Under the pieces are notes generated by a model, which saw only the letters and a list, made by a program, of their open reading frames with translations, was not told where the DNA came from and did no database searches. This document shows positions 1 to 64,000 of a DNA stretch of 64,000 nt, piece after piece. The stretch comes from Acidobacteriota bacterium. GTDB lineage: Bacteria > Acidobacteriota > UBA6911 > RPQK01 > JAJDTT01. Numbering within the stretch: the first letter of the stretch is position 1; every line of letters starts with the position of its first letter. The DNA is taken from assembly GCA_965217775.1 (NCBI GenBank), contig CBDCJH010000002.1, positions 832,001 through 896,000 of the forward strand, read 5' to 3'. A program made the position numbers and the translations under genes.

Positions 1-134
1 GCGGCAATGGCCGGTCCGGTCCCGGGCACCGAAACCGTCCGGGAAGACTTGACTCTGGTACTCGGCAGTGATACGCCTTGTGGTGTTTCGCATGCCAGCT
101 TCTTTCATATTGGCCTTTTAAAGAGGGGGAAATC

Positions 135-3100
135 ATGAGCGAACGGAAGGGCTCCGTCCTTTTTCTGCTGGTCGTCCTGTTGGCCTGGAGTCCGGTCTGG
201 GCTCAGAGAACCCGCGGCTCCATCGGCGGCCGCATCGTGGACGACACCGGCGGCGTCATCCCGGGCGTGGCGGTCACCGCAGCCAACGTCGCCACCGGAG
301 TGGATCTTTCCACCGTCAGCAACGACACCGGCTCGTACCGGATCAACTACATGGACCCGGGAGAATACGAGCTGACCGTGTCGCTTCCCGGATTCAAGAC
401 CATCAAGCAGCCGGTCCAGGTGCGGACGGGGGAAAGCCTGATTCGGGACTACACGTTGGAGGTGGGCGAGGTCACCGAAGAGGTGACGGTCCAGGCCCAG
501 GCACCCCTGCTTCAGAGCAGCAACGCCACGCTGAGCAATCTCATCGACAATGAACGGATCGAGACCCTGCCGCTGGCTCAGGGGAACCCGAGCCACCTGC
601 TGATCCTGGCGCCCGGCGCCTCCAGCCCGCCGGGTGGCGGCTGGAAGTGGGACGAACCGGGGTGGTCCATCGCCACCGGCTTCTATTTTCACGGCACCCG
701 TGGAAACGCCATCGGCTTCACCCTCAACGGGATCAACAACGTGGGGAACGCCGTCGGCGGCAGCCAGCAGGCCCAGGTCCAGCCCTCCACCGAGGCCGTC
801 CAGGAGATGAAGATCTCCCACGACTACGACGCCACCAAGGGACACCACTCGGGGACCACCATGGACGTGACCATGAAGTCGGGAACCAACAAATGGCACG
901 GGTCGGTCTACGGATTCTGGCGCAAGAGCGACTGGAATGCCGCCGCCTTCTTCGACAACCGCGCCGGCGCGGACAAAGTGCCATCCTTCTATCGGCGGCA
1001 CGGCGGCGGAGTCAACGGTCCCGTCTTCAAGGACAAGACCTTCTTCGCCTTCACCTTCGAGAGCACCTTCCAGGAGACCACCGAGTTCTACGGGACCCGG
1101 ACCGTGCCTTCTCCAGCCATGTTGCAGGGGGACCTGTCGGCATTGCTGGACGCCGGTCCCGAATACCAGATCTACGATCCCAATACCATCCAGCCGACCG
1201 GGGACGGCTTCTTTTCGCGAATGCCCATTCCCAACAACATCATCCCTTCCAGCCAGATCCACCCCATCTCCCAGAAACTGCTGGAATTCTGGCCTGCGCC
1301 CAACGTGACCGGGGGAGCCGACGGGACCCGGAACTTTCAGCCGGTGACCCCCTCCCCCACCGGGTGGACCCAGTATTTTTCCCGCGTCGACCACACCTTC
1401 AGTCCCAGCAACCGGCTCTTCGGGAGCTACGCCCTCCTGGGCAACTGGTCGGGTGAGTGGCGGGACTATTACGGCAACCTGGCCACCGGTTTCTGGCAGG
1501 CCATCAAGAGGTGGAACTTCGGCCTGGACGACGTCTGGACCGTGAGTCCCACCACGATCGTCAATTTCCGCTACAGCTTCAACCGGGGAGGATATCCCGC
1601 CTACGCCAAGAGCATGAAGAAGACGAATCATCCTTCCGGTTTCTTCGACTTGGCCACCCTTCCTTTTTCCGAGAACATGCTGAGTCAGGTGGACCCGGCC
1701 GAGACGGCGCTGCCCCACATCCAGATCCAGGGGTTCAGCGGCATCCACGATGAGACCCGGAACGCGCTCTACCGCACCATGGTCCACACCGCGGAGACTT
1801 CCACCGACCTCAACCGGGGCAACCACAACGTCAAGTTGGGTATGGAGTTCCGCAGCAGCCTGACCAACCAGGCCAGCTTCACCTGGGCCAATCCGGTCTT
1901 CCGCTTCGGCTGCGATTTCACCAACGGCCCGCTGAACACCTCGCCCTGCGCCCAGGGTCAGGGTTTCGCCGCCTTCCTGCTGGGGCAACCCTCCAGCGGA
2001 TACATCAACCGGAACGCCAACTTCGCGGCCCACACCAACTACTACGGCGTCTTCCTGCAGGACAACTGGCGGGTGACTCCCGAATTGACCATCAACATCG
2101 GGGTTCGCTGGGAGTACTTCGCCCCCGTCACGGAGCGTTTCGACCGGAGCGTCAGCAGCTTCGACTTCGGAGCCGACAGCCCCATCGCGGCCGCGGCAAC
2201 TGCGGCGTATATGGCTAATCCCATTCCGGAAATCTCGCCCGGCGCCTTCCAGGTCAAGGGAGGAATCACCTATGCCGGCGTCGGCGGAATCCGAAGAGAA
2301 CTATGGGACGTTCCCTCGAACCTCTTCGCTCCCCGCGTCGGCTTCGCCTACCGCTTCGGCGAGGACACGGTCCTGCGCGGCGGTTACGGGATGTTCCACG
2401 AGCCGGTGGGCATCTTTGGAAACCGGTTCCGGCCCATCCTCACCGGATTCAGTCAATCGACCGATCTGGTTCCCAGTTTCGACAATGGCGTCACCTACGT
2501 CGCCAGCTTCGAGGATCCTTTCCCCGGCGGGATCAAGGAACCCATCGGAAACAGCATGGGTCTGGCCACGAATCTGGGTCAGAGCGTGAGCTTCTACGAC
2601 CAGAACACGGTCAAGATCCCCTACAACCAGCGGTGGTCACTAACTGTCCAGCACATGCTGCCGGCCGACACGCTGCTGGAAGTGGGCTACGTGGGAACCC
2701 GGGCGACGGGCGGATTCGGTTCCCGGAACCTGAACGTGTTGCCGGGCCGTTATCTGAGCACGCTGACCCACCGCAACGAAGCCAACATCGCCCTACTGGG
2801 CGCTTCTTTTCCCAATCCCTTCGCCGGACTGCTGCCAGGGACGGGATTGAACACCGCTAACATCAGCCGTAGCAATCTGCTCAAGCCGTACCCTCACTTC
2901 CGGAACGTGACCCTGAGCACGACCAATCAGAACTACGCGTGGTATCACGCGCTGGAGACCCGGCTGGAGCGGCGTCTGAGCCGAGGCATCAGCTACATGC
3001 TGGGTTACAGCTGGTCCAAGTTCATGGAGGCCCGGCAATTCCTCAACTCGAGCGATCCGGTCCCGTATGAGGTGGTGGCGACCGCGGACCGGACCCACAA

Positions 3101-3590
3101 TTTCAAGCTCACGGGAATCTGGCAGGTGCCCTTCGGACGCGGCCATTGGCTGGGCGGCTGGCAGGTCTCCGGAGTGTGGCAGCTCCAGAGCGGATTCCCA
3201 TTGAATTTCGGAAACGTCTTCACCACTTCGGGCTTCGACCCCAAGAAGCTGCCTCTGTCCGGCGGGACCGTGGAGAAATGGTTCAACACCAACGCCGGAT
3301 TCGAGAGGAGTTCCGCCAGGGCACCCGAGGGGACCCACATGCGGACCTTCCCCTTCCGCTTCAGCAATCTGCGTTCCGCGCCGGTCGATTTTTGGGACAT
3401 CAGCGTCATCAAGGACACCTTCATCAAGGAGGGACACCGGCTCCGCTTTCAGGCCCAGTTCCTGAACGCCTTCAACCACGCCAGCTTCGGCCCCGTGGTG
3501 ACCAATCCCACCAGCGGCAGCTTCGGGTTGGTCCAGCGGGACGTGACCTGGCCCCGGCGGATCATGCTCGGCGTCAAATACATCTTCTGA
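135..3590 (+). CDS. TonB-dependent receptor, Oar-like, with N-terminal carboxypeptidase-regulatory-like domain
   Basis: Signal peptide, GSIGGRIVDDTGGVIPGVAVT N-domain, plug motifs, C-terminal aromatic beta-strand (LGVKYIF). ATG at 135 follows a GAGGGGG RBS. Confidence 0.9.
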   Translation: MSERKGSVLFLLVVLLAWSPVWAQRTRGSIGGRIVDDTGGVIPGVAVTAANVATGVDLSTVSNDTGSYRINYMDPGEYELTVSLPGFKTIKQPVQVRTGESLIRDYTLEVGEVTEEVTVQAQAPLLQSSNATLSNLIDNERIETLPLAQGNPSHLLILAPGASSPPGGGWKWDEPGWSIATGFYFHGTRGNAIGFTLNGINNVGNAVGGSQQAQVQPSTEAVQEMKISHDYDATKGHHSGTTMDVTMKSGTNKWHGSVYGFWRKSDWNAAAFFDNRAGADKVPSFYRRHGGGVNGPVFKDKTFFAFTFESTFQETTEFYGTRTVPSPAMLQGDLSALLDAGPEYQIYDPNTIQPTGDGFFSRMPIPNNIIPSSQIHPISQKLLEFWPAPNVTGGADGTRNFQPVTPSPTGWTQYFSRVDHTFSPSNRLFGSYALLGNWSGEWRDYYGNLATGFWQAIKRWNFGLDDVWTVSPTTIVNFRYSFNRGGYPAYAKSMKKTNHPSGFFDLATLPFSENMLSQVDPAETALPHIQIQGFSGIHDETRNALYRTMVHTAETSTDLNRGNHNVKLGMEFRSSLTNQASFTWANPVFRFGCDFTNGPLNTSPCAQGQGFAAFLLGQPSSGYINRNANFAAHTNYYGVFLQDNWRVTPELTINIGVRWEYFAPVTERFDRSVSSFDFGADSPIAAAATAAYMANPIPEISPGAFQVKGGITYAGVGGIRRELWDVPSNLFAPRVGFAYRFGEDTVLRGGYGMFHEPVGIFGNRFRPILTGFSQSTDLVPSFDNGVTYVASFEDPFPGGIKEPIGNSMGLATNLGQSVSFYDQNTVKIPYNQRWSLTVQHMLPADTLLEVGYVGTRATGGFGSRNLNVLPGRYLSTLTHRNEANIALLGASFPNPFAGLLPGTGLNTANISRSNLLKPYPHFRNVTLSTTNQNYAWYHALETRLERRLSRGISYMLGYSWSKFMEARQFLNSSDPVPYEVVATADRTHNFKLTGIWQVPFGRGHWLGGWQVSGVWQLQSGFPLNFGNVFTTSGFDPKKLPLSGGTVEKWFNTNAGFERSSARAPEGTHMRTFPFRFSNLRSAPVDFWDISVIKDTFIKEGHRLRFQAQFLNAFNHASFGPVVTNPTSGSFGLVQRDVTWPRRIMLGVKYIF

Positions 3591-3618
3591 GCGTTCACGG
3601 GGTTTTGGAACCAAAATC

Positions 3619-3645
3619 GTAGGGGCAACCCTTGTGGTTGCCCCT
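3619..3645. repeat. REP-like palindrome (GTAG class)
   Basis: GTAGGGGCAACC-CTTGT-GGTTGCCCCT between convergent genes; related copy at 35899-35924. Confidence 0.7.
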
Positions 3646-3710
3646 TGTCGCAGACATTCGTCCATCCGGCCGGATAAACCGATCCCGGGAATCTGGGAAA
3701 CACTCGGAGG

Positions 3711-4676
3711 TCAGGCGCAGCGGGGGTCGTCCTCGACCCAGCGTTGAAACTTGGGATTTTCGACCTGGGCCAGATGGTCTCGGGCTTGACGCCAGCTCTC
3801 CGCCCAGACCTCCGGATCCCGGAGTTCCGACTCGGGATTGGAACGGCTCCGCGCCACGAAACCCGGAAACCAGGGACGCCCGGTTGCCTGTCCGATGGGG
3901 TTGTATCGAAGATCGAAGCTGCACCGCAGTTCATCGCTTCGATTGGGGAGGGAACTGTGCATGGTCAGCTTGTGCATGAAGAGGACGTCGCCCGCCTTCA
4001 TGGGTAGAGCCATGGCCCCGGCGCCGATGAGCCGGTCGGGAATCTGAAACTTTCCCGGTGTCACGCAGTGCAAGGACAAACCCCGTCTGTGACTGCCCGG
4101 CACCACCATCAGGCAACCGTTCTCTTTCGTGGCGTCGGTGACCGGCACCCAGACCGTCAGCATCTTGGTGGAGTCGGCGTCCGGCGTCACCACGCCCTGA
4201 TCCTGATGCCAGAAGGTGCGTGAGACCAGCGAGTTCGAGAGCACGTCCTCGGACAGCAGGCGCTGGGGCGGCTTGATACGAATGTGCTGGACGGGGTTGG
4301 AGTAGATCTCGGGACCGATGAAGCGTTCGACTGCATCCAGAAGTCTCGGATTTCTGAGGAGACGGAACACCTCGGGCGGATGATGAATCGGAGTATCGGG
4401 GTCGATCCCGCTCTGGGGTAGCGAGATCTCCATCCGCTGGAAGAAGGCACCACGGGTCTCGCTGACCACCGACGCCAAGCGCGTTCCGAACGAAAGGTCT
4501 TCGTAGGTCCTGGAGAGGACCCCCTCCGCCTCCAGTTGACGGCTCAGATCGTCCAATAGACGCTGGTAGTGGTCCAGGATGGGCTGGAGATCACGCTCCC
4601 GATCCAGGATGCCTTCCAGCACCACATAGCCTTGCTCCTCGAACTGCCGCATGAAACCGTTGGGCGTTCCAGTCAT
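3711..4676 (-). CDS. Phytanoyl-CoA dioxygenase (PhyH) family 2OG-Fe(II) oxygenase
   Basis: WHQD motif, ATKENGCLMVVPGSH, H-SS-PN-S..R. Start probably MTGTP at 4676 (ORF open to 4721). Confidence 0.88.
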   Translation of the reverse strand: MTGTPNGFMRQFEEQGYVVLEGILDRERDLQPILDHYQRLLDDLSRQLEAEGVLSRTYEDLSFGTRLASVVSETRGAFFQRMEISLPQSGIDPDTPIHHPPEVFRLLRNPRLLDAVERFIGPEIYSNPVQHIRIKPPQRLLSEDVLSNSLVSRTFWHQDQGVVTPDADSTKMLTVWVPVTDATKENGCLMVVPGSHRRGLSLHCVTPGKFQIPDRLIGAGAMALPMKAGDVLFMHKLTMHSSLPNRSDELRCSFDLRYNPIGQATGRPWFPGFVARSRSNPESELRDPEVWAESWRQARDHLAQVENPKFQRWVEDDPRCA

Positions 4677-4866
4677 GGCCGACTCCTGCTGTTGCGGTTC
4701 AAACCGTTTCTCTCCTGCCACGCCGATGCCCAGATCGCGATCGGTGGCGGGCCTACGATTGATTCCTCAGAATACGCCTCTCCAGCCGCCCGTGGCAAGA
4801 AGAGAACCGCGCTGCAACCGGTGGGGCGCGGAACGCTCGCCACAGGGTCTCACGTCATGGCCCAAC

Positions 4867-4920
4867 TTGATCCGGGGATTCATTTTGTATTACATACTAC
4901 ATTGAGCTGGGCAGCGGGAG
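4867..4920 (+). promoter_or_regulatory. Probable native promoter/operator and RBS of the TA operon, now separated from it by the IS
   Basis: AT-rich patch with TGTA-N8-TACA palindrome (4886-4901) and GGGAG directly before the TSD AAACTAAT. Confidence 0.5.
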
Positions 4921-4970
4921 AAACTAATGGGGATTATATACGAAAGTGCCGAAAAAGTTGCCCGTAGGGG

Positions 4971-4999
4971 TTGACAATCCCGGTACTTTCCTATAGAAT
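4971..4999 (+). promoter_or_regulatory. Sigma70-like promoter of the transposase
   Basis: TTGACA-17 bp-TAGAAT, then AGGAGG RBS before ATG 5025. Confidence 0.75.
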
Positions 5000-5024
5000 A
5001 TGTCTTGTAAGTCAGGAGGATGCA

Positions 5025-5975
5025 ATGAGTTACGAGACACGGAACAAGGCACCCGGAAAGGCGTTCCGAGAGGGACTTTCACTGCGCGGATTCTTCAAGA
5101 GATTTCCCGACGATAAAGCCGCTGAGGAATGGTTCATAAAGCGGCGGTGGCCGGAGGAAGTCTGTTGCGTCCATTGCGGCTCCACCAACGTCCAGACCGG
5201 AGCCAAGCATCCTTCCATGCCGTATCGTTGCCGCGATTGCGGCAAGCGGTTCAGCGTCCGGGTCGGGACGGTTATGCAGTCCTCCAAACTCGGCTATCAG
5301 ACTTGGTTGCTTGCGACCTACCTCCTTACTACCAGCCTCAAGAGCGTTTCCTCCATGAAGCTGCATCGTGACCTGGACGTAACACAGAAGACGGCTTGGC
5401 ACCTTGCTCACCGGATACGGAAAGGTCTGAACCTGACTGGAATGGCCCTGTTCTCCGGCCCGGTCGAGGCTGACGAGGCGTATCTCGGCGGAAAGCGGAA
5501 GAATATGCCGAAGGCCAAACGCGCCAAACTGGAGGGACGTGGAGCCGTTGGAAAGACGGCCGTGGCTGCCGTCAAAGATCGCCCCTCCAACCAAGTGTCG
5601 GCCCGAGTCGTCCCTGACACCAAGTCTGAAACCCTCTCCCGTTTCGTCTTGGAGCACGTGGGAGAAGATGCCAAGATCTACACCGACGATTCAACCTCTT
5701 ACGGCCGGCTTGTCAATCACGAGACGGTCAAGCATTCTCTTCAGGAGTACGTCAAAGGCAACTGCCACACCAACGGAGCCGAATCGTTCTGGTCGATGTT
5801 GAAGCGGAGTTACCACGGAACCTTTCACCACTTCTCGGAACAGCACACCGACCGATACGTTGGAGAGTTTGCCGCACGTCACAACCTAAGGCGCATGGAC
5901 ACGTTGGATCAAATGGCCCTGGTCGCTGACCGGATGGTGGGAAAGCGGCTGCGTTACAAGGATTTGGTGGGTTGA
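5025..5975 (+). CDS. IS1595-family (ISXO2-like) transposase
   Basis: Zn ribbon CxxC..CxxC; VEADEAY, YTDD and HTNGAESFWS catalytic motifs. Confidence 0.93.
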   Translation: MSYETRNKAPGKAFREGLSLRGFFKRFPDDKAAEEWFIKRRWPEEVCCVHCGSTNVQTGAKHPSMPYRCRDCGKRFSVRVGTVMQSSKLGYQTWLLATYLLTTSLKSVSSMKLHRDLDVTQKTAWHLAHRIRKGLNLTGMALFSGPVEADEAYLGGKRKNMPKAKRAKLEGRGAVGKTAVAAVKDRPSNQVSARVVPDTKSETLSRFVLEHVGEDAKIYTDDSTSYGRLVNHETVKHSLQEYVKGNCHTNGAESFWSMLKRSYHGTFHHFSEQHTDRYVGEFAARHNLRRMDTLDQMALVADRMVGKRLRYKDLVG

Positions 5976-6477
5976 ACGAAAATCGACTGAGCTTTGGAGA
6001 CCACCTTGAAGTCATGCGGGAGGATGTCCCGGATGAATCCGTTGGGAACACACCCAAGACATTGGCCTTCCCCATACCATCACACACGCTCAGGAGCTTG
6101 TCAGCATCGATAAATTCCGGTTTGAGAGGTGGGCTGCTGCTCTGGTGGAGGGTATGGAGCCGAACCGAATCCAGAGACGGGATGGCGGAAATGACGGCGT
6201 GGGACGGCTCCCGATCCGCCAGGGCCGGTTCATTGACATCGTTTCTCAGGTCAAAGGCGGCTCTACCAATCCCGGACAGGTCCAAGCCTTCAACGGCGCA
6301 CGTCAACAGGCCGGAGCTGATCTCGGCATCTTCACCTGCTTTCGAGACCGAGTGACCAACGGCATGAGAAATGCCGCCGTCAACGCCGGACGCTTCATGG
6401 ACCTGCCCAAGATTCAAATCTACACGCCGGAAGACTCCTTTGAGGGGAAACAACCTAGGATGCCGAGGGCCGCATGA
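5972..6477 (+). pseudogene. Internally deleted, frameshifted DNA methyltransferase + Mrr-like endonuclease fusion remnant (IS cargo)
   Basis: N-terminus NRLSFGDHLEVMREDVPDESV (start typical of beta-class MTases, normally followed by DLIYxDPPF) is joined in another frame to DKFRFERWA..DGGNDG..IVSQVKGG..PKIQIYT. Confidence 0.65.
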
Positions 6478-6656
6478 AGAAACCCAGACACAATCCCCAA
6501 CATCCCACCATCGAACTGGTCAAGGATTCCTACCAACCGACCAAGGCCGAACTGGAACCGGATATGCGCGTGGAAGCAGACTTCGAGGAGCTGGCCCGTG
6601 CATTGGTCCAGCCCGTGAATATCAGATGGATAGACCGGCCACGGAACCGGCGTTAA
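6474..6656 (+). CDS. Small hypothetical protein inside the IS1595 right end
   Basis: ATGA overlap with the previous ORF; 60 aa; ends just inside the right TIR. Confidence 0.55.
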   Translation: MKKPRHNPQHPTIELVKDSYQPTKAELEPDMRVEADFEELARALVQPVNIRWIDRPRNRR

Positions 6657-6696
6657 TGCTCAGGTTTCGGCACTTTCGTATATAATCCCCAAACTA

Positions 6697-6942
6697 ATGC
6701 ATACTGTTCCCTTGAGGATTGCCAACCAGAAGTTCTCGAAGCTGGTCCAAGAGGTTGAGAACGGTCAGGAATTCCTGATTACCCGGAGAGGCCATCCGAT
6801 TGCGGAGCTTGTACCCCACCGGGCTGACAAGACGTCAGACCCCAACTGGAATGCGGCCTACCGGCAGATGATGACCCGCCTAAGGGAGGGTGCTTCGCTC
6901 GGAGGTCTGAAGATCGATCGGGACGAGATCCATGAACGTTAA
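6697..6942 (+). CDS. Phd/YefM-family antitoxin
   Basis: ANQKFSKLVQEVENGQEFLITRRGHPIAELVP signature. Confidence 0.9.
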   Translation: MHTVPLRIANQKFSKLVQEVENGQEFLITRRGHPIAELVPHRADKTSDPNWNAAYRQMMTRLREGASLGGLKIDRDEIHER

Positions 6943-7062
6943 CGGGAATGGCCCACTGCTTGGCAAAAGGGTCGCGGAGACGAATCTCATCCTCCCGCAC
7001 CTGTCCGTCGAATGCCGACTATCTCCGGGACACAAGCTGTAACGGGCGTCCCCCGGTGAGCA

Positions 7063-7530
7063 ATGCGCGTTAGGCCCGTCGCCCGGCGCTTCTCGCTTGA
7101 CACCAACATCCTGGTGTACGCGGTCGACCTCAATAGTGGACTCCGACACGATGAAGCCGTCGAGATGGTCGGTCAGGCGGCGAAGTGCGACTGCGTATTG
7201 ACGATCCAGTCGCTGGCGGAATTCTTTCGCGCGACCACCCGAAAAGGGCTGCTCGATCCGGCGCACGCGGGTGCTTTCGTGCGAGATTGGCTCGGTCTGT
7301 TCGATATCGCCTCAGCGGACGATCAGGCATTGGTCGATGCCATGGATGCAGTCGAGGAACACGGGCTCTCATTCTGGGACGCTATGCTGTGGGCCACCGC
7401 GCGCCGTGCTCGTTGCTCGGCGATTCTGACCGAGGATTTGCAAGATGGCCGGCGCCTGGGTGGGGTCCAGTTCCTGAACCCTTTCAGGACTGAAAACAGA
7501 GACCGTTTGGCTCTGGTGCTGGCGGATTGA
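7063..7530 (+). CDS. PIN-domain (VapC-like) toxin
   Basis: LDTNILVYA, LAEF, SFWDAML, ILTED acidic PIN motifs. Confidence 0.9.
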   Translation: MRVRPVARRFSLDTNILVYAVDLNSGLRHDEAVEMVGQAAKCDCVLTIQSLAEFFRATTRKGLLDPAHAGAFVRDWLGLFDIASADDQALVDAMDAVEEHGLSFWDAMLWATARRARCSAILTEDLQDGRRLGGVQFLNPFRTENRDRLALVLAD

Positions 7531-7723
7531 TCCTCCGTGGCTCACATGTTCGATAAACCCTCGTTTCCGGAGGCGTTCGGAATCGGCGCGTCATGCCGGT
7601 TGGGTGGACCGTCACTGCTGGTTCGTCCTTGACGGGTCCCCGCACGCTTCCTACCATGGAGCCCCGGTTCGGTCCGGCGGCGAAATTCTCTGCCGGGACC
7701 ACCACCTTTGAGCTGAGAAACCC

Positions 7724-8323
7724 ATGTTTCTGAAAATACTCTCCCACCCCGTCTTCGTGAACCTGAACTTCCACATGCCCATGATCGTGGATCTGCGCCA
7801 TCCCCTCATCATGTTGAGCGGCGAGAACGGGTCGGGGAAGTCGACGCTGCTTCATTCCATCTTCCATGCGCTCAAGGGCGAAAGGCTGCAGAACTATTCG
7901 TATCGTCTCGAAACCCGGGACGTGGAGATCAAGGAGGTTCGCCTTTTCGACGCCGAACAGCACAATCCCCGCAATCAATTGCACCTCTTCAAGGACGAGC
8001 CGCGGATGCTCGAGTTTCTGCATGTCGCCAGCCACGGCCAGATCATGCTTTCGCTGTTCACGGAGTCGTTCCCCAAGTTGCCCGACGGGACGGTGCTCCT
8101 GCTGGACGAGCCGGAAATGGCCCTCTCCCAGTCCAACCAGCGCCGGGTGCTCAAGATGCTCATGGAACTGGTGGATCAGAAGAATATGCGCATCGTTACG
8201 GCGACCCATTCGCCGGTTTTGCTGGAGTCTCCGCACACCTATGTCATCGATCTGGATCAGGCCGTGAACCGGAACGTCCTCCCCAGCGATCTCCCGGTGC
8301 CGGGTCAGAGCACCATCAACTGA
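7724..8323 (+). CDS. Small ABC/AAA_21-type ATPase
   Basis: GENGSGKS, SHGQ, LLDEPE, ATHS. Confidence 0.85.
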   Translation: MFLKILSHPVFVNLNFHMPMIVDLRHPLIMLSGENGSGKSTLLHSIFHALKGERLQNYSYRLETRDVEIKEVRLFDAEQHNPRNQLHLFKDEPRMLEFLHVASHGQIMLSLFTESFPKLPDGTVLLLDEPEMALSQSNQRRVLKMLMELVDQKNMRIVTATHSPVLLESPHTYVIDLDQAVNRNVLPSDLPVPGQSTIN

Positions 8324-8377
8324 AGCTCCGTCCCGGACTCGCCGGATCCGGCGCCCCGGAGCCCGTGGTGTAGAAAG

Positions 8378-9262
8378 ATGGAAGTCATCCTGCGAGATGT
8401 GGGAAACGTTCTCACCCGGACCACGGGATTCCTCAAGACGGTCACTTCCCACTCGCTCCAACCCTATCGGGGCTGCACTTTCGGCAACTCCCTCTGCGGC
8501 GTCGGTTGCTACGTCCGGCACAATCCCTATGTGACCCGTGGGCGCTCCTGGGGAAGTTTTCTGGAGGTCCGCGAGAACGCCGCCGCTTCGTACCGGCGGC
8601 ATTGGCGCCGGGAAAGGAACTGGGCTCGGCGCCGCCCAGGGCAGTTCGGAATCTTCCTGTCCAGTTCCACCGAGCCCTTTCTGCCCCAGGAGTTCCGCTA
8701 CCGGGTGACCGGCAGCGTCCTGGAGGCCATGTTGGAGCAGCCGCCCGACCTGCTGGTGCTCCAGACCCACTCCCACCGGGTGACGGAATACGCCGGCCTC
8801 TGCCTGGAGCTCTCACGGCGCTGCCGGCTTCGGGTCCATATTTCCATCGAGACCGATCTCGACGCCGTCCCAGGCCTGCCCGGCCACGCCAGCACTGTCG
8901 ATCGCCGTTTCGATGCCGCGCGCCGGCTCAAGCGGCTCGGCCTGTTTACCGTGATCACGGTTTCTCCGCTGCTTCCGATCCGGGACCCGGAGCGCTTTTT
9001 CCACCGAATCAGCGAAGCCGCGGACCGGGTCGTGATCGACCATTTCATCGAGGGAGATGGAACGCGGGACGGGTCACGGACTCTGAAGACGGCGTTGCCA
9101 CGAGCCATGAAGCAGGTCGATGAACGATCGATCGGTCTGGCCTATCGGGACCGCATGGTCCAGTTGGCCCAGGACATCCTCCCGGGACGGGTCGGCGTGA
9201 ACATCGATGGGTTTGCGGGCCGGTATTTGACAAGCGGTCGGCCTATGATCGAACATGGCTGA
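8378..9262 (+). CDS. Radical SAM protein, spore-photoproduct-lyase-like family
   Basis: SLQPYRGCTFGNSLCGVGCY, SSSTEPF, VSPLLP. Confidence 0.8.
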   Translation: MEVILRDVGNVLTRTTGFLKTVTSHSLQPYRGCTFGNSLCGVGCYVRHNPYVTRGRSWGSFLEVRENAAASYRRHWRRERNWARRRPGQFGIFLSSSTEPFLPQEFRYRVTGSVLEAMLEQPPDLLVLQTHSHRVTEYAGLCLELSRRCRLRVHISIETDLDAVPGLPGHASTVDRRFDAARRLKRLGLFTVITVSPLLPIRDPERFFHRISEAADRVVIDHFIEGDGTRDGSRTLKTALPRAMKQVDERSIGLAYRDRMVQLAQDILPGRVGVNIDGFAGRYLTSGRPMIEHG

Positions 9263-9628
9263 GTTCCACAGGCTTCGGAGTCGGAGCGGTGGCGGTTCCA
9301 CGGTTTTGGGCGGCCAACGGGACCGAGCAGGATGGGTCCTGCTGATTGAGGGTATTGCCCGGAAAGGAGGGGATCCAGTGGAATTAGATAAACATGGTAT
9401 GGCGGAGGTGGCGTCCTTCTAACGGAAGCCACTCTTGTCAGTGGTGTCAAGGAGGGTTTCCCCACGGAAGGAGACCCAACGCCACCGAAACCATTCCTTT
9501 CTGGGCCCCGCGCCTGACCTCAGGCCGGGGCCCTTCGCATTTTCAGGCACGTGATTCCAACGGCGCCGCGCCACGGCGGAGCCAGGAACAGGCGGCCACC
9601 AGCGCCGCCCCTGCAAGTGTGTATTGAA

Positions 9629-10381
9629 CTAATAGGTGGCCCGCCCGCCTGAGATATCGAACACGCCGCCGGTGCTGAACGAACAGTCTTCGGACGAAAG
9701 CCAGGCCACCAGCGCCGCCACCTCTTCGGTCTTCCCGAAACGGTCCATGGGTATCTTCGAGCGCATGTAATCGATGTGCTGCTGAGTCAGTTGTTTCAGC
9801 ATATCGGTCTCGATCACGGCCGGGGTGACGCAATTGACCAGAATCCCGCTGGTGGCCAATTCCTTGCCCAGGGCCTTGGTCAGACCGATGACGCCGGCCT
9901 TGGCGGCGCTGTAGTGCGAGGCGTTGGGATTGCCCTCCTTGCCGGCGATGGAGGCGATGCTCACGATCCGGCCCCAGCCCTGCTCCAGCATCATGGGAAC
10001 CACCGATCGGCAGCAGTGATAGACGCCGAACAGGTCGACCTCGACGACCCAATGCCACTCCTCCGGAGCATACTCCCAGAGGCGCTTGGCGGCGCCGGCG
10101 ACGCCGGCGTTGTTCACCAGAATGTCGATGGACCCCAATTCGCCGCGGGTGCTTTCGGCAGCGGCATCGACCTGATCCGCCCGGGTCAGTTCGACCGTCC
10201 GGAAACTGCAGGCCCCCGTTTCCCCGAGCCGGTTCGCGGCCGCCGCCGCGGCCTCCTCATTGACGTCCCAAATGCAGCAGGCCGCTCCCGAATCCAAGAT
10301 GCGACGGGCAATGGCATAGCCGATGCCCCGGGCGGCACCGGTGACGACCGCGTTCTTTCCTGTCAGATCGATCCTGTTCAT
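9629..10381 (-). CDS. SDR family oxidoreductase
   Basis: TGAARGIG, NNAG, YSAAK. Confidence 0.93.
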   Translation of the reverse strand: MNRIDLTGKNAVVTGAARGIGYAIARRILDSGAACCIWDVNEEAAAAAANRLGETGACSFRTVELTRADQVDAAAESTRGELGSIDILVNNAGVAGAAKRLWEYAPEEWHWVVEVDLFGVYHCCRSVVPMMLEQGWGRIVSIASIAGKEGNPNASHYSAAKAGVIGLTKALGKELATSGILVNCVTPAVIETDMLKQLTQQHIDYMRSKIPMDRFGKTEEVAALVAWLSSEDCSFSTGGVFDISGGRATY

Positions 10382-10412
10382 GTTGGTCCTCCCGTTTTCA
10401 GAATAAACCGTT

Positions 10413-10454
10413 CGGAGAGGAAAGAGAAAAGAGAAAAGAGGAAAGAGACGAGAG
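10413..10454. repeat. Purine-rich heptamer tandem repeat (6 x NNNAGAG)
   Basis: cggagag gaaagag aaaagag aaaagag gaaagag acgagag in a divergent intergenic region. Confidence 0.7.
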
Positions 10455-10490
10455 AAGTGGTAGGATTCCGGAAAGGCGGGAGAGACGATT

Positions 10491-11351
10491 ATGGCTTCAA
10501 TCAGGATTGGGTTGGCTCAGGCCAGGCAGGTGGATGACCTTCAGATCAATGCCCGGACCGTCTTTCGTTTCATGGAGGAGGCCGCGGCGCAGGGCGTGCA
10601 GATCCTCTGCTTTCCCGAGACCCACACCGTTGGGTACCGTGTCGACGTGGTGCCGCCCCCACCGGAGCGGCCGGTGCCGGTGGATCACCTTTCCCGACTC
10701 CATCGGCAGGTGGCCGAGCGCTGCGGAGAGTTGGGAATGGCCTGCATCCTGGGGACCGAGATTCCCAACCCGGCAGATCCGGTCCTGGGGAAACCCTACA
10801 ACTCGGCTCTGGTCGTCTCGGAGAAGGGACGGATCCTGGGATCCCACCACAAGGCCCGGCTGACTCCCCTGGATGCCACCGCCTATACTTCGGGGACCCG
10901 GTTCGAGACCTACGAGCTGTGGGGAGTCCGGGTGGGGGTGGTCATCTGCTTTGAGGGGTTCCGCTTTCCCGAATCGACGCGAGAGTGTGTTTCCCAAGGA
11001 GCCCGGCTGATCTTTCACCCTCAGAACAACACTACTCGTCCGGCCGCTTGGAAGCTCCCGGTACACCGTTCCCTGATCCTGGCTCGAGCGGCCGAGAATA
11101 CGGTCTGGGTCGCTTCTTGCAACTGCTGTTACGAGACACATCAGAACAGCACCAGTTTGGTGGTGGCCCCGGATGGCCGGGTCGTGGGAGAAACCGGACT
11201 GGGCGAAGAGGCGCTCCTGGTTCGGGACGTCGATCCGGAACAGGCCACGCGGGCCATGTTCCTCTACGACCTGGAAGGGTGTGCCCCGATCCTGTTCGGA
11301 GATCAGGTCCGGCGGGAGGAATTTGCCCACGTTCTGGAGCCGGCCGGTTAG
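10491..11351 (+). CDS. Carbon-nitrogen hydrolase (nitrilase superfamily)
   Basis: FPE, HHK, ICFE catalytic triad motifs. Confidence 0.9.
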   Translation: MASIRIGLAQARQVDDLQINARTVFRFMEEAAAQGVQILCFPETHTVGYRVDVVPPPPERPVPVDHLSRLHRQVAERCGELGMACILGTEIPNPADPVLGKPYNSALVVSEKGRILGSHHKARLTPLDATAYTSGTRFETYELWGVRVGVVICFEGFRFPESTRECVSQGARLIFHPQNNTTRPAAWKLPVHRSLILARAAENTVWVASCNCCYETHQNSTSLVVAPDGRVVGETGLGEEALLVRDVDPEQATRAMFLYDLEGCAPILFGDQVRREEFAHVLEPAG

Positions 11352-11408
11352 AACAATGTCGATTCCTTCGAATTCCGGCTGAGTACGATCAGGCAGCCGT
11401 TTTCAGGA

Positions 11409-11696
11409 GTGCCTCCGATGGATGCCGAGCCGATCATGGACATCCTGGGTTTCATTCTGGGAAGCTCGTTTGTTCTGATTCTGGGCCTGCTGGTCGTGCT
11501 GGCGCTGATCTGGTGCCTGGTTCCCTTCGCGATTTTCGGGATCAAGCCCCGCCTGGACTCGTTGGTCCGGGCGGTCCAGGAGCAGACCCGGGTGCAGCAG
11601 GAACTGGTCCGGGAAATGCGATCCCTGCGGAATCGAACCGCCGAGAGGACGCCTCCGGCCCGGGAGGCCGAGCCGAAGCAGCGGGAAACTTCCTGA
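11409..11696 (+). CDS. Small membrane protein with coiled-coil tail
   Basis: Long hydrophobic N-terminal segment; start uncertain. Confidence 0.6.
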   Translation: MPPMDAEPIMDILGFILGSSFVLILGLLVVLALIWCLVPFAIFGIKPRLDSLVRAVQEQTRVQQELVREMRSLRNRTAERTPPAREAEPKQRETS

Positions 11697-11706
11697 TCGG
11701 TAGAGG

Positions 11707-12504
11707 TCAGTCCAGCAGCCGACGCATCCAGTCGGCCACCGATTCTTCCTTCAGGGGAGTCACCGAAGCCGACATCCCATCCCTGACCTGCTCCGGAGTC
11801 GTGTATCCCCAGGTGGCGTGGTAACAGCCGACTCCCAGCTCCGACGCCGATTGCAGGTGGGAGACCTGGTCATCGACGAAGTGGATGTGGGAGTAGGGTG
11901 TTCCGGTCAGGTCATGCAGATGGGCCAGGTGCCCGTTCTTGCCTCGGGCGCGGCGGACCCGGTCATACCCGTAGATGTGGTCCGTGGCGAGATCGATCTT
12001 CTGATAGTGGAGGATCTTGACGGCTGCATCGCTGGGCTTGGAGGTGGTGACGTAGACCCGGTCGAAGCGGGTCCGGCTGGATCTCAGCCCTGCTTCCACG
12101 CCGGCGTAGAGCGGGTTCATCTCCATCCATGAGGCCTCGTCCCGTTGGCGCATTGTTCTACGGTGCTCCTGGAACACCTCCTCCAAGGCCCGGGGATCGG
12201 AGACTCCCATGGAGGCGCAGAGATCCGGCAGCAGTTCCTGGGAGCGCCGGTCGAAGTCCTGTTGGCGGGTAACCGCCTCCTGACCCAGGATGAGATTCAG
12301 GATGACGATGTAGTCCTTTCCATCGCGGACGAACGGACGCATGCGGAAGAAGGGTCCCCGCACATTCGGGGAGATCTCCTCCAGGTTCGAGGCGGGGGGG
12401 AATCCCGCCACGGGTCCGTAACAGGCATACGACGTGAAGAGGCATTCCCGGGCGCTGTCGCAGATCACGCCGTCAAAATCCAGGGCCAGGATGTTCTGTG
12501 CCAT
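11707..12504 (-). CDS. HAD-superfamily hydrolase
   Basis: ALDFDGVICDS, TTSK, FVDD. Real start MAQNIL at 12504; the upstream ORF extension is MITE sequence. Confidence 0.88.
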   Translation of the reverse strand: MAQNILALDFDGVICDSARECLFTSYACYGPVAGFPPASNLEEISPNVRGPFFRMRPFVRDGKDYIVILNLILGQEAVTRQQDFDRRSQELLPDLCASMGVSDPRALEEVFQEHRRTMRQRDEASWMEMNPLYAGVEAGLRSSRTRFDRVYVTTSKPSDAAVKILHYQKIDLATDHIYGYDRVRRARGKNGHLAHLHDLTGTPYSHIHFVDDQVSHLQSASELGVGCYHATWGYTTPEQVRDGMSASVTPLKEESVADWMRRLLD

Positions 12505-12594
12505 GATCCTTTCTCCACCACCTGCCGATCGGGCTGAACCTGCCCGACCCGCAATCGCCGCCGATGATACCAAAGCGACCACGGTTTTCGAGTG

Positions 12595-12727
12595 CCGAGA
12601 CCGTTCCTGCGCCCGCCGGACAAGGCGCGATTCGGGTGCATACCGGGAGTATGTGCCCGAATCGCAACGCCGTCCGCCGGGATGCAGGGACGGTCGAATG
12701 CCGTGATGACTTTTGCCACGGGCTGTT
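12595..12727 (-). mobile_element. Truncated copy of a MITE-like repeat
   Basis: 133 bp identical by eye to the reverse complement of 25009-25141; only one TIR retained. Confidence 0.85.
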
Positions 12728-12784
12728 AACATACGGGTCGCAAGGTAACGCGTTCACGCCAGCCGCAACGAGGTCATTTCACCA

Positions 12785-13600
12785 GTGAAGGTCACGGTAC
12801 CGTTCCAGATCCTGGCCAGCTTCCTCACCCAACTCGTGGTGCGGAGGCACCTGATCTGGACCTTCGTGAGGCGCGACCTGAGGAGCCGTTACGTGGGATC
12901 GGTCATGGGACTCTGCTGGTCGGTGCTCCATCCCCTGGTTCTCTTGGCGGCCTACACCTTCGTCTTTCAGTTCATCTTCCGGGTCCGGCCCCCCCTGGCG
13001 GGGACCGACAGCTTCGCCGTCTTCCTCTTCTGCGGCCTCCTGCCCTGGCTCTACTTCCAAGACACGTTGCAGCGTTCCTGCACCTCGGTCGTGGAGCAGA
13101 GGAATCTCATTCAGAAGACTCTCTTCCCCTCGGAGGTCCTGCCCCTGACGCTGGCCGCCTCCAACCTGGTGACGCATCTGTTCGGGCTGGCGGTGCTCCT
13201 GTCGGTACTCCTCTATCTCGAACTGTTGACTTGGACCGCCTGCTTGTTGCCGGCCTGGTTCTTCTGGCTGATGCTGCTGGCGCTGGGCCTGGGATGGCTG
13301 TTGGCGGCCCTGCAGGTCTTCCTGAGGGATACGGCGCAGGTGCTTTCGGTGCTGCTGGTCTTCTGGTTCTGGTTCACTCCCATCTTCTACCAGGTGGAAA
13401 TGGTGCCGCCCCGGTTCCAGCCCTGGCTGCGGCTGAACCCGCTGACCCACGTCGTGGAGGGCTACCGCCTGCTGCTGCTGGAGGGACGGATACCGGCGAT
13501 CGAGTCATGGCTGGTGCTGGCCGGCCTTTCGCTGGCGACTTTCTTCCTGGGTGGCCTGGCCTTCAGAGGGATGAAGCGGGAGTTCGCCGATGCCCTCTGA
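12785..13600 (+). CDS. wzm: Polysaccharide ABC transporter permease
   Basis: RRDLRSRYVGS.MG..WS.L.P, FLRD, TPIFY, NPL. Confidence 0.9.
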   Translation: MKVTVPFQILASFLTQLVVRRHLIWTFVRRDLRSRYVGSVMGLCWSVLHPLVLLAAYTFVFQFIFRVRPPLAGTDSFAVFLFCGLLPWLYFQDTLQRSCTSVVEQRNLIQKTLFPSEVLPLTLAASNLVTHLFGLAVLLSVLLYLELLTWTACLLPAWFFWLMLLALGLGWLLAALQVFLRDTAQVLSVLLVFWFWFTPIFYQVEMVPPRFQPWLRLNPLTHVVEGYRLLLLEGRIPAIESWLVLAGLSLATFFLGGLAFRGMKREFADAL

Positions 13601-14891
13601 GTTGCCGCCGGTGGTGAGCCTGAGGCAGGTCTCCAAGAAATACCGGATCTACCAACGTCCGAGCCACAAGTTCCTGGAGCTGTTTCTGGGGGAGAGAAAA
13701 CGCCTGCACCGGGAGTTCTGGGCCCTGCGGGAGATTGATCTGGAAGTGGCCGCCGGGACGACCCTGGGCATCGTGGGCCGGAACGGATCGGGCAAGAGCA
13801 CCCTGCTGCAGTTGCTGGCCGGAATCCATCGGCAGACCGCAGGCGACTTGTTTGTCCGGGGGACGGTCTCGGCCCTGCTGGAGCTGGGTTCCGGGTTCAA
13901 TCCCGAGTTCACGGGCCGGGAGAACATGATCATGGCCGGCGCCGTCATGGGGTTCACGAAGCCGCAGATGGAGGAACGCCAGGACGACATTCTGGAGTTC
14001 GCCCGGATCGGCGAATTCGTGGACCAGCCGGTCAAGGTCTATTCCACCGGAATGTTCATGCGGCTGGCCTTCTCCGTGGCCGTCCACGTGGAACCGGACA
14101 TCCTGTTGGTGGACGAGGCCCTGGCGGTGGGCGACCTTATTTTCCAGCACCGGTGCATCCAGCGGATCCGTCGTCTGCGCAGCCAGGGCAAGACCATTCT
14201 CTTCGTCAGCCACGATCTGCAGGCGGTCACCCAGTTCTGCGACCGGGCCATCCTGCTGGAGCGGGGGAGAATGCTGGAGGACGGCTCGCCGGAACGGGTG
14301 GTCCAGCGGTATCAGGGCCTGGTCGCGGCGAGACAAGCGGGGCAGGAGGGAGAGAGGCTCCAATGGAGCGGCGCCGGGGAGGATGATCGACTCCGGATTG
14401 TCCGTACCGTGCCTCATGTGCACAACCGCTACGGTGACGGGGGCGCCAGCATCATGGGGGTCCTGATCCACTCTCCCGGCGGAAGGGTCCTGAATCAGGC
14501 GCAGATCGGGGAGGAGGTCCACCTGCTGATCTCGGTGCGGATCCTGAAGGATCTGGAGAACCCCATCATCGGCTTCACGGTTCGGGACCGCATGGGCGTG
14601 GAGATCACTTCGTCCAACACCTCCTACGCGGGACTGGATCTGCCGCCGGCGCGAACCGGAGACGTGCTGACGGTGGGCTTCCGGTTTCGAATTCCCGAGT
14701 TGCGGCCGGGCAGCTATTCCATTTCCACCGCCGTCGCCCGGGGGAACATCTGGGAACATACCATCGAGGACTGGATCGACAACGCCTACATCCTGGATCT
14801 GACCAGTCCGGGCCTGGTCTACGGGATGATGCGCTGGGCGGTCACCCCCCGTTTCCGCCGCTTCAGGGATGGCGACATCCCGCCGGTCTGA
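13590..14891 (+). CDS. wzt: Polysaccharide ABC transporter ATPase with Wzt_C domain
   Basis: GRNGSGKS, YSTGM, LVDEALAVGD, C-terminal extension. Confidence 0.9.
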   Translation: MPSELPPVVSLRQVSKKYRIYQRPSHKFLELFLGERKRLHREFWALREIDLEVAAGTTLGIVGRNGSGKSTLLQLLAGIHRQTAGDLFVRGTVSALLELGSGFNPEFTGRENMIMAGAVMGFTKPQMEERQDDILEFARIGEFVDQPVKVYSTGMFMRLAFSVAVHVEPDILLVDEALAVGDLIFQHRCIQRIRRLRSQGKTILFVSHDLQAVTQFCDRAILLERGRMLEDGSPERVVQRYQGLVAARQAGQEGERLQWSGAGEDDRLRIVRTVPHVHNRYGDGGASIMGVLIHSPGGRVLNQAQIGEEVHLLISVRILKDLENPIIGFTVRDRMGVEITSSNTSYAGLDLPPARTGDVLTVGFRFRIPELRPGSYSISTAVARGNIWEHTIEDWIDNAYILDLTSPGLVYGMMRWAVTPRFRRFRDGDIPPV

Positions 14892-14900
14892 TGAATTCCC

Positions 14901-15758
14901 ATGTCCGCCTCCCTGGGTCTGAGCGCCGTCGTCGTCAACTGGAACAGCGGTTCCTGCCTGGGGAAGCTGCTGGAGTCTCTGGAGCCGCTTCGGAACGGAA
15001 TGGGCGAGGTCGTGGTGGTCGACAACGCGTCCCAGGACGGAAGCGACGGTCCGGCCCGGGGAAGGGACGGGGTCGTACTGGTGGAGGCCGGGGAAAATCT
15101 GGGCTTCGCCGGCGCGGCCAACCTGGGAATCGCCCGGGTCTCGACGCCCTGGGTCCTGCTGTTGAACCCCGACGTCACCCTGCATCCCGAGTCGGTGGAA
15201 ACCCTCTGTCACGAGGTCGAGGAAAGGCCGCGTTGCGGGATCGCCACCGGGACTCTTCTCTCCCGCTCCCCGAGGACCCCCCAGATTCGTCCGCTTCCGG
15301 GTCCGTGGAGTATGCTCCGGGACGCCGTCTTCCTGGACGAGCTACTGGCGCTCGCCGGTTTGAACCGTAGTGCCGATTCCCTGGGGGAAGGTTCCTCCGG
15401 GCAAGCGGTGAGAGTGGAGCAGCCGGCGGCCGCATTCTGGATGCTGAGGCGCCGGGCGTGGGAAGCCATCGGCGGTTTCGACTGCCGGTTCCATCCGGCC
15501 TGGTTCGAGGATGTGGACTTCTGCCGCAGGCTTCTGGACGCCGGCTGGGAGATTCTCCATTTTCCCCAAATCCGGGTCGGGACCCACTTGGGCGGTTCTT
15601 CCCTGGATCGTCTGGGATACGCGGCTTTCGTGGAGATCTACACCCGCAACATGCTCCGGTATCTGGCCAAGCACCACAAGATAGCCTATCCGCTCTTGTG
15701 GCCCCTGATTCGGCTGGGCGCTCTGGTACGGCGCGGCGTCATCGGCCGGTGGCGTTAG
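14901..15758 (+). CDS. GT2 glycosyltransferase
   Basis: VVVNWN, VDNAS.DGS, NLGF, LLNPD, FEDVDFC. Confidence 0.9.
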   Translation: MSASLGLSAVVVNWNSGSCLGKLLESLEPLRNGMGEVVVVDNASQDGSDGPARGRDGVVLVEAGENLGFAGAANLGIARVSTPWVLLLNPDVTLHPESVETLCHEVEERPRCGIATGTLLSRSPRTPQIRPLPGPWSMLRDAVFLDELLALAGLNRSADSLGEGSSGQAVRVEQPAAAFWMLRRRAWEAIGGFDCRFHPAWFEDVDFCRRLLDAGWEILHFPQIRVGTHLGGSSLDRLGYAAFVEIYTRNMLRYLAKHHKIAYPLLWPLIRLGALVRRGVIGRWR

Positions 15759-16001
15759 CCCGCATTTCTCACCAGGGGGCGTGACGATCGCGCAGGATTT
15801 TCGCCCTCAGCGCGTGCTCGCGACCGAGAGCGTAGTGGTAACTACGTTTGAGGGAGCATGTGCGCGCTGAGGGCGAAAAGACCAGGGAGCGCGCGCCCAG
15901 CGCAGTCTGTCCCGGAGAAACCTTGGCCAAATTCGCGTAAGTGCTCAAAAACAGATTATTTTTCATCATACGCGTAGCGGCCTGGTGAGAAATGCGGGCT
16001 A
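15756..16001. mobile_element. MITE-like non-autonomous element
   Basis: Perfect 21-bp IR TAGCCCGCATTTCTCACCAGG (15756-15776 / 15981-16001; 19-bp TIR + TA on each side). Internal 17-bp IR TTTTCGCCCTCAGCGCG. Confidence 0.85.
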
Positions 16002-16138
16002 GGTGTTCAATCTGAGCCGAAACACTTCCGAATCGGGGAGCGCGTCAGTCAGGTGTATGCCCAAAGTCGGTACCAATTGGGAGTTCGACGATAGACGGCA
16101 AGGCGTGTCTGATTTATCAGCCTCGTGTGAGACCATGA

Positions 16139-17683
16139 ATGGTCGAGGTTGTCATTAAACGAATGGCCAGAAGCTATTGCCGACCACTCTTCGCTGGCGA
16201 CGAGAAGTTCCAGAACCTAATGCCAAAAACTCAGAAGCAGAACGGTGCCTACTATACGCCCGAATCGGTCGTTCAGACACTGCTGAGCTGGGTAATCCGA
16301 CGCGAAGAAGATCGACTGCTGGATCCGTCTTGTGGCGATGGGCGATTTATCGCCAATCATCCCAATAGTGTCGGGATCGAGTGGGATTCGGCCTCGGTCG
16401 AGGCCGCAACGTCACGGGCGCCCTGCGCTCTTATCCACGACGGCGACTTCTTTGCCTGGGCGGCCCAAACATCAGACCGCTTCGATTGTGTGGCAGGCAA
16501 CCCACCATTCATCCGCTATCAGATGTTCAAGGGAGAAACTCGCGCGCGAGCCCTGAGCTTGTGCCGAGTGCTCGGTGCCAATTTCACTGGCCTAACCTCG
16601 TCCTGGGCCCCGTTTCTTGTCACCGCAGCTTCACTTGTGGCGCGTGGAGGCCGGATGGCCTTCGTTGTTCCCGCCGAGATCGGCCACGCGTCCTATGGCA
16701 CTCCCGTGATCGAATATCTCGTCGAGCGTTTTTCCGTCGTCCATGTCGTTGCGGTACGGTCAAAGCTTTTCCCGACGCTGTCTGAAGATTGTTGGCTTCT
16801 TTACGCTGGTGGCTGTGGCGGACAAAGCACCGAAATTCGTTTCACAGCCCTTGAACGCTTCGGCGCAATGAAGGCCCCACCGCGCCAATATGAGGCCGTG
16901 CCCGTCACCGATTGGCGCACAAGTTGGGGGTGCCGATTGCGGCCGTTCATCATGTCCCGCCCAGCACGAAATCTTTACCGTGAGGCTGCGGTAGATCGAG
17001 ACTCAACGAGGCTGGGAGACTCGGGTCGAATTGGAACTGGCTACGTCACCGGTGCCAATGACTTCTTCCATCTCCGTCCCTCCGAAGCCGAAAGATCGGG
17101 TATACCGGATACCTTGCTTCATCCAACTGTTCGCAACAGCCGTGTGCTGAGGTCACGCCGGGTGGATGCGGCAACGGTCGAGCGATGGCGGCGCGCAGAT
17201 GCTCCCATGTGGTTGCTCCACTTGTCGAGGGACATGAAGTTGCCAGATACGATCCATCGTTACCTGGACAGCGCCGCCGGTAAAGCCGCGCGCCAATCAT
17301 ACAAATGTCGGATCCGTGATCCCTGGTACGTCGTGCCGAGCGTGCGGATTCCTGATTTCTTTCTCAGCTATATGTCGGGAGTCCAACCGAGTTTGGTCCG
17401 CAATGACGCGAGCTGCACCTGCACGAATTCGGTTCACGGCATCCAGCTTAAACCCGGTGTTACCGGGCATCAGATAGAGGCGCTATGGAATAGTTCCTTC
17501 GTCCAGTTGAGTTGCGAACTTGAAGGGCACCCGCTCGGAGGGGGAATGCTAAAGCTGGAGCCGAGAGAAGCGGCGCGTATTGTCCTACCCGCTCCGTCTT
17601 GCCTGGCGCGCTTGGATGAACAGATCGTGAATAACGCTCTCGCAACGATGCGTTCGTGGAGACACTACAGCCGTGGCAGATAA
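16139..17683 (+). CDS. Gamma-class N6-adenine DNA methyltransferase (type II R-M)
   Basis: GAYYTP, LLDPSCGDGRF, NPPF, C-terminal ELEGHPLGGGMLKLEPRE. Alternative start at 16220. Confidence 0.9.
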   Translation: MVEVVIKRMARSYCRPLFAGDEKFQNLMPKTQKQNGAYYTPESVVQTLLSWVIRREEDRLLDPSCGDGRFIANHPNSVGIEWDSASVEAATSRAPCALIHDGDFFAWAAQTSDRFDCVAGNPPFIRYQMFKGETRARALSLCRVLGANFTGLTSSWAPFLVTAASLVARGGRMAFVVPAEIGHASYGTPVIEYLVERFSVVHVVAVRSKLFPTLSEDCWLLYAGGCGGQSTEIRFTALERFGAMKAPPRQYEAVPVTDWRTSWGCRLRPFIMSRPARNLYREAAVDRDSTRLGDSGRIGTGYVTGANDFFHLRPSEAERSGIPDTLLHPTVRNSRVLRSRRVDAATVERWRRADAPMWLLHLSRDMKLPDTIHRYLDSAAGKAARQSYKCRIRDPWYVVPSVRIPDFFLSYMSGVQPSLVRNDASCTCTNSVHGIQLKPGVTGHQIEALWNSSFVQLSCELEGHPLGGGMLKLEPREAARIVLPAPSCLARLDEQIVNNALATMRSWRHYSRGR

Positions 17684-18614
17684 CCAGCGGGTTGGTGCGT
17701 TATTCGGTAACACCTGTACCTGGATTTCACGCCGGGAGGCCCTAAGGCATTTTGCGATCTTTAGCGGTAAGACCCAATCACAGCATCATATCAAGCCATT
17801 GCACTGGTACGTTGCCTGCCGCCTTGTGCTGGAGGGTGGCTTCAGACCAGAAGAGATTACTCCACGACCACCGTTCGAAATCCGCAAGACTAAAGGTGTG
17901 TTCGAGATAAGCCATAACCATGATGCGGGGAGAGGCGGCGAGCGTACGATCCTTGGTGGGCTCAAGACCAAGAATGTGGATGTCGTTGTCACCAAGAATG
18001 GGATTGGTCCGGTGATGGCCGTTTCATGCAAAGGAGCGATTGGTGCCTATCGAAACCTCACCAACCGTATGGAAGAGGCCGTTGGCGATTGCACGAATCT
18101 GCACATCACCTATCCGGCCATGGTTTTCGGCTACATGTTCGTGATGCGTGCCAACCGGGGGAATGGTGAATCGGTCGAATTAGAGCCCTTAGAACCGACG
18201 CCGGGACGCGTTCTCCAGCCCAATGATATAGCTATCGCTCCTGACGGCCACCCTGTTCCTTCGATTGTTCGATTTCATGCGGCCCTAAGGGAATTGACGG
18301 AACGGCGCGGTATTCGGAACGACGGCAGTCGCTACGAGGCCGTGGCTCTAGGGCTGGTTGAGTCCAACCGGAGACGGCCCGGGGATGTGCTGGAGGAATT
18401 TCCACCCAGCGACAGCCCGCTACGACTCGAGCGTTTCTTTGACGCATTGTTTCGGCACTATGATGAACGATACGTCTTTTCGGCACCTGATTTGAAGAGT
18501 CTCACTCGACGGATAGAGTGGTCTCCAACCTCCCCCGCGTTTACCGATGCTCGACGTGCCTCGTCGCGGTCTCCAATATTTGACTATGAACCACGGATCG
18601 GCCCGGCGGAATAA
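17673..18614 (+). CDS. Putative type II restriction endonuclease (PD-(D/E)xK, PaeR7I/XhoI-like)
   Basis: Overlaps the MTase stop; KNVDVVV..AVSCKG..NLTNRMEEAVG. Confidence 0.7.
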   Translation: MADNQRVGALFGNTCTWISRREALRHFAIFSGKTQSQHHIKPLHWYVACRLVLEGGFRPEEITPRPPFEIRKTKGVFEISHNHDAGRGGERTILGGLKTKNVDVVVTKNGIGPVMAVSCKGAIGAYRNLTNRMEEAVGDCTNLHITYPAMVFGYMFVMRANRGNGESVELEPLEPTPGRVLQPNDIAIAPDGHPVPSIVRFHAALRELTERRGIRNDGSRYEAVALGLVESNRRRPGDVLEEFPPSDSPLRLERFFDALFRHYDERYVFSAPDLKSLTRRIEWSPTSPAFTDARRASSRSPIFDYEPRIGPAE

Positions 18615-18700
18615 CCGTTCACCCGGCGAGGTCCATGCGGTGTAGAAACTGCGGTGAAATGGGGCAATCGTAACCGGCTTTGCGAAATAGTCCCGGCGTA

Positions 18701-19717
18701 ATGGCGAGTCCTCCTGTCCTGATCAGCGTGGTCACCTACGACAGCGAGGCGCATCTGGACGCCTGCCTGCGCTCGGTGCGGGAACAGGACGTTCCGGTGC
18801 GGATCCGCGTCTACGACAACGCCTCCCGAGACGGCAGCCGCGGGGTGGCACTGAACCATGGGGCCCGGCTGCACCGCTCCAGCGAGAACCGGGGTTTCAG
18901 CCACGGTCACAATTTCCACCTTCGCCAGGGTGGGTTCGACCACGTCCTCATCCTGAATCCCGACGTCATTCTCTCGAAGGGGTACCTGAAGACGCTCATC
19001 GAATCCATGGCCGGCGTCAAGCGCGTGGGAATGGCCGGTGGGAAGCTGTATCGCATGGATGCCGATGGCCGTGCCGTTCATGAGAGCGGATACCCGGTAC
19101 TGGACACGACCGGCATCTATTTCACTCCCACCCAGCGGCATTTCGACCGGGGCAGCCAGCAGCCGGACCGGGGCCGGTACGACCGCCGCCAACTGCTGTT
19201 CGGAATCAGCGGCGCCGCTCTCCTCTGCACCCGCGAAATGCTGGAGGACGTCCGCTACGGGGACGAATACCTGGATGAGGACTTCTTCGCCTACCGGGAG
19301 GACGCGGACCTGGCCTGGAGGGCTCAACTCCGGGGGTGGCGGGCTCTCTACGAGCCGGCTGCCCAGGGCCTGCATCTGCGCCGGGTCCTCCCCTCTCGCC
19401 GCGCTCGTCTCGCCTCCCACATCAACTTCCACTCGCTCAAGAACCGGTACCTGATGAGGATCAAGAACCTGGACCCGGCGGTCCGGCGCAGGTGTTTCCC
19501 CTACATGTGGATTCGGGATCTGGGGATCATCGCGTACGTCCTCTTGCGCGAGCGATCTTCCTTGGGCGCCTTCCGGCAGGTGTGGAGGCTCAGGAAGCGC
19601 TTCCTCCGGAAACGGAAGTGGATTCAGGCTTCGCGCCGAGTGCCGGCGGATTCCGTCGCGCGCTGGTTCTCGTTTCGTCCCATTGCCCAGGATCTGGAGC
19701 CGTCCGATTTCGTGTGA
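18701..19717 (+). CDS. GT2 glycosyltransferase
   Basis: YDNASRDGS, NRGF, ILNPD, YREDADL. Confidence 0.9.
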   Translation: MASPPVLISVVTYDSEAHLDACLRSVREQDVPVRIRVYDNASRDGSRGVALNHGARLHRSSENRGFSHGHNFHLRQGGFDHVLILNPDVILSKGYLKTLIESMAGVKRVGMAGGKLYRMDADGRAVHESGYPVLDTTGIYFTPTQRHFDRGSQQPDRGRYDRRQLLFGISGAALLCTREMLEDVRYGDEYLDEDFFAYREDADLAWRAQLRGWRALYEPAAQGLHLRRVLPSRRARLASHINFHSLKNRYLMRIKNLDPAVRRRCFPYMWIRDLGIIAYVLLRERSSLGAFRQVWRLRKRFLRKRKWIQASRRVPADSVARWFSFRPIAQDLEPSDFV

Positions 19718-19777
19718 CTCGTCCGGTCTCTCGGGGGTGCGGGACTTGTTTGGCAGGGACGTAGTAGAGTACGCCGC

Positions 19778-21316
19778 ATGTCTCAGCAGAAGTTGTCTTC
19801 CACGGGTCGTTCCATCGTCTCTGTGGGTTCATTCCTTTTGGTTCTGATGATTGGCCTGTTTCCAGGCGCCTCCTGCGCCGGCCCCGGCGACGAGCCCGCA
19901 TCCAAACCCATCCCGGAAGCCAAGGACCTGGATATCGGGAGCCTGGGCGTGGCGGGTTACGCCAAGCTTCTCTGCTCGTCGGTCTTCGTCTCGAAAATGG
20001 AAGGCGACGTGGCGATCGAACACAGCCGAAGAGTCACACGGGCGTTGGTGCGCCTCCCGGCCCAGGACATGGCGCAGGTCACCGAGTCCATCGACCATGA
20101 CAACCGCCTGGTTCGGGCCACTCTGCGTGGCTCCCTCACGCGGACGGCCAAGCTCTATGGGGACCAGGGTTGCATCATCCATCCCGAGGACCACGACGGC
20201 ATCTATTTCGATCCGGTTCCCGTTCGAACCTCTCTTCCCGATGCGCAAACCCTGCCCTGGCCCATGGGCGATCTCCTGCCGGACGATCCGCTGCCCCCCG
20301 AGGTGGATGAAGAGAAGTTGAAGGCGGCAGTCGAGGTGGCCTTCCAGCCGCCGTCTCGAACCGCCGGCCTGGTAGTGGTCTACAAGGGCCGGCTGGTGGC
20401 GGAGCGCTACGCCGAAGGCGTCACCAAGGACACGCTGATGGAGAGCTGGTCCCAGGGCAAGAGCCTGACCGGGACACTCATCGGCCGCCTCGAACAGGAG
20501 GGTCTGCTGAAGCTGGAGGATCCGGCTCCCGTCCCCGAGTGGCAGGGCCCCGGCGACGAACGGTCCAAGATCACCATCGCCGACCTGATGCGGATGTCCA
20601 GCGGACTCGAATTCACGCTCTACGAGAGGCTGGTGACCAGTCCCGAAGGGCGATCGGAAGTGGGTCCCCAGTACCCGGATCACTACTACCCCTACGTAGG
20701 CGCCATCGATGTCTTTCGCTACGTGGTGAGCCGGCCCCCCCAATTTCCGCCCAACACGGTGGGCCGCTATCGCAACTGCGATCCCCTGACCTTGGGATAC
20801 ATCGTCAAACGGATCGTCCAAGACCAGGGCCAGGAGTATCTGAGCTACCCCCAGCGGGCGCTCTTCGACCAGATCGGGATCCGGCGCATGGTCCTGGACA
20901 CCGACCCCTATGGAAATTTCGTCCTGTCCGGCTACGAGCACGGAACGCCGCGGGACTGGGCCCGGATCGGGCTCCTCTATCTGCAGCGGGGAATGTGGCA
21001 GGGGAAGCGGCTCCTCTCCGAGGAGTTCGTCGACTTCGTGCGAACCCCGGCCCCGGCCTGGAAGAACGAGGAAAACCGGGGCGAGAGCGTGCCCCGGTAC
21101 GGCGGCATGTGGTGGGTCAATACCAAGAGGAACTGGGCAGCGCCGGAGGACGCCTATTACGCGGCCGGGGCCGGTGGACAGAGTACGGTGGTGATTCCGT
21201 CCCGAAACCTGGTTCTGGCCCGGCTCACGGACTATGACGACTCCCTGGAGGCGCACAGCAAGTCCAAGGTCAACCAGGCATTGGAAGGCATCCTGGCCGC
21301 GATCGGCACCGAGTAG
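19778..21316 (+). CDS. Serine hydrolase (beta-lactamase/AmpC-like), probable lipoprotein
   Basis: SWSQGKS (SxxK), YRN, AAGAGGQ; GASC lipobox-like. Confidence 0.88.
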   Translation: MSQQKLSSTGRSIVSVGSFLLVLMIGLFPGASCAGPGDEPASKPIPEAKDLDIGSLGVAGYAKLLCSSVFVSKMEGDVAIEHSRRVTRALVRLPAQDMAQVTESIDHDNRLVRATLRGSLTRTAKLYGDQGCIIHPEDHDGIYFDPVPVRTSLPDAQTLPWPMGDLLPDDPLPPEVDEEKLKAAVEVAFQPPSRTAGLVVVYKGRLVAERYAEGVTKDTLMESWSQGKSLTGTLIGRLEQEGLLKLEDPAPVPEWQGPGDERSKITIADLMRMSSGLEFTLYERLVTSPEGRSEVGPQYPDHYYPYVGAIDVFRYVVSRPPQFPPNTVGRYRNCDPLTLGYIVKRIVQDQGQEYLSYPQRALFDQIGIRRMVLDTDPYGNFVLSGYEHGTPRDWARIGLLYLQRGMWQGKRLLSEEFVDFVRTPAPAWKNEENRGESVPRYGGMWWVNTKRNWAAPEDAYYAAGAGGQSTVVIPSRNLVLARLTDYDDSLEAHSKSKVNQALEGILAAIGTE

Positions 21317-21375
21317 GACCGGTCTCACTCCCTTGCCGTCCGGCAAGATCGAGCGCGTCGACCATTTCGGACCCG

Positions 21376-21645
21376 TCAGGGGTTCGATTCCCGGATCAAC
21401 GCCTCGACGATCCGTTCCAGACAGGAGATGCGGTGCTTCAGATCCGCATGGGACAGCCGGAGCATGGCCTTGACCAGGGAGACTTCCACCGTCATTTCCT
21501 GACGGATGCCCCCGAGGCCTTTTTCCAGGTTCATCTCTCCTTCGGCCACGATCTGGATCTCATCCCGTAAGGCTTCGCCCACGACGTCGAAATGGCGCCG
21601 GGTTTCGGTCAGCTGCTCAACGAAGTTTCGGTAGTTCTGGTCCAT
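21376..21645 (-). CDS. Small coiled-coil hypothetical protein
   Basis: 89 aa, RRHFDVVGEALRDEIQIVAEG heptad-rich. Confidence 0.6.
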   Translation of the reverse strand: MDQNYRNFVEQLTETRRHFDVVGEALRDEIQIVAEGEMNLEKGLGGIRQEMTVEVSLVKAMLRLSHADLKHRISCLERIVEALIRESNP

Positions 21646-21792
21646 AGCCTTTTCCGGTCACGCGGCCTCGGGCGCGAATGTGGGGAGGCGAAGCCGAAGA
21701 TTCCCCGGTGGGAGAGGTGCATCAGTCAACCAAACGACGGGGGGAGCCAAAACGCGAATTTGCTGTTCGGGAGCCGTACCGGGGAAACCGGT

Positions 21793-22833
21793 TCAGACGG
21801 GTAGATTGGGCTCGGCGGTCAGATCCCACGAGTCCTTCTCTCCTGCGGCGAGGCGCCGGTGTCCGGTGGCGGCGATCATGGCCGCGTTGTCGGTGGAGAG
21901 GAGGAGAGAGGGAAAGTAAACGGGAGTTCGATCACGGAAATGGTCCTCCGCCCGGCGGCGGAGTTCGCTGTTGGCCGAGACGCCGCCCGAGATCTGAATG
22001 GACCGCACGTCGTGTTGGTTCCAGGCTTTTTCGAGTCGATCCAGAAGTTGATCCACCACGCACTTCTGGTAACTGGCCACCAGGTCCAACAACTCCTCCG
22101 GCATCCGTTCCGGGTGTTTCGCCGATTCAGGCTCCACGGGTCGAATTCCCTGCAACCGGCAATGACGCAGGGAGGCTGTCTTGATTCCGCTGAAGCTGAA
22201 GTCCAGCTCTCCGGTCTTGATTCTCGGGAGCGAGAACCGCACCGCATTCGGGTTCCCCAGCGGGGCCAGCCGATCGATGACGGGACCCCCGGGATATCCG
22301 AGGCCCAGCGCCTTGGAGAGCTTGTCCAGGGCTTCGCCGGCGGCGTCGTCGCGGGTACGGGAGATTTCCCGACAGGAAGTCTCGTTCTCCAGACAGAAAA
22401 GGCTCGTATGCCCACCCGACACCACCAGGGCCAGGGCCGGAAGCTCCGCCTCCGGATGCTCCAAGGGGACAGATCGCATGTGCGCCTCAAGGTGGTTGAC
22501 CCCCACCAGGGGGATCTCCAGCGCGAAGGCCAGGGCCTTGGCGTAGGCCATTCCGACGAGTAACGCCCCCACCAGACCCGGGCCCCGGGTCACGGCGATG
22601 CCATCCACGCGGTCCCAGGCCGACTTGCCGTTCCAGGCCTGTTCCAGACAGAGATCTACGACATGGTTGATGTTGGACGCGTGTTCGCGGCTGGCCAACT
22701 CCGGGACCACGCCCCCGTAGACGGAGTGGACGTCCACTTGGGAGGCCACCACGTTGGAAAGGATCCGTCGTCCGTCTTCGACCAGGGCCGCCGCGGTCTC
22801 GTCGCAACTGGTCTCAATCCCCAGAACGATCAT
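21793..22833 (-). CDS. tsaD: tRNA N6-adenosine threonylcarbamoyltransferase
   Basis: [44 protein letters not shown]. Confidence 0.97.
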
Positions 22834-23872
22834 CGGCAGCCTTCCGGTAGAGGTCGGCCAACGCCTCGACGTAAGGCGGACGGGCCACGCCCTCCTCGGT
22901 GATGATGCCGTCGACCAGGCGGTTGGGCGTCACGTCGAAGGCGGGATTGGCGACCTGGACGGTCTCGGGAGCCAGGTTCTGTCCGGCCATCCGGGTGATC
23001 TCGGCCACGTCCCGCTCCTCGATGGGGATCTGGGCGCCTGTGGGTGTGCCCATATCGATGGTGGAGAGAGGGGCGGCCACATAGAAGGGAATCCCATGCT
23101 CCCTGGCCAGCACCGCGACGCTGTAGGTGCCGATCTTGTTGGCGGTGTCGCCGTTGGCGGCGATCCGGTCGGCGCCCACCACCACGGCCTGGATTCTTCC
23201 CGCCTGCATGAAGTAGCCCGCCATGTTGTCGGTGATGAGGGTGCAGGGAATGTCTTCCCGGACCATCTCCCAGGAAGTCAGGCGGGCCCCTTGGAGAAAA
23301 GGCCGGGTCTCGTCGGCGAAGACCTGGATGCCCTTACCCGCCTCGACCGCCGCGCGGATGACCCCCAGTGCCGTGCCGTATCCGGCCGTGGCCAGCGCAC
23401 CGGCATTGCAGTGGGTCAGCACGGTCGAGCCTTGTGAAAGCAACTGCTGTCCGTGCCGGCCGATTCGCCGGTTGATCTCGATGTCCTCCCGGTGCATCTC
23501 CCGGGCTTCCCTCGCCAAGGCATCCTGAACCTCGGCCAGGGAACCGCTGTGGGCCCGGAACAGCCGGTCCATCCGTTCGATGGCCCAGAACAGGTTCCTG
23601 GCGGTGGGCCGGGTCACCCGGATGGTCTCGCAGATGTTCTGCCATTCCGATTCCAGGTCCTGCTCGGACGTCAAGTTCTTCACCCCCAGCGCCAGGCCCA
23701 TGGCGGTGGCCACGCCGATGGCCGGGGCTCCCCGGATCACCATGCTCCGGATGGCCTCGGCCACTCCTTCCACGGTGGTGTAGGTGTTGTAGATCTCCTG
23801 GGTCGGAAGCAGGCGCTGGTCGATCATGACCACGCCCTCGTCGGTCCACTCGATTGTGCGAATCATGGGCAC
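22814..23872 (-). CDS. mtnA: S-methyl-5-thioribose-1-phosphate isomerase
   Basis: [44 protein letters not shown]. Confidence 0.96.
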
Positions 23873-24173
23873 AACTTACACCAAGCCCCCGAAATCGGGC
23901 AACGACCCCAACGCTTCTTGCCCAAACCTGCGCCTAATCTTCACTCTCACTCCTCACTCCTCCTCCCTGTTGCCTCAAAATAAACAGTGGAGTTGACCCG
24001 CTTTCGTGGATCCCTCCTTACTCCACACCTAGTCCGCCCGGCATCGGGTATTCGACGGCAATCCCCGCGTCGACGAGACGTTGGACAAAACGATGGGCGA
24101 CTCGCGGTCGGCCGGATGACGGATCGGCGATTCGCGGTCGGGTGGCCAGACTTGTTCGCCCGACGCGCTAACT

Positions 24174-24911
24174 TCAGACTCCGCTTCGTCGGCTGACGCG
24201 ATTGAGCCGGTGCTCGAAGTACCGGCGGAACACTTCGTTCTCGGGATACGCCGCCGGATCGGCCCAGATCGCCCCAAGACGGCCCACCAATCCGGCAATC
24301 CAATCCGCTGCCTGGAGTGTCTGATAGCGGTGGCTTTCCAGATGGAACGGAGGCTCGATGAGATGCCGCCGGCGTTCCGTCCTCGCATACATGCTCCGCG
24401 CTGCCCCGGTGATCAGGGCAGATCGTTGATCGTGTTCATCGAGAATCAGGACGAAATTCCCGAGCGGATCACAATCCTCTTCGCAGAATCCGTCAATCCG
24501 CTTGATCGCCTCAAGAAATACCCGTGTGTAGAGCCTGTTCGAATTGTGCGCCCTCGGCGCCGCAGTCTTCTTGAGCCCGACATAGAAGACGAATCCGCCG
24601 AGCGCTTCGATCTTGTTGAACAGCCGGTTGGTGAACTTCCTGAGTTCTGCGTACCACGTCACGTTCGTGACAGTGTAGAGGCTCGCCCCCTTCTTTTCCC
24701 ATAGGGCCGGATGTTTACCCGACCGTTCGATCTCAAATACGAGAAGCTCGCACTTGCGTTGGAAGAACCAGGTTCCGAACCCACGCACCACTTCGGAAGC
24801 GAGGACGAAGCCCGCCAAGCCAAACACCGGGCTGTCCTTGTATCTGCAGTCTCGCCTGCTGACATAGGGGCCGATATGTCCGAATTCATCAAAGTAGGCG
24901 AAGTACGTCAC
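24174..24911 (-). CDS. DUF3800-family protein (predicted RNase H-like fold)
   Basis: YFDEFGH at the N-terminus, QAADWIAG at the C-terminus; GTG start at 24911. Confidence 0.75.
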   Translation of the reverse strand: MTYFAYFDEFGHIGPYVSRRDCRYKDSPVFGLAGFVLASEVVRGFGTWFFQRKCELLVFEIERSGKHPALWEKKGASLYTVTNVTWYAELRKFTNRLFNKIEALGGFVFYVGLKKTAAPRAHNSNRLYTRVFLEAIKRIDGFCEEDCDPLGNFVLILDEHDQRSALITGAARSMYARTERRRHLIEPPFHLESHRYQTLQAADWIAGLVGRLGAIWADPAAYPENEVFRRYFEHRLNRVSRRSGV

Positions 24912-25009
24912 CGATGGCGTCTCCGGAAACACGAAAGCCCGCGCCGGAGCACGGGCCTCGGAAAGAGAGCAAGACAAGCTTGCATCTCATGAGCAACTAT
25001 ACCTCCTCA

Positions 25010-25169
25010 ACAGCCCGTGGCAAAAGTCATCACGGCATTCGACCGTCCCTGCATCCCGGCGGACGGCGTTGCGATTCGGGCACATACTCCCGGTATGCAC
25101 CCGAATCGCGCCTTGTCCGGCGGGCGCAGGAACGGTCTCGGTGCTCGCGGGACTTTCACCACGGACTGT
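25010..25169 (+). mobile_element. MITE-like element (160 bp)
   Basis: 19-bp imperfect TIR ACAGCCCGTGGCAAAAGTC / GACTTTCACCACGGACTGT (16/19). Internal hairpin GCGATTCGGG..CCCGAATCGC. Second copy at 12595-12727. Confidence 0.8.
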
Positions 25170-25410
25170 CAAAGATGACCTGTCGAGAATGGTGGGAAGC
25201 GGACCCTTTTCCAGGAATTTCTCGACCGATTTGGACCAGTGACTTCCTGAGCAAGGTCCAGCGAGTGCCGCGACCAGCTTTCGAGGCAACGAATCCGTTT
25301 CAGGCCCTTTTTTTGGGAGTCAATTCCTCCTCTTGTGGAGTCCGAAGTCGAAGCGCAGAATGTTAGCGGTTCGTTGAACGGCGCGGACGGGCGCCGGTGA
25401 GGGTGCGGTA

Positions 25411-27483
25411 ATGACCATGATTCGGTCTTGGCTTCTGATCGTCAGTCTTTCGGTATGGGTTGTTCTGTTCTTTCCCGTGCGGCTTTTGGCCGGGGAACTT
25501 GAGCGATTCGAGCCGCAGGATGTCTTCGAGCTGGAATGGGCTTCCGATCCGCGTTTCACGCCGGACGGCGGGCGCGTGATCTACATGCGCAATTCCATGG
25601 ACGTGATGACGGACCGGCGCCGGAGCAGCGTCTGGACCATCGATCTGGACGGAAGCCGGCATCGCCCGCTTCTCTCCGGTGGGGCCCGATACTCCTCTCC
25701 CCGACTCTCGTCCGAGGGGAGGCGGCTCCTGTACATCTCCGACGCCGAAGGGAGTCCACAGCTCTATGTGATGTGGATGGACACGCGTCAGACGGCGCGG
25801 CTGACCCACCTGACGCGGGCGCCTTCGAACCCGGCCTGGTCCCCGGATGGGAAGTGGATCGCCTTCACCCAGTTCGTGCCCGGGAACCGGCAGCCGATGG
25901 TGCAGCTGCCGTCCCCGCCCGAAGGCGCCAAATGGGCTCCTCGGCCCCGGGAGATCCGGAGCGTTCAGTATCGCCGGGACGGCCAGGGATTGCTGGAGGA
26001 AGGGCAGGTCCAGCTCTTTCTCTTGGATGAAGACGGGGGCACGCCGCGGCAGCTCACCCGGGGGGAATACAATTCGGGCCCGCCGGTCTGGCTGCCTGAG
26101 AGCACCGGGATCCTGATCAGCTCCAATCGGTCCCCGAACTGGGAGTATGAACCCCGGGAGTCGGAGATTCACGAGGTGTCCCTGACGGGCGAAATCAGGA
26201 CCTTGACCGACCGCCAGGGACCGGACTCGGACCCGGCCGTTTCTCCGGATGGAAAAACCATCGCCTACACCGGGTATGACGACCTGGGATTGAGCTACGC
26301 CAACCGGGTTCTCTACGTCATGGATCGAGAGGGAGGCAATCGCCGGGCTCTGACTCAAGGCCTGGACCGTTCCGTCTCCAGTCCCCAATGGCATCCCGGC
26401 GGCGAGGGCATTTACGTCCTTTACGGCGACGAGGGCACGACTCGGGTGGCTCTGGTCGGCCTCGGCGGCGAGATCAAACCTGTGGTCACCGACGCGGGCG
26501 GCCTCTCCCTGGGGCGCCCGTACGGGGCGGGTGCCTATCGGGCAGCACGGGAAGGCGTCGTCTACACGGCCGCATCGACCCAAAGACCTCCTGACGTGGG
26601 TTTCGCTCCGGCCGGCGGCAAGGCCCGTCGTCTGACCCGTCTGAACGAGGACCTGCTGGCCCACAAGGCGCTTGGCCCGGTGGAGCCGGTCACCTATTCG
26701 TCCACGGCGGATGGCCGTCCCATCGACGGCTGGATCGTCAAGCCTCCTGATTTCGATCCATCTCGGAAGTATCCCCTGGTCCTGGAGATCCACGGAGGTC
26801 CCTACGCCTATTACGGACCCTATTTCAGTATCGAGCTTCAACTGATGGCCTCGGCGGGCTATGTCGTGCTCTACACGAATCCCCGGGGCAGCACCGGCTA
26901 CGGCGCCGATTTCGCCAACCTCATCCACCAGAACTATCCGAGCCAGGACTACGACGATCTGATCGCGGGTGTGGACCACGTGCTGGAGCAGGGCTATGTG
27001 GATCCGGACAACCTCTTCGTCACCGGAGGTTCGGGGGGAGGGATCCTAACGGCTTGGATCGTAGGCAAGACAGACCGTTTTCGGGCGGCAGTGGCGTCGA
27101 AGCCGGTCATCAACTGGATCAGCATCAGCGGCACCAGCGACATCTACGTCACCTTCAGCAAGTATTGGATGCCGGGCCCGGTCTGGGAGGACTACGAGAC
27201 GTACTGGAAGTACTCACCGCTCTCGCTGGTGGGAAACGTCACGACACCCACCATGCTGCTCACCGGAGAGTCGGACCTGCGGACGCCCATCTCGGAGACG
27301 GAGCAGTATTATCAAGCCCTCAAACTGCGCAAGGTGGACACGGCCATGGTGCGGATTCCCGGGGCGTCCCACGGCATCGCCCAGCGTCCCAGCCATCTGG
27401 TCGCCAAGGTCAGCTATATCCTGGCCTGGTTCGAGAAATACCGCGTCGATGCCGGAGAGGGTCGGGGAGGAAACAGCCCGTGA
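25411..27483 (+). CDS. S9 family (prolyl oligopeptidase/acylaminoacyl) peptidase, exported
   Basis: Signal peptide, WD40/PD40 repeats, IHGGP, GGSGGG nucleophile, DLRTP, ASHG. Confidence 0.92.
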   Translation: MTMIRSWLLIVSLSVWVVLFFPVRLLAGELERFEPQDVFELEWASDPRFTPDGGRVIYMRNSMDVMTDRRRSSVWTIDLDGSRHRPLLSGGARYSSPRLSSEGRRLLYISDAEGSPQLYVMWMDTRQTARLTHLTRAPSNPAWSPDGKWIAFTQFVPGNRQPMVQLPSPPEGAKWAPRPREIRSVQYRRDGQGLLEEGQVQLFLLDEDGGTPRQLTRGEYNSGPPVWLPESTGILISSNRSPNWEYEPRESEIHEVSLTGEIRTLTDRQGPDSDPAVSPDGKTIAYTGYDDLGLSYANRVLYVMDREGGNRRALTQGLDRSVSSPQWHPGGEGIYVLYGDEGTTRVALVGLGGEIKPVVTDAGGLSLGRPYGAGAYRAAREGVVYTAASTQRPPDVGFAPAGGKARRLTRLNEDLLAHKALGPVEPVTYSSTADGRPIDGWIVKPPDFDPSRKYPLVLEIHGGPYAYYGPYFSIELQLMASAGYVVLYTNPRGSTGYGADFANLIHQNYPSQDYDDLIAGVDHVLEQGYVDPDNLFVTGGSGGGILTAWIVGKTDRFRAAVASKPVINWISISGTSDIYVTFSKYWMPGPVWEDYETYWKYSPLSLVGNVTTPTMLLTGESDLRTPISETEQYYQALKLRKVDTAMVRIPGASHGIAQRPSHLVAKVSYILAWFEKYRVDAGEGRGGNSP

Positions 27484-27502
27484 TGGAGGAGCAGTTCAGA
27501 AC

Positions 27503-28459
27503 ATGAAAGTCGTCATCGCCCACAGGATTGGACCAGGATTCGTCGAGGAACTGCGGGAAAGCTTCCCGGAGGTCGAGTTTCGAACCGCCTATACGCCGGA
27601 GGAGCAGTTGCGGGAGGCCCCCGATGCCGAAGTCCAGTTCGGCCTGATCACGGAGGAAGTTCTCAAGGCGGCCCGCAAGCTCCGCTGGTTTCACTTCGTG
27701 GGGATCGGTTTTGACCACGTTCTCAATAACGCCCCGGGACTCGTCGAGAGCGACGTGGTCATGACCAACGCCCGGGAGACCCACGTCATCGCCATGGCGG
27801 ACCATGCCCTGGCCATGGTCCTGGCCTTCGCCCACTGCGTCCCCGAGTTGCTGGAGGACCAGCGGGCGCGAAACTGGGACACCAACAAATATTTCGGCCG
27901 GATGACCGAGCTGGCCGGCACCACCATGGGGGTCCTGGCCATGGGGGACATCGGAAAGGCCGTGGCCAAGCGGGCCGCCGGTTTCGACATGGAGGTCTAC
28001 GGCGTCGATGTCATGCAGATGGATCCTCCGCCCGGGGTGCGGGAGGTGTGGGGTCCCGACCGCCTGGACGACATGCTGGCCATCAGCGACTGGTTCGTGG
28101 TGACGGCGCCGCTGGTCGACTCCACGCGCGGGCTGATCGACGCGGGCCGCCTGGCTCGTCTGAAGCGGGGCGCCCACCTGGTCTTGGTTTCCCGTGGGGG
28201 GATCGTCGACGAAGACGCCCTGGCCGAGGCGATTCGCTCGGGACACCTGGGCGGCGCCGCGTTGGACGCCACCGAACCTGAGCCGCCGGCCCCGGAGAGT
28301 CCGCTCTGGGACCTGCCCAATGTGATCATCTCGCCCCATGTCTCCGCCGACTCCCCCCAGATGTGGCAGCGCCGCCGGGAGATCTTCAAGGATAATCTGA
28401 GGCGCTACCTGGCCGGAGAACCGCTCCGGTTCGTCTGCGACAAGGCGAGGGGATTTTGA
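27503..28459 (+). CDS. D-2-hydroxyacid dehydrogenase family protein
   Basis: AMGDIG, SRG, LDA..PEP, ISPH. Confidence 0.9.
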   Translation: MKVVIAHRIGPGFVEELRESFPEVEFRTAYTPEEQLREAPDAEVQFGLITEEVLKAARKLRWFHFVGIGFDHVLNNAPGLVESDVVMTNARETHVIAMADHALAMVLAFAHCVPELLEDQRARNWDTNKYFGRMTELAGTTMGVLAMGDIGKAVAKRAAGFDMEVYGVDVMQMDPPPGVREVWGPDRLDDMLAISDWFVVTAPLVDSTRGLIDAGRLARLKRGAHLVLVSRGGIVDEDALAEAIRSGHLGGAALDATEPEPPAPESPLWDLPNVIISPHVSADSPQMWQRRREIFKDNLRRYLAGEPLRFVCDKARGF

Positions 28460-28502
28460 AGAGGGCGGGGAACGGGCATATCAATATCGAGAGACAGGCC
28501 GC

Positions 28503-29744
28503 ATGAAGTTGACGGAGGAACAGAAGGCCGTTCTCGAAGGAGAGCGTGGAAAACTTCTGTCCCGGTATCTCGAATGGTCGATCCTTTGGGGAGAGGCGCT
28601 GGGCGCCACCCGCCTGGTGCCCGTGACCAACGTCCACTGCATCCTGCGGACGCCTTGCCTGAAGGGAATCTCGGAGCGGACGCTGGACACCTACCTGGAC
28701 GAGTTCCGGGAGCTGTGCAGCCACCAAGTCGAGTGCATCACCCTCACCCACGCCAACTGCACCGACCTGGCCGCCCTGCGGGAGAAGGGGCTGACGGAGA
28801 AGGAGTTGAACTTCCAGCAGGAGTTGCACGCCATGGCCGCCCGCGCCGGCGTGCGGACCACCTGGTCCTGTGCTCCGTACCAGGTCGGAGCGGTTCCCAA
28901 GTTCGGCGAGATCTGCGCCTGGACCGAGTCTTCGGCCGTGGTCTATTCCAATTCCATGATGGGAGCCCGTACCAACCGCAACGGCATGGAGAGTTCGCTG
29001 GCCGCGGCTTTCCTAGGTTGGGTACCCGAATTCGGCGCCCTCCTGGACCAATATCGCAAGGCGGCGGTGCGCGTGGAGCTCCAGGTGGATATGAAGTCCG
29101 TCAGCGACTGGGGCGCTCTCGGGTACTACGTGGGGGAGAAAGCCGGCTCGCGAATTCCGGTGTTCGAGGGGATCGGGGAGATCGCGCCCGCCGAGGCGAA
29201 GCAGCTCTCCGCCTCGCTGCCTTACGCCGGACGCGGAACCACCATGTTCCACATCGCCGGTTTGACTCCCGAGGCCGCCACGGTGGAAGATGCGCTGGAC
29301 CCGCACCAGCCCGTCGAATCGCTGACCTTCGACCGGGACGACCTCCGGACCACGTACGGGAAGATGAACCGGATGGAAAAGGGGGAGCCCATCGACACGG
29401 TAGCTCTGGGTTGTCCCTTCAGTTCCCTGGACGAACTCCGGGGAATCTCCCGGGTGTTGGCCCGCCAGCACGTGGCTCCGGGAGTAAAGCTGATCGTCTG
29501 CACCTCCCGGCACACGCTGGTCGACGCCCGGCGGCTGGGCTACGCGGGAGTGATCGAGGAGGCGGGAGGACACATCCTCTCGGACATCTGTCCCGGCGCC
29601 CTGGGGCATGCGCGCCCCCGCAACTACGTCTCCAACTCCTTCAAGCAGGCGTTCTACGGCCGCAGCACCCTGGCCTCCCGCACCGGGGTCCTGCCCCTGG
29701 AAGGTTGTGTCGCGGCGGCCGTCAGCGGGAGGTGGGCCGGTTGA
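28503..29744 (+). CDS. Aconitase X catalytic subunit (DUF521)
   Basis: SCAPY, AWTESSAVVYSNS..GARTNR, GCP, DICP. Confidence 0.88.
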   Translation: MKLTEEQKAVLEGERGKLLSRYLEWSILWGEALGATRLVPVTNVHCILRTPCLKGISERTLDTYLDEFRELCSHQVECITLTHANCTDLAALREKGLTEKELNFQQELHAMAARAGVRTTWSCAPYQVGAVPKFGEICAWTESSAVVYSNSMMGARTNRNGMESSLAAAFLGWVPEFGALLDQYRKAAVRVELQVDMKSVSDWGALGYYVGEKAGSRIPVFEGIGEIAPAEAKQLSASLPYAGRGTTMFHIAGLTPEAATVEDALDPHQPVESLTFDRDDLRTTYGKMNRMEKGEPIDTVALGCPFSSLDELRGISRVLARQHVAPGVKLIVCTSRHTLVDARRLGYAGVIEEAGGHILSDICPGALGHARPRNYVSNSFKQAFYGRSTLASRTGVLPLEGCVAAAVSGRWAG

Positions 29745-30163
29745 AGGAGAAGAGGGTCATTCGAGGAAGGAAGATCGTGCCCGGAAATTCCTCGGGGAAA
29801 GCCATGGTGAGTGAAACCCCCCTTTGCTTCCGGTCGGAATTCGATCCGGCCAGCGGGAAGGTGATCGACGTTCAGCATCCGCTCTACGACCGGAACCTGT
29901 CGGGAAGGGTGCTGGTCATGCCTTCGGGCACCGGCTCGTCCGGCAACACCATGCACGTCCGGGTCGCCGGCATGGAGGGAACGGCGCCGGCTGCCCTCAT
30001 CAACCTGGAGGCGGACCCGCCCTCCATCTTGGGTTGTGTCATCGCCCGGATCCCGGTGATCCAGGTCGAAGCCGCAGATCTGAATTGGATCGAGGACGGA
30101 GACTGGGTGGAGGTCGATTCCGACGGCGGAACCGTCCGCGTATTCGATAATCATTGTCTGTAA
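29741..30163 (+). CDS. Aconitase X swivel subunit (DUF126)
   Basis: TTG start overlapping the upstream stop; GKVIDVQHPL..GRVLVMPSGTGSS, APAAL. It is the C-terminal part of ORF 28574-30163. Confidence 0.85.
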   Translation: MKEKRVIRGRKIVPGNSSGKAMVSETPLCFRSEFDPASGKVIDVQHPLYDRNLSGRVLVMPSGTGSSGNTMHVRVAGMEGTAPAALINLEADPPSILGCVIARIPVIQVEAADLNWIEDGDWVEVDSDGGTVRVFDNHCL

Positions 30164-30195
30164 ACGGTCGAACCGATTCGGGAAGGAAACGACTC

Positions 30196-31455
30196 ATGAG
30201 AAATTGGACGGCACTTCTGGTTGGACTCAGCTTGCTCGGAACAGCTGCGGGCCAGGAAAAGGAGAAGTTCCTCGCCATCAGTTGGGGCGATGTGATCCAC
30301 ATGGCGACAGGGGTGGCCAAGCTGGACACCCCCGAGAAGGTGTTGGAGGCGACCCGGAATTGGAAGCGGAACGGCGTCGACAAGGTCCTGTTCCGCGTCG
30401 ACGACTTCCGGGTGGTTCTGTATGCCGACATCACCGTGGACGGAAAGAACGAGTACCTGCGGGAGTGGATCAAGATCACCCGGCGGGCCTGGAAGGAGGG
30501 GCTCGTCAAGACCGCCGTGGATGCGCTGAAGGCCGCGGGAATCGAGGTCTTCATGTGGATCGCACCCACCGACGAGGGGCGGCCTCCGGACGTGAACGTG
30601 TTCGACTTCGGTCCCACCGGGCGGGCCTTCTGGCCGTGGCACTCCAAGTTCACCAAGGCGAATCCCCGGTTCCTGGTCCACGACCGGAGCCTGACCACCA
30701 ACGGCCGCAAGTACCAGTGGCACGTCATGGAATACGCCTACCCCGAGGTGCGCGACTACATGATCAACAAGATCATCCGCACGTTTTCCGACGGGTTCGA
30801 TTTCGACGGAGTCTTCCTGAGCATCCGGTCCCACGGCCTGCCGCCGGACCACGCGGATCAGTACGGTTTCAACCAGCCCATCGTGGAGGAGTACAAGCGC
30901 CGGTACGGTCAGGACATCATGCGGGAGGACTTCGACGTGGAAAAGTGGCGCGAGCTCCGGGGCGAGTACTTGACCCTCTTTCTCCGGGAGTTGAAGGCCC
31001 ACCTCAAGACGAAGGGACAGAAGCTCTCCATCGGCGTGCAGCAGGGTGATTACATCGGTCCACCCTTCGGAAACATGAGGATTCAATGGCGGCAGTGGAT
31101 CGAAGAAGGAATCATCGACGACCTGGTCCTGGGCCACATCACCCGGGTCCGTTCCCGCTATCCGGAACGCATCCAGCGCACCTGGGGGTACCTGCAGAAC
31201 CAGGAGACCGGCCTCGGGCTGCCCCCGTTGGTGCACGCCATTCGCAGAGACTACGGTCCCCTCTGCCAGAAATACGGCGTCAAGCTGTACGTGGAGCCGG
31301 GCAACTTCTACCGGTTACATGAACACCCGTCGGTGGGACGGGCCGGTGCCGCTCCCGAGGTCCAAAAACGGCTCCGTCAACAACTGGAGGCCCTGCCCCA
31401 GGTGACGGGGCTGCCGGCCAATTACAGGGAAGTGACGAACCCGAAGGAGCCTTGA
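30196..31455 (+). CDS. Exported glycoside-hydrolase-like TIM barrel (GHL10-like)
   Basis: Signal peptide; YAYPEVRDY..FDGVFL, WRQWIEEGIIDDL. Confidence 0.65.
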   Translation: MRNWTALLVGLSLLGTAAGQEKEKFLAISWGDVIHMATGVAKLDTPEKVLEATRNWKRNGVDKVLFRVDDFRVVLYADITVDGKNEYLREWIKITRRAWKEGLVKTAVDALKAAGIEVFMWIAPTDEGRPPDVNVFDFGPTGRAFWPWHSKFTKANPRFLVHDRSLTTNGRKYQWHVMEYAYPEVRDYMINKIIRTFSDGFDFDGVFLSIRSHGLPPDHADQYGFNQPIVEEYKRRYGQDIMREDFDVEKWRELRGEYLTLFLRELKAHLKTKGQKLSIGVQQGDYIGPPFGNMRIQWRQWIEEGIIDDLVLGHITRVRSRYPERIQRTWGYLQNQETGLGLPPLVHAIRRDYGPLCQKYGVKLYVEPGNFYRLHEHPSVGRAGAAPEVQKRLRQQLEALPQVTGLPANYREVTNPKEP

Positions 31456-31585
31456 CCGCCGGCTCGGTCACGGCTGGCGAGACTGCAATTGAACGCCGGC
31501 CGTCGACTCAAGATAAATTCAATTTCGGCACATACTCAGCGACCGGTTGAGAAACTCGAGCTGGACTGGGGTTCCGAGTGAGAAC

Positions 31586-32737
31586 ATGAAGTACTTGAGA
31601 CTGCTGGCCAGGAATCTGTTCCGAAACAGGCTCAGGACTCTGTTGACGACGAGCAGCATCGGGGCATCGATCTTCCTGGTCTCCACCTTGATGACGGTGC
31701 TCGACGAGCTGACCAGTCCCCCCGAGACCCCGGACTCGGCCTTGCGGCTCGTGGTCCGGCACAAGATTTCCCTGTTCAACACGTTGCCCACCTCCTACCG
31801 GGAAAAAATCGCCGCCGTGGACGGGGTGGAGGCCGTGATCGGATCGATGTGGTTTGGCGGCCTCTTCAACCATAACGGCACTGAGGTCGGCCTGGCGCAG
31901 TTTGCCTCCGATACTGACGATTTCTTTCGGGTCTATCCCGATATCATCGTTCCCGACGAGCAGAAACAAGCGTTTCTGCAGGATCGTTCCGGAGCGCTGG
32001 TGGGTAGAACCGTGGCCGACCGTTTCGGCTGGAAGCTGGGTCAGACGATTCATACCGGCAGCAATCTCTTCCCGACCGAGCTGGAATTGACGATCCGCGC
32101 CATCTATGAGGCCGGTGGCGACGAGGGCGGCAGCATCTATTTCCATTGGGACTACTTCAACGAACTCATGAACGACAACGGCGTTACCGGAACTTTTTCG
32201 ATCCGGGCCTCTTCACCGGAGGTGTTGTCCGGCATCGCCGAAGAGGTGGACGGCCTCTTCAAGAATTCGATGGCTCCCACCAAGACCGAAACCGAGAAAG
32301 CCTTCATCATGGGGTTTGTCTCCATGCTGGGAAACGTTCAGTTTCTGATCAGCAGTATCTGTCTGGCCGTGATCTTTGCCGTCAGTCTCGTAGCCGCGAA
32401 CACCATGGCCATGTCCATCCGCGAGCGTGTACGGGAGATCGGGATTCTAAAGACCCTTGGTTTCCGGAAGGCCCAGGTTTTGGGTTTGTTGTTGAGTGAG
32501 TCGCTTTTCCTGGCAATGAGCGGGGCAGGCTTGGGCGCGCTGAGCGCTCGCCTGATTTTCCAGTACGTGCCGATGCAGGCCATCAGCAACGGGTTCATCC
32601 AGAATTTCGAAGTCCAATTCTCCACCATCGCGGTCTGCATTTTGATTGGAGCCGTGATCGGACTGCTCGCCGCCGGCCTGCCCGCTTGGCAGGCGGCCCG
32701 GCGGCCGACTCTCGAGGCATTGCAAAGTGTGGGCTAG
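31586..32737 (+). CDS. MacB/FtsX-like ABC permease
   Basis: RNLFRNRLRT, ERVREIGILKTLGF, PAWQAAR. Confidence 0.9.
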   Translation: MKYLRLLARNLFRNRLRTLLTTSSIGASIFLVSTLMTVLDELTSPPETPDSALRLVVRHKISLFNTLPTSYREKIAAVDGVEAVIGSMWFGGLFNHNGTEVGLAQFASDTDDFFRVYPDIIVPDEQKQAFLQDRSGALVGRTVADRFGWKLGQTIHTGSNLFPTELELTIRAIYEAGGDEGGSIYFHWDYFNELMNDNGVTGTFSIRASSPEVLSGIAEEVDGLFKNSMAPTKTETEKAFIMGFVSMLGNVQFLISSICLAVIFAVSLVAANTMAMSIRERVREIGILKTLGFRKAQVLGLLLSESLFLAMSGAGLGALSARLIFQYVPMQAISNGFIQNFEVQFSTIAVCILIGAVIGLLAAGLPAWQAARRPTLEALQSVG

Positions 32738-32811
32738 CGGTTCGTGGTGAAGGACGGACGCAGCACCAAGACGGCGGTTGGAACACGGTTCGGAACCGGC
32801 GCGGATAGAGC

Positions 32812-33978
32812 GTGATGAAGATCCCCATTCGATACAACTTGCGGAGTCTCTGGGTAAGGCGAGTCGGCACCCTGATGACCGCATTGGGAATTGGGCTCAC
32901 AGTGGCCATTCTAGTCGCGATGATGGCCCTCATCGACGGCCTCGACTCGACCTTCGTCAACACCGGAAACCCCAATGACCTGGTGGTCATTCGGCAAGGC
33001 TCCCAGAACGAGACCAACAGCTATCTGGACCGGAACCTCTTTCCGAAGGTCCGCTTTCTGCCGGAGGTGGCTCGCGACCAGGACGACGAGCCGTGGGCTT
33101 CCGGCGAGCTCATCGTCGTCATCAATCATGAGCGCATCACCGGAGCAGGTGAGACCTCGAACATCGTCGTTCGCGGCACCGGCAACCGGGGCTTCGAAAT
33201 GCGGCCGGAAGTCCGGATCGTCGAGGGACGACGCCATGCAAAAGGGGTGCGGGAACTGATCGTGAGCCGTTCACTGTCGCGCCGCTTCAAGAACATGAAG
33301 CTGGGCGATACCCTGCCCATTGCGCAGAATGAGTGGGCCGTGGTGGGTATTTTCGACGCCGGTGGCACGGCCTACGATTCCGAAATCTGGGGGGACTACG
33401 ACGAGATCGCGTTGGCCTGGAATCGACCGATCTACACCTCTTTCCTGGTGCGCGCCAATAATGCACAGGCTCGAGCGGATCTGGCGAAACGGATCGAGGA
33501 GGATCGGAACATCGAGCTGCAGGCCATCCCCCAAGACGAATACTACGAGGGACAAACGATATCCTCCATTGGAATCAAAGCTCTGGGGATCTTTATCGCT
33601 GTGGTGATGGGAATCGGTTCCTGCTTTGCCGCCATGAACATGATGTACGGTACCGTCATGGCCCGGTTCAAAGAGATTGCAACCCTGCGAGCACTGGGAT
33701 TTCGCAGACGGAGCATCCTGGCATCCTTCCTGGTAGAGTCCGTCCTGTTGGCGTTGCTGGGAGGAGTCGTGGGCTGTGTCATGGCCCTGCCGGTCCACGG
33801 CATTACCACGGGGACCACCAATTTCGCCAGTTTCAGCGAAGTCTTGTTCCATTTTCGAATCACCCCCGAAATCCTTTTCAAAGCGATTCTATTCGTCGGT
33901 TTGGTGGGGATTGCGGGAGGTTTGCTCCCGGCTGCACGAGCCGCCCGGGTGCGCTTGATCGACGTGATGCGAGACTGA
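32812..33978 (+). CDS. MacB/FtsX-like ABC permease
   Basis: EIATLRALGF, PAARAAR. Confidence 0.9.
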   Translation: MMKIPIRYNLRSLWVRRVGTLMTALGIGLTVAILVAMMALIDGLDSTFVNTGNPNDLVVIRQGSQNETNSYLDRNLFPKVRFLPEVARDQDDEPWASGELIVVINHERITGAGETSNIVVRGTGNRGFEMRPEVRIVEGRRHAKGVRELIVSRSLSRRFKNMKLGDTLPIAQNEWAVVGIFDAGGTAYDSEIWGDYDEIALAWNRPIYTSFLVRANNAQARADLAKRIEEDRNIELQAIPQDEYYEGQTISSIGIKALGIFIAVVMGIGSCFAAMNMMYGTVMARFKEIATLRALGFRRRSILASFLVESVLLALLGGVVGCVMALPVHGITTGTTNFASFSEVLFHFRITPEILFKAILFVGLVGIAGGLLPAARAARVRLIDVMRD

Positions 33979-35135
33979 TGGAAAAAGATTTGAAAGCGTT
34001 GCGCATCGACCGCAACCGTCGGCGTTCCAGGCCGTCCCCCAACTTGTGGCTGATCGGACTGGCGGCCTTCCTTGCGGGCGCCGTCCTGACCGCGCTGCTT
34101 TTCCACAACCTTTCCCGGCAGACACCCGATCTGGCTCGGGCCGAAGCCCAGGCGGACCCGGGCGCGGTTGCCGCGGCCGGTGCTGCGGTCGATCGGGCGT
34201 CGGATCGGGACGGACCGTTGCTGATCGTCTCGGGCTACATCGTCCCTCACCACCGGATCGAAGTCAGTTCCCGAATTATGGGGAAGGTCGCTTGGGTCGG
34301 AGTCGATAAATCGGATCGAGTCGAAAAGGGTCAATTGCTGGTCCGGCTGGAGGACGCTGAATTCCAAGCCCAACTCCAGCAGGCAGAAGCCGGTTTTCAC
34401 TCGGCACGGGCCCGCCTCAGCGAACTGGAAACCGGTTCACGGCCCGAAGAGATCGAGATCGCAAAGGCGGAGTTGGAAAGAAGCCGCGCCGAATTCGACA
34501 ACGCCGATCTCGAGTATCGCCGCTTCATCCAACTCATCGAAAGTGGAGTCATCGCTCAACAACGGGTCGACAATGCCCGGTCTCGCCGCGACATGGCCAA
34601 GGCCGCCGTTGCCGTCGCCGAGAAAAACCACCTGCTCCTGGAGATCGGCCCCCGAACCGAGCAGATCCAGGCTGCCCGTGCCGACCTCGAGCGAAGCCAG
34701 GCGGCCATCCGATACGGGCAAACCCAACTGCAGGAGACGGAGATCCGGGCACCCGTCAGCGGGACCATTCTGGAACGGGTCGTTGAAGTCGGTGAAATGG
34801 TCTCGGCCTACTTCATGGGGGGAGCCGTCCTGGTGGCGTTGGCGGATCTGCGAGATTTACAGGCGGAGCTGGATATCAGCCAATCCGATTTTCACAACAT
34901 CTCGCCCGATAACGGGTGCAAGATGTCTCCCATCGCCTATCCGAGGCGGGAATACGAATGTGAGTTGGAAGAGATTGCACCCGAGGCCAACCGGCAGCGA
35001 GCCACGATCCAGGTAAAGGTCCAGATTCTGGAACCGGATGAATACCTTCGGCCGGAGATGGATGTTCAGGTCACTTTCTTTCGCAAACGGACCGCTTCCG
35101 GGGCTGAAGACACGACCGCTGAGGACACGGGATGA
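33978..35135 (+). CDS. Efflux periplasmic adaptor (HlyD/MFP)
   Basis: N-terminal TM, lipoyl half-motifs, coiled coil, IRAPVSG. Confidence 0.9.
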
Positions 35136-35854
35136 TGAAGGTATTGATCGAAATGCGGCATCTGAGCCGGGTGTTCCAGCGCGATACCGTCCAGGTCGTG
35201 GCGCTGAAGGACATCAACCTGGACATCCGTGAAAAGGACTTCATCAGCTTGATGGGACCGTCCGGCTCGGGAAAGAGCACGCTGCTCAACCTGATTGCCG
35301 GCATCGACCGGCCGACCGGCGGCCAACTCCAGGTCCTGGGCGAAGATCTGACCGCCCTCAACGAAGACGAGCTGGCTGCCTGGCGCAATGAACACGTGGG
35401 ATTCGTGTTTCAGCACTTCAACCTGATCCCTGTCCTGACCGCCTTCGAGAACGTCGAACTCCCCTTGCTGCTGACCTCACTCTCCCGGCAGGAACGGCGA
35501 GAGCATGTGGAGACCGCCCTGCGGCTGGTGAACCTCTCGGACCGGATACGCCACTATCCGCGCCAGCTCAGCGGAGGCGAGGAACAGCGGGTAGCCATCG
35601 CCCGTGCAATCGTCACCGATCCCACCTTCATCCTGGCCGACGAACCGACCGGTGACCTGGACGCCGACTCGGCTGGGGACATCCTCAAGGTGCTGGACGC
35701 CCTGAACCGGAGCTTCGGAAAGACCATCGTGATGGTCACCCACGATCCCCGCGCCGCGGCTTTCGCCCGGATCAACCATCATCTGGAAAAAGGGTCCCTG
35801 CTGGGAAAGGCCCCGGCCACGACGCTCCATCCATCCACCGCTGACGGCTTATAG
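35132..35854 (+). CDS. ABC transporter ATP-binding protein (LolD/MacB-like)
   Basis: [26 protein letters not shown]. Confidence 0.93.
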
Positions 35855-35898
35855 CTCCCTAATCTCGAATTCTTGTGCAACTTGACGAAGAATAGTAG

Positions 35899-35976
35899 GT
35901 AGGGGCGCCCCTTGTGGGCGCCCTCTTCGGTCCAAAGCGGAGCAAGACGTTAGGAAGGGGGACATTCTTGTCCCCC
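35899..35976. repeat. Two REP-like palindromes
   Basis: GTAGGGGCGCCC-CTTGT-GGGCGCCCT (35899-35924) and GGAAGGGGGACA-TTCT-TGTCCCCC (35953-35976). Confidence 0.65.
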
Positions 35977-36238
35977 ATTCTTCCTCCACGTTCCATTCGA
36001 AATTCCAAGTAATCACGAAGACGCTGTTGAGTTTGCCGATTCTGGTTTCCAACGGGCCACTGGACACTCTCGGTCGCGGACTTTTCGTCTGAGAACTTTT
36101 CGAACCACTGAAGGATCGTGATTCCATTGCGGTTCGCTTTCCCGGGTGCGTTGTAGCTTGCTCTCTACATCATGAGAGGAGTGTACAAGTGAGGTGTTAT
36201 CTTGACAGGATTTCCTTATAATCTCCGATTTATATTTC

Positions 36239-38518
36239 CTACACCGGAACCATAAGGCCGTCTTGGAATCTCCGATTGGGGCCGTTGTGTACTGCCATCA
36301 AGAGTTCCTCTGCTAATTCGATCCCTTTTACCTTGTCAATATTCGCATTGCTAATGTCCCAGGACTTGGCTGGCTCAATACAGTTCTGGCAACCCAACGA
36401 GCACTTGCAGTTACGGGCAATCTCAACACCTTTCTTCAGAGCTACATGCCACACGCTAAACAGCTTTTTGGAAACACCGATTCCTCCTGGATAATTCTCG
36501 TAGCAATACGCGGCCAGTTCACTTCCCGTCCGAGAGTAGGTACTCGTGTCGAATCGGTCTGCCGGGATCACGAACATTGCGCCTACACGAATCATGTGCT
36601 CCAAAGCACCAATCCCATCAACGGCGACTACGCTTTGTGGGACATCAATCCAAAACGAGTGCAGGTTGTTCAGAAAAAGGGCGCCTTTGTCGCCCCCAGT
36701 CCTGAGAGTTTCACCAGAACGTTCATCCACTAGCTTAAAGCCTGTGAAGTTCATCACGATATTGAGAGAGCCGTAATAAACGCTAATGTCCCCATAACTG
36801 AAACCATCGAAAAAATCCGACCTCGAAAACACTGGGTAGAATCCTGGCTCGGTTCTCAGATATTGGTCAGTATCTTCAAGAACAATGGCTTGCTCTTCAT
36901 GGGACCTCACGTGATAACGTTGACCGAAGAAAGGGAAAATCGCTCCGATATAGGCCTCACGGAATCGGCGCATAGCAGAAATTTGGCCCAACTCCTGATT
37001 GTTTTTTCTTAGAGTGAAAGACTGCCCAATACCTCCGCGAAGGTTCAGGCGAGGCTGTGGCTTAAAACCCGTAGGCACTGTTCCTTGGTTCTTTCTGGCC
37101 GCACTGAAAAATGGACTGCCAAGTATAGTTTCTTCGGGAGGCAGTACCTGTCCGCCTGTTTCTTCCATAAGCGAGGGAATGTGTTTCGCGATTAGCTCTT
37201 CGTTGGCCGGATCGACCACCAGTTCGTCAAAGGGCTTTTCCAGAAAGGCTTGCAAATTCCCCACGAAGAAACGATCAATCGGGTCATTCATCGCGTAGAA
37301 CAGCACGAAAGCGTCCTTGTCCCAACCTCGTCCAGCCCGGCCAATCTGCTGCCAAGCGGACATTATGCTGGGGGGGAATCCGCCTAATATCACGCCGTCC
37401 AGACCGCCAACGTCCAGTCCTATTTCCAGAGCATTGGTCGTGAATACCACTCGAACCTGACCTGTTTTGATTCGCTCTTGGATTTCCTGGCGCCGCTCGG
37501 GTCTCAAGTCGGCATGGTATGCTGAAATCTGCTCAGGCTCCAAGCCACATTCCGAGGCTGTGCGCCTACAGTTGCTAAAAGCCGCCTCCAGAAATCGCTT
37601 TGTTGGGCAAAACACCAATACTTGTAAGCCTTCCACCAAAGCCGTTATTGAGGCTTGCTCAACTCGCAACCTGAGAATATCCCAATATTTGAAATCAGGG
37701 ATTTCAGGATCAATGAACACGAAATGCCGTTTGGGACGAAGCACATCTCTTGCCGATACCACCTCCGTGTCTCGTCCGGTGAGAGATTCGGCGTGTTCCT
37801 GCGGATTTGCACAAGTGGCGGTGGACAGAAACACCTGGGGGTGTGCTTTGATACGATTTAAATACAAAAAAAATCGCCGCAACAGAAGAGCCATGTTGCT
37901 GCCGAAAAACCCACGATATTCATGCATCTCGTCGATCACGACATACCGTAGATTACGCAGGTATCTAGCGCCGTCGGTATGCTTGTCCCACGACTCCCGA
38001 CTGCCCAGAAATGACATATTTAAGTATTCGGGATTAGTGAGTAGGATGTGGCAAGGATTCTGGCGAAGGCATGCCTTGATTTCTTCTCCCGTATCCCCAT
38101 CATAAGGCCAGGACTCGATGTCGAGTGGTTGGCAAATCTTCCTGATCTGCTCTCGCTGGTCGAAAGCCAACGCCTTCATCGGGTATATCATCATTGCGTG
38201 GGAGCCCGGGTTTTCCTTTAGAACATGAAGCATTGGTGCGGCGAATCCCAGTGTCTTTCCGCTGGCAGTCGGCGACTCCATCACCACATCAGCTCCGCTC
38301 AGGGACTTGGTGATTGCATCGGCCTGATGCTGGTATGGCTGTGATATGCCAATCTGAAGTAATGCACCGCGGACAGCAGGATTGAGTTGGGCTGGCCAAT
38401 CCTTCGCATAGTCGGGTTGAATTCGATCAACTACTTTTCGGTTTATCCTATCGTTGTCCCGTAGCGCGCCAAACTCCTTCAACTTTGACAGGAAGTCGTT
38501 AATGCTGACTCCACTCAT
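36239..38518 (-). CDS. SF2 DEAD/DEAH-box helicase with C-terminal DUF1998-type Zn motif (YprA/SftH/Hrq1-like)
   Basis: PYQHQ, SPTASGKT, YPMKAL, DEMH, TAT, TNALEIGLD, QQIGRAGR, CKCSLGCQNC. Visibly lower GC. GGAGG RBS before ATG 38518. Confidence 0.88.
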   Translation of the reverse strand: MSGVSINDFLSKLKEFGALRDNDRINRKVVDRIQPDYAKDWPAQLNPAVRGALLQIGISQPYQHQADAITKSLSGADVVMESPTASGKTLGFAAPMLHVLKENPGSHAMMIYPMKALAFDQREQIRKICQPLDIESWPYDGDTGEEIKACLRQNPCHILLTNPEYLNMSFLGSRESWDKHTDGARYLRNLRYVVIDEMHEYRGFFGSNMALLLRRFFLYLNRIKAHPQVFLSTATCANPQEHAESLTGRDTEVVSARDVLRPKRHFVFIDPEIPDFKYWDILRLRVEQASITALVEGLQVLVFCPTKRFLEAAFSNCRRTASECGLEPEQISAYHADLRPERRQEIQERIKTGQVRVVFTTNALEIGLDVGGLDGVILGGFPPSIMSAWQQIGRAGRGWDKDAFVLFYAMNDPIDRFFVGNLQAFLEKPFDELVVDPANEELIAKHIPSLMEETGGQVLPPEETILGSPFFSAARKNQGTVPTGFKPQPRLNLRGGIGQSFTLRKNNQELGQISAMRRFREAYIGAIFPFFGQRYHVRSHEEQAIVLEDTDQYLRTEPGFYPVFSRSDFFDGFSYGDISVYYGSLNIVMNFTGFKLVDERSGETLRTGGDKGALFLNNLHSFWIDVPQSVVAVDGIGALEHMIRVGAMFVIPADRFDTSTYSRTGSELAAYCYENYPGGIGVSKKLFSVWHVALKKGVEIARNCKCSLGCQNCIEPAKSWDISNANIDKVKGIELAEELLMAVHNGPNRRFQDGLMVPV

Positions 38519-38709
38519 GTGAACCTCCATAGGTGAGGGCTGATTTCGCGTGCATGTGCGTCAAAAACTCGGTCCCGAGCTTACCAATTGTTACCTCTCT
38601 TGAACAGGAATCGAATTGACTCATAGTAAATCGGCCCGGAACGTATTCTTTGTCTCAAAAAAGAAATCTTCCCGAAATGAATAAAGAAAGGGCTCCAGGA
38701 AAGTGGCCT

Positions 38710-38895
38710 GGGGAGATATTGGAGATATGGGAACGGCGGGTTCTGGTGAAGGAGTTTGCGGCGCAATATCGGAGAGCAGGCATGAAGGAAAAGGGGAAGA
38801 TCCTGGACCGGTTTGTGAAGGCGACGAACTGCCGCCGCCACGACGCGTCTTGGCTCCTTCACAACCACGGTCGGCGGGGCAGGTTGAGGTCGGGA
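38710..38895 (+). pseudogene. N-terminal fragment of an rve/integrase-domain transposase
   Basis: ERRVLVKEFAAQYRRAGMKEKGKILDRFVKATNCRRHDASWLL resembles the N-terminus of such transposases; runs into the truncated CRISPR repeat. Confidence 0.6.
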
Positions 38896-40127
38896 GGGCG
38901 GGGAACACAAGGGAATCGACAAGGGGCTGCGGAACCAGTGCGGTCCATCCCCGCGTAGGCGGGGAACACGCAGGCACAGGATCTTCCGGTTCTCCGAACA
39001 TCGGTCCATCCCCGCGTAGGCGGGGAACACTCCAGCTTCAGCTTCTTCAGCTTCTCCTTCAACGGTCCATCCCCGCGTAGGCGGGGAACACCGGATCCCC
39101 CCGCTTTGCGTTCTGGTCGCAGGCGGTCCATCCCCGCGTAGGCGGGGAACACTCCGTCGTCTCGTCCTGGGCCTGGCGCTGCAACGGTCCATCCCCGCGT
39201 AGGCGGGGAACACGACTCCCGCGAACAGGTGGAGCTGGGCGTATCCGGTCCATCCCCGCGTAGGCGGGGAACACCCTATAATCGGGGGTGGCGGGGGGGC
39301 GTAGGTCGGTCCATCCCCGCGTAGGCGGGGAACACGATATCGAGATCATCCTCCCCAGCGACCACACCGGTCCATCCCCGCGTAGGCGGGGAACACCGAT
39401 GTCGTCTTTGTCCACTCCGACGGTCCATCGGTCCATCCCCGCGTAGGCGGGGAACACTCAACTCGCTCGACCAGGATCTCAGCGACGACCGGTCCATCCC
39501 CGCGTAGGCGGGGAACACAACAGTCGTCCAAGACCTAGCTGAACTTCAACGGTCCATCCCCGCGTAGGCGGGGAACACTGCTGGGGGAATATCCAGTACA
39601 GCGTCGACGTCGGTCCATCCCCGCGTAGGCGGGGAACACGTGGAGAATCATCGTGACGAGGAACTGGTGCCCGGTCCATCCCCGCGTAGGCGGGGAACAC
39701 ATCCAGACCAGTGCATCTCGTAGCACCGGCGTCGGTCCATCCCCGCGTAGGCGGGGAACACGTTCTTTCCGTCGAGGTAGGTGACGCCGAACACGGTCCA
39801 TCCCCGCGTAGGCGGGGAACACGACTTCAGCGAGAGCGCCCGCGCCAATTCGTCCGGTCCATCCCCGCGTAGGCGGGGAACACCCTCTCCTCGCTCTCAG
39901 GTTCGCCACTCGATACGGTCCATCCCCGCGTAGGCGGGGAACACCCGTCCAGAAGAGCTCGCACAGCGTCCAGATCCGGTCCATCCCCGCGTAGGCGGGG
40001 AACACTGCAATCGGACAGATTCCTCCTGGTCAGGGAGCGGTCCATCCCCGCGTAGGCGGGGAACACTCCTCAGTTCAAAGTACTCACGAACAGTTCAACG
40101 GTCCATCCCCGCGTAGGCGGGGAACAC
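38896..40127 (-). CRISPR. Type I-E CRISPR array: 20 full 29-bp repeats + 1 truncated trailer repeat, 20 spacers (32 bp; one 31 bp)
   Basis: Repeat GTGTTCCCCGCCTACGCGGGGATGGACCG, 61-bp period. First full copy 38941-38969, last 40099-40127, partial 38896-38908. Confidence 0.98.
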
Positions 40128-40214
40128 TCTTGTTACAATCGTCTGATTCTAAAAGACTTGGTCCCAGTTAAAAAAGGTACCAACTCAGATGGGGTTATTT
40201 CGATCCGAACCACT
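40128..40214 (-). promoter_or_regulatory. CRISPR leader with IHF-like site
   Basis: AT-rich, between cas2 and the first repeat. AATCAGACGATTG (40148-40136) is 1 mismatch from WATCAANNNNTTR. Confidence 0.75.
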
Positions 40215-41427
<1,213 letters not shown>

Positions 41428-41431
41428 AGCT

Positions 41432-42142
41432 TCAGGCCCTGCGGATCAGCATCAACCCGCACCCAAATGACTTCGCCCGGCCCAAACCCCTGGCGAGGGC
41501 TGTGACGAAAGTACCGGGCTCCGTTACGGTCAGGATCCCTTTCAAATCGATTAAACCCAACGTGATGCGGTTTCGTCCGCCACGGGGAATACGACGAACC
41601 GAGTAGTTTTCAACTAGTATCTGCTCTACGAGAAATCCTTTGCTCTTTCCTTGGGCAGCTAGCCAGTCGTTTGCGACTTGACCCGCGACCTCCATCCGTA
41701 GGCCGGCCCGTGCGCTGACCGGATTACTGACATTGGTATTCTGACTTCGTGCTCTGTGTAAAGCATCCATGACGAGATCGACGCGCCGGTTGGGCTTGCG
41801 GCCGTTCTTGTCTTGCAGCACTCGGCGGTCCTTAGTCGCGTTCGCACGTAGGATAAAAGACAGGCGGTCACCAGGGGCCAATACCGGTGCGAAATCCGTC
41901 GTTTCCAGGGGCTGAAACACACCTGATTGAGTGGGCGCTCGACGTGAGAGTATGAAAAAGCGCCCGCTCCCGTCGGCCCGCCAAAGGAAGTCGCGAACCT
42001 TGTCCTTGCCTGGAAACAGTGTCCAGATCAGGCGGTGATGCGCGTCGAGCGCCCGGTTGAGATCGGCTGGATCCAAAAGAGGGGCGAGTGCCGCCATTCC
42101 TGCGTCTCGATCCAAAACAGCACGGGTCAGATAAAGGTTCAT
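41432..42142 (-). CDS. cas6e: Cas6e/Cse3
   Basis: HRLIWTLF, FLWR, LRAN, GLGRAKSFGCGLM. Confidence 0.95.
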   Translation of the reverse strand: MNLYLTRAVLDRDAGMAALAPLLDPADLNRALDAHHRLIWTLFPGKDKVRDFLWRADGSGRFFILSRRAPTQSGVFQPLETTDFAPVLAPGDRLSFILRANATKDRRVLQDKNGRKPNRRVDLVMDALHRARSQNTNVSNPVSARAGLRMEVAGQVANDWLAAQGKSKGFLVEQILVENYSVRRIPRGGRNRITLGLIDLKGILTVTEPGTFVTALARGLGRAKSFGCGLMLIRRA

Positions 42143-42834
42143 GTACTCGTATCGAGATCGAAGCGCCAGACTTCAGCTTGTCCAAAATGCCATTTGACTC
42201 GATCCACCGGTTCAACGGGTAGGATCTCAATTTGGTCCGGGCTTTCTCCAGGGAACGGGTCGCATGTCACGGCGCCCGGAGAAGTGCGACGGAGCCAGGA
42301 TGGGGGAGAGACAGAAGTTAACGCGGCCACCGGATTCGGCGCGTCTATAAGGACTGGTTTCATTGGTGCCGCCAGCGGACAGGATTTTCGCCCCAGATAG
42401 AGCACGAACATCGGCCGCCGTAAGGCCATTGCAAGTTTCCGCAGAGGCCACCGTCCATTCTCACGCCACACCACGACGGCAAAAGCCACGTCTGTGCGGT
42501 AGTCGCGTAGCGTGATGATTGTATTGGGAACGTGCTCAAGTTCCTCGAATGCGGCGCGGCGGCTGTCAGGGTGTTTGATCTTCGACGGAATCGTCTGGAC
42601 GGTGTGATAATCGCGCAGTGGCAAGCTCTCCGTCAGCGGGCGAACACCGACACGGTAGTTTAGTAATTCGGCCTGCCGGTCAGAATCTGTCCGTTCAATG
42701 CCCAATGCAGCGCCAAGTAATCCGAGAATTGCGGAACGTGATGGAACAATATCCGAGCCGCGTCGTTCCTGACCCGCATAGGTCCCGAAAGCTCCCATTG
42801 GGCCACACAGGATGAAAACGAGATGCTCATTCAT
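42139..42834 (-). CDS. cas5: Cas5e
   Basis: GPMGAFG, PSRSAILGLLGAALGI, DYHT, YLGRKSCP. Confidence 0.95.
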   Translation of the reverse strand: MNEHLVFILCGPMGAFGTYAGQERRGSDIVPSRSAILGLLGAALGIERTDSDRQAELLNYRVGVRPLTESLPLRDYHTVQTIPSKIKHPDSRRAAFEELEHVPNTIITLRDYRTDVAFAVVVWRENGRWPLRKLAMALRRPMFVLYLGRKSCPLAAPMKPVLIDAPNPVAALTSVSPPSWLRRTSPGAVTCDPFPGESPDQIEILPVEPVDRVKWHFGQAEVWRFDLDTST

Positions 42835-43897
42835 CTGATATCTGCCCTGATGCAAAGGCCTTGATCGTGCGCAGGTCTCCGTTTCGGCTCTCTACGTTCA
42901 TGATTTTGAATTCTCTCGCTTGTGGACCGTATGCGTCGTCGATTTTCTCTGCCATCGTTTCGAGTGCCACGACGGACGCCCGCATCAGATCGCTTCCTGT
43001 TACCGGCTTGAGAAATGCAGCCGCAAGGCTGCGAGGTTGGATCTGTCCTGCCTCGGCACGGATATATCCCGCACGTACATGATGATTGTAGCTGTTGCGC
43101 TTTCCGGACGGGCTCGACGTCGCGAACGCTTCCACTGCTGCCTCTATGGCTTGGCGTGCCAGAGCGCGGTCACCGTTGAGGTTTCTTACCAAGAGGCTCG
43201 TGTCGATGCAGGTGTAGAGGTAATAAACGCCTGAACCAAATCCGGCATCTCCTACGAAGCCCGCGCCCATGTCCTCTGCGGGCCGGCTCAGATCATCGAC
43301 CGCAGTGTAGTAGTCATCCTCGACAACGGCTCTGTGGGTCGTGATCGCATGCGAAACTTGTACTGCCGCTTCGCGATTGAAATTGGGGTCGTCCGCGAGC
43401 ATCCGACCGAACATGGCCACATCAACAGCGCCGTCTGCGGTGCGCAGTATGACTTGGTTGAGTTTGTCCGGCTTGGCTTCTCCGGCTAGCATCCTGTTCG
43501 CCCAATCGATCGCTGCCGCGCGCTCTTCCGGCGAAACGAACGCAAGCTGGCGGATACGAATGTGGGCGGGATTTTTCTTGATCGCCGCCTTATCCAATTT
43601 GCCGAAAATGGCAGCGACGGTTTGAGCGATCTTGCGCGCCTTGCTTTCGGACGCGCCCTTTCCCAGGAGATGTTTGCAGACTTCTTCTCCGATGCGTCGG
43701 GTGCGTTCGCCCATATGTCCCTGTAGCTCCCTCTTCATCGCATCTGACAGGCGTGCTGCGCGTTTGATCGATTGTGAAGACAAACGGAGGCGCGGTATGC
43801 CGCCGTAGATAGCAGTTTTCGGGCGACCCTGATCGTCACGGTTCGGATTGGACGGTGGATACACAGTCAGGAAATGTAACTGAATGAAACAGGTCAT
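42827..43897 (-). CDS. cas7: Cas7/Cse4
   Basis: NPNRDDQGRPK, SSQSIKR, AMFGRM, DYYTAVDD. Confidence 0.96.
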   Translation of the reverse strand: MTCFIQLHFLTVYPPSNPNRDDQGRPKTAIYGGIPRLRLSSQSIKRAARLSDAMKRELQGHMGERTRRIGEEVCKHLLGKGASESKARKIAQTVAAIFGKLDKAAIKKNPAHIRIRQLAFVSPEERAAAIDWANRMLAGEAKPDKLNQVILRTADGAVDVAMFGRMLADDPNFNREAAVQVSHAITTHRAVVEDDYYTAVDDLSRPAEDMGAGFVGDAGFGSGVYYLYTCIDTSLLVRNLNGDRALARQAIEAAVEAFATSSPSGKRNSYNHHVRAGYIRAEAGQIQPRSLAAAFLKPVTGSDLMRASVVALETMAEKIDDAYGPQAREFKIMNVESRNGDLRTIKAFASGQISDE

Positions 43898-44421
43898 GAG
43901 TCGATCTCCAGTGAAATCCGTTTGGGGGCTGCGTCAGTGGCACCGAAATACTGGAAGCACCATGCCGTGCGGGTACCCTCGTTCCAGTGATAGAGGTCGT
44001 TGCCCAGAGCACTGACATTGACAGGAGTCCGTCGAACGATGGACATGGCCCTGCGTAGCGGGCGGATGAGATCCGCCTGAGTGGTCGTTTGGATGAGGTT
44101 CTGAAAGCGCATTTCGCTCAATGCACGGGGGCTGTTCCTGGATTCGCGCCGGCCCAAGACCGTAGCGAGTCTTGGGCGTCCGTCTTCCGTGACGCGAGCC
44201 AGCACGATGGCGACGAGCGCCAAGCGATCTGCCCGCGGGTGATAACCAGCCGACCGAAGCCGCCCGTTGAGGTCATGCGTAGCCTCGACGGTTAGCGCCT
44301 CCGCGGGGGTGGCGCAGCGACGAAATCGGGCGCGGGTCATACGTGCAGTACCGTCATCTGCATTGAACGTATGCCACCACCAGTCTGCGCAGACCATACC
44401 CGGGGATTTCTTGTCCCTCAT
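43894..44421 (-). CDS. cse2: Cas11/Cse2
   Basis: RARFRRC, LSEMRFQNL, position in the Cascade operon. Confidence 0.9.
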   Translation of the reverse strand: MRDKKSPGMVCADWWWHTFNADDGTARMTRARFRRCATPAEALTVEATHDLNGRLRSAGYHPRADRLALVAIVLARVTEDGRPRLATVLGRRESRNSPRALSEMRFQNLIQTTTQADLIRPLRRAMSIVRRTPVNVSALGNDLYHWNEGTRTAWCFQYFGATDAAPKRISLEIDS

Positions 44422-45902
44422 TTGCCGGTCTCCGTTACTTTCGCGTCCAGATTAAGCGTTCGTCGGATGGGGCCGGTGGTAAACGCAGACAGCAGCTTCT
44501 TCCGTGCGTTCACGATTTTCTCAATGTCAGCCGCGCTACGATCGACCAGTGATGGAACGGCATGGAGGTCGAACAACTCTAGTGCTGTCCGCCGCAGGGT
44601 ATTCAGCCACTGCTCTTCAACCTCCGTTCCGTTTGGCATCGGTGCCGCCTTCGTAGCGTTGACAAAGTCGGACTCAGTTGTGGCAAAAAAGGTTTCCGAA
44701 ACAGTCTCAACGGCGTTGCCCTTCATTCCGACCGACGTTCTCAATAGCCTTTTCAATGTGCTGGCTGCGGCGTTGGCGGCCTCAACCAGCGCGCCCACGA
44801 GGAGTTCCGTATTCTGGTCCGATGGAAAAGTCGGGTATACGTGCAGGCTGAAATCCCTGGCTTGCATATTCTTCGTCGCCCAGCCTCCAGCGAAAACCTC
44901 GGTGGCCGGTGGGTTGTAAAGAGAATTGAACCGATGGATCGATGTTGCGACTACACGGGTCTCGTTGCTTTCTCCAAAGGTGAGTCCCAGCCAGTTGCGG
45001 TAGCTCACCTTGCCTGGCTGCGCAAGTTGTGGAAGGAATTCATCACCGACTTTTTTTCGATAATAGGGCGACAGCGGATGTTTCCAACCGTGGTAGTTGG
45101 TTCCGTGTCGCTTCTGCACGACTCCGGTCATCTTGTTCGCCTTGAACAGTAGCCGCAGCCGTCTGGGCATTCCGAAGAATGCTTCGGCGGAGTGGGACAT
45201 ACCTGGAGTTGCGAGTTCGCCTTTTGATGATGTCCGGGTTTTGCGTAGCCACGGCAATGCTTCGCTCGCTCGCTCGGCCGGGAGCGGCGCTCCTTCCGGT
45301 ACGTTGCACCAGACCATCCGCCAAAGTGCATGCGCGTCTGCGTCGACGGGTTGCACCAACGTCACCAAGGGGCCGCCACCACGCATCGAGGTGCGATTTC
45401 CCGCTCCGCCGGTGGGTGCGAAGTCTTGAAGTGCGTAGAGCGCCATTGCCGCTAACGGGAGGGGTAAGTTGGTGTATCGATCACGCTTGACCGTCAAGTC
45501 GGCATTTTTTTTCTTTGTGAGTTCTCCTGCACCGTCGATGAACAGCATGTCCGGTGGTTTGATCGCACTCGGTTTCGCCCCGACCTCAAATGGTTCCATG
45601 TCCTGCAGGAAGCGGGGACCATCTCCGGTCAGCTCGAAGTGCGGCGTGAAGGGTTTGAGGGCGCAACGTAAGCGGCCCGGATCGGGCGTTTCGTAGCGCT
45701 CATGCCAGTCGGCGTCGTGACACGGGGGATCGGCGAGGAACACCAATCCGATTAGCAGTTCGAGGCAGGCAAGGTTCAGATCGCCCCGGGGCCAGTCGAG
45801 GCGGACGACCCCTTCTCTCGCAATCTCGTCTGGCCGAAGCGTGATCCGCCCTCCATCCCGGATTGCGGGGATCCATCGGTCGCTGATGAGATTAAGGGGC
45901 AT
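44418..45902 (-). CDS. cse1: Cas8e/Cse1
   Basis: NLISDRWIP, FLQD, GGAGNRTSMRGGGP, FFGMPRR, HPLSPY. Confidence 0.94.
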   Translation of the reverse strand: MPLNLISDRWIPAIRDGGRITLRPDEIAREGVVRLDWPRGDLNLACLELLIGLVFLADPPCHDADWHERYETPDPGRLRCALKPFTPHFELTGDGPRFLQDMEPFEVGAKPSAIKPPDMLFIDGAGELTKKKNADLTVKRDRYTNLPLPLAAMALYALQDFAPTGGAGNRTSMRGGGPLVTLVQPVDADAHALWRMVWCNVPEGAPLPAERASEALPWLRKTRTSSKGELATPGMSHSAEAFFGMPRRLRLLFKANKMTGVVQKRHGTNYHGWKHPLSPYYRKKVGDEFLPQLAQPGKVSYRNWLGLTFGESNETRVVATSIHRFNSLYNPPATEVFAGGWATKNMQARDFSLHVYPTFPSDQNTELLVGALVEAANAAASTLKRLLRTSVGMKGNAVETVSETFFATTESDFVNATKAAPMPNGTEVEEQWLNTLRRTALELFDLHAVPSLVDRSAADIEKIVNARKKLLSAFTTGPIRRTLNLDAKVTETGK

Positions 45903-45923
45903 CTTGGCCTACGGCTTCTGTAT

Positions 45924-46034
45924 AAAAGAAGTCCGTTCATTCGGACGCAATTACTATCGGAATACGTCTCGCTGCTGGGCGATACATACTACGGAGTGCG
46001 CGTAGAACCACCATCGATCTCCGCGATAGTCGGG
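45924..46034 (-). other. Degenerate CRISPR-repeat-like units plus hairpin/U-tract (candidate crRNA-like regulatory RNA)
   Basis: 46034-46011 matches the repeat at 18/24 positions with one gap. 46011-45980 has the repeat architecture (GTGGTTC, stem, ATGTATCG). Hairpin GTCCG-N6-CGGAC-TTCTTTT about 33 nt downstream. Confidence 0.4.
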
Positions 46035-46143
46035 TTGTTTTCGACACGTCACAGTCAGAGATCCCAATCTAAGGAGACGACCATACAGGGATGCTCTGTC
46101 AACTTTCACGACATGGTGAGTAGATTCACACGACCGGGACATT

Positions 46144-48678
46144 TCACGTCGAAAACATCAGTCCCCATTCGGGATCGTATCGCACTCCTTCGCAGACCAG
46201 GCCATCCTCGCCTACGGGGCAGAGGACGAGGTGATCGCGCTTCCCCTTTGACCACGCGGCCTTGATCTCGGCGATCTCAGGCTCCGATTGATCGGGCAAC
46301 TCGACGGGGCGGAGGCGTCGGCCAGCGCAGCGCACTTCCGAAAGTACCCAGGCGCTCACCGATGTCTCCGCATCGCACCAGGGTGACAGCCGGTGGGCCT
46401 TTCGGCGGGCCAGGACCAACGTTTTCTCTTCTTCGCCAAGGCGAGTAGGAAACTTTTCCTCGCTCCAGACCCTGCCCTTTGTGCCTTTGAGGTAGCCGTC
46501 GTCCGGGATTACCACGTTCTGTTGAGCTATTGCGGACTCAGCGAGCGCCCTACCCTCGGCGTCAAAGAGCGCGTTGGTGAGTGGCTCCGGTACTTCCAGC
46601 GGATTTGAGCCGTGAACGGACTCGATCAGAGTCCTCAGTTTTTCGGGCGAGTTGATCGTGCCGGCGTCGAACACGGACCGAGCGGTTCGCCACTGATGGT
46701 CGTGCCGGTAGACGTAGGCACCTTTGCAGAGCACCCGATTGAGCCAGCGAGCATCTGTCACCCTGTCTGGATCGGGAGAAAGGATTACCAGCTCTGGACC
46801 AGGCACCGGGCGGGCTGTAATGGGGCGCCGGTCCATGTGACGCCAGAGCCGACCTGTACGCTGGATCAACGCGCCGATCGGCGCGAGGTCTGACACCACC
46901 AGATCGAAGTCCAGGTCCAGCGACGTCTCGACAACCTGTGTGGCTACCAGCACTCGACCCCCACGACCGATCCCGTCCCGCCCGAATCGGGCCATCGCCG
47001 CGGCCTCGTGTCGGAGACGGTCTCCAAGGACGAAGCGGGCGTGTAACAAGCTGGCCGGGCAGCCTTGATCATGGAGACTCTTGACCGCGGTGATAGCGTC
47101 ATCGACGGCGTTACGAACCCATAAGCAGGCCGCGCCTGCCTCGGCGCCTTTCACCAGCATTTCGATCGCGACCTCCTCGGAGTCGATCCGCGTGACGCGA
47201 ACGGAGCGACAGGTAGTCGGTACGGGCTCAACAGAGCGAGTTCGGATTTCCGTACCGACAAGGGCGAGCGCCGGGTAGTCTTTGTGGCTCAAGTGGACCG
47301 CCGGCCGACCCATTCCGCTGCGGAATGCCTGAGCGTACGCTTGTCTCATCCTCATCGGTAAAGTCGCCGTCATGACGATCGCAGAACCGCCGCTCATCGC
47401 CTGCATCTTGAGCAGCATTTCGAGTTGGCACTGCATATACGGGTCGTAGGTGTGCGCTTCGTCCACGATTAGAATTCGGTCCACCAATCCAAACAATCTC
47501 AACGTGGCAAATCGCGTCGGCAGGATGCCCATGAGCGCTTGATCAATGGTTCCCACTCCGATCTCCGCTAGCAGCGAACGACGGCGGTCATCTGCGAGCC
47601 ACCGCGTGCAACCGGCCTCAGGGGTCGCGTCGTCTCCGGCACCGATAAGAGCGCGGAAACCTTCATGCAGCGCTGCTCGACCATGAGCCAGAGTCAACGA
47701 GGGAGGAGCCTCGAAGAGGCGCGCCGCCACTTTAGTCATCCGCTCAAACATGGCATTTGCCGTGGCCATCGTTGGTAGCGCGAAGAAAATGCCGCGCGCG
47801 CGCCCCAAAGCAATCATCCGATGCGCAAGGATCAGCGCGGCTTCGGTTTTTCCGGAGCCTGTCGTGTCCTCGATTAGAGCGAGGACAGGACCGTCAGGAA
47901 GAATGACGCTTTCTGTAGCGGACTGCATAGGCCGCAGATCCGGTAGGTGCGTCAGAGTCTGGGCGTTAATCCCCAAAGACACCGAGACGGTGTCCAGTCC
48001 GGCCTTCGCCACCGCCTTTTCGGCTTGGGCGCGCGCGCACTCCAGATAGTCTGCCGGGACGATGTCTGACGAGGCGGGAGGGAACCAATCCGTGTTCGAC
48101 CCCACCCAGTCCGATGCAACGGTAAGCCCGGAAAGCGCCCAACTCAGTCTCCGTGCGCCACGCTGGTCCATTCCCGCCAGTGATCCGCCCGGCAGTAGTT
48201 TGAGGAGGAGCGACGTCCACACCGATGCGGCTTTCGTCGCCGCATATCCGATGGCGTTCCTACGTCTTTGTATCTTCCGCCGATTGTTCGATCGATCCGG
48301 TGGGCCACCGTGGTGCCCGGACACGGCAGCATACAATTCACTTCTCGTGTAGCCGTCGCCACCGAGTGCCCGGCCAATGATCGGGTCGAGCACCGTTGTC
48401 AGTAGCAGGTCCGACAAAGTCCAGTGGCGATACGCGCTTGGACCTTGGTCACGAAGCATCGCGCGGAATGTCTGGGATAGTTTGCCCACGTCGTGCAGCG
48501 CAACCAATACAACCAATCCGCGTCGCTGGGAGGATGACAACCTGGAAAAAGCCCGGTGACCGTCGATCAGACGCTCGGCGCAGGCGGCGACATCCAGCAT
48601 ATGCCAGATGGCGGGATGTTCGCGGGGCTTGCTCTTACCTGGCCAGTCGCGGGCCAGCGAAAAAGAGTCTTCGATCAT
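46144..48678 (-). CDS. cas3: Cas3 HD nuclease/helicase
   Basis: HMLDV, HDVGK, GHHG, TGSGKTEA, DEAH, QRTGRLWRH. Confidence 0.97.
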   Translation of the reverse strand: MIEDSFSLARDWPGKSKPREHPAIWHMLDVAACAERLIDGHRAFSRLSSSQRRGLVVLVALHDVGKLSQTFRAMLRDQGPSAYRHWTLSDLLLTTVLDPIIGRALGGDGYTRSELYAAVSGHHGGPPDRSNNRRKIQRRRNAIGYAATKAASVWTSLLLKLLPGGSLAGMDQRGARRLSWALSGLTVASDWVGSNTDWFPPASSDIVPADYLECARAQAEKAVAKAGLDTVSVSLGINAQTLTHLPDLRPMQSATESVILPDGPVLALIEDTTGSGKTEAALILAHRMIALGRARGIFFALPTMATANAMFERMTKVAARLFEAPPSLTLAHGRAALHEGFRALIGAGDDATPEAGCTRWLADDRRRSLLAEIGVGTIDQALMGILPTRFATLRLFGLVDRILIVDEAHTYDPYMQCQLEMLLKMQAMSGGSAIVMTATLPMRMRQAYAQAFRSGMGRPAVHLSHKDYPALALVGTEIRTRSVEPVPTTCRSVRVTRIDSEEVAIEMLVKGAEAGAACLWVRNAVDDAITAVKSLHDQGCPASLLHARFVLGDRLRHEAAAMARFGRDGIGRGGRVLVATQVVETSLDLDFDLVVSDLAPIGALIQRTGRLWRHMDRRPITARPVPGPELVILSPDPDRVTDARWLNRVLCKGAYVYRHDHQWRTARSVFDAGTINSPEKLRTLIESVHGSNPLEVPEPLTNALFDAEGRALAESAIAQQNVVIPDDGYLKGTKGRVWSEEKFPTRLGEEEKTLVLARRKAHRLSPWCDAETSVSAWVLSEVRCAGRRLRPVELPDQSEPEIAEIKAAWSKGKRDHLVLCPVGEDGLVCEGVRYDPEWGLMFST

Positions 48679-48825
48679 TTCGGGTCTTCCTGATCAGGCG
48701 GACGCTCTCCATCCTCAGTCGTTCGATTCGTTTCCGAGGCCGATGGGTGAGGTTGGCGATAGTGCTTTTGCCTGAAAGGGAATCAACACTTGGTATAGAT
48801 TTCACAGGGCAGGAACGCCGGAACT

Positions 48826-49824
48826 TCAGGTCAGCATGCGGAGGAACATCGCAACGCGTTCCAACTTCTCGACCTCGTTTGGGTCCAGGCCGTCAGGTGC
48901 AAAATGCATCACCTCGTTTCGCATCTCCCTCACTTGGCCCAAATTGTGTGTGAAGGTGGCGCGGTCCACTCGCAATCCCAACCTGTCCCATCGATCCGGG
49001 TTTTCAAGGAGTCGGCAATAGGTGCCGAAGTTGAGGTCCCAGGAGCCCTCTATCGGTGTGCTCGGATCATCGGACGCCTCCGCCATCTCTTCGAGAGTGA
49101 ATTTGCTCACGAGATTACGCAGATGAAGCTCGATTTCGCCTATGACCAGGAACGGTTGGGCAAGCTGCGCGAACTGTCTGGCGAAATCGCTTGCCGTCAC
49201 GATTCCTGAGATGGTCCGGTCGACGTCTCGCACCAGAACGTATCCATGTTCCCAGATGTCCTTGATCGCATTGAACAAGGGTGCGTTGATGGCTATTTCC
49301 CGATGAGGCTCCATCCAGTGGCGGACCTCGTCGCTCTGGCATCCTAGCGTGAACGCCGTTCCGATCGACCGCCAACTGACCACGCCCTTCACGTCGCGTT
49401 CGTTTGCCATCACGGGGAGCTGCGAGAAATCCTCGATCAGCATGATCGTCGTCGCCTTGGCGAGCGGGTTGTTCGGCCGCACGCTGGTCAGTTTGCAGCG
49501 GGCTGTCGGAAGTACGCGGATACGCACGGTCGGATCGACCGGCTCTTTCCGGACGTCCGTCGCCTCCATGTCCAGCTCGATCGAGATGTCGCCGTCGATA
49601 TGCTCGCGCTCGAAATCGGGGACCGTGCGTAGATTCAGTTCCGCGAATTTGGTCCTGATCCGCCGGATAAGCCTGTCGCTTCGGCGCGCGTAATTGAACC
49701 AACCCAGAAGCTCGCGGACCGTCGTGGGTTCCGCAACAGGCATAGCCCCACTATCCCGTTCGGCTTTCATCCTGTCTGCGAGTTTTTGAAGTTTCTCGTC
49801 AGCTTGATAGGGCATCTCTCTCAT
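48826..49824 (-). CDS. CBS-pair + C-terminal HEPN-like (Swt1-type) fusion protein
   Basis: CBS motifs FSQLPV..VKGVVSW and VLVRD..ISGIVTASD. Helical C-domain with EIELHLR and RNEVMH (Rx4H). Confidence 0.8.
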   Translation of the reverse strand: MREMPYQADEKLQKLADRMKAERDSGAMPVAEPTTVRELLGWFNYARRSDRLIRRIRTKFAELNLRTVPDFEREHIDGDISIELDMEATDVRKEPVDPTVRIRVLPTARCKLTSVRPNNPLAKATTIMLIEDFSQLPVMANERDVKGVVSWRSIGTAFTLGCQSDEVRHWMEPHREIAINAPLFNAIKDIWEHGYVLVRDVDRTISGIVTASDFARQFAQLAQPFLVIGEIELHLRNLVSKFTLEEMAEASDDPSTPIEGSWDLNFGTYCRLLENPDRWDRLGLRVDRATFTHNLGQVREMRNEVMHFAPDGLDPNEVEKLERVAMFLRMLT

Positions 49825-49860
49825 TCCACAAATGTTGTTGAATCGGGCCGGACCTTCAAA

Positions 49861-51540
49861 TCAAAACCCCGGAGGTCGCCGGGAGTGATGGTCGGTGACC
49901 TGCTGGTAGGCTTGGCCCAGGGCCAGGATCCGGGACTCGTCGAAGAGTCGCCCGGTCACGGTGATGCTGGTGGGACGGCCCTCGGGGTCGAACCCATTGG
50001 GCAGGCAGAGGCTGGGGAGCCCCGTCAGGTTGGTGAGCCGCACATTCTGGCTGAAGCTGGGGGCCAGGTAGGCGTCGATCCCGGACATCAGGCGGGCCAT
50101 GTCCTCCATGAGCAATGAGCGCAGCCGGTTGGCCTGAATGTACTCGACGGCCGGAACGAAGCGGGCCTGACGGAACATGTTGGGCCAGTTGTTCTCCTCC
50201 TGTTCCCTCAACAGGTCGTCCTGGTTGTTCCGCGTGAACTCGTCGAAGGCCGCCGCCGCCTCGGTGTAGAGAATCAGCTCCGGCGCGAGAGGACGCTTCG
50301 GCAGCTCGATGGGGACCAGGTCGACCCCCAGGGATCGGAAGACCTCCAGGCTCCGGGCATCGTTCTCCTTGGCGGCTGCTTCCTCCTGTTCCTGAAAGGG
50401 GCTCTCGGCGTAGCCTACCCGGAGCCCCTCCAAATTGTCTCCGACGGGCCACACGAAGGGACGATCGCAGGTGGTCCGGTCGTGGGGATCGAGTCCATGG
50501 ATGGCGGCGAACACCAGGGCGCAGTCTTCGGCGCTGCGGCAGATGGGACCGAGCTTGTCCAGGCTCCAGCTCAGGGTCATGGCGCCGTGACGGCTGACCC
50601 GTCCGAAAGTCGGTCTCAGGCCCGTGACTCCGCAGGTGGCGGAAGGATAGACGATGGACCCCATGGTCTCGGATCCGATGGAGAAACCCACCAGGCCGGT
50701 GGCCGTCGCCGCGGCCGAACCGGCTGATGACCCCTTCGAGCCTTCGTCCAGCTTCCAAGGGTTGCGGGTCTGCCCGCCGTACCAGACGTCGACTGCGGCC
50801 AGAGCCCCCAGGCTGAGCTTGGCGATCAGCACCGCGCCCGCGTCCTCCAGCATGCGGACCACGGTGGCGTCCAGGTCCAGGGTCTGGTCGCGATGGGAGG
50901 TGGCTCCCCAGGTGGTTCGATATCCTCGGACCGCCAACAGATCCTTGGCGCCCCACGGGATTCCGTGGAGCGGCCCCCGGTAGCGTCCACGAGCCAGCTC
51001 CCGGTCGGCGCGGCGCGCCTGTTCCAGGGCCAACTCCTCGGTGTAGGAGATGACGCATTCGAGCTTTTCGGCGTATTTCCTGAGGCGCTCCAGATAGAGG
51101 CGGGTCAGTTCCACGGAGCTCACTTTCCGGGCCTTGACCGCCGGCGCCAGACGGGAGAGGGGCCAATAGGCCAGATCCTCCGGACGGCCGGGAACGTCAG
51201 GGATCGGAGACGAGAGTTTGGCCGCTGTCCCGGCGGGCGGTTGCGGCACGCTCCCGCGGGGAATGGGATCGAACTGGATGGCGGGAGGCACCGAATTGTC
51301 CAGAGAGAACTCCCGGAGGTTTCCGAAGAACTCCAGGCTCTGATTGACCCGCTTGAGCATCTGCTCCCGTTCGGGGAGCGTGAAATCCAGGCCGATGACC
51401 TGTTGGGCCGCTTGCAGAATTTCCGCGGTGATTCTCATCTCCGTGTCCACGGGAGACTCCTCCCGGCAGGAAGCCAGAACCAGGCCGCTTCCCGAAAGGG
51501 AGGTGAGCGCCTGCCTGCGCGTCCACTTGGAGTCACTCAC
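49861..51540 (-). CDS. Amidase-signature family enzyme, Tat/lipoprotein-like N-terminus
   Basis: GPLHGIPWGAKDL, GSSAGS, GSETMGSI; TRRQAL..LASC. Confidence 0.92.
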   Translation of the reverse strand: MSDSKWTRRQALTSLSGSGLVLASCREESPVDTEMRITAEILQAAQQVIGLDFTLPEREQMLKRVNQSLEFFGNLREFSLDNSVPPAIQFDPIPRGSVPQPPAGTAAKLSSPIPDVPGRPEDLAYWPLSRLAPAVKARKVSSVELTRLYLERLRKYAEKLECVISYTEELALEQARRADRELARGRYRGPLHGIPWGAKDLLAVRGYRTTWGATSHRDQTLDLDATVVRMLEDAGAVLIAKLSLGALAAVDVWYGGQTRNPWKLDEGSKGSSAGSAAATATGLVGFSIGSETMGSIVYPSATCGVTGLRPTFGRVSRHGAMTLSWSLDKLGPICRSAEDCALVFAAIHGLDPHDRTTCDRPFVWPVGDNLEGLRVGYAESPFQEQEEAAAKENDARSLEVFRSLGVDLVPIELPKRPLAPELILYTEAAAAFDEFTRNNQDDLLREQEENNWPNMFRQARFVPAVEYIQANRLRSLLMEDMARLMSGIDAYLAPSFSQNVRLTNLTGLPSLCLPNGFDPEGRPTSITVTGRLFDESRILALGQAYQQVTDHHSRRPPGF

Positions 51541-51628
51541 GATGAAAACCGGGAGTTGGAAGAATCAGGAGCATTCCGGCGGATGAGCGTGAATCGGAGC
51601 TTTCTCATCCCGGGATTGCGCACTGGGA

Positions 51629-52735
51629 TCACGGACCCGTCGTTTCCAGGGCCAGCCGGCCGCAGCTCTCCAACGCCAGCAGCGGGTAGCAGGTTCCGCT
51701 GTAGGTGATGAAATGGAATTTGTCCGTGTTGAGGGATCGGGTCCACCAACGGCCCGACTCCCGCTGGTTGGACAGGAGCCAGTCGATGGCTCGCTGAATT
51801 CGCGGATCGTCGGCTGGGACCCCGGCTCGTCTCAGGACCAGGACGCAGAGGCCGGTCTGGTGGCCGTCACTGGGCGGATTATCGAAATCGTCTTCGGCTC
51901 GGAGCTTCTCGGCGCGGTTTCCCCGGCCCCAGGTCTCGGGAGTGGCGAAAGTGCGGATCGACCAGCCCCCGTCCGCGCGTTGATGCCGCCAGACCATCTC
52001 GACCAGTTCCTGCTTCTTCTCATCCTCCAGAAGTCCGGGCCAGCGGGTGGAGACCCAGAGCAGGAGGAGGCGCCCGTAGTCATGGGGCGCCCGGGTCCTC
52101 ACGTATTCCCTCGTCTTCCGCACCGCTTCCCGGCCGCCGTTGGCGGCCATCCATCCGGGAGCCGCCGCCATGGCCGTCGCCGCCACGGTGGCCGATTGAT
52201 ACTTGCTGGACTCGAACGGTGGCCAGGTGTCGACGTTGTGCCAACCACCCTCCGGGTCCTGGAGATCGAGCATCAGGTTCAAGGCCTCCCGGGTCTCCGG
52301 GGAAAGCTCGCCAGTGACGTGTGCGTCCCATTCGGCCAGACCCTGGGCCGCATAGGCCACCTGGGTCGGATAGACGCTGGAACGAAGTTTCCGGGACTCC
52401 ATGGCCCGCAGTTCGTCGAGTTCCTCGATGATGAACTTCCGAAGCTCTGCCGGCGGCTGACCCAGGGTTCCGGTCAGGGCCGGACGCGTCACGAAATAGG
52501 TGCCATTGGTGTGACAGGAGATGCACTCCCGCTTCCGGGTCCAGGCCAGAGCCCCCTCCTCCATGTAAGCTACGGCTCGGCTGGGAGAGAATTGGTCCCG
52601 GATCGGCTCCTGGGCCGACGCGGGAGGGATCAAGATCTGCTCCCATTCATATTGCGGCTTGGGCGCTTGGCCGTCCTTTTCCGCCGCGGCCGTTCCGAGG
52701 AAGAAGATGGCGAGGAGGATTCTTGCCGGTTTCAT
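51629..52735 (-). CDS. Exported prenyltransferase/squalene-cyclase-repeat (QW motif) protein
   Basis: QDPEGGW, QRADGGW, QRESGRW repeats; signal peptide; CISCH; no DxDD. Confidence 0.8.
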   Translation of the reverse strand: MKPARILLAIFFLGTAAAEKDGQAPKPQYEWEQILIPPASAQEPIRDQFSPSRAVAYMEEGALAWTRKRECISCHTNGTYFVTRPALTGTLGQPPAELRKFIIEELDELRAMESRKLRSSVYPTQVAYAAQGLAEWDAHVTGELSPETREALNLMLDLQDPEGGWHNVDTWPPFESSKYQSATVAATAMAAAPGWMAANGGREAVRKTREYVRTRAPHDYGRLLLLWVSTRWPGLLEDEKKQELVEMVWRHQRADGGWSIRTFATPETWGRGNRAEKLRAEDDFDNPPSDGHQTGLCVLVLRRAGVPADDPRIQRAIDWLLSNQRESGRWWTRSLNTDKFHFITYSGTCYPLLALESCGRLALETTGP

Positions 52736-52926
52736 AATGGCCGCAAGGTTACTATAGGATCCCGAAGATTCCCAAACGAGGCACCCGCCGCCTGCCTGAA
52801 GTCCGAGGGCTCCCAGTTGCTGCACCGGGTCAGACCTGATTGCGGCGGAGGTTCTCATCGACGTACCCTCGGAGTCAGCTCAAGGTTTTTCGAACCTTGC
52901 CAGTAGAGTTTCAGGAGGGTCCCGTC

Positions 52927-54153
52927 ATGAAGAGATGGTGTTCCAGACGTGAGGGCTGTCCGGCCCCGCTGATCCACGTTTTGTGGATCGCGATCCTGCT
53001 TCCGGGGGGAGCCTGCTCCGTTACCCGCACTCCCGCGCCCGCCGAACCGGACCAGAAACCGATATTCGTGAGCGGCCGGGACGGGTATGACACCTACCGG
53101 ATCCCGGCGCTCCTGACCACGGGGAAGGGAACTCTGCTGGCCTTCTGCGAGGGGCGCAAGGACAGCCGGCGCGACCACGGAAACATCGATCTCCTGATCA
53201 GACGTTCCACCGACGGGGGAGAGACCTGGAGCCGACAGGAGGTGGTCTGGGATGACGGTGGCAACACCTGCGGCAACCCTTGTCCGGTGGTGGACCAGGA
53301 GACCGGCACCATCTGGCTGTTGCTGACCCACAATCCGGGAGACGAGGGCCTGAGGGAGATCCGGTTACCCGGAGCCCGAGGGACCCGGACCGTGTGGGTC
53401 ACCTCCAGCGAGGACGATGGGAAGACCTGGGCACCGCCTCGGGAGATCACCGCGACCACCAAGAAACCGGGCTGGGACTGGTATGCCACCGGGCCCGGCG
53501 TTGGGATCCAGCTTCGCCAGGGTCCCCATCGGGGCCGGCTGGTGATCCCGTGCGACTATTCCTATCCGACATCGAATCCGGATGAGGTGGTTCACCAATA
53601 CGAGGGCCCCCCGATCGGATTCGGCTCCCACGTCATCTACAGCGACGATCACGGCAAGAGCTGGCATCTCGGTGGGAACATCCAGCCTCAGGCCAACGAG
53701 TGTCAGGTCGCCGAGCTGACCGGCGGCCGGATTCTGCTGAATTTCCGGTCCTACTTCGGGAGGAATCTCCGGGGCCGTTCCTGGAGCAGCGACGGTGGCA
53801 TGACCTGGTCGGAGTCGCAGGACGATCCCCAGTTGACCGAGCCGGTCTGCCAGGCTAGCCTGCTTCGCTACGGTTGGCCCGAGGCGGGACGCCGCAGCCG
53901 TCTCCTCTTCTCCAATCCCGCCGCCACCGAGCGGGTCCGGATGACCGTACGCCTCAGCTACGACGAGGGGGAATCCTGGCCGGAGTCGCGCCTCTTGCAC
54001 GCCGGTCCGTCCGCCTATTCGAGCCTGGCCGTCCTGCCGGACGGTTCCATCGCGTGTCTGTATGAGCGCGGGGATGAGTCTCCCTATGAGACCATCACGC
54101 TGGCCCGATTCGGCCTCGACTGGCTGAGCCAGGGGAAAGATACGGGGGACTGA
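52927..54153 (+). CDS. Sialidase (GH33/BNR repeats), probable lipoprotein
   Basis: YRIP, Asp boxes STDGGETW / SEDDGKTW / SDDHGKSW / SSDGGMTW / SYDEGESW. Confidence 0.92.
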
Positions 54154-54275
54154 CGATCATCCGAATTCGTCCAGAAGTTCATCTGAAAGCGGTTCGAAAA
54201 AGCTGGAGAGAATCTCCATCCCTCGATCGATGCCGACCCGCCGCGGATTGACCGGCAGCTTTGGAATCGGTCCCG

Positions 54276-55181
54276 CTAAATAATTCTGTGTTCCTCGAGG
54301 AATTCGAGCGCCAGGTCAGCGCATACCTCCGGCTTTTCGATCTGGAGAAAATGGGTCGTCTCGGGTACGAAGTCATAATCGACGAGTAGGAGGCTCCCGA
54401 GGTCCATGCTTGGCATATACGAGTGCGGAAGGGTGGGATCGGCTCCGATGGCCTTTATGGGGCAGTGAACGCTCTCCAGGTCCACGGTCATGGACCAGCA
54501 AAAGACATACTCGTTGATCTGGGCTTCGTATTCGCGTGGGCAACGAAGTTCATAGCCTCTCCCGTCGGCACAACGGCGGAGCGTCGTCCGGGCAAACAGA
54601 TCCACTCCACCTGGGCACACGCGCTCGAAAACGTGCTTGCTGGTGAGTTGCTCCGCGAAATGCTCCGGAGTCTCGAACCAGTTCCGGCGCTTGCGAGCGA
54701 TTTCTCCCAGCCGTTGGCCGATGTGCTCCATGTCGTGGGGGAAGCCGCCAGGGGGAAAGACGGGCGGATCGAACAGGACCAGGGCTGAGAAGCTGTCTTC
54801 GGCCGCAGCCTGCCGGAGGGCTACCAGCGACGAAAGAGAATGAAACAGGCCGATCAGCGGTTTCGTTCCGAAGCGCTGGTCAATATCCCGCACAATGAAC
54901 TCACTGTCGCTGACGAAGGTTGGGACATTGTGTGTACGCCGGTCTCCGACCGGGTTCCAGCCGTGGCTCCGGAGATCGTAGATGAAGAGATCGAAACGGT
55001 CGGTGAGTCGTGACCAGAAGGGATAGTAGGAATCGATCGAAAACCCGTTGCCGTGGCTCAGAACGAGCCGCGGGCCGTCCGGGGTGCCGTGGCGCCGGAC
55101 GCTGATCGGAAAACCATCGGTCGCACGCACCTCAAATTCCACGATCGGTTCCGGAACATCCCAGCGCGCAGGAACAATCAT
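54276..55181 (-). CDS. Alpha/beta hydrolase
   Basis: SHGNG, DLRSHG, FHSLSS elbow, TTHFLQIE. Confidence 0.85.
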   Translation of the reverse strand: MIVPARWDVPEPIVEFEVRATDGFPISVRRHGTPDGPRLVLSHGNGFSIDSYYPFWSRLTDRFDLFIYDLRSHGWNPVGDRRTHNVPTFVSDSEFIVRDIDQRFGTKPLIGLFHSLSSLVALRQAAAEDSFSALVLFDPPVFPPGGFPHDMEHIGQRLGEIARKRRNWFETPEHFAEQLTSKHVFERVCPGGVDLFARTTLRRCADGRGYELRCPREYEAQINEYVFCWSMTVDLESVHCPIKAIGADPTLPHSYMPSMDLGSLLLVDYDFVPETTHFLQIEKPEVCADLALEFLEEHRII

Positions 55182-55945
55182 CGTGTCTTCGAGGCCGGAT
55201 GAGGAACCTTCAGGAGGCGGGCCTGGTAGCGGGCCAGATCCCACATGTAGTGGCCGATCCGCTTCTTCTCGGCCGCCAGGATGTGTGTCTTTCCGCCCTC
55301 CTGGTCGCCTTGGCCGAGCAGGAACAGCCCGATGTAGAGGTGGGCGTAGAAGAGGCGTCCTTCGAGCTGCGCCGATCCAGGATTATCGGCGCGGGCGGTC
55401 TCCAGGACCTGCTGCGGCGATCCCTCTCCCCGGAACATGTCGTAGACGGCCATCATGGGAATCCGGGGGTCGTTCCGAATCGGCATCAGGGTTGACCGGG
55501 CCTTCTCCGTACCCTCGGTCCGGGCGATGCACAGATAGCGCCAGACCGAGTTCTCCACGTCGTTGTCGTGGTAGGTCTGATACAGCTCGAACTGCCTCGC
55601 TCCCTGCTGGAACTGGCCGGCGTAGTAGTAGGAAAGACCCAGCTCCCACTGCCTCGGCTCCATATCAGGACGGAGCCGGACGTACTGTTCCAGGTCGGCG
55701 ACGGATTCCGTGATCTTGCCCAGTCGAAAGTGCTCCCGGCCCCGCAGGTAGTAGGCATAGGCCAACTCCGGGTTCCCGGCCAGAGCACCCGTGGCCAGTT
55801 CCACGGACTCGGAACTCCGGCCCCGGTTGGACGCCTCCACGGCGCGGTTCAGAAGCGCTTCAGGCCCCTGGCTCACGGCGGCAGACGTGGAGTTGAGGAA
55901 GACGCCCAAGGCAAGAAGGAATGCAGAAAACCTCACGCGAAACAT
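55178..55945 (-). CDS. TPR protein (NlpI-like)
   Basis: Signal peptide, TPR pattern, NDVENSVW, FYAHLYIGL. Confidence 0.8.
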   Translation of the reverse strand: MFRVRFSAFLLALGVFLNSTSAAVSQGPEALLNRAVEASNRGRSSESVELATGALAGNPELAYAYYLRGREHFRLGKITESVADLEQYVRLRPDMEPRQWELGLSYYYAGQFQQGARQFELYQTYHDNDVENSVWRYLCIARTEGTEKARSTLMPIRNDPRIPMMAVYDMFRGEGSPQQVLETARADNPGSAQLEGRLFYAHLYIGLFLLGQGDQEGGKTHILAAEKKRIGHYMWDLARYQARLLKVPHPASKTR

Positions 55946-55956
55946 GCCTCATTCTA

Positions 55957-56148
55957 CTCCACGATGCGGTCCGGCCGCATCACTGTGAATTCGTGGACGC
56001 GCCGTTCGGTTCCGTGTCTCTGCGCCTCGACTGCGGCGACCACATACCGGCCGACGAGTCGGTGAGAAAGCAGCGTTGGCAACGATTCCTGGCGGTGAAG
56101 CCCGTGGAGCAGCGGACCACTCACCCCGAGGAGGCGAGCGAAAACTGA
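55957..56148 (+). pseudogene. C-terminal remnant of a Cys-tailed MarR-type regulator
   Basis: HDAVRPHHCEFVDAPFGSVSLRLDCGDH resembles, from memory, the Cys/His tail of MarR regulators that precede small thioredoxins; no N-terminus present. Confidence 0.45.
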
Positions 56149-56188
56149 TTTCCGAGAACCAACCATCAACAGGAAAGGAGACGCAACC

Positions 56189-56425
56189 ATGTCAAAACAG
56201 GCCACCTTCTACCACGCCGGCTGCCCGGTCTGCGTCGATGCCGAGACCCAGTTCGCGCAGGCGCTCAACCCTCAGGACTATGCTGTGGAAGTTGTTCACC
56301 TGGGCGAAACGCCCGACCGCATCGACGAGGCCGAAGCGGCCGGCGTTGCGTCGGTCCCCGCGTTCGTCGTGGACGGCAGGCCGTATCACATCAATTTCGG
56401 CGCCTCCATCGCTGACCTGAAGTGA
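56189..56425 (+). CDS. Small thioredoxin/glutaredoxin-like protein
   Basis: FYHAGCPVC, SVPA; AAGGAG RBS. Confidence 0.88.
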   Translation: MSKQATFYHAGCPVCVDAETQFAQALNPQDYAVEVVHLGETPDRIDEAEAAGVASVPAFVVDGRPYHINFGASIADLK

Positions 56426-56535
56426 ACTGAAAGACACGCCCGGTCGCCCGTCGCGGCCGGGCGCCCTCCCTCCAACGGGCGACATTTCGTCGCAGGGCCG
56501 GGCCGGCTCTTGCCCCGGGCTCGTATACTACCCTC

Positions 56536-57927
56536 ATGAAGGAAGCCAAGGATCAGGATCCCAGCGACCTCGGTCTGGCCGGGTACGCGAAGCTCCTCTG
56601 CTCGGCGGTGTTCGTCACCCGAACCGGTGAAGAAGCGGCGCGAAGGCACAGCCGAAACGTGGCCGTGGACCTGCTGAAACTGCCCGAGTCGGACCTGGAG
56701 CACCTCGACGACGTCATCGACTACGACCGGAAGCGGGTTCACGCGACCCTCCCCGGCGGCTACCGTCGCACCGCCGGTTTCTACGGCGACCAGGGATGCA
56801 TCGTTCATCCCCGGGACCACGACGGAATCTACTTCGACCCGGTTCCGGTGCGGACCGCTCTGCCCCCGGCCGATACCCGGCCCTGGCCCATGGGGGACCT
56901 CCTGCCGGAGAATCCTCTCCCTTCTGAGGTGAGTGAGGAGAAACTGCAGGCGGCAGTCGATCAGGCCTTCGAACCGCCGGCCCGGACCACTTCTCTGGCA
57001 GTGGTCTACAAGGGCCGTCTCATCGCCGAGCGCTATGCCCCGGGGATTACCAAGGACACGCTGCTGGAGAGTTGGTCCATGGGCAAGAGCCTCACCGGCA
57101 CGCTGGCGGGACGCCTGATTCAGGAGGGGCGTCTGAAGATGTCCGGACCCGCGCCTGTGCCCGAGTGGCAGGCGCCGGACGACCCACGCCGCGAGATCCG
57201 GATGGAAGACCTGTTTCGCATGTCCAGCGGCCTCGACTTCACCCTCTACGAAGTGATGGAGCAGACGCCGCAGGGAACCTACCGCATCTCCACGGCCTAC
57301 CCGGACCACTACTACGTCTATCCCTGCGCCCTGGACGTCTTCCGTTACGCCGTCTCGCGGCGGCTTCGCTTTCCTCCCGGCACCGTCGGACGCTACCGCA
57401 ACTGCGATCCCCTGACTCTGGGATACTTGGTCCGCCAGGCTGTGGAGGCACAGGGTGAGGAGTACCTCACCTTCCCCCAGCGATCCCTCTTCGACCGGAT
57501 CGGGATCCGCAGGATGGTGCTGGACACGGACCCCTACGGCAACTTCATACTCTCCGGCTACGAGTACGGGACGGTCCGGGACTGGGCCCGGATCGGTCTG
57601 CTCTATCTGCAAGGGGGCGTCTGGCAGGGCGAGCGGCTGCTGCCCGAAGAATTCGTGGAGTTCGTCCGCACGCCGGCGCCGGCGTGGTTCAACGAGGAGG
57701 GGGAACCGAGCGAGTCGCGCTACGGCGCCATGTGGTGGCTCAATACGACCGGCGTCTGGGACGCCCCCGCCGATGCCTTCTATGCCGCCGGGGCCGGCGG
57801 CCAGAACACGCTGGTGATCCCGTCGCGAGATCTGGTGGTGGCCCGTCTCACCGAGTATGACGTCCTGAGCGTCAGCGTCCCCGCCTTCAACGCCGCGTTG
57901 CGAGGGATTCAGGACGCCCTTGGATGA
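56536..57927 (+). CDS. Serine hydrolase (beta-lactamase-like), paralog of 19778-21316
   Basis: SWSMGKS, YRNCD, AAGAGGQ. Confidence 0.88.
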   Translation: MKEAKDQDPSDLGLAGYAKLLCSAVFVTRTGEEAARRHSRNVAVDLLKLPESDLEHLDDVIDYDRKRVHATLPGGYRRTAGFYGDQGCIVHPRDHDGIYFDPVPVRTALPPADTRPWPMGDLLPENPLPSEVSEEKLQAAVDQAFEPPARTTSLAVVYKGRLIAERYAPGITKDTLLESWSMGKSLTGTLAGRLIQEGRLKMSGPAPVPEWQAPDDPRREIRMEDLFRMSSGLDFTLYEVMEQTPQGTYRISTAYPDHYYVYPCALDVFRYAVSRRLRFPPGTVGRYRNCDPLTLGYLVRQAVEAQGEEYLTFPQRSLFDRIGIRRMVLDTDPYGNFILSGYEYGTVRDWARIGLLYLQGGVWQGERLLPEEFVEFVRTPAPAWFNEEGEPSESRYGAMWWLNTTGVWDAPADAFYAAGAGGQNTLVIPSRDLVVARLTEYDVLSVSVPAFNAALRGIQDALG

Positions 57928-57945
57928 GCGCCCCCGTCCGGGAGA

Positions 57946-59835
57946 TCATGGGCCGATAATCTGGTTGGCCGCAAAGGCCGAGACATACGCCAGCAGCGTC
58001 ATGTAGGCGAACTGAGCCACCGGCCAGCGCCATCCGGCCGTCTCTCTCCGCACCACCGCCACCGTGGACATGCACTGCATGGCGAAGGCGAAAAAGATCA
58101 GGAGCGCCACGGCGCCGCCCAGATCCAGGTCGCTCCTGAGCGCCTGTTGCAGATCACGGGAGCCTTCGTCTGCTTCCATTCCGTAGATGGTCCCCAGCGT
58201 TCCCACGATCACCTCTCGGGCCGCCAGGGAGGTGATCAGTCCGATCCCGATCTTCCAATCGAATCCCAGGGGCTCGATGACCGGTTCGATGGTCCGGCCC
58301 ACCGTCCCGATGACGCTTTCCGAAATCGGCGGATCCTCGCCATTCTGGCGCGGCAGGCTGGCCAGGAACCAGAGGACGATGGCCGTGGCGAGAATGATGG
58401 TACCGGCGCGCTTCAGGAAGATCTTGGCGCGGTCAAGAAGCCGCAACGCCAGCGATTGGATGCCTGGAACCCGGTAGGGAGGCATCTCCAGGGAGAAGGG
58501 AGCTCCCGTGCCACGAAGGATCGACGACTTGAGCACCCATGCGGTCAGGACGGCTGCCAGGAATCCGAGCGCATACAGTCCCAGCATGGTCGCCGCCCGG
58601 GTGCCCAGGAACCCGCCCAGGACCGGGCGTTCCGGTATGAAGGCGGCGATGACCAGGGTGTAGACCGGCAACCGGGCCGAGCAGGTCATGAAGGGCGCGA
58701 TCATGATGGTGGCGATCCGGTCCCGCTTGTTCTCGATGGTACGGGTGGCCAGGATGGCCGGAACAGCACAGGCGTAGGCCGAGAGCAGGGGAATGAACGA
58801 CTTGCCCTGAAGGCCCACCCTGGCCATGGTTCTGTCAGCGATGAGGGCCGCTCTAGCCATGTATCCCGAGTCCTCGAGCACGCCGATGAAGAGGAACAAC
58901 AACAGGATCTGGGGCAGGAAGATCACCACCGATCCCACGCCGCCCCAGACGCCTTCGATAAGAAGACTGCGGAACCAGGTGTCTGGCAGCAGGGCGTGGA
59001 CCCACTCTCCCGAGGTGGAGACCATGGCGTCGGTGGCGTCCATGAGCGGGATGGCGAAGGTGAAGATAGTCTGGAAGACCGCAACCACCACCGCGGCGAA
59101 GATGAGAAGGCCCGCCACCGGGTGGAGCAGGACGGCGTCGAGGCGCCGAGTCCAGAGCGGAGGAGCGGGGGGACGGTATTCCGCCGCATCGCCGATCTGC
59201 GCCGACCACTCCCGGCAACGGCGAACGTCCTGGATCACGGGCAGCTCCAATGGAGTGGGAACGGCCAGGGCACCAACCAGGAACTCCCGGATTGCCTCGG
59301 TACCCTCTCCGGTCCGGGCACTGACCAGGGCCACGGGGGCCCCGATCTGTTGCGCCACCGCGTCCAAGTCGAGACCTCCGCCGCGGCTTCGGAGCGAGTC
59401 GGCCATGTTCAGGACCGCCAGGGTCGGGATTCCCAAGCTGAGTATGGGAGCGGCGAATCCGAGATGGCGCCCCAGATTGGTGGAATCGAGGATCAGAATG
59501 ACGGCGTCCGGACTGGAGACGCCCGGCATCCGGCCGGTGAGGACGTCTCGAGCCACTCTCTCGTCTTCCGACCGGGGCTCGAGGCTGTAAATGCCCGGCA
59601 GATCGATCAGGTGGACCTCGATCTCGCCGGGGAGGCGGGCGCGCCCGATCCGTTTCTCCACCGTGACTCCTGGATAGTTGGCCACGCGCTGGCGGAGTCC
59701 CGTCAACCGGTTGAACAGGGTCGACTTCCCGGTGTTGGGCGGGCCCACGACGGCGACGGTGCGCAAGCGGGTGGAGTCTCCAGGCCGGGCCTTCGAATCG
59801 GGGACGGCCACGCCGGCCCCATGGCTATGGCTCAT
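57946..59835 (-). CDS. feoB: Ferrous iron transporter B
   Basis: GPPNTGKS, NYPGVTVE, DLPG, NMAD, EDSGYMAR, CSARLP. Confidence 0.96.
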   Translation of the reverse strand: MSHSHGAGVAVPDSKARPGDSTRLRTVAVVGPPNTGKSTLFNRLTGLRQRVANYPGVTVEKRIGRARLPGEIEVHLIDLPGIYSLEPRSEDERVARDVLTGRMPGVSSPDAVILILDSTNLGRHLGFAAPILSLGIPTLAVLNMADSLRSRGGGLDLDAVAQQIGAPVALVSARTGEGTEAIREFLVGALAVPTPLELPVIQDVRRCREWSAQIGDAAEYRPPAPPLWTRRLDAVLLHPVAGLLIFAAVVVAVFQTIFTFAIPLMDATDAMVSTSGEWVHALLPDTWFRSLLIEGVWGGVGSVVIFLPQILLLFLFIGVLEDSGYMARAALIADRTMARVGLQGKSFIPLLSAYACAVPAILATRTIENKRDRIATIMIAPFMTCSARLPVYTLVIAAFIPERPVLGGFLGTRAATMLGLYALGFLAAVLTAWVLKSSILRGTGAPFSLEMPPYRVPGIQSLALRLLDRAKIFLKRAGTIILATAIVLWFLASLPRQNGEDPPISESVIGTVGRTIEPVIEPLGFDWKIGIGLITSLAAREVIVGTLGTIYGMEADEGSRDLQQALRSDLDLGGAVALLIFFAFAMQCMSTVAVVRRETAGWRWPVAQFAYMTLLAYVSAFAANQIIGP

Positions 59836-60089
59836 GAGTCTGTCCGGCCGGCCGAACCGGGTCTGCGCAGAATCAGGCGGGCCGCCGTCTCACGGCGCAA
59901 CGCGACTTCCGAGCCGTCTACCCGGTACACACGCGGATCGCCGAACGGCGACCGTCCGGCAGCCGAAACCACCGAGCCGGGGAGGAAGCCCAGCTCCATG
60001 AAACGCCGCGCGTCCCGCTTCGGCAGGTCGATGGAGTCCAAGATGGCTTCTTCGTGCTTCCCCAAGTCTTTCAGTGTGAACCTGGCCAC
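59832..60089 (-). CDS. feoA: Ferrous iron transport protein A
   Basis: RFMELGFLPG, SPFGDP, VALRRETA. Confidence 0.93.
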   Translation of the reverse strand: MARFTLKDLGKHEEAILDSIDLPKRDARRFMELGFLPGSVVSAAGRSPFGDPRVYRVDGSEVALRRETAARLILRRPGSAGRTDS

Positions 60090-60132
60090 GATACTGACTC
60101 CTCTCTATCCTCCAACCCGCTCACTTCATCGC

Positions 60133-60255
60133 GGGAGGGGCGACTTTCTTGTCGCCCGCTCTTCGGTGTTGCTATGCGATTCGGTGGCCGGGAAGTGTAG
60201 TGGGACTCCGTCCCCCCTAACCGACCCTGGTCGGCGGCAAGAAAGCCGCCGCTCC
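60133..60255. repeat. Inverted REP-like doublet (GGAG class)
   Basis: GGAGGGGCGAC-TTTCTT-GTCGCCC (+, 60134-60157) and GGAGCGGCGGC-TTTCTT-GCCGCCG (-, 60255-60232). Confidence 0.65.
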
Positions 60256-60266
60256 TATTTCCTCTC

Positions 60267-61352
60267 TCACTCCCCAACTCCGTTGACCCGGGGCAGAACT
60301 TCCTCCTGGAGGAGCCTCATGGACTCGACCCAGCGATCCTTCGGGTCCCATTCGTGACCCAGGACCAGGAGGACCCCAAAGCCGCCCAAGTCGTCCTGAA
60401 GCCGCTGGAGCTTCTCGGCGACGTCGTCGGGACTGCCCACGAGCCAAAGATTATCCAGCAGGTATTCCGGGGTCACCTCCGAATCGGCCATGTCGAGATC
60501 GGTCTTCATCAGGTCGAGCATCTTGCACTTGGGGAGCAGGCGGAGGAAGTAGTCCTCGAAGTCCCGCGCCATGGTCCCTTCCAGGACGCAACGTCTGGCT
60601 TCCTGTGTCGTATCCGCAACGAACACGTTGCGGGCCACCCGCCACTGGCTCCTGTCGGGAGACCGTCCGGTGGTGGCGGCTCCTTCCAATACCGCCTCCC
60701 AGTGGGACTTGAGGATCCGGGTCGGTACGATGTTGATGCTCATGGGAATCCAGCCCTGCTCTCCGGCCCGCACCAGAGTTCCGGATTTGACCGACACGCC
60801 GGCGACTCCGATGGGCGGGTGAGGTTTCTGGTAGGGCTTCAGGTGGAACCGGAGACCGATGTCCGATTCAGGCTCCGGCACGGTAAAACACCAGTGCTTG
60901 TGTTCGTACAGGCCGGGCCGCGGATCTTCCCAGAGCTGGAGGACCAAGTCCACCGCGTCACGGGTCATCCCCCTCTGCTCGCCAGTCTTGGGATCGAATC
61001 CGAAGACCTCGAAGTCGCCTGGAAAACCACCCGATCCGACTCCCCAGTAAAATCTTCCGCGGCACATGTGATCCAACTGGGCGATGCGGCTGGCAATGAC
61101 GAAGGGGTTATGGTTGGGCATGCAGGTCACGCCGGTGCCCAGGATGATCTGTTCGGTCTGGGGGATGGCGCTGGCCAGCAGCAGGTCGGGAGCGGGGATG
61201 TTCTCCCAGACGCTGGTGAAGTGCTCGCCGAGCCAAGCCTCGTGAAACCCCAGTTGGTCCAGGGTGATGATCTGTTCCAGGTCGCTTTCCAGGGTCTCGG
61301 TGAAGTTCGACCCCGGCGGATGGAGGGGCATGGTGAAGAATCCCAGTTTCAT
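60267..61352 (-). CDS. LLM-class flavin-dependent oxidoreductase
   Basis: MKLGFFTMPLHP, AWLGEH, KPYQKPHPPI, VGSPDDV. Confidence 0.92.
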   Translation of the reverse strand: MKLGFFTMPLHPPGSNFTETLESDLEQIITLDQLGFHEAWLGEHFTSVWENIPAPDLLLASAIPQTEQIILGTGVTCMPNHNPFVIASRIAQLDHMCRGRFYWGVGSGGFPGDFEVFGFDPKTGEQRGMTRDAVDLVLQLWEDPRPGLYEHKHWCFTVPEPESDIGLRFHLKPYQKPHPPIGVAGVSVKSGTLVRAGEQGWIPMSINIVPTRILKSHWEAVLEGAATTGRSPDRSQWRVARNVFVADTTQEARRCVLEGTMARDFEDYFLRLLPKCKMLDLMKTDLDMADSEVTPEYLLDNLWLVGSPDDVAEKLQRLQDDLGGFGVLLVLGHEWDPKDRWVESMRLLQEEVLPRVNGVGE

Positions 61353-61374
61353 GGCAGGTACTCCTTTTGCGGCC

Positions 61375-62388
61375 TCATTCTAGAGCCCCGGGCCGTCGAC
61401 CGCTACTGCTTGCAGACTGAATGATTCCTGCGGAAGGACTGCGCCTGAAGAACAACCTCTCGGCCGTTCCTGCCAGGATCTGCTGCTTGTCCGAGGAAGA
61501 GAGGAAATCGGCATGGTCCCGGATCACGGCGACGGCGGCCTCGATGGTGTGACCGTTCCTGGTCTGCAGTGGAGCATCGCTTTCCCACATGCAACGGTGC
61601 GGGCCGAAGGCGTCCACCAGCCGGCGAATCAGCGGGAGCATGTCCAGGTAGGGCGGTTGCTTCTTGCCCAAGGCGTAGAATGCGCCCAGCTTGAGCATGA
61701 CCCGGGGGTGTCGCGCCATGCGGCACAGCGCCCGAGTCTCCTCTTCCACCCGATCGGCCTGCTTGCCGATCAGGCAAAAGTGGTCGATGATCACAGGAGT
61801 CTCGGGGAAGCGCCGGCACATGCGATCCAATTCGGGCAGGTCCGCCGGGTTCATGAGGAAACTCAGGCAGAGGTCGTGCCGGGCTCCGGCGGCGAACATC
61901 TTGTCGAACCCCGGATGGTCCATCCAGCGTTCCCCGTTTCTCAGGGCCGGACGCGTCGATCGGCCCCGGATCCGGAACGCGTAGATGCCGCCGCGGGCCA
62001 GCGCCGTCATGGTCCGGTCGGGACTGGGAAGGGAAACGTCGCTGACGGCGGGAACGATTCCGGTGCCGACGAACCGGGTGGGGTCGTCGGCGATGGCGTC
62101 GAGGATGTAGCTGTGGTCGAGTCCGTAGCAGGTCATCTGAATCAGGTTGTAGCGGGTCACTCCGGCGCGGCTTCCCCGCTGGACCAGTTCCTCGATCGTG
62201 AAGCTGGGAAACCAGAGGTCCTCGCTGGTCAGTCCCGGCGCCAGAGGATACTTTTGGAGGTCGGGGGACCAGACGTGGGCGTGGGCGTCGACGACCGCGG
62301 GTCCGGGCGGTGTGGCCCGGCCCCCGCGTCCGGCCGCCGCGGCCAGGGCCAAGCCGGACATCCAGCGGCGTCGGGTCAGGGTCTGCAT
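61375..62388 (-). CDS. Amidohydrolase_2-family protein (lactonase-like)
   Basis: DAHAHVW, IIDH, MWESDAP; twin-Arg-like N-terminus. Confidence 0.88.
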   Translation of the reverse strand: MQTLTRRRWMSGLALAAAAGRGGRATPPGPAVVDAHAHVWSPDLQKYPLAPGLTSEDLWFPSFTIEELVQRGSRAGVTRYNLIQMTCYGLDHSYILDAIADDPTRFVGTGIVPAVSDVSLPSPDRTMTALARGGIYAFRIRGRSTRPALRNGERWMDHPGFDKMFAAGARHDLCLSFLMNPADLPELDRMCRRFPETPVIIDHFCLIGKQADRVEEETRALCRMARHPRVMLKLGAFYALGKKQPPYLDMLPLIRRLVDAFGPHRCMWESDAPLQTRNGHTIEAAVAVIRDHADFLSSSDKQQILAGTAERLFFRRSPSAGIIQSASSSGRRPGALE

Positions 62389-62489
62389 GCGTCGCTCGTT
62401 CGGCGTGGGATCTGCCGCATCGTGCTCCGGCCCAGTCTACTACGGCCCGGGGATTGAGAAGCGTGTGTTGAATAGGAAGGAGAAGGAAA

Positions 62490-63836
62490 ATGCACAGACG
62501 TGGACTTCTGGGCGGCTTGGCTGCCGGCGCTCTATCGGGTGTCATCTCCCCGAAAGAACTTGAAGCCCGGGCGCTGGTGGAGAAGAGGACCCGGGGAATG
62601 CCTCCTCCCCGGATCCGGGACATCCAGGTCATCGCCACCGCTCCGAGAGGCCTGCGCCTGGCGGTCGTGAAGGTACTCACCGACCAGGATGGCCTCTACG
62701 GCTACGGATGCGCCACCTTCACCCAGCGGGCCGACCTGGTGGTTCCGGCGGTGGAGAATTACCTGAAGCCGTTTCTGGTGGGCAAGCCGGCCGACCGGAT
62801 CGATGACACCTGGCAGGCCTGCTACAACAGCTCCTATTGGCGGAATGGTCCGGTCCTGAACAATGCCATCAGTGGGGTGGATATGGCCCTCTGGGACATC
62901 AAGGGGCGCCAAGCCGGGCTGCCGGTCTATCAGCTTCTGGGTGGAAAATGCCGGGAAGCGGCCGATTGTTACCGGCATGCCAGCGGAGCCGAGATCGGCC
63001 AAGTCATCGAAATGGCCCGGTCCTATATGGAGGATGGCGTCCGCCACGTCCGGGTACAGGTGGGTGTGCCGGGGATGTCAGGCTACGGAGGCGGCGGCGG
63101 AGGCCGCTCGGCGGAAAAGCTGCACCAGGATCCGGTCTTCGAACCGGCCCCGTATATACGCCGGGTCCTGGCCCTGTTCGAGGAGTGCCGGAAACAACTG
63201 GGGGACGAGGTGGAACTGCTCCACGACGTGCACGAGCGGATCACCCCCACCCAGGCGCTCCAACTCTGCAAGGACGTGGAGCCGTTTCGCCTTTTCTTTC
63301 TGGAGGACCCCCTCTCTCCCGAGGACATCGCCTACTTCCGGTTGATCCGGAACCACTCGACGACCCCCATTGCCATGGGAGAGCTCTTCAACAGCCCCCA
63401 CGAGTGGATCCCCCTCATTTCGGAAAGGCTCTTCGACTACATCCGCATCCACATCTCCCAAGCGGGCGGGCTGACCCCCTGCCGTAAGATCGCGGCCCTG
63501 GGGGAACTCTTCGGCGTGCGCACCGCCTGGCACGGGCCCGGCGACGTCTCACCCGTCGGACATGCCGCCAACGTCGCCCTGGATCTGGCCTGCCACAACT
63601 TTGGGATCCAGGAGTTCTCCGGGTTCTCGGAGCGGGAGCTGGAAGTGTTCCACGGTTGTCCCGAATACCGCAACGGATACCTGTTCGCCAGCGAGAAACC
63701 CGGCTGGGGTATCGAGGTGGACGAAGCGGCGGCGCGCAAGTACCCCTTCGGAAGCTTCGAGTCGGGAGAGAGAAAGGAGTACAACGGCGGCTGGGGCGTG
63801 ATCCGGCGGCGGGACGGAACCGTGATCAAGCAGTAA
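62490..63836 (+). CDS. Enolase-superfamily sugar-acid dehydratase (RspA/ManD-like)
   Basis: YWRNGPV, ALWDIKG, LLHDVHER, FLEDP, MGE, HGPGD, NFGIQE; twin-Arg-like N-terminus. Confidence 0.9.
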   Translation: MHRRGLLGGLAAGALSGVISPKELEARALVEKRTRGMPPPRIRDIQVIATAPRGLRLAVVKVLTDQDGLYGYGCATFTQRADLVVPAVENYLKPFLVGKPADRIDDTWQACYNSSYWRNGPVLNNAISGVDMALWDIKGRQAGLPVYQLLGGKCREAADCYRHASGAEIGQVIEMARSYMEDGVRHVRVQVGVPGMSGYGGGGGGRSAEKLHQDPVFEPAPYIRRVLALFEECRKQLGDEVELLHDVHERITPTQALQLCKDVEPFRLFFLEDPLSPEDIAYFRLIRNHSTTPIAMGELFNSPHEWIPLISERLFDYIRIHISQAGGLTPCRKIAALGELFGVRTAWHGPGDVSPVGHAANVALDLACHNFGIQEFSGFSERELEVFHGCPEYRNGYLFASEKPGWGIEVDEAAARKYPFGSFESGERKEYNGGWGVIRRRDGTVIKQ

Positions 63837-64000
63837 GGTCCGTCCCCGGTGACGCTCCGCCAGATGGGATACCGTGGTCTACCAGACACGGCTTCGAGAA
63901 TGAGCCGGTCTCGGCACACACCGAAAACGGGGTCTCCAGATACAAATCGACCGACCAACTACGGCCGGCTTCAGGTACGCGGACACCGGTGGCGACGGAC

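Follow-up and report, generated by a model that had tools for sequence, protein, structure and literature searches.

A probable new member of the stand-alone anti-phage family DS-11, combining a CBS pair with a HEPN-like domain, beside a type I-E CRISPR-Cas operon in an Acidobacteriota bacterium

Fusions of CBS and HEPN domains were already noted in a 2013 survey of HEPN proteins (PMC3710099). One of them, DS-11, was validated in the DefensePredictor study as a one-protein CBS plus HEPN anti-phage system, and the supplement of that study gives WP_000257686.1 as its accession (PMC13092281). As reported there for the E. coli protein, each of the substitutions Y157A, R330A and H335A abolishes defence, a dimer with ATP is predicted by AF3, and Y157 is proposed as the residue that contacts the adenine; according to the abstract, such systems stand outside defence islands (PMC13092281). 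The original prediction for the gene described here, made from its DNA alone, knew of no characterised CBS-HEPN partner of type I-E; as regards CBS-HEPN proteins as such, the 2013 survey and the DS-11 mutagenesis make this statement out of date.

The gene lies in a stretch of 64,000 nucleotides (the window) of contig CBDCJH010000002.1 from an Acidobacteriota bacterium (GCA_965217775.1), and all coordinates given are positions in this window. The gene and its parts are the following:

48826..49824, minus strand: DS-11-family gene (CBS pair plus putative HEPN), an open ORF of 332 aa, stop codon included
49537..49824, minus strand: N-terminal domain, residues 1-96, conserved, with helices and strands in the AF2 model
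49159..49536, minus strand: tandem CBS (Bateman) module, residues ~97-222, recognised by Pfam CBS, Foldseek and VIA
49426..49428, minus strand: codon of F133, aligned with Y157 of E. coli DS-11
48829..49158, minus strand: C-terminal helical domain, putatively HEPN, residues ~223-332; the stretch 211-332 was modelled separately
48904..48921, minus strand: Rx4H motif RNEVMH (R302 to H307), aligned with R330/H335 of E. coli DS-11

The encoded protein (hereafter the window protein) scores 336.7 bits on the NCBIfam equivalog model NF053863, named "DS11_antiphage", whose cut-off is 260. The match joins protein residues 37-328 to the entire profile (positions 1-305 of 305), and a profile search of the whole 6.43-Mb genome returned this one copy above the cut-off. 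On the same model the E. coli ORF WP_000257686.1, annotated as 'CBS domain-containing anti-phage protein', scores 404.9 bits; its alignment with the window protein spans 360 columns, 37% of them identical (E 3e-75). In the pairwise alignment R302 and H307 fall on R330 and H335 of E. coli DS-11, and F133 falls on Y157 (DFSQLPVM in the window protein, DYSQLPVM in E. coli). Of 76 homolog ORFs, 41 have F in the Y157 column, 31 have Y, and 4 are unmatched at this position. As F133 keeps the aromatic ring and loses the hydroxyl, ligand binding could differ from that of E. coli DS-11. PADLOC gave no match for the window protein; its library dates from 2023 and predates DS-11.

Membership in the family is established by these data, and we estimate at roughly 85% the probability that the window protein is a new member of DS-11 as a known family of stand-alone, single-protein anti-phage systems. 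The original prediction had read the gene as an adenine-nucleotide-gated RNase in phage defence; with the score above the NF053863 cut-off, this is in essence DS-11 as presented in PMC13092281. Defence as a single gene and its loss on mutation are demonstrated for the E. coli homolog and, at 37% identity, may be carried over to the window protein by analogy.

Homologs of the window protein number 521 at E<=1e-3, and 536 homolog loci were confirmed among species-representative genomes, so that the architecture of the ORF is far beyond what chance would produce. An alternative start at Met4 (position 49815) is possible, since the gene calls of most close homologs give 329 aa. Across 39 homologs of 46-95% identity, R302, N303 and H307 of the RNEVMH motif (residues 302-307) are invariant, and so are E230, E232 and R236 of the segment EIELHLR (residues 230-236). 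Both motifs had been placed correctly from the DNA, and the Rx4H pattern was found in 75 of 76 called homolog ORFs. The N-terminal domain has three invariant residues of its own in the same 39 homologs (R48, L65 and D70) and is modelled with a pLDDT mostly of 86-96; residues 1-96 matched nothing in Pfam or in the Atlas.

The three-part layout first proposed, in which an N-domain of ~90 aa precedes two CBS domains in tandem and a C-domain made of helices, holds. Pfam CBS matches two stretches of the protein (E 1.7e-8). In the AF2 model of the full protein (pLDDT 90.5), residues ~97-222 match solved CBS pairs in Foldseek (E 2.4e-7 and weaker, TMt ~0.8), and VIA gives Z up to 16.6 for CBS pairs (against 2rc3, Z 16.3 and rmsd 1.9 over 120 aligned residues). 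As the full model gave CBS matches only, in Foldseek and in VIA alike, the C-domain was folded alone (residues 211-332; pLDDT 91.7, pTM 0.86). The top VIA matches of this second model are HEPN proteins. The best is 2hsb, with Z 7.8 and rmsd 2.8 over 94 aligned residues, a Z below 8 being one that can arise for helical bundles; it is followed by Csm6 structures (6tug, Z 7.0; 4rgp, Z 6.9; 8jbc, Z 5.9), HEPN toxins (8xdj, Z 6.5; 7ae2, Z 5.7), the sacsin HEPN domain and Swt1 (4pqz, Z 5.5). Pfam HEPN_Swt1 was the commonest weak match among homolog C-domains (16 of 42, best E 7e-4), and the Atlas returned sub-threshold leads, among them a cluster at 0.78 in which 23% of the members carry HEPN_Swt1. 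A profile search of PDB sequences with the C-domain yielded a chance match alone (E 1.2). The Foldseek check suggested along with the prediction was thus positive for the CBS pair; for the C-domain model it gave no match in the PDB at E<=1e-3, and the HEPN matches of VIA reach at most Z 7.8. The fold evidence and the Rx4H motif together favour a HEPN domain, with modest support from the fold. CARF or SAVED domains were not matched on the window protein in Pfam, NCBIfam or PADLOC.

A homodimer of the window protein was predicted with a score of 0.50 (best of three controls, 0.01), in a job that departed from its calibration by a custom alignment and by the inclusion of ATP; the score may reflect memory of solved CBS-pair dimers. 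In the calibration, 20 of 30 proteins with structures solved as one-chain pairs attained the dimer mark, compared with 1 of 23 whose structures were solved as single chains. The runs share at least 66% of their contacts, the partner pLDDT is at least 78, and the predicted interface takes in the CBS module and helix 210-237 together with residues 306 and 325-329.

On its downstream side the gene adjoins a type I-E CRISPR-Cas locus, with these features:

46144-48678, minus strand: cas3, 844 aa (NCBIfam Cas3 HD plus helicase; PADLOC Cas3e, 620 bits)
48679..48825, minus strand: spacer of 147 bp from the DS-11 stop codon to the cas3 start codon, holding synteny breakpoints
38941-40006: CRISPR array with a 61-bp period
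36077..48696, minus strand: indel of ~12.7 kb with a DEAD/DEAH-MZB helicase gene, the CRISPR array and the I-E cas operon, defined by blastn synteny; a neighbour of the DS-11-family gene and not part of it

The coordinates of the ORF and of cas3 bear out the arrangement originally described: cas3 ends at 48678 on the same strand as the 332-aa ORF, and the spacer therefore measures 147 bp. Past cas3 the I-E operon is complete (cse1, cse2, cas7, cas5, cas6e, cas1 and cas2). Compared by blastn with six loci of close relatives (L005-L010), synteny breaks at ~36076 and at ~48697/48790. In six of the seven close relatives homology stops at 48789-48819; in the seventh (L006) it continues to 48598, and this locus still has, beside the DS-11-family gene, the spacer and ~80 nt from the start of cas3, with a 27-aa cas3 remnant. 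The two genes consequently stood side by side before at least two lineages diverged. Another relative (L005) has transposases within the indel hotspot adjoining the gene. We conclude that the helicase gene, the CRISPR array and the cas genes make up a cassette of their own at a variable site directly downstream, and that their adjacency to the DS-11-family gene is by chance of location.

A consensus scan found neither a sigma-70-like promoter nor a terminator-like site in the spacer; over 48400-50200 it gave no promoter-like site (0) and 2 terminator-like ones, where shuffled sequence would lead one to expect 1.6, a result that is uninformative for a non-model phylum. A terminator-like site at 49884-49867 (minus strand) overlaps the end of the amidase gene. 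Contigs from RNA libraries of four out of four runs (two studies) contain parts of the DS-11 ORF at 90-99% likeness; these libraries may contain DNA, and the contigs cannot show transcription. No contig among those of the four runs bridges the spacer. In X1 and X2 the cas3 contig match ends at 48697 and the DS-11 contig begins at 48792, both ends being loose, which points to a strain with divergent spacer sequence and not to transcript ends.

The surroundings of the family were surveyed at 80 homolog loci, over 10 kb to either side, by tblastn with the eight Cas proteins of the window. The original prediction had proposed such a survey for enrichment beside cas3; a cas operon was present within 10 kb at 0 of the 80 loci, and the Cas proteins of the window were found at none except for the 27-aa remnant already mentioned. 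PADLOC Cas models matched 0 of 308 nearest-neighbour ORFs; as a positive control, the same library recognises Cas3e, Cas7e and Cas1e of the window. All seven close relatives (83-97% identity) have an intact ORF with RNEVMH beside the same amidase gene, without the cas operon. In four of five close-relative genomes Cas7e was not found, and in the fifth it lies ~1.76 Mb from the DS-11 gene. The 743 flanking ORFs, taken from a custom greedy longest-ORF caller which missed the DS-11 ORF itself at 4 of the 80 loci, fall into 619 clusters, the largest being present at 10 loci with varying offsets and strands. The DS-11 family has no conserved partner gene.

Recurrent neighbours elsewhere in the family are a class-III aminotransferase (10 loci), an ABC ATPase and an MFS transporter. 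A PADLOC match at E<=1e-8 occurs among the nearest two ORFs per side at 20 of the 80 loci, a raw count that speaks neither for nor against enrichment, and several of these matches are generic ('mad3/mad8', for instance, is an ABC-transporter ATPase). By our judgement about 12 of the 20 look specific, with neighbours such as PDC-S37/Hhe, a type IIG R-M enzyme, a DndB-like protein, PDC-M41B, PDC-S02/S03/S11/S26, mad2 and an RT-protease-like protein. The E. coli DS-11 gene has integrase/IS surroundings, with no cas genes among them; 129 of 5426 genomes of E. coli carry DS-11, and the site is rich in mobile elements. By tblastn, phage records contained no DS-11 match, and plasmid records gave ten, two of them on very large replicons, one of which is an E. 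coli record of 4.9 Mb filed as a plasmid. The family extends over Acidobacteriota, Dehalococcoidia/Chloroflexota, Alphaproteobacteria, Pseudomonadales, Cyanobacteria, Nitrospira and haloarchaeal replicons.

These data bear directly on the role originally proposed, namely that the CBS-HEPN protein serves type I-E as an ancillary effector, a back-up suicide arm triggered by products or imbalances linked to Cas3 or Cascade, or by inhibition of Cascade. Its reading of the domains, and that of an adenine-nucleotide-gated defence RNase, are supported; the tie to type I-E is not. Co-orientation with cas3 at 147 bp, the spacer without a terminator-like site in the scan, and its retention with ~80 nt of cas3 in L006 speak for such a tie, but synteny breaks within that very spacer, the homologs show no linkage to cas genes or Cas models beyond the L006 remnant, and all seven close relatives keep the gene intact after loss or in the absence of the operon, Cas7e being missing from four of five of their genomes and ~1.76 Mb away in the fifth. 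The sensor, moreover, is a CBS pair and not CARF/SAVED, and E. coli DS-11, whose integrase/IS surroundings hold no cas genes, is reported to be a system of a single protein (PMC13092281). An ancillary role in type I-E is thus very improbable and appears largely refuted by the comparative data. We regard as decidedly unlikely, too, that the two became functionally coupled in this Acidobacteriota lineage despite their independent origins. Read-through from the DS-11-family gene could drive or modulate cas3 expression, which is conceivable because the 147-bp spacer has no recognisable terminator or promoter; or the CBS sensor could receive nucleotide products of degradation by Cas3, so that the locus would defend in two layers. 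In a weaker form, the gene may be the fixed edge of an integration hotspot for defence and mobile elements which received the helicase and CRISPR-Cas cassette.

A stand-alone protein might also serve other ends than defence. A CBS-gated HEPN RNase could tune RNA stability to adenylate or energy status as a housekeeping or stress function, with no dedicated role against phages in this lineage, a reading that the 2013 survey proposed for CBS-HEPN fusions (PMC3710099). Vertical conservation beside the amidase gene in all seven Acidobacteriota relatives, within housekeeping flanks, would fit it, as would the housekeeping nature of the recurrent neighbours elsewhere and the 60 of 80 loci with no PADLOC match in the nearest ORFs. 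Yet the validated family member defends against phage and needs both domains to do so, and systems outside defence islands are just what the DefensePredictor abstract stresses (PMC13092281). The window protein passes the cut-off of an equivalog family, the gene is patchy in E. coli (129 of 5426 genomes, at its mobile-element-rich site), distant homologs almost never share neighbourhoods, and the site downstream of the window gene is a variable mobile-element hotspot; we hold a housekeeping role to be unlikely. That the gene is a selfish addiction toxin, restrained by its own CBS domain and stabilising the adjacent variable region without sensing phages, is suggested by the HepT/MntA toxins among the structural neighbours of the C-domain and by the bordering indel hotspot, with its transposases in L005. 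This is hardly credible, however, given that the 80 loci offer no conserved antitoxin-like partner, that the gene stays fixed while the region next to it varies, and that the family member tested gives phage defence (PMC13092281).

Retaining stand-alone phage defence as the preferred reading, we infer for the Acidobacteriota host a course of events in which the ligand, the RNA target and the activation logic are all putative. Two copies of the protein would pair symmetrically, in contact by their CBS (Bateman) modules and by the first long helix of each HEPN domain. A ligand that contains adenine, appearing or changing during infection, would bind the Bateman cleft, where F133 takes the place of Y157 of E. 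coli, and would thereby reset the two HEPN domains so that R302 and H307 form an active RNase site. Cleavage of RNA would then stop translation and block phage production, with growth arrest or abortive infection as the probable outcome. The gene would act independently of the adjacent type I-E operon.

The annotation of the locus accordingly shifts from a candidate novel type I-E accessory gene to a DS-11-family stand-alone defence gene. To the published picture of DS-11 are added its spread well beyond E. coli, the want of a conserved partner, a usual position outside recognisable defence islands, F at the position of Y157 in about half of the homologs examined, and a conserved N-terminal domain of ~95 aa. 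The putative adenine ligand that gates the enzyme, and the RNA that it would cut, are matters of the whole family and not specific to this locus.

Among known systems, the CBS sensors CbpB/DarB, AMPK gamma and CNNM/CorC have a Bateman fold like that of the window protein (Z 12-16), and NCBIfam CbpB matches it weakly (24.4 bits, below the cut-off of 125); these proteins, none of them HEPN-fused, instead bind partner proteins or control the activity of enzymes or transporters. HepT/MntA toxins and Swt1-like domains show the minimal helical HEPN fold with Rx4H; the C-domain has the motif and probably the fold, but no MNT-type antitoxin neighbours the gene at the loci of its family, and the HEPN domain of DS-11 is presumably regulated in cis by the fused CBS module. 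The type III CARF-HEPN proteins Csm6 and Csx1 follow a similar logic, with a nucleotide sensor fused to a dimeric Rx4H HEPN RNase; their sensor is CARF, whereas the window protein has a CBS pair and belongs to a family without cas association. Type I-E itself is not known to make a cyclic-oligoadenylate messenger. E. coli DS-11 differs from the window protein in its length (365 against 332 aa, the linker between N-domain and CBS pair being shorter in the window protein), in having Y157 where the window protein has F133, and in its integrase/IS island, the window gene being chromosomal in an Acidobacteriota host and stably syntenic with the amidase gene. Both are single genes encoding an N-domain, a CBS pair and an Rx4H domain, probably HEPN in the window protein, and a homodimer is predicted for both.

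The original prediction placed a 332-aa ORF co-oriented with cas3 and ending 147 bp before it; this is borne out by the ORF call and by the NCBIfam annotation of the operon. The ORF runs in the same orientation as a complete type I-E operon, and the features concerned are as follows.

48826–49824, − strand: DS-11-family ORF, 332 aa, uninterrupted
48679–48825: spacer between the DS-11-family ORF and cas3, 147 bp
46144–48678, − strand: cas3; NCBIfam HD and helicase domain models pass, full-length model below cut-off
down to 40215, − strand: cse1, cse2, cas7, cas5, cas6e, cas1, cas2; NCBIfam equivalogs, all above cut-offs
38941–40006: CRISPR array, 61-bp period, repeat of ~29 nt starting CGGTCCATCCCCGC
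36239–38530, − strand: DEAD/DEAH helicase with C-terminal MrfA-type zinc-binding (MZB) domain, 763 aa
31547–35854, + strand: efflux operon of MacB/FtsX permease (two genes), HlyD and ABC ATPase

The motifs EIELHLR (residues 230–236) and RNEVMH (residues 302–307; 48921–48904) sit where they had been predicted. As most close homologs are called at 329 aa, Met4 may be the true start. ORFs called across the CRISPR array (e.g., 39535–40005) are array artefacts.

Pfam reports CBS alone on the window protein (E 1.7e-8), and PADLOC 2023 gives no match to it. NCBIfam model NF053863 ("DS11_antiphage - CBS domain-containing anti-phage protein") aligns along its whole profile (1–305 of 305) with 336.7 bits, the curated cut-off being 260, and no other copy in the 6.43-Mb genome exceeds that cut-off. 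The name DS-11 comes from the DefensePredictor paper; according to that source, E. coli DS-11 defends as a single gene, and defence is abolished both by Y157A in the CBS domain and by HEPN catalytic mutants, R330A and H335A being in the strain list (PMC13092281). A tblastn search of plasmid records with the window protein led to a 4.9-Mb E. coli record carrying a 365-aa ORF (L085:8004–9101), which is annotated in RefSeq as WP_000257686.1, "CBS domain-containing anti-phage protein", and whose DNA recurs unchanged in 129 of the 5426 complete E. coli genomes. BLASTP of the window protein against WP_000257686.1 yields 37% identity over 360 columns (E 3e-75). In this alignment, R302 and H307 fall exactly on R330 and H335 of E. 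coli DS-11, and F133 (DFSQLPVM) falls on Y157 (DYSQLPVM), a column occupied by F in 41 and by Y in 31 of 76 homolog ORFs.

The full-length AF2 model (pLDDT 90.5, pTM 0.57; alignment of 39 sequences) shows three parts. Residues ~97–222 form a canonical CBS pair (Foldseek E ~2e-7, TMt ~0.8; VIA Z 16.3, rmsd 1.9 and 120 aligned to 2rc3, with dozens more matches), the tandem pair that had been proposed being supported by Pfam, Foldseek and VIA alike. When folded alone, the C-domain is all-helical (pLDDT 91.7, pTM 0.86; alignment of 42 sequences). The combined AlphaFold and Foldseek check upheld the CBS fold and did not recover the HEPN fold, since for the C-domain model Foldseek returned nothing at E ≤ 1e-3, HepT toxins and Csm6 being among the weak rows. 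In VIA, which is independent of Foldseek, HEPN proteins rank at the top, led by 2hsb (Z 7.8) and followed by Csm6 (three entries), AbiF, the HEPN toxins 8xdj and 7ae2, sacsin HEPN, Swt1 and Cas13bt3. As these Z values lie below the VIA caution level for helical bundles, the fold evidence by itself is moderate. Two observations reinforce the predicted HEPN identity: Pfam HEPN_Swt1 matches the C-domains of 16 out of 42 homologs (best E 7e-4), and R302, N303 and H307 are invariant in the 39-sequence homolog set. Modelling of the N-terminal ~96 residues is confident, and this stretch is conserved (R48, L65 and D70 invariant), but no Pfam family or Atlas cluster matches it. A Dehalococcoidia homolog (L064, 10001–10780) has a truncated 271-aa ORF that matches residues 7–264, without the Rx4H region, and may be a decayed copy.

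The homodimer prediction passed its controls with a score of 0.50 (best of three controls, 0.01). In the calibration, 20 of 30 proteins whose solved structure is a pair of identical chains attain that mark, as does 1 of 23 whose solved structure is a single chain; the dimer job differed from this calibration in having its own alignment and ATP riding along. Contact agreement was at least 66% and partner pLDDT at least 78 in the dimer runs. Because solved structures include many CBS-pair dimers, the pass may be partly memory of them. The predicted symmetric interface comprises the CBS module, the long helix 210–237 into HEPN, and residues 306 and 325–329 beside the catalytic His. The present analysis itself provides the family membership, the domain folds, the conserved catalytic residues and this predicted dimer, whose interface links CBS to the HEPN catalytic region. 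The functional intuition of the original prediction was right. The best-supported mechanism is that of the DS-11 family: the protein would act as a dimer carrying a Bateman module, to which a ligand, presumably adenine-containing, would bind; binding would switch the composite Rx4H HEPN RNase site, whether by activation or by release of inhibition; and cleavage of a putative RNA target would halt phage production, with a probably abortive outcome.

The proposed tie to type I-E did not hold. Among 536 confirmed relatives, 80 loci were kept, each with flanks of up to 10 kb. The cas enrichment expected around homologs was not seen, tblastn with the window's eight Cas proteins finding in these 80 loci no cas gene except a 27-aa N-terminal cas3 remnant in one close relative, L006. 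None of the 308 nearest ORFs (at most two per side of each homolog) matches a PADLOC Cas model, the same library strongly recognising the window's Cas3e, Cas7e and Cas1e. In each of the seven related Acidobacteriota loci (83–97% protein identity), the amidase gene seen in the window is followed directly by an intact ORF that encodes RNEVMH. Homology to the window ends 7–37 bp past the DS-11 stop codon in six of these loci; it resumes at ~36076, before the efflux operon, so that the ~12.7 kb between (~36077–48790), containing the helicase, the CRISPR array and the cas operon, is an indel. As L006 keeps the spacer together with ~80 nt from the start of cas3, its sequence suggests that the cassette was once present there and was then deleted, DS-11 being kept. 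Cas7e (TIGR01869) is absent from four of the five relatives' genomes searched, three being single-chromosome records, and lies ~1.76 Mb from DS-11 in the fifth. Distant homologs, close relatives and whole genomes thus agree in indicating that the DS-11 gene is not linked to type I-E.

Compared across the window and the close relatives L005–L011, the site immediately 3′ of the DS-11 gene is a variable hotspot. L005 carries a different 8.8-kb insert there, with DDE (DDE_3) and IS1595 transposases and a 1357-aa ORF matching no Pfam family, and L008 has only ~80 bp. Contigs carrying cas3 or the DS-11 homolog (~95% likeness), from the RNA libraries of one study (X1 and X2), part from the window sequence at 48697 and 48792, which are also synteny breaks against L006 and against L005, L007 and L010; because these breaks coincide, the intervening ~95 bp seem to be peculiar to the junction in this genome. 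The helicase, which occupies the part of the indel that separates the CRISPR array from the conserved efflux operon, has a GC content of 0.505 (0.613 for the whole window) and partial PADLOC matches to SngC (141 bits), BrxH and DruE; it may be a defence gene in its own right or have been carried along with the CRISPR-Cas cassette. In the efflux operon, the ATPase match to "mad3/mad8" (99.5 bits) and the match of one permease to "CARF_m8--CARF_LolE_TM" are generic-domain false positives for defence annotation; the "mad3/mad8" match, found in L008–L010 as well as in the window, is an ABC-transporter ATPase. A ~140–160-bp repeat at 12589–12729 and 25010–25169 recurs, with 95–97.5% identity and in both orientations, where L007 and L008 have rearrangement junctions; it is possibly a small element, mobile or repeated.

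Around the 80 homologs, the 743 ORFs lying within 5 kb form 619 clusters and include no conserved partner gene, as expected for a one-gene system; the largest flanking cluster, a class-III aminotransferase, occurs at 10 loci with varying offsets and strands. PADLOC matches (E ≤ 1e-8), several of them generic, lie near 20 of the 80 homologs, a raw count from homolog loci alone. This picture fits the statement, in the DefensePredictor paper, that such systems are often outside defence islands (PMC13092281). The E. coli DS-11 gene itself has a tyrosine-recombinase gene on one side and an IS3 remnant on the other, and its surroundings contain no cas gene up to 10 kb away.

The novelty claimed for the CBS-HEPN architecture is not sustained. 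Such fusions were already noted in 2013 by Anantharaman et al. (PMC3710099) and DS-11 has been validated (PMC13092281); in full-text literature from 2022 onwards, CBS-HEPN (or CBS domain with HEPN) leads, one unrelated paper aside, to the DefensePredictor work only. The ORF is therefore neither a new kind of system nor a CRISPR accessory; it is a new member of the known DS-11 family, found in a new phylum at 37% identity.
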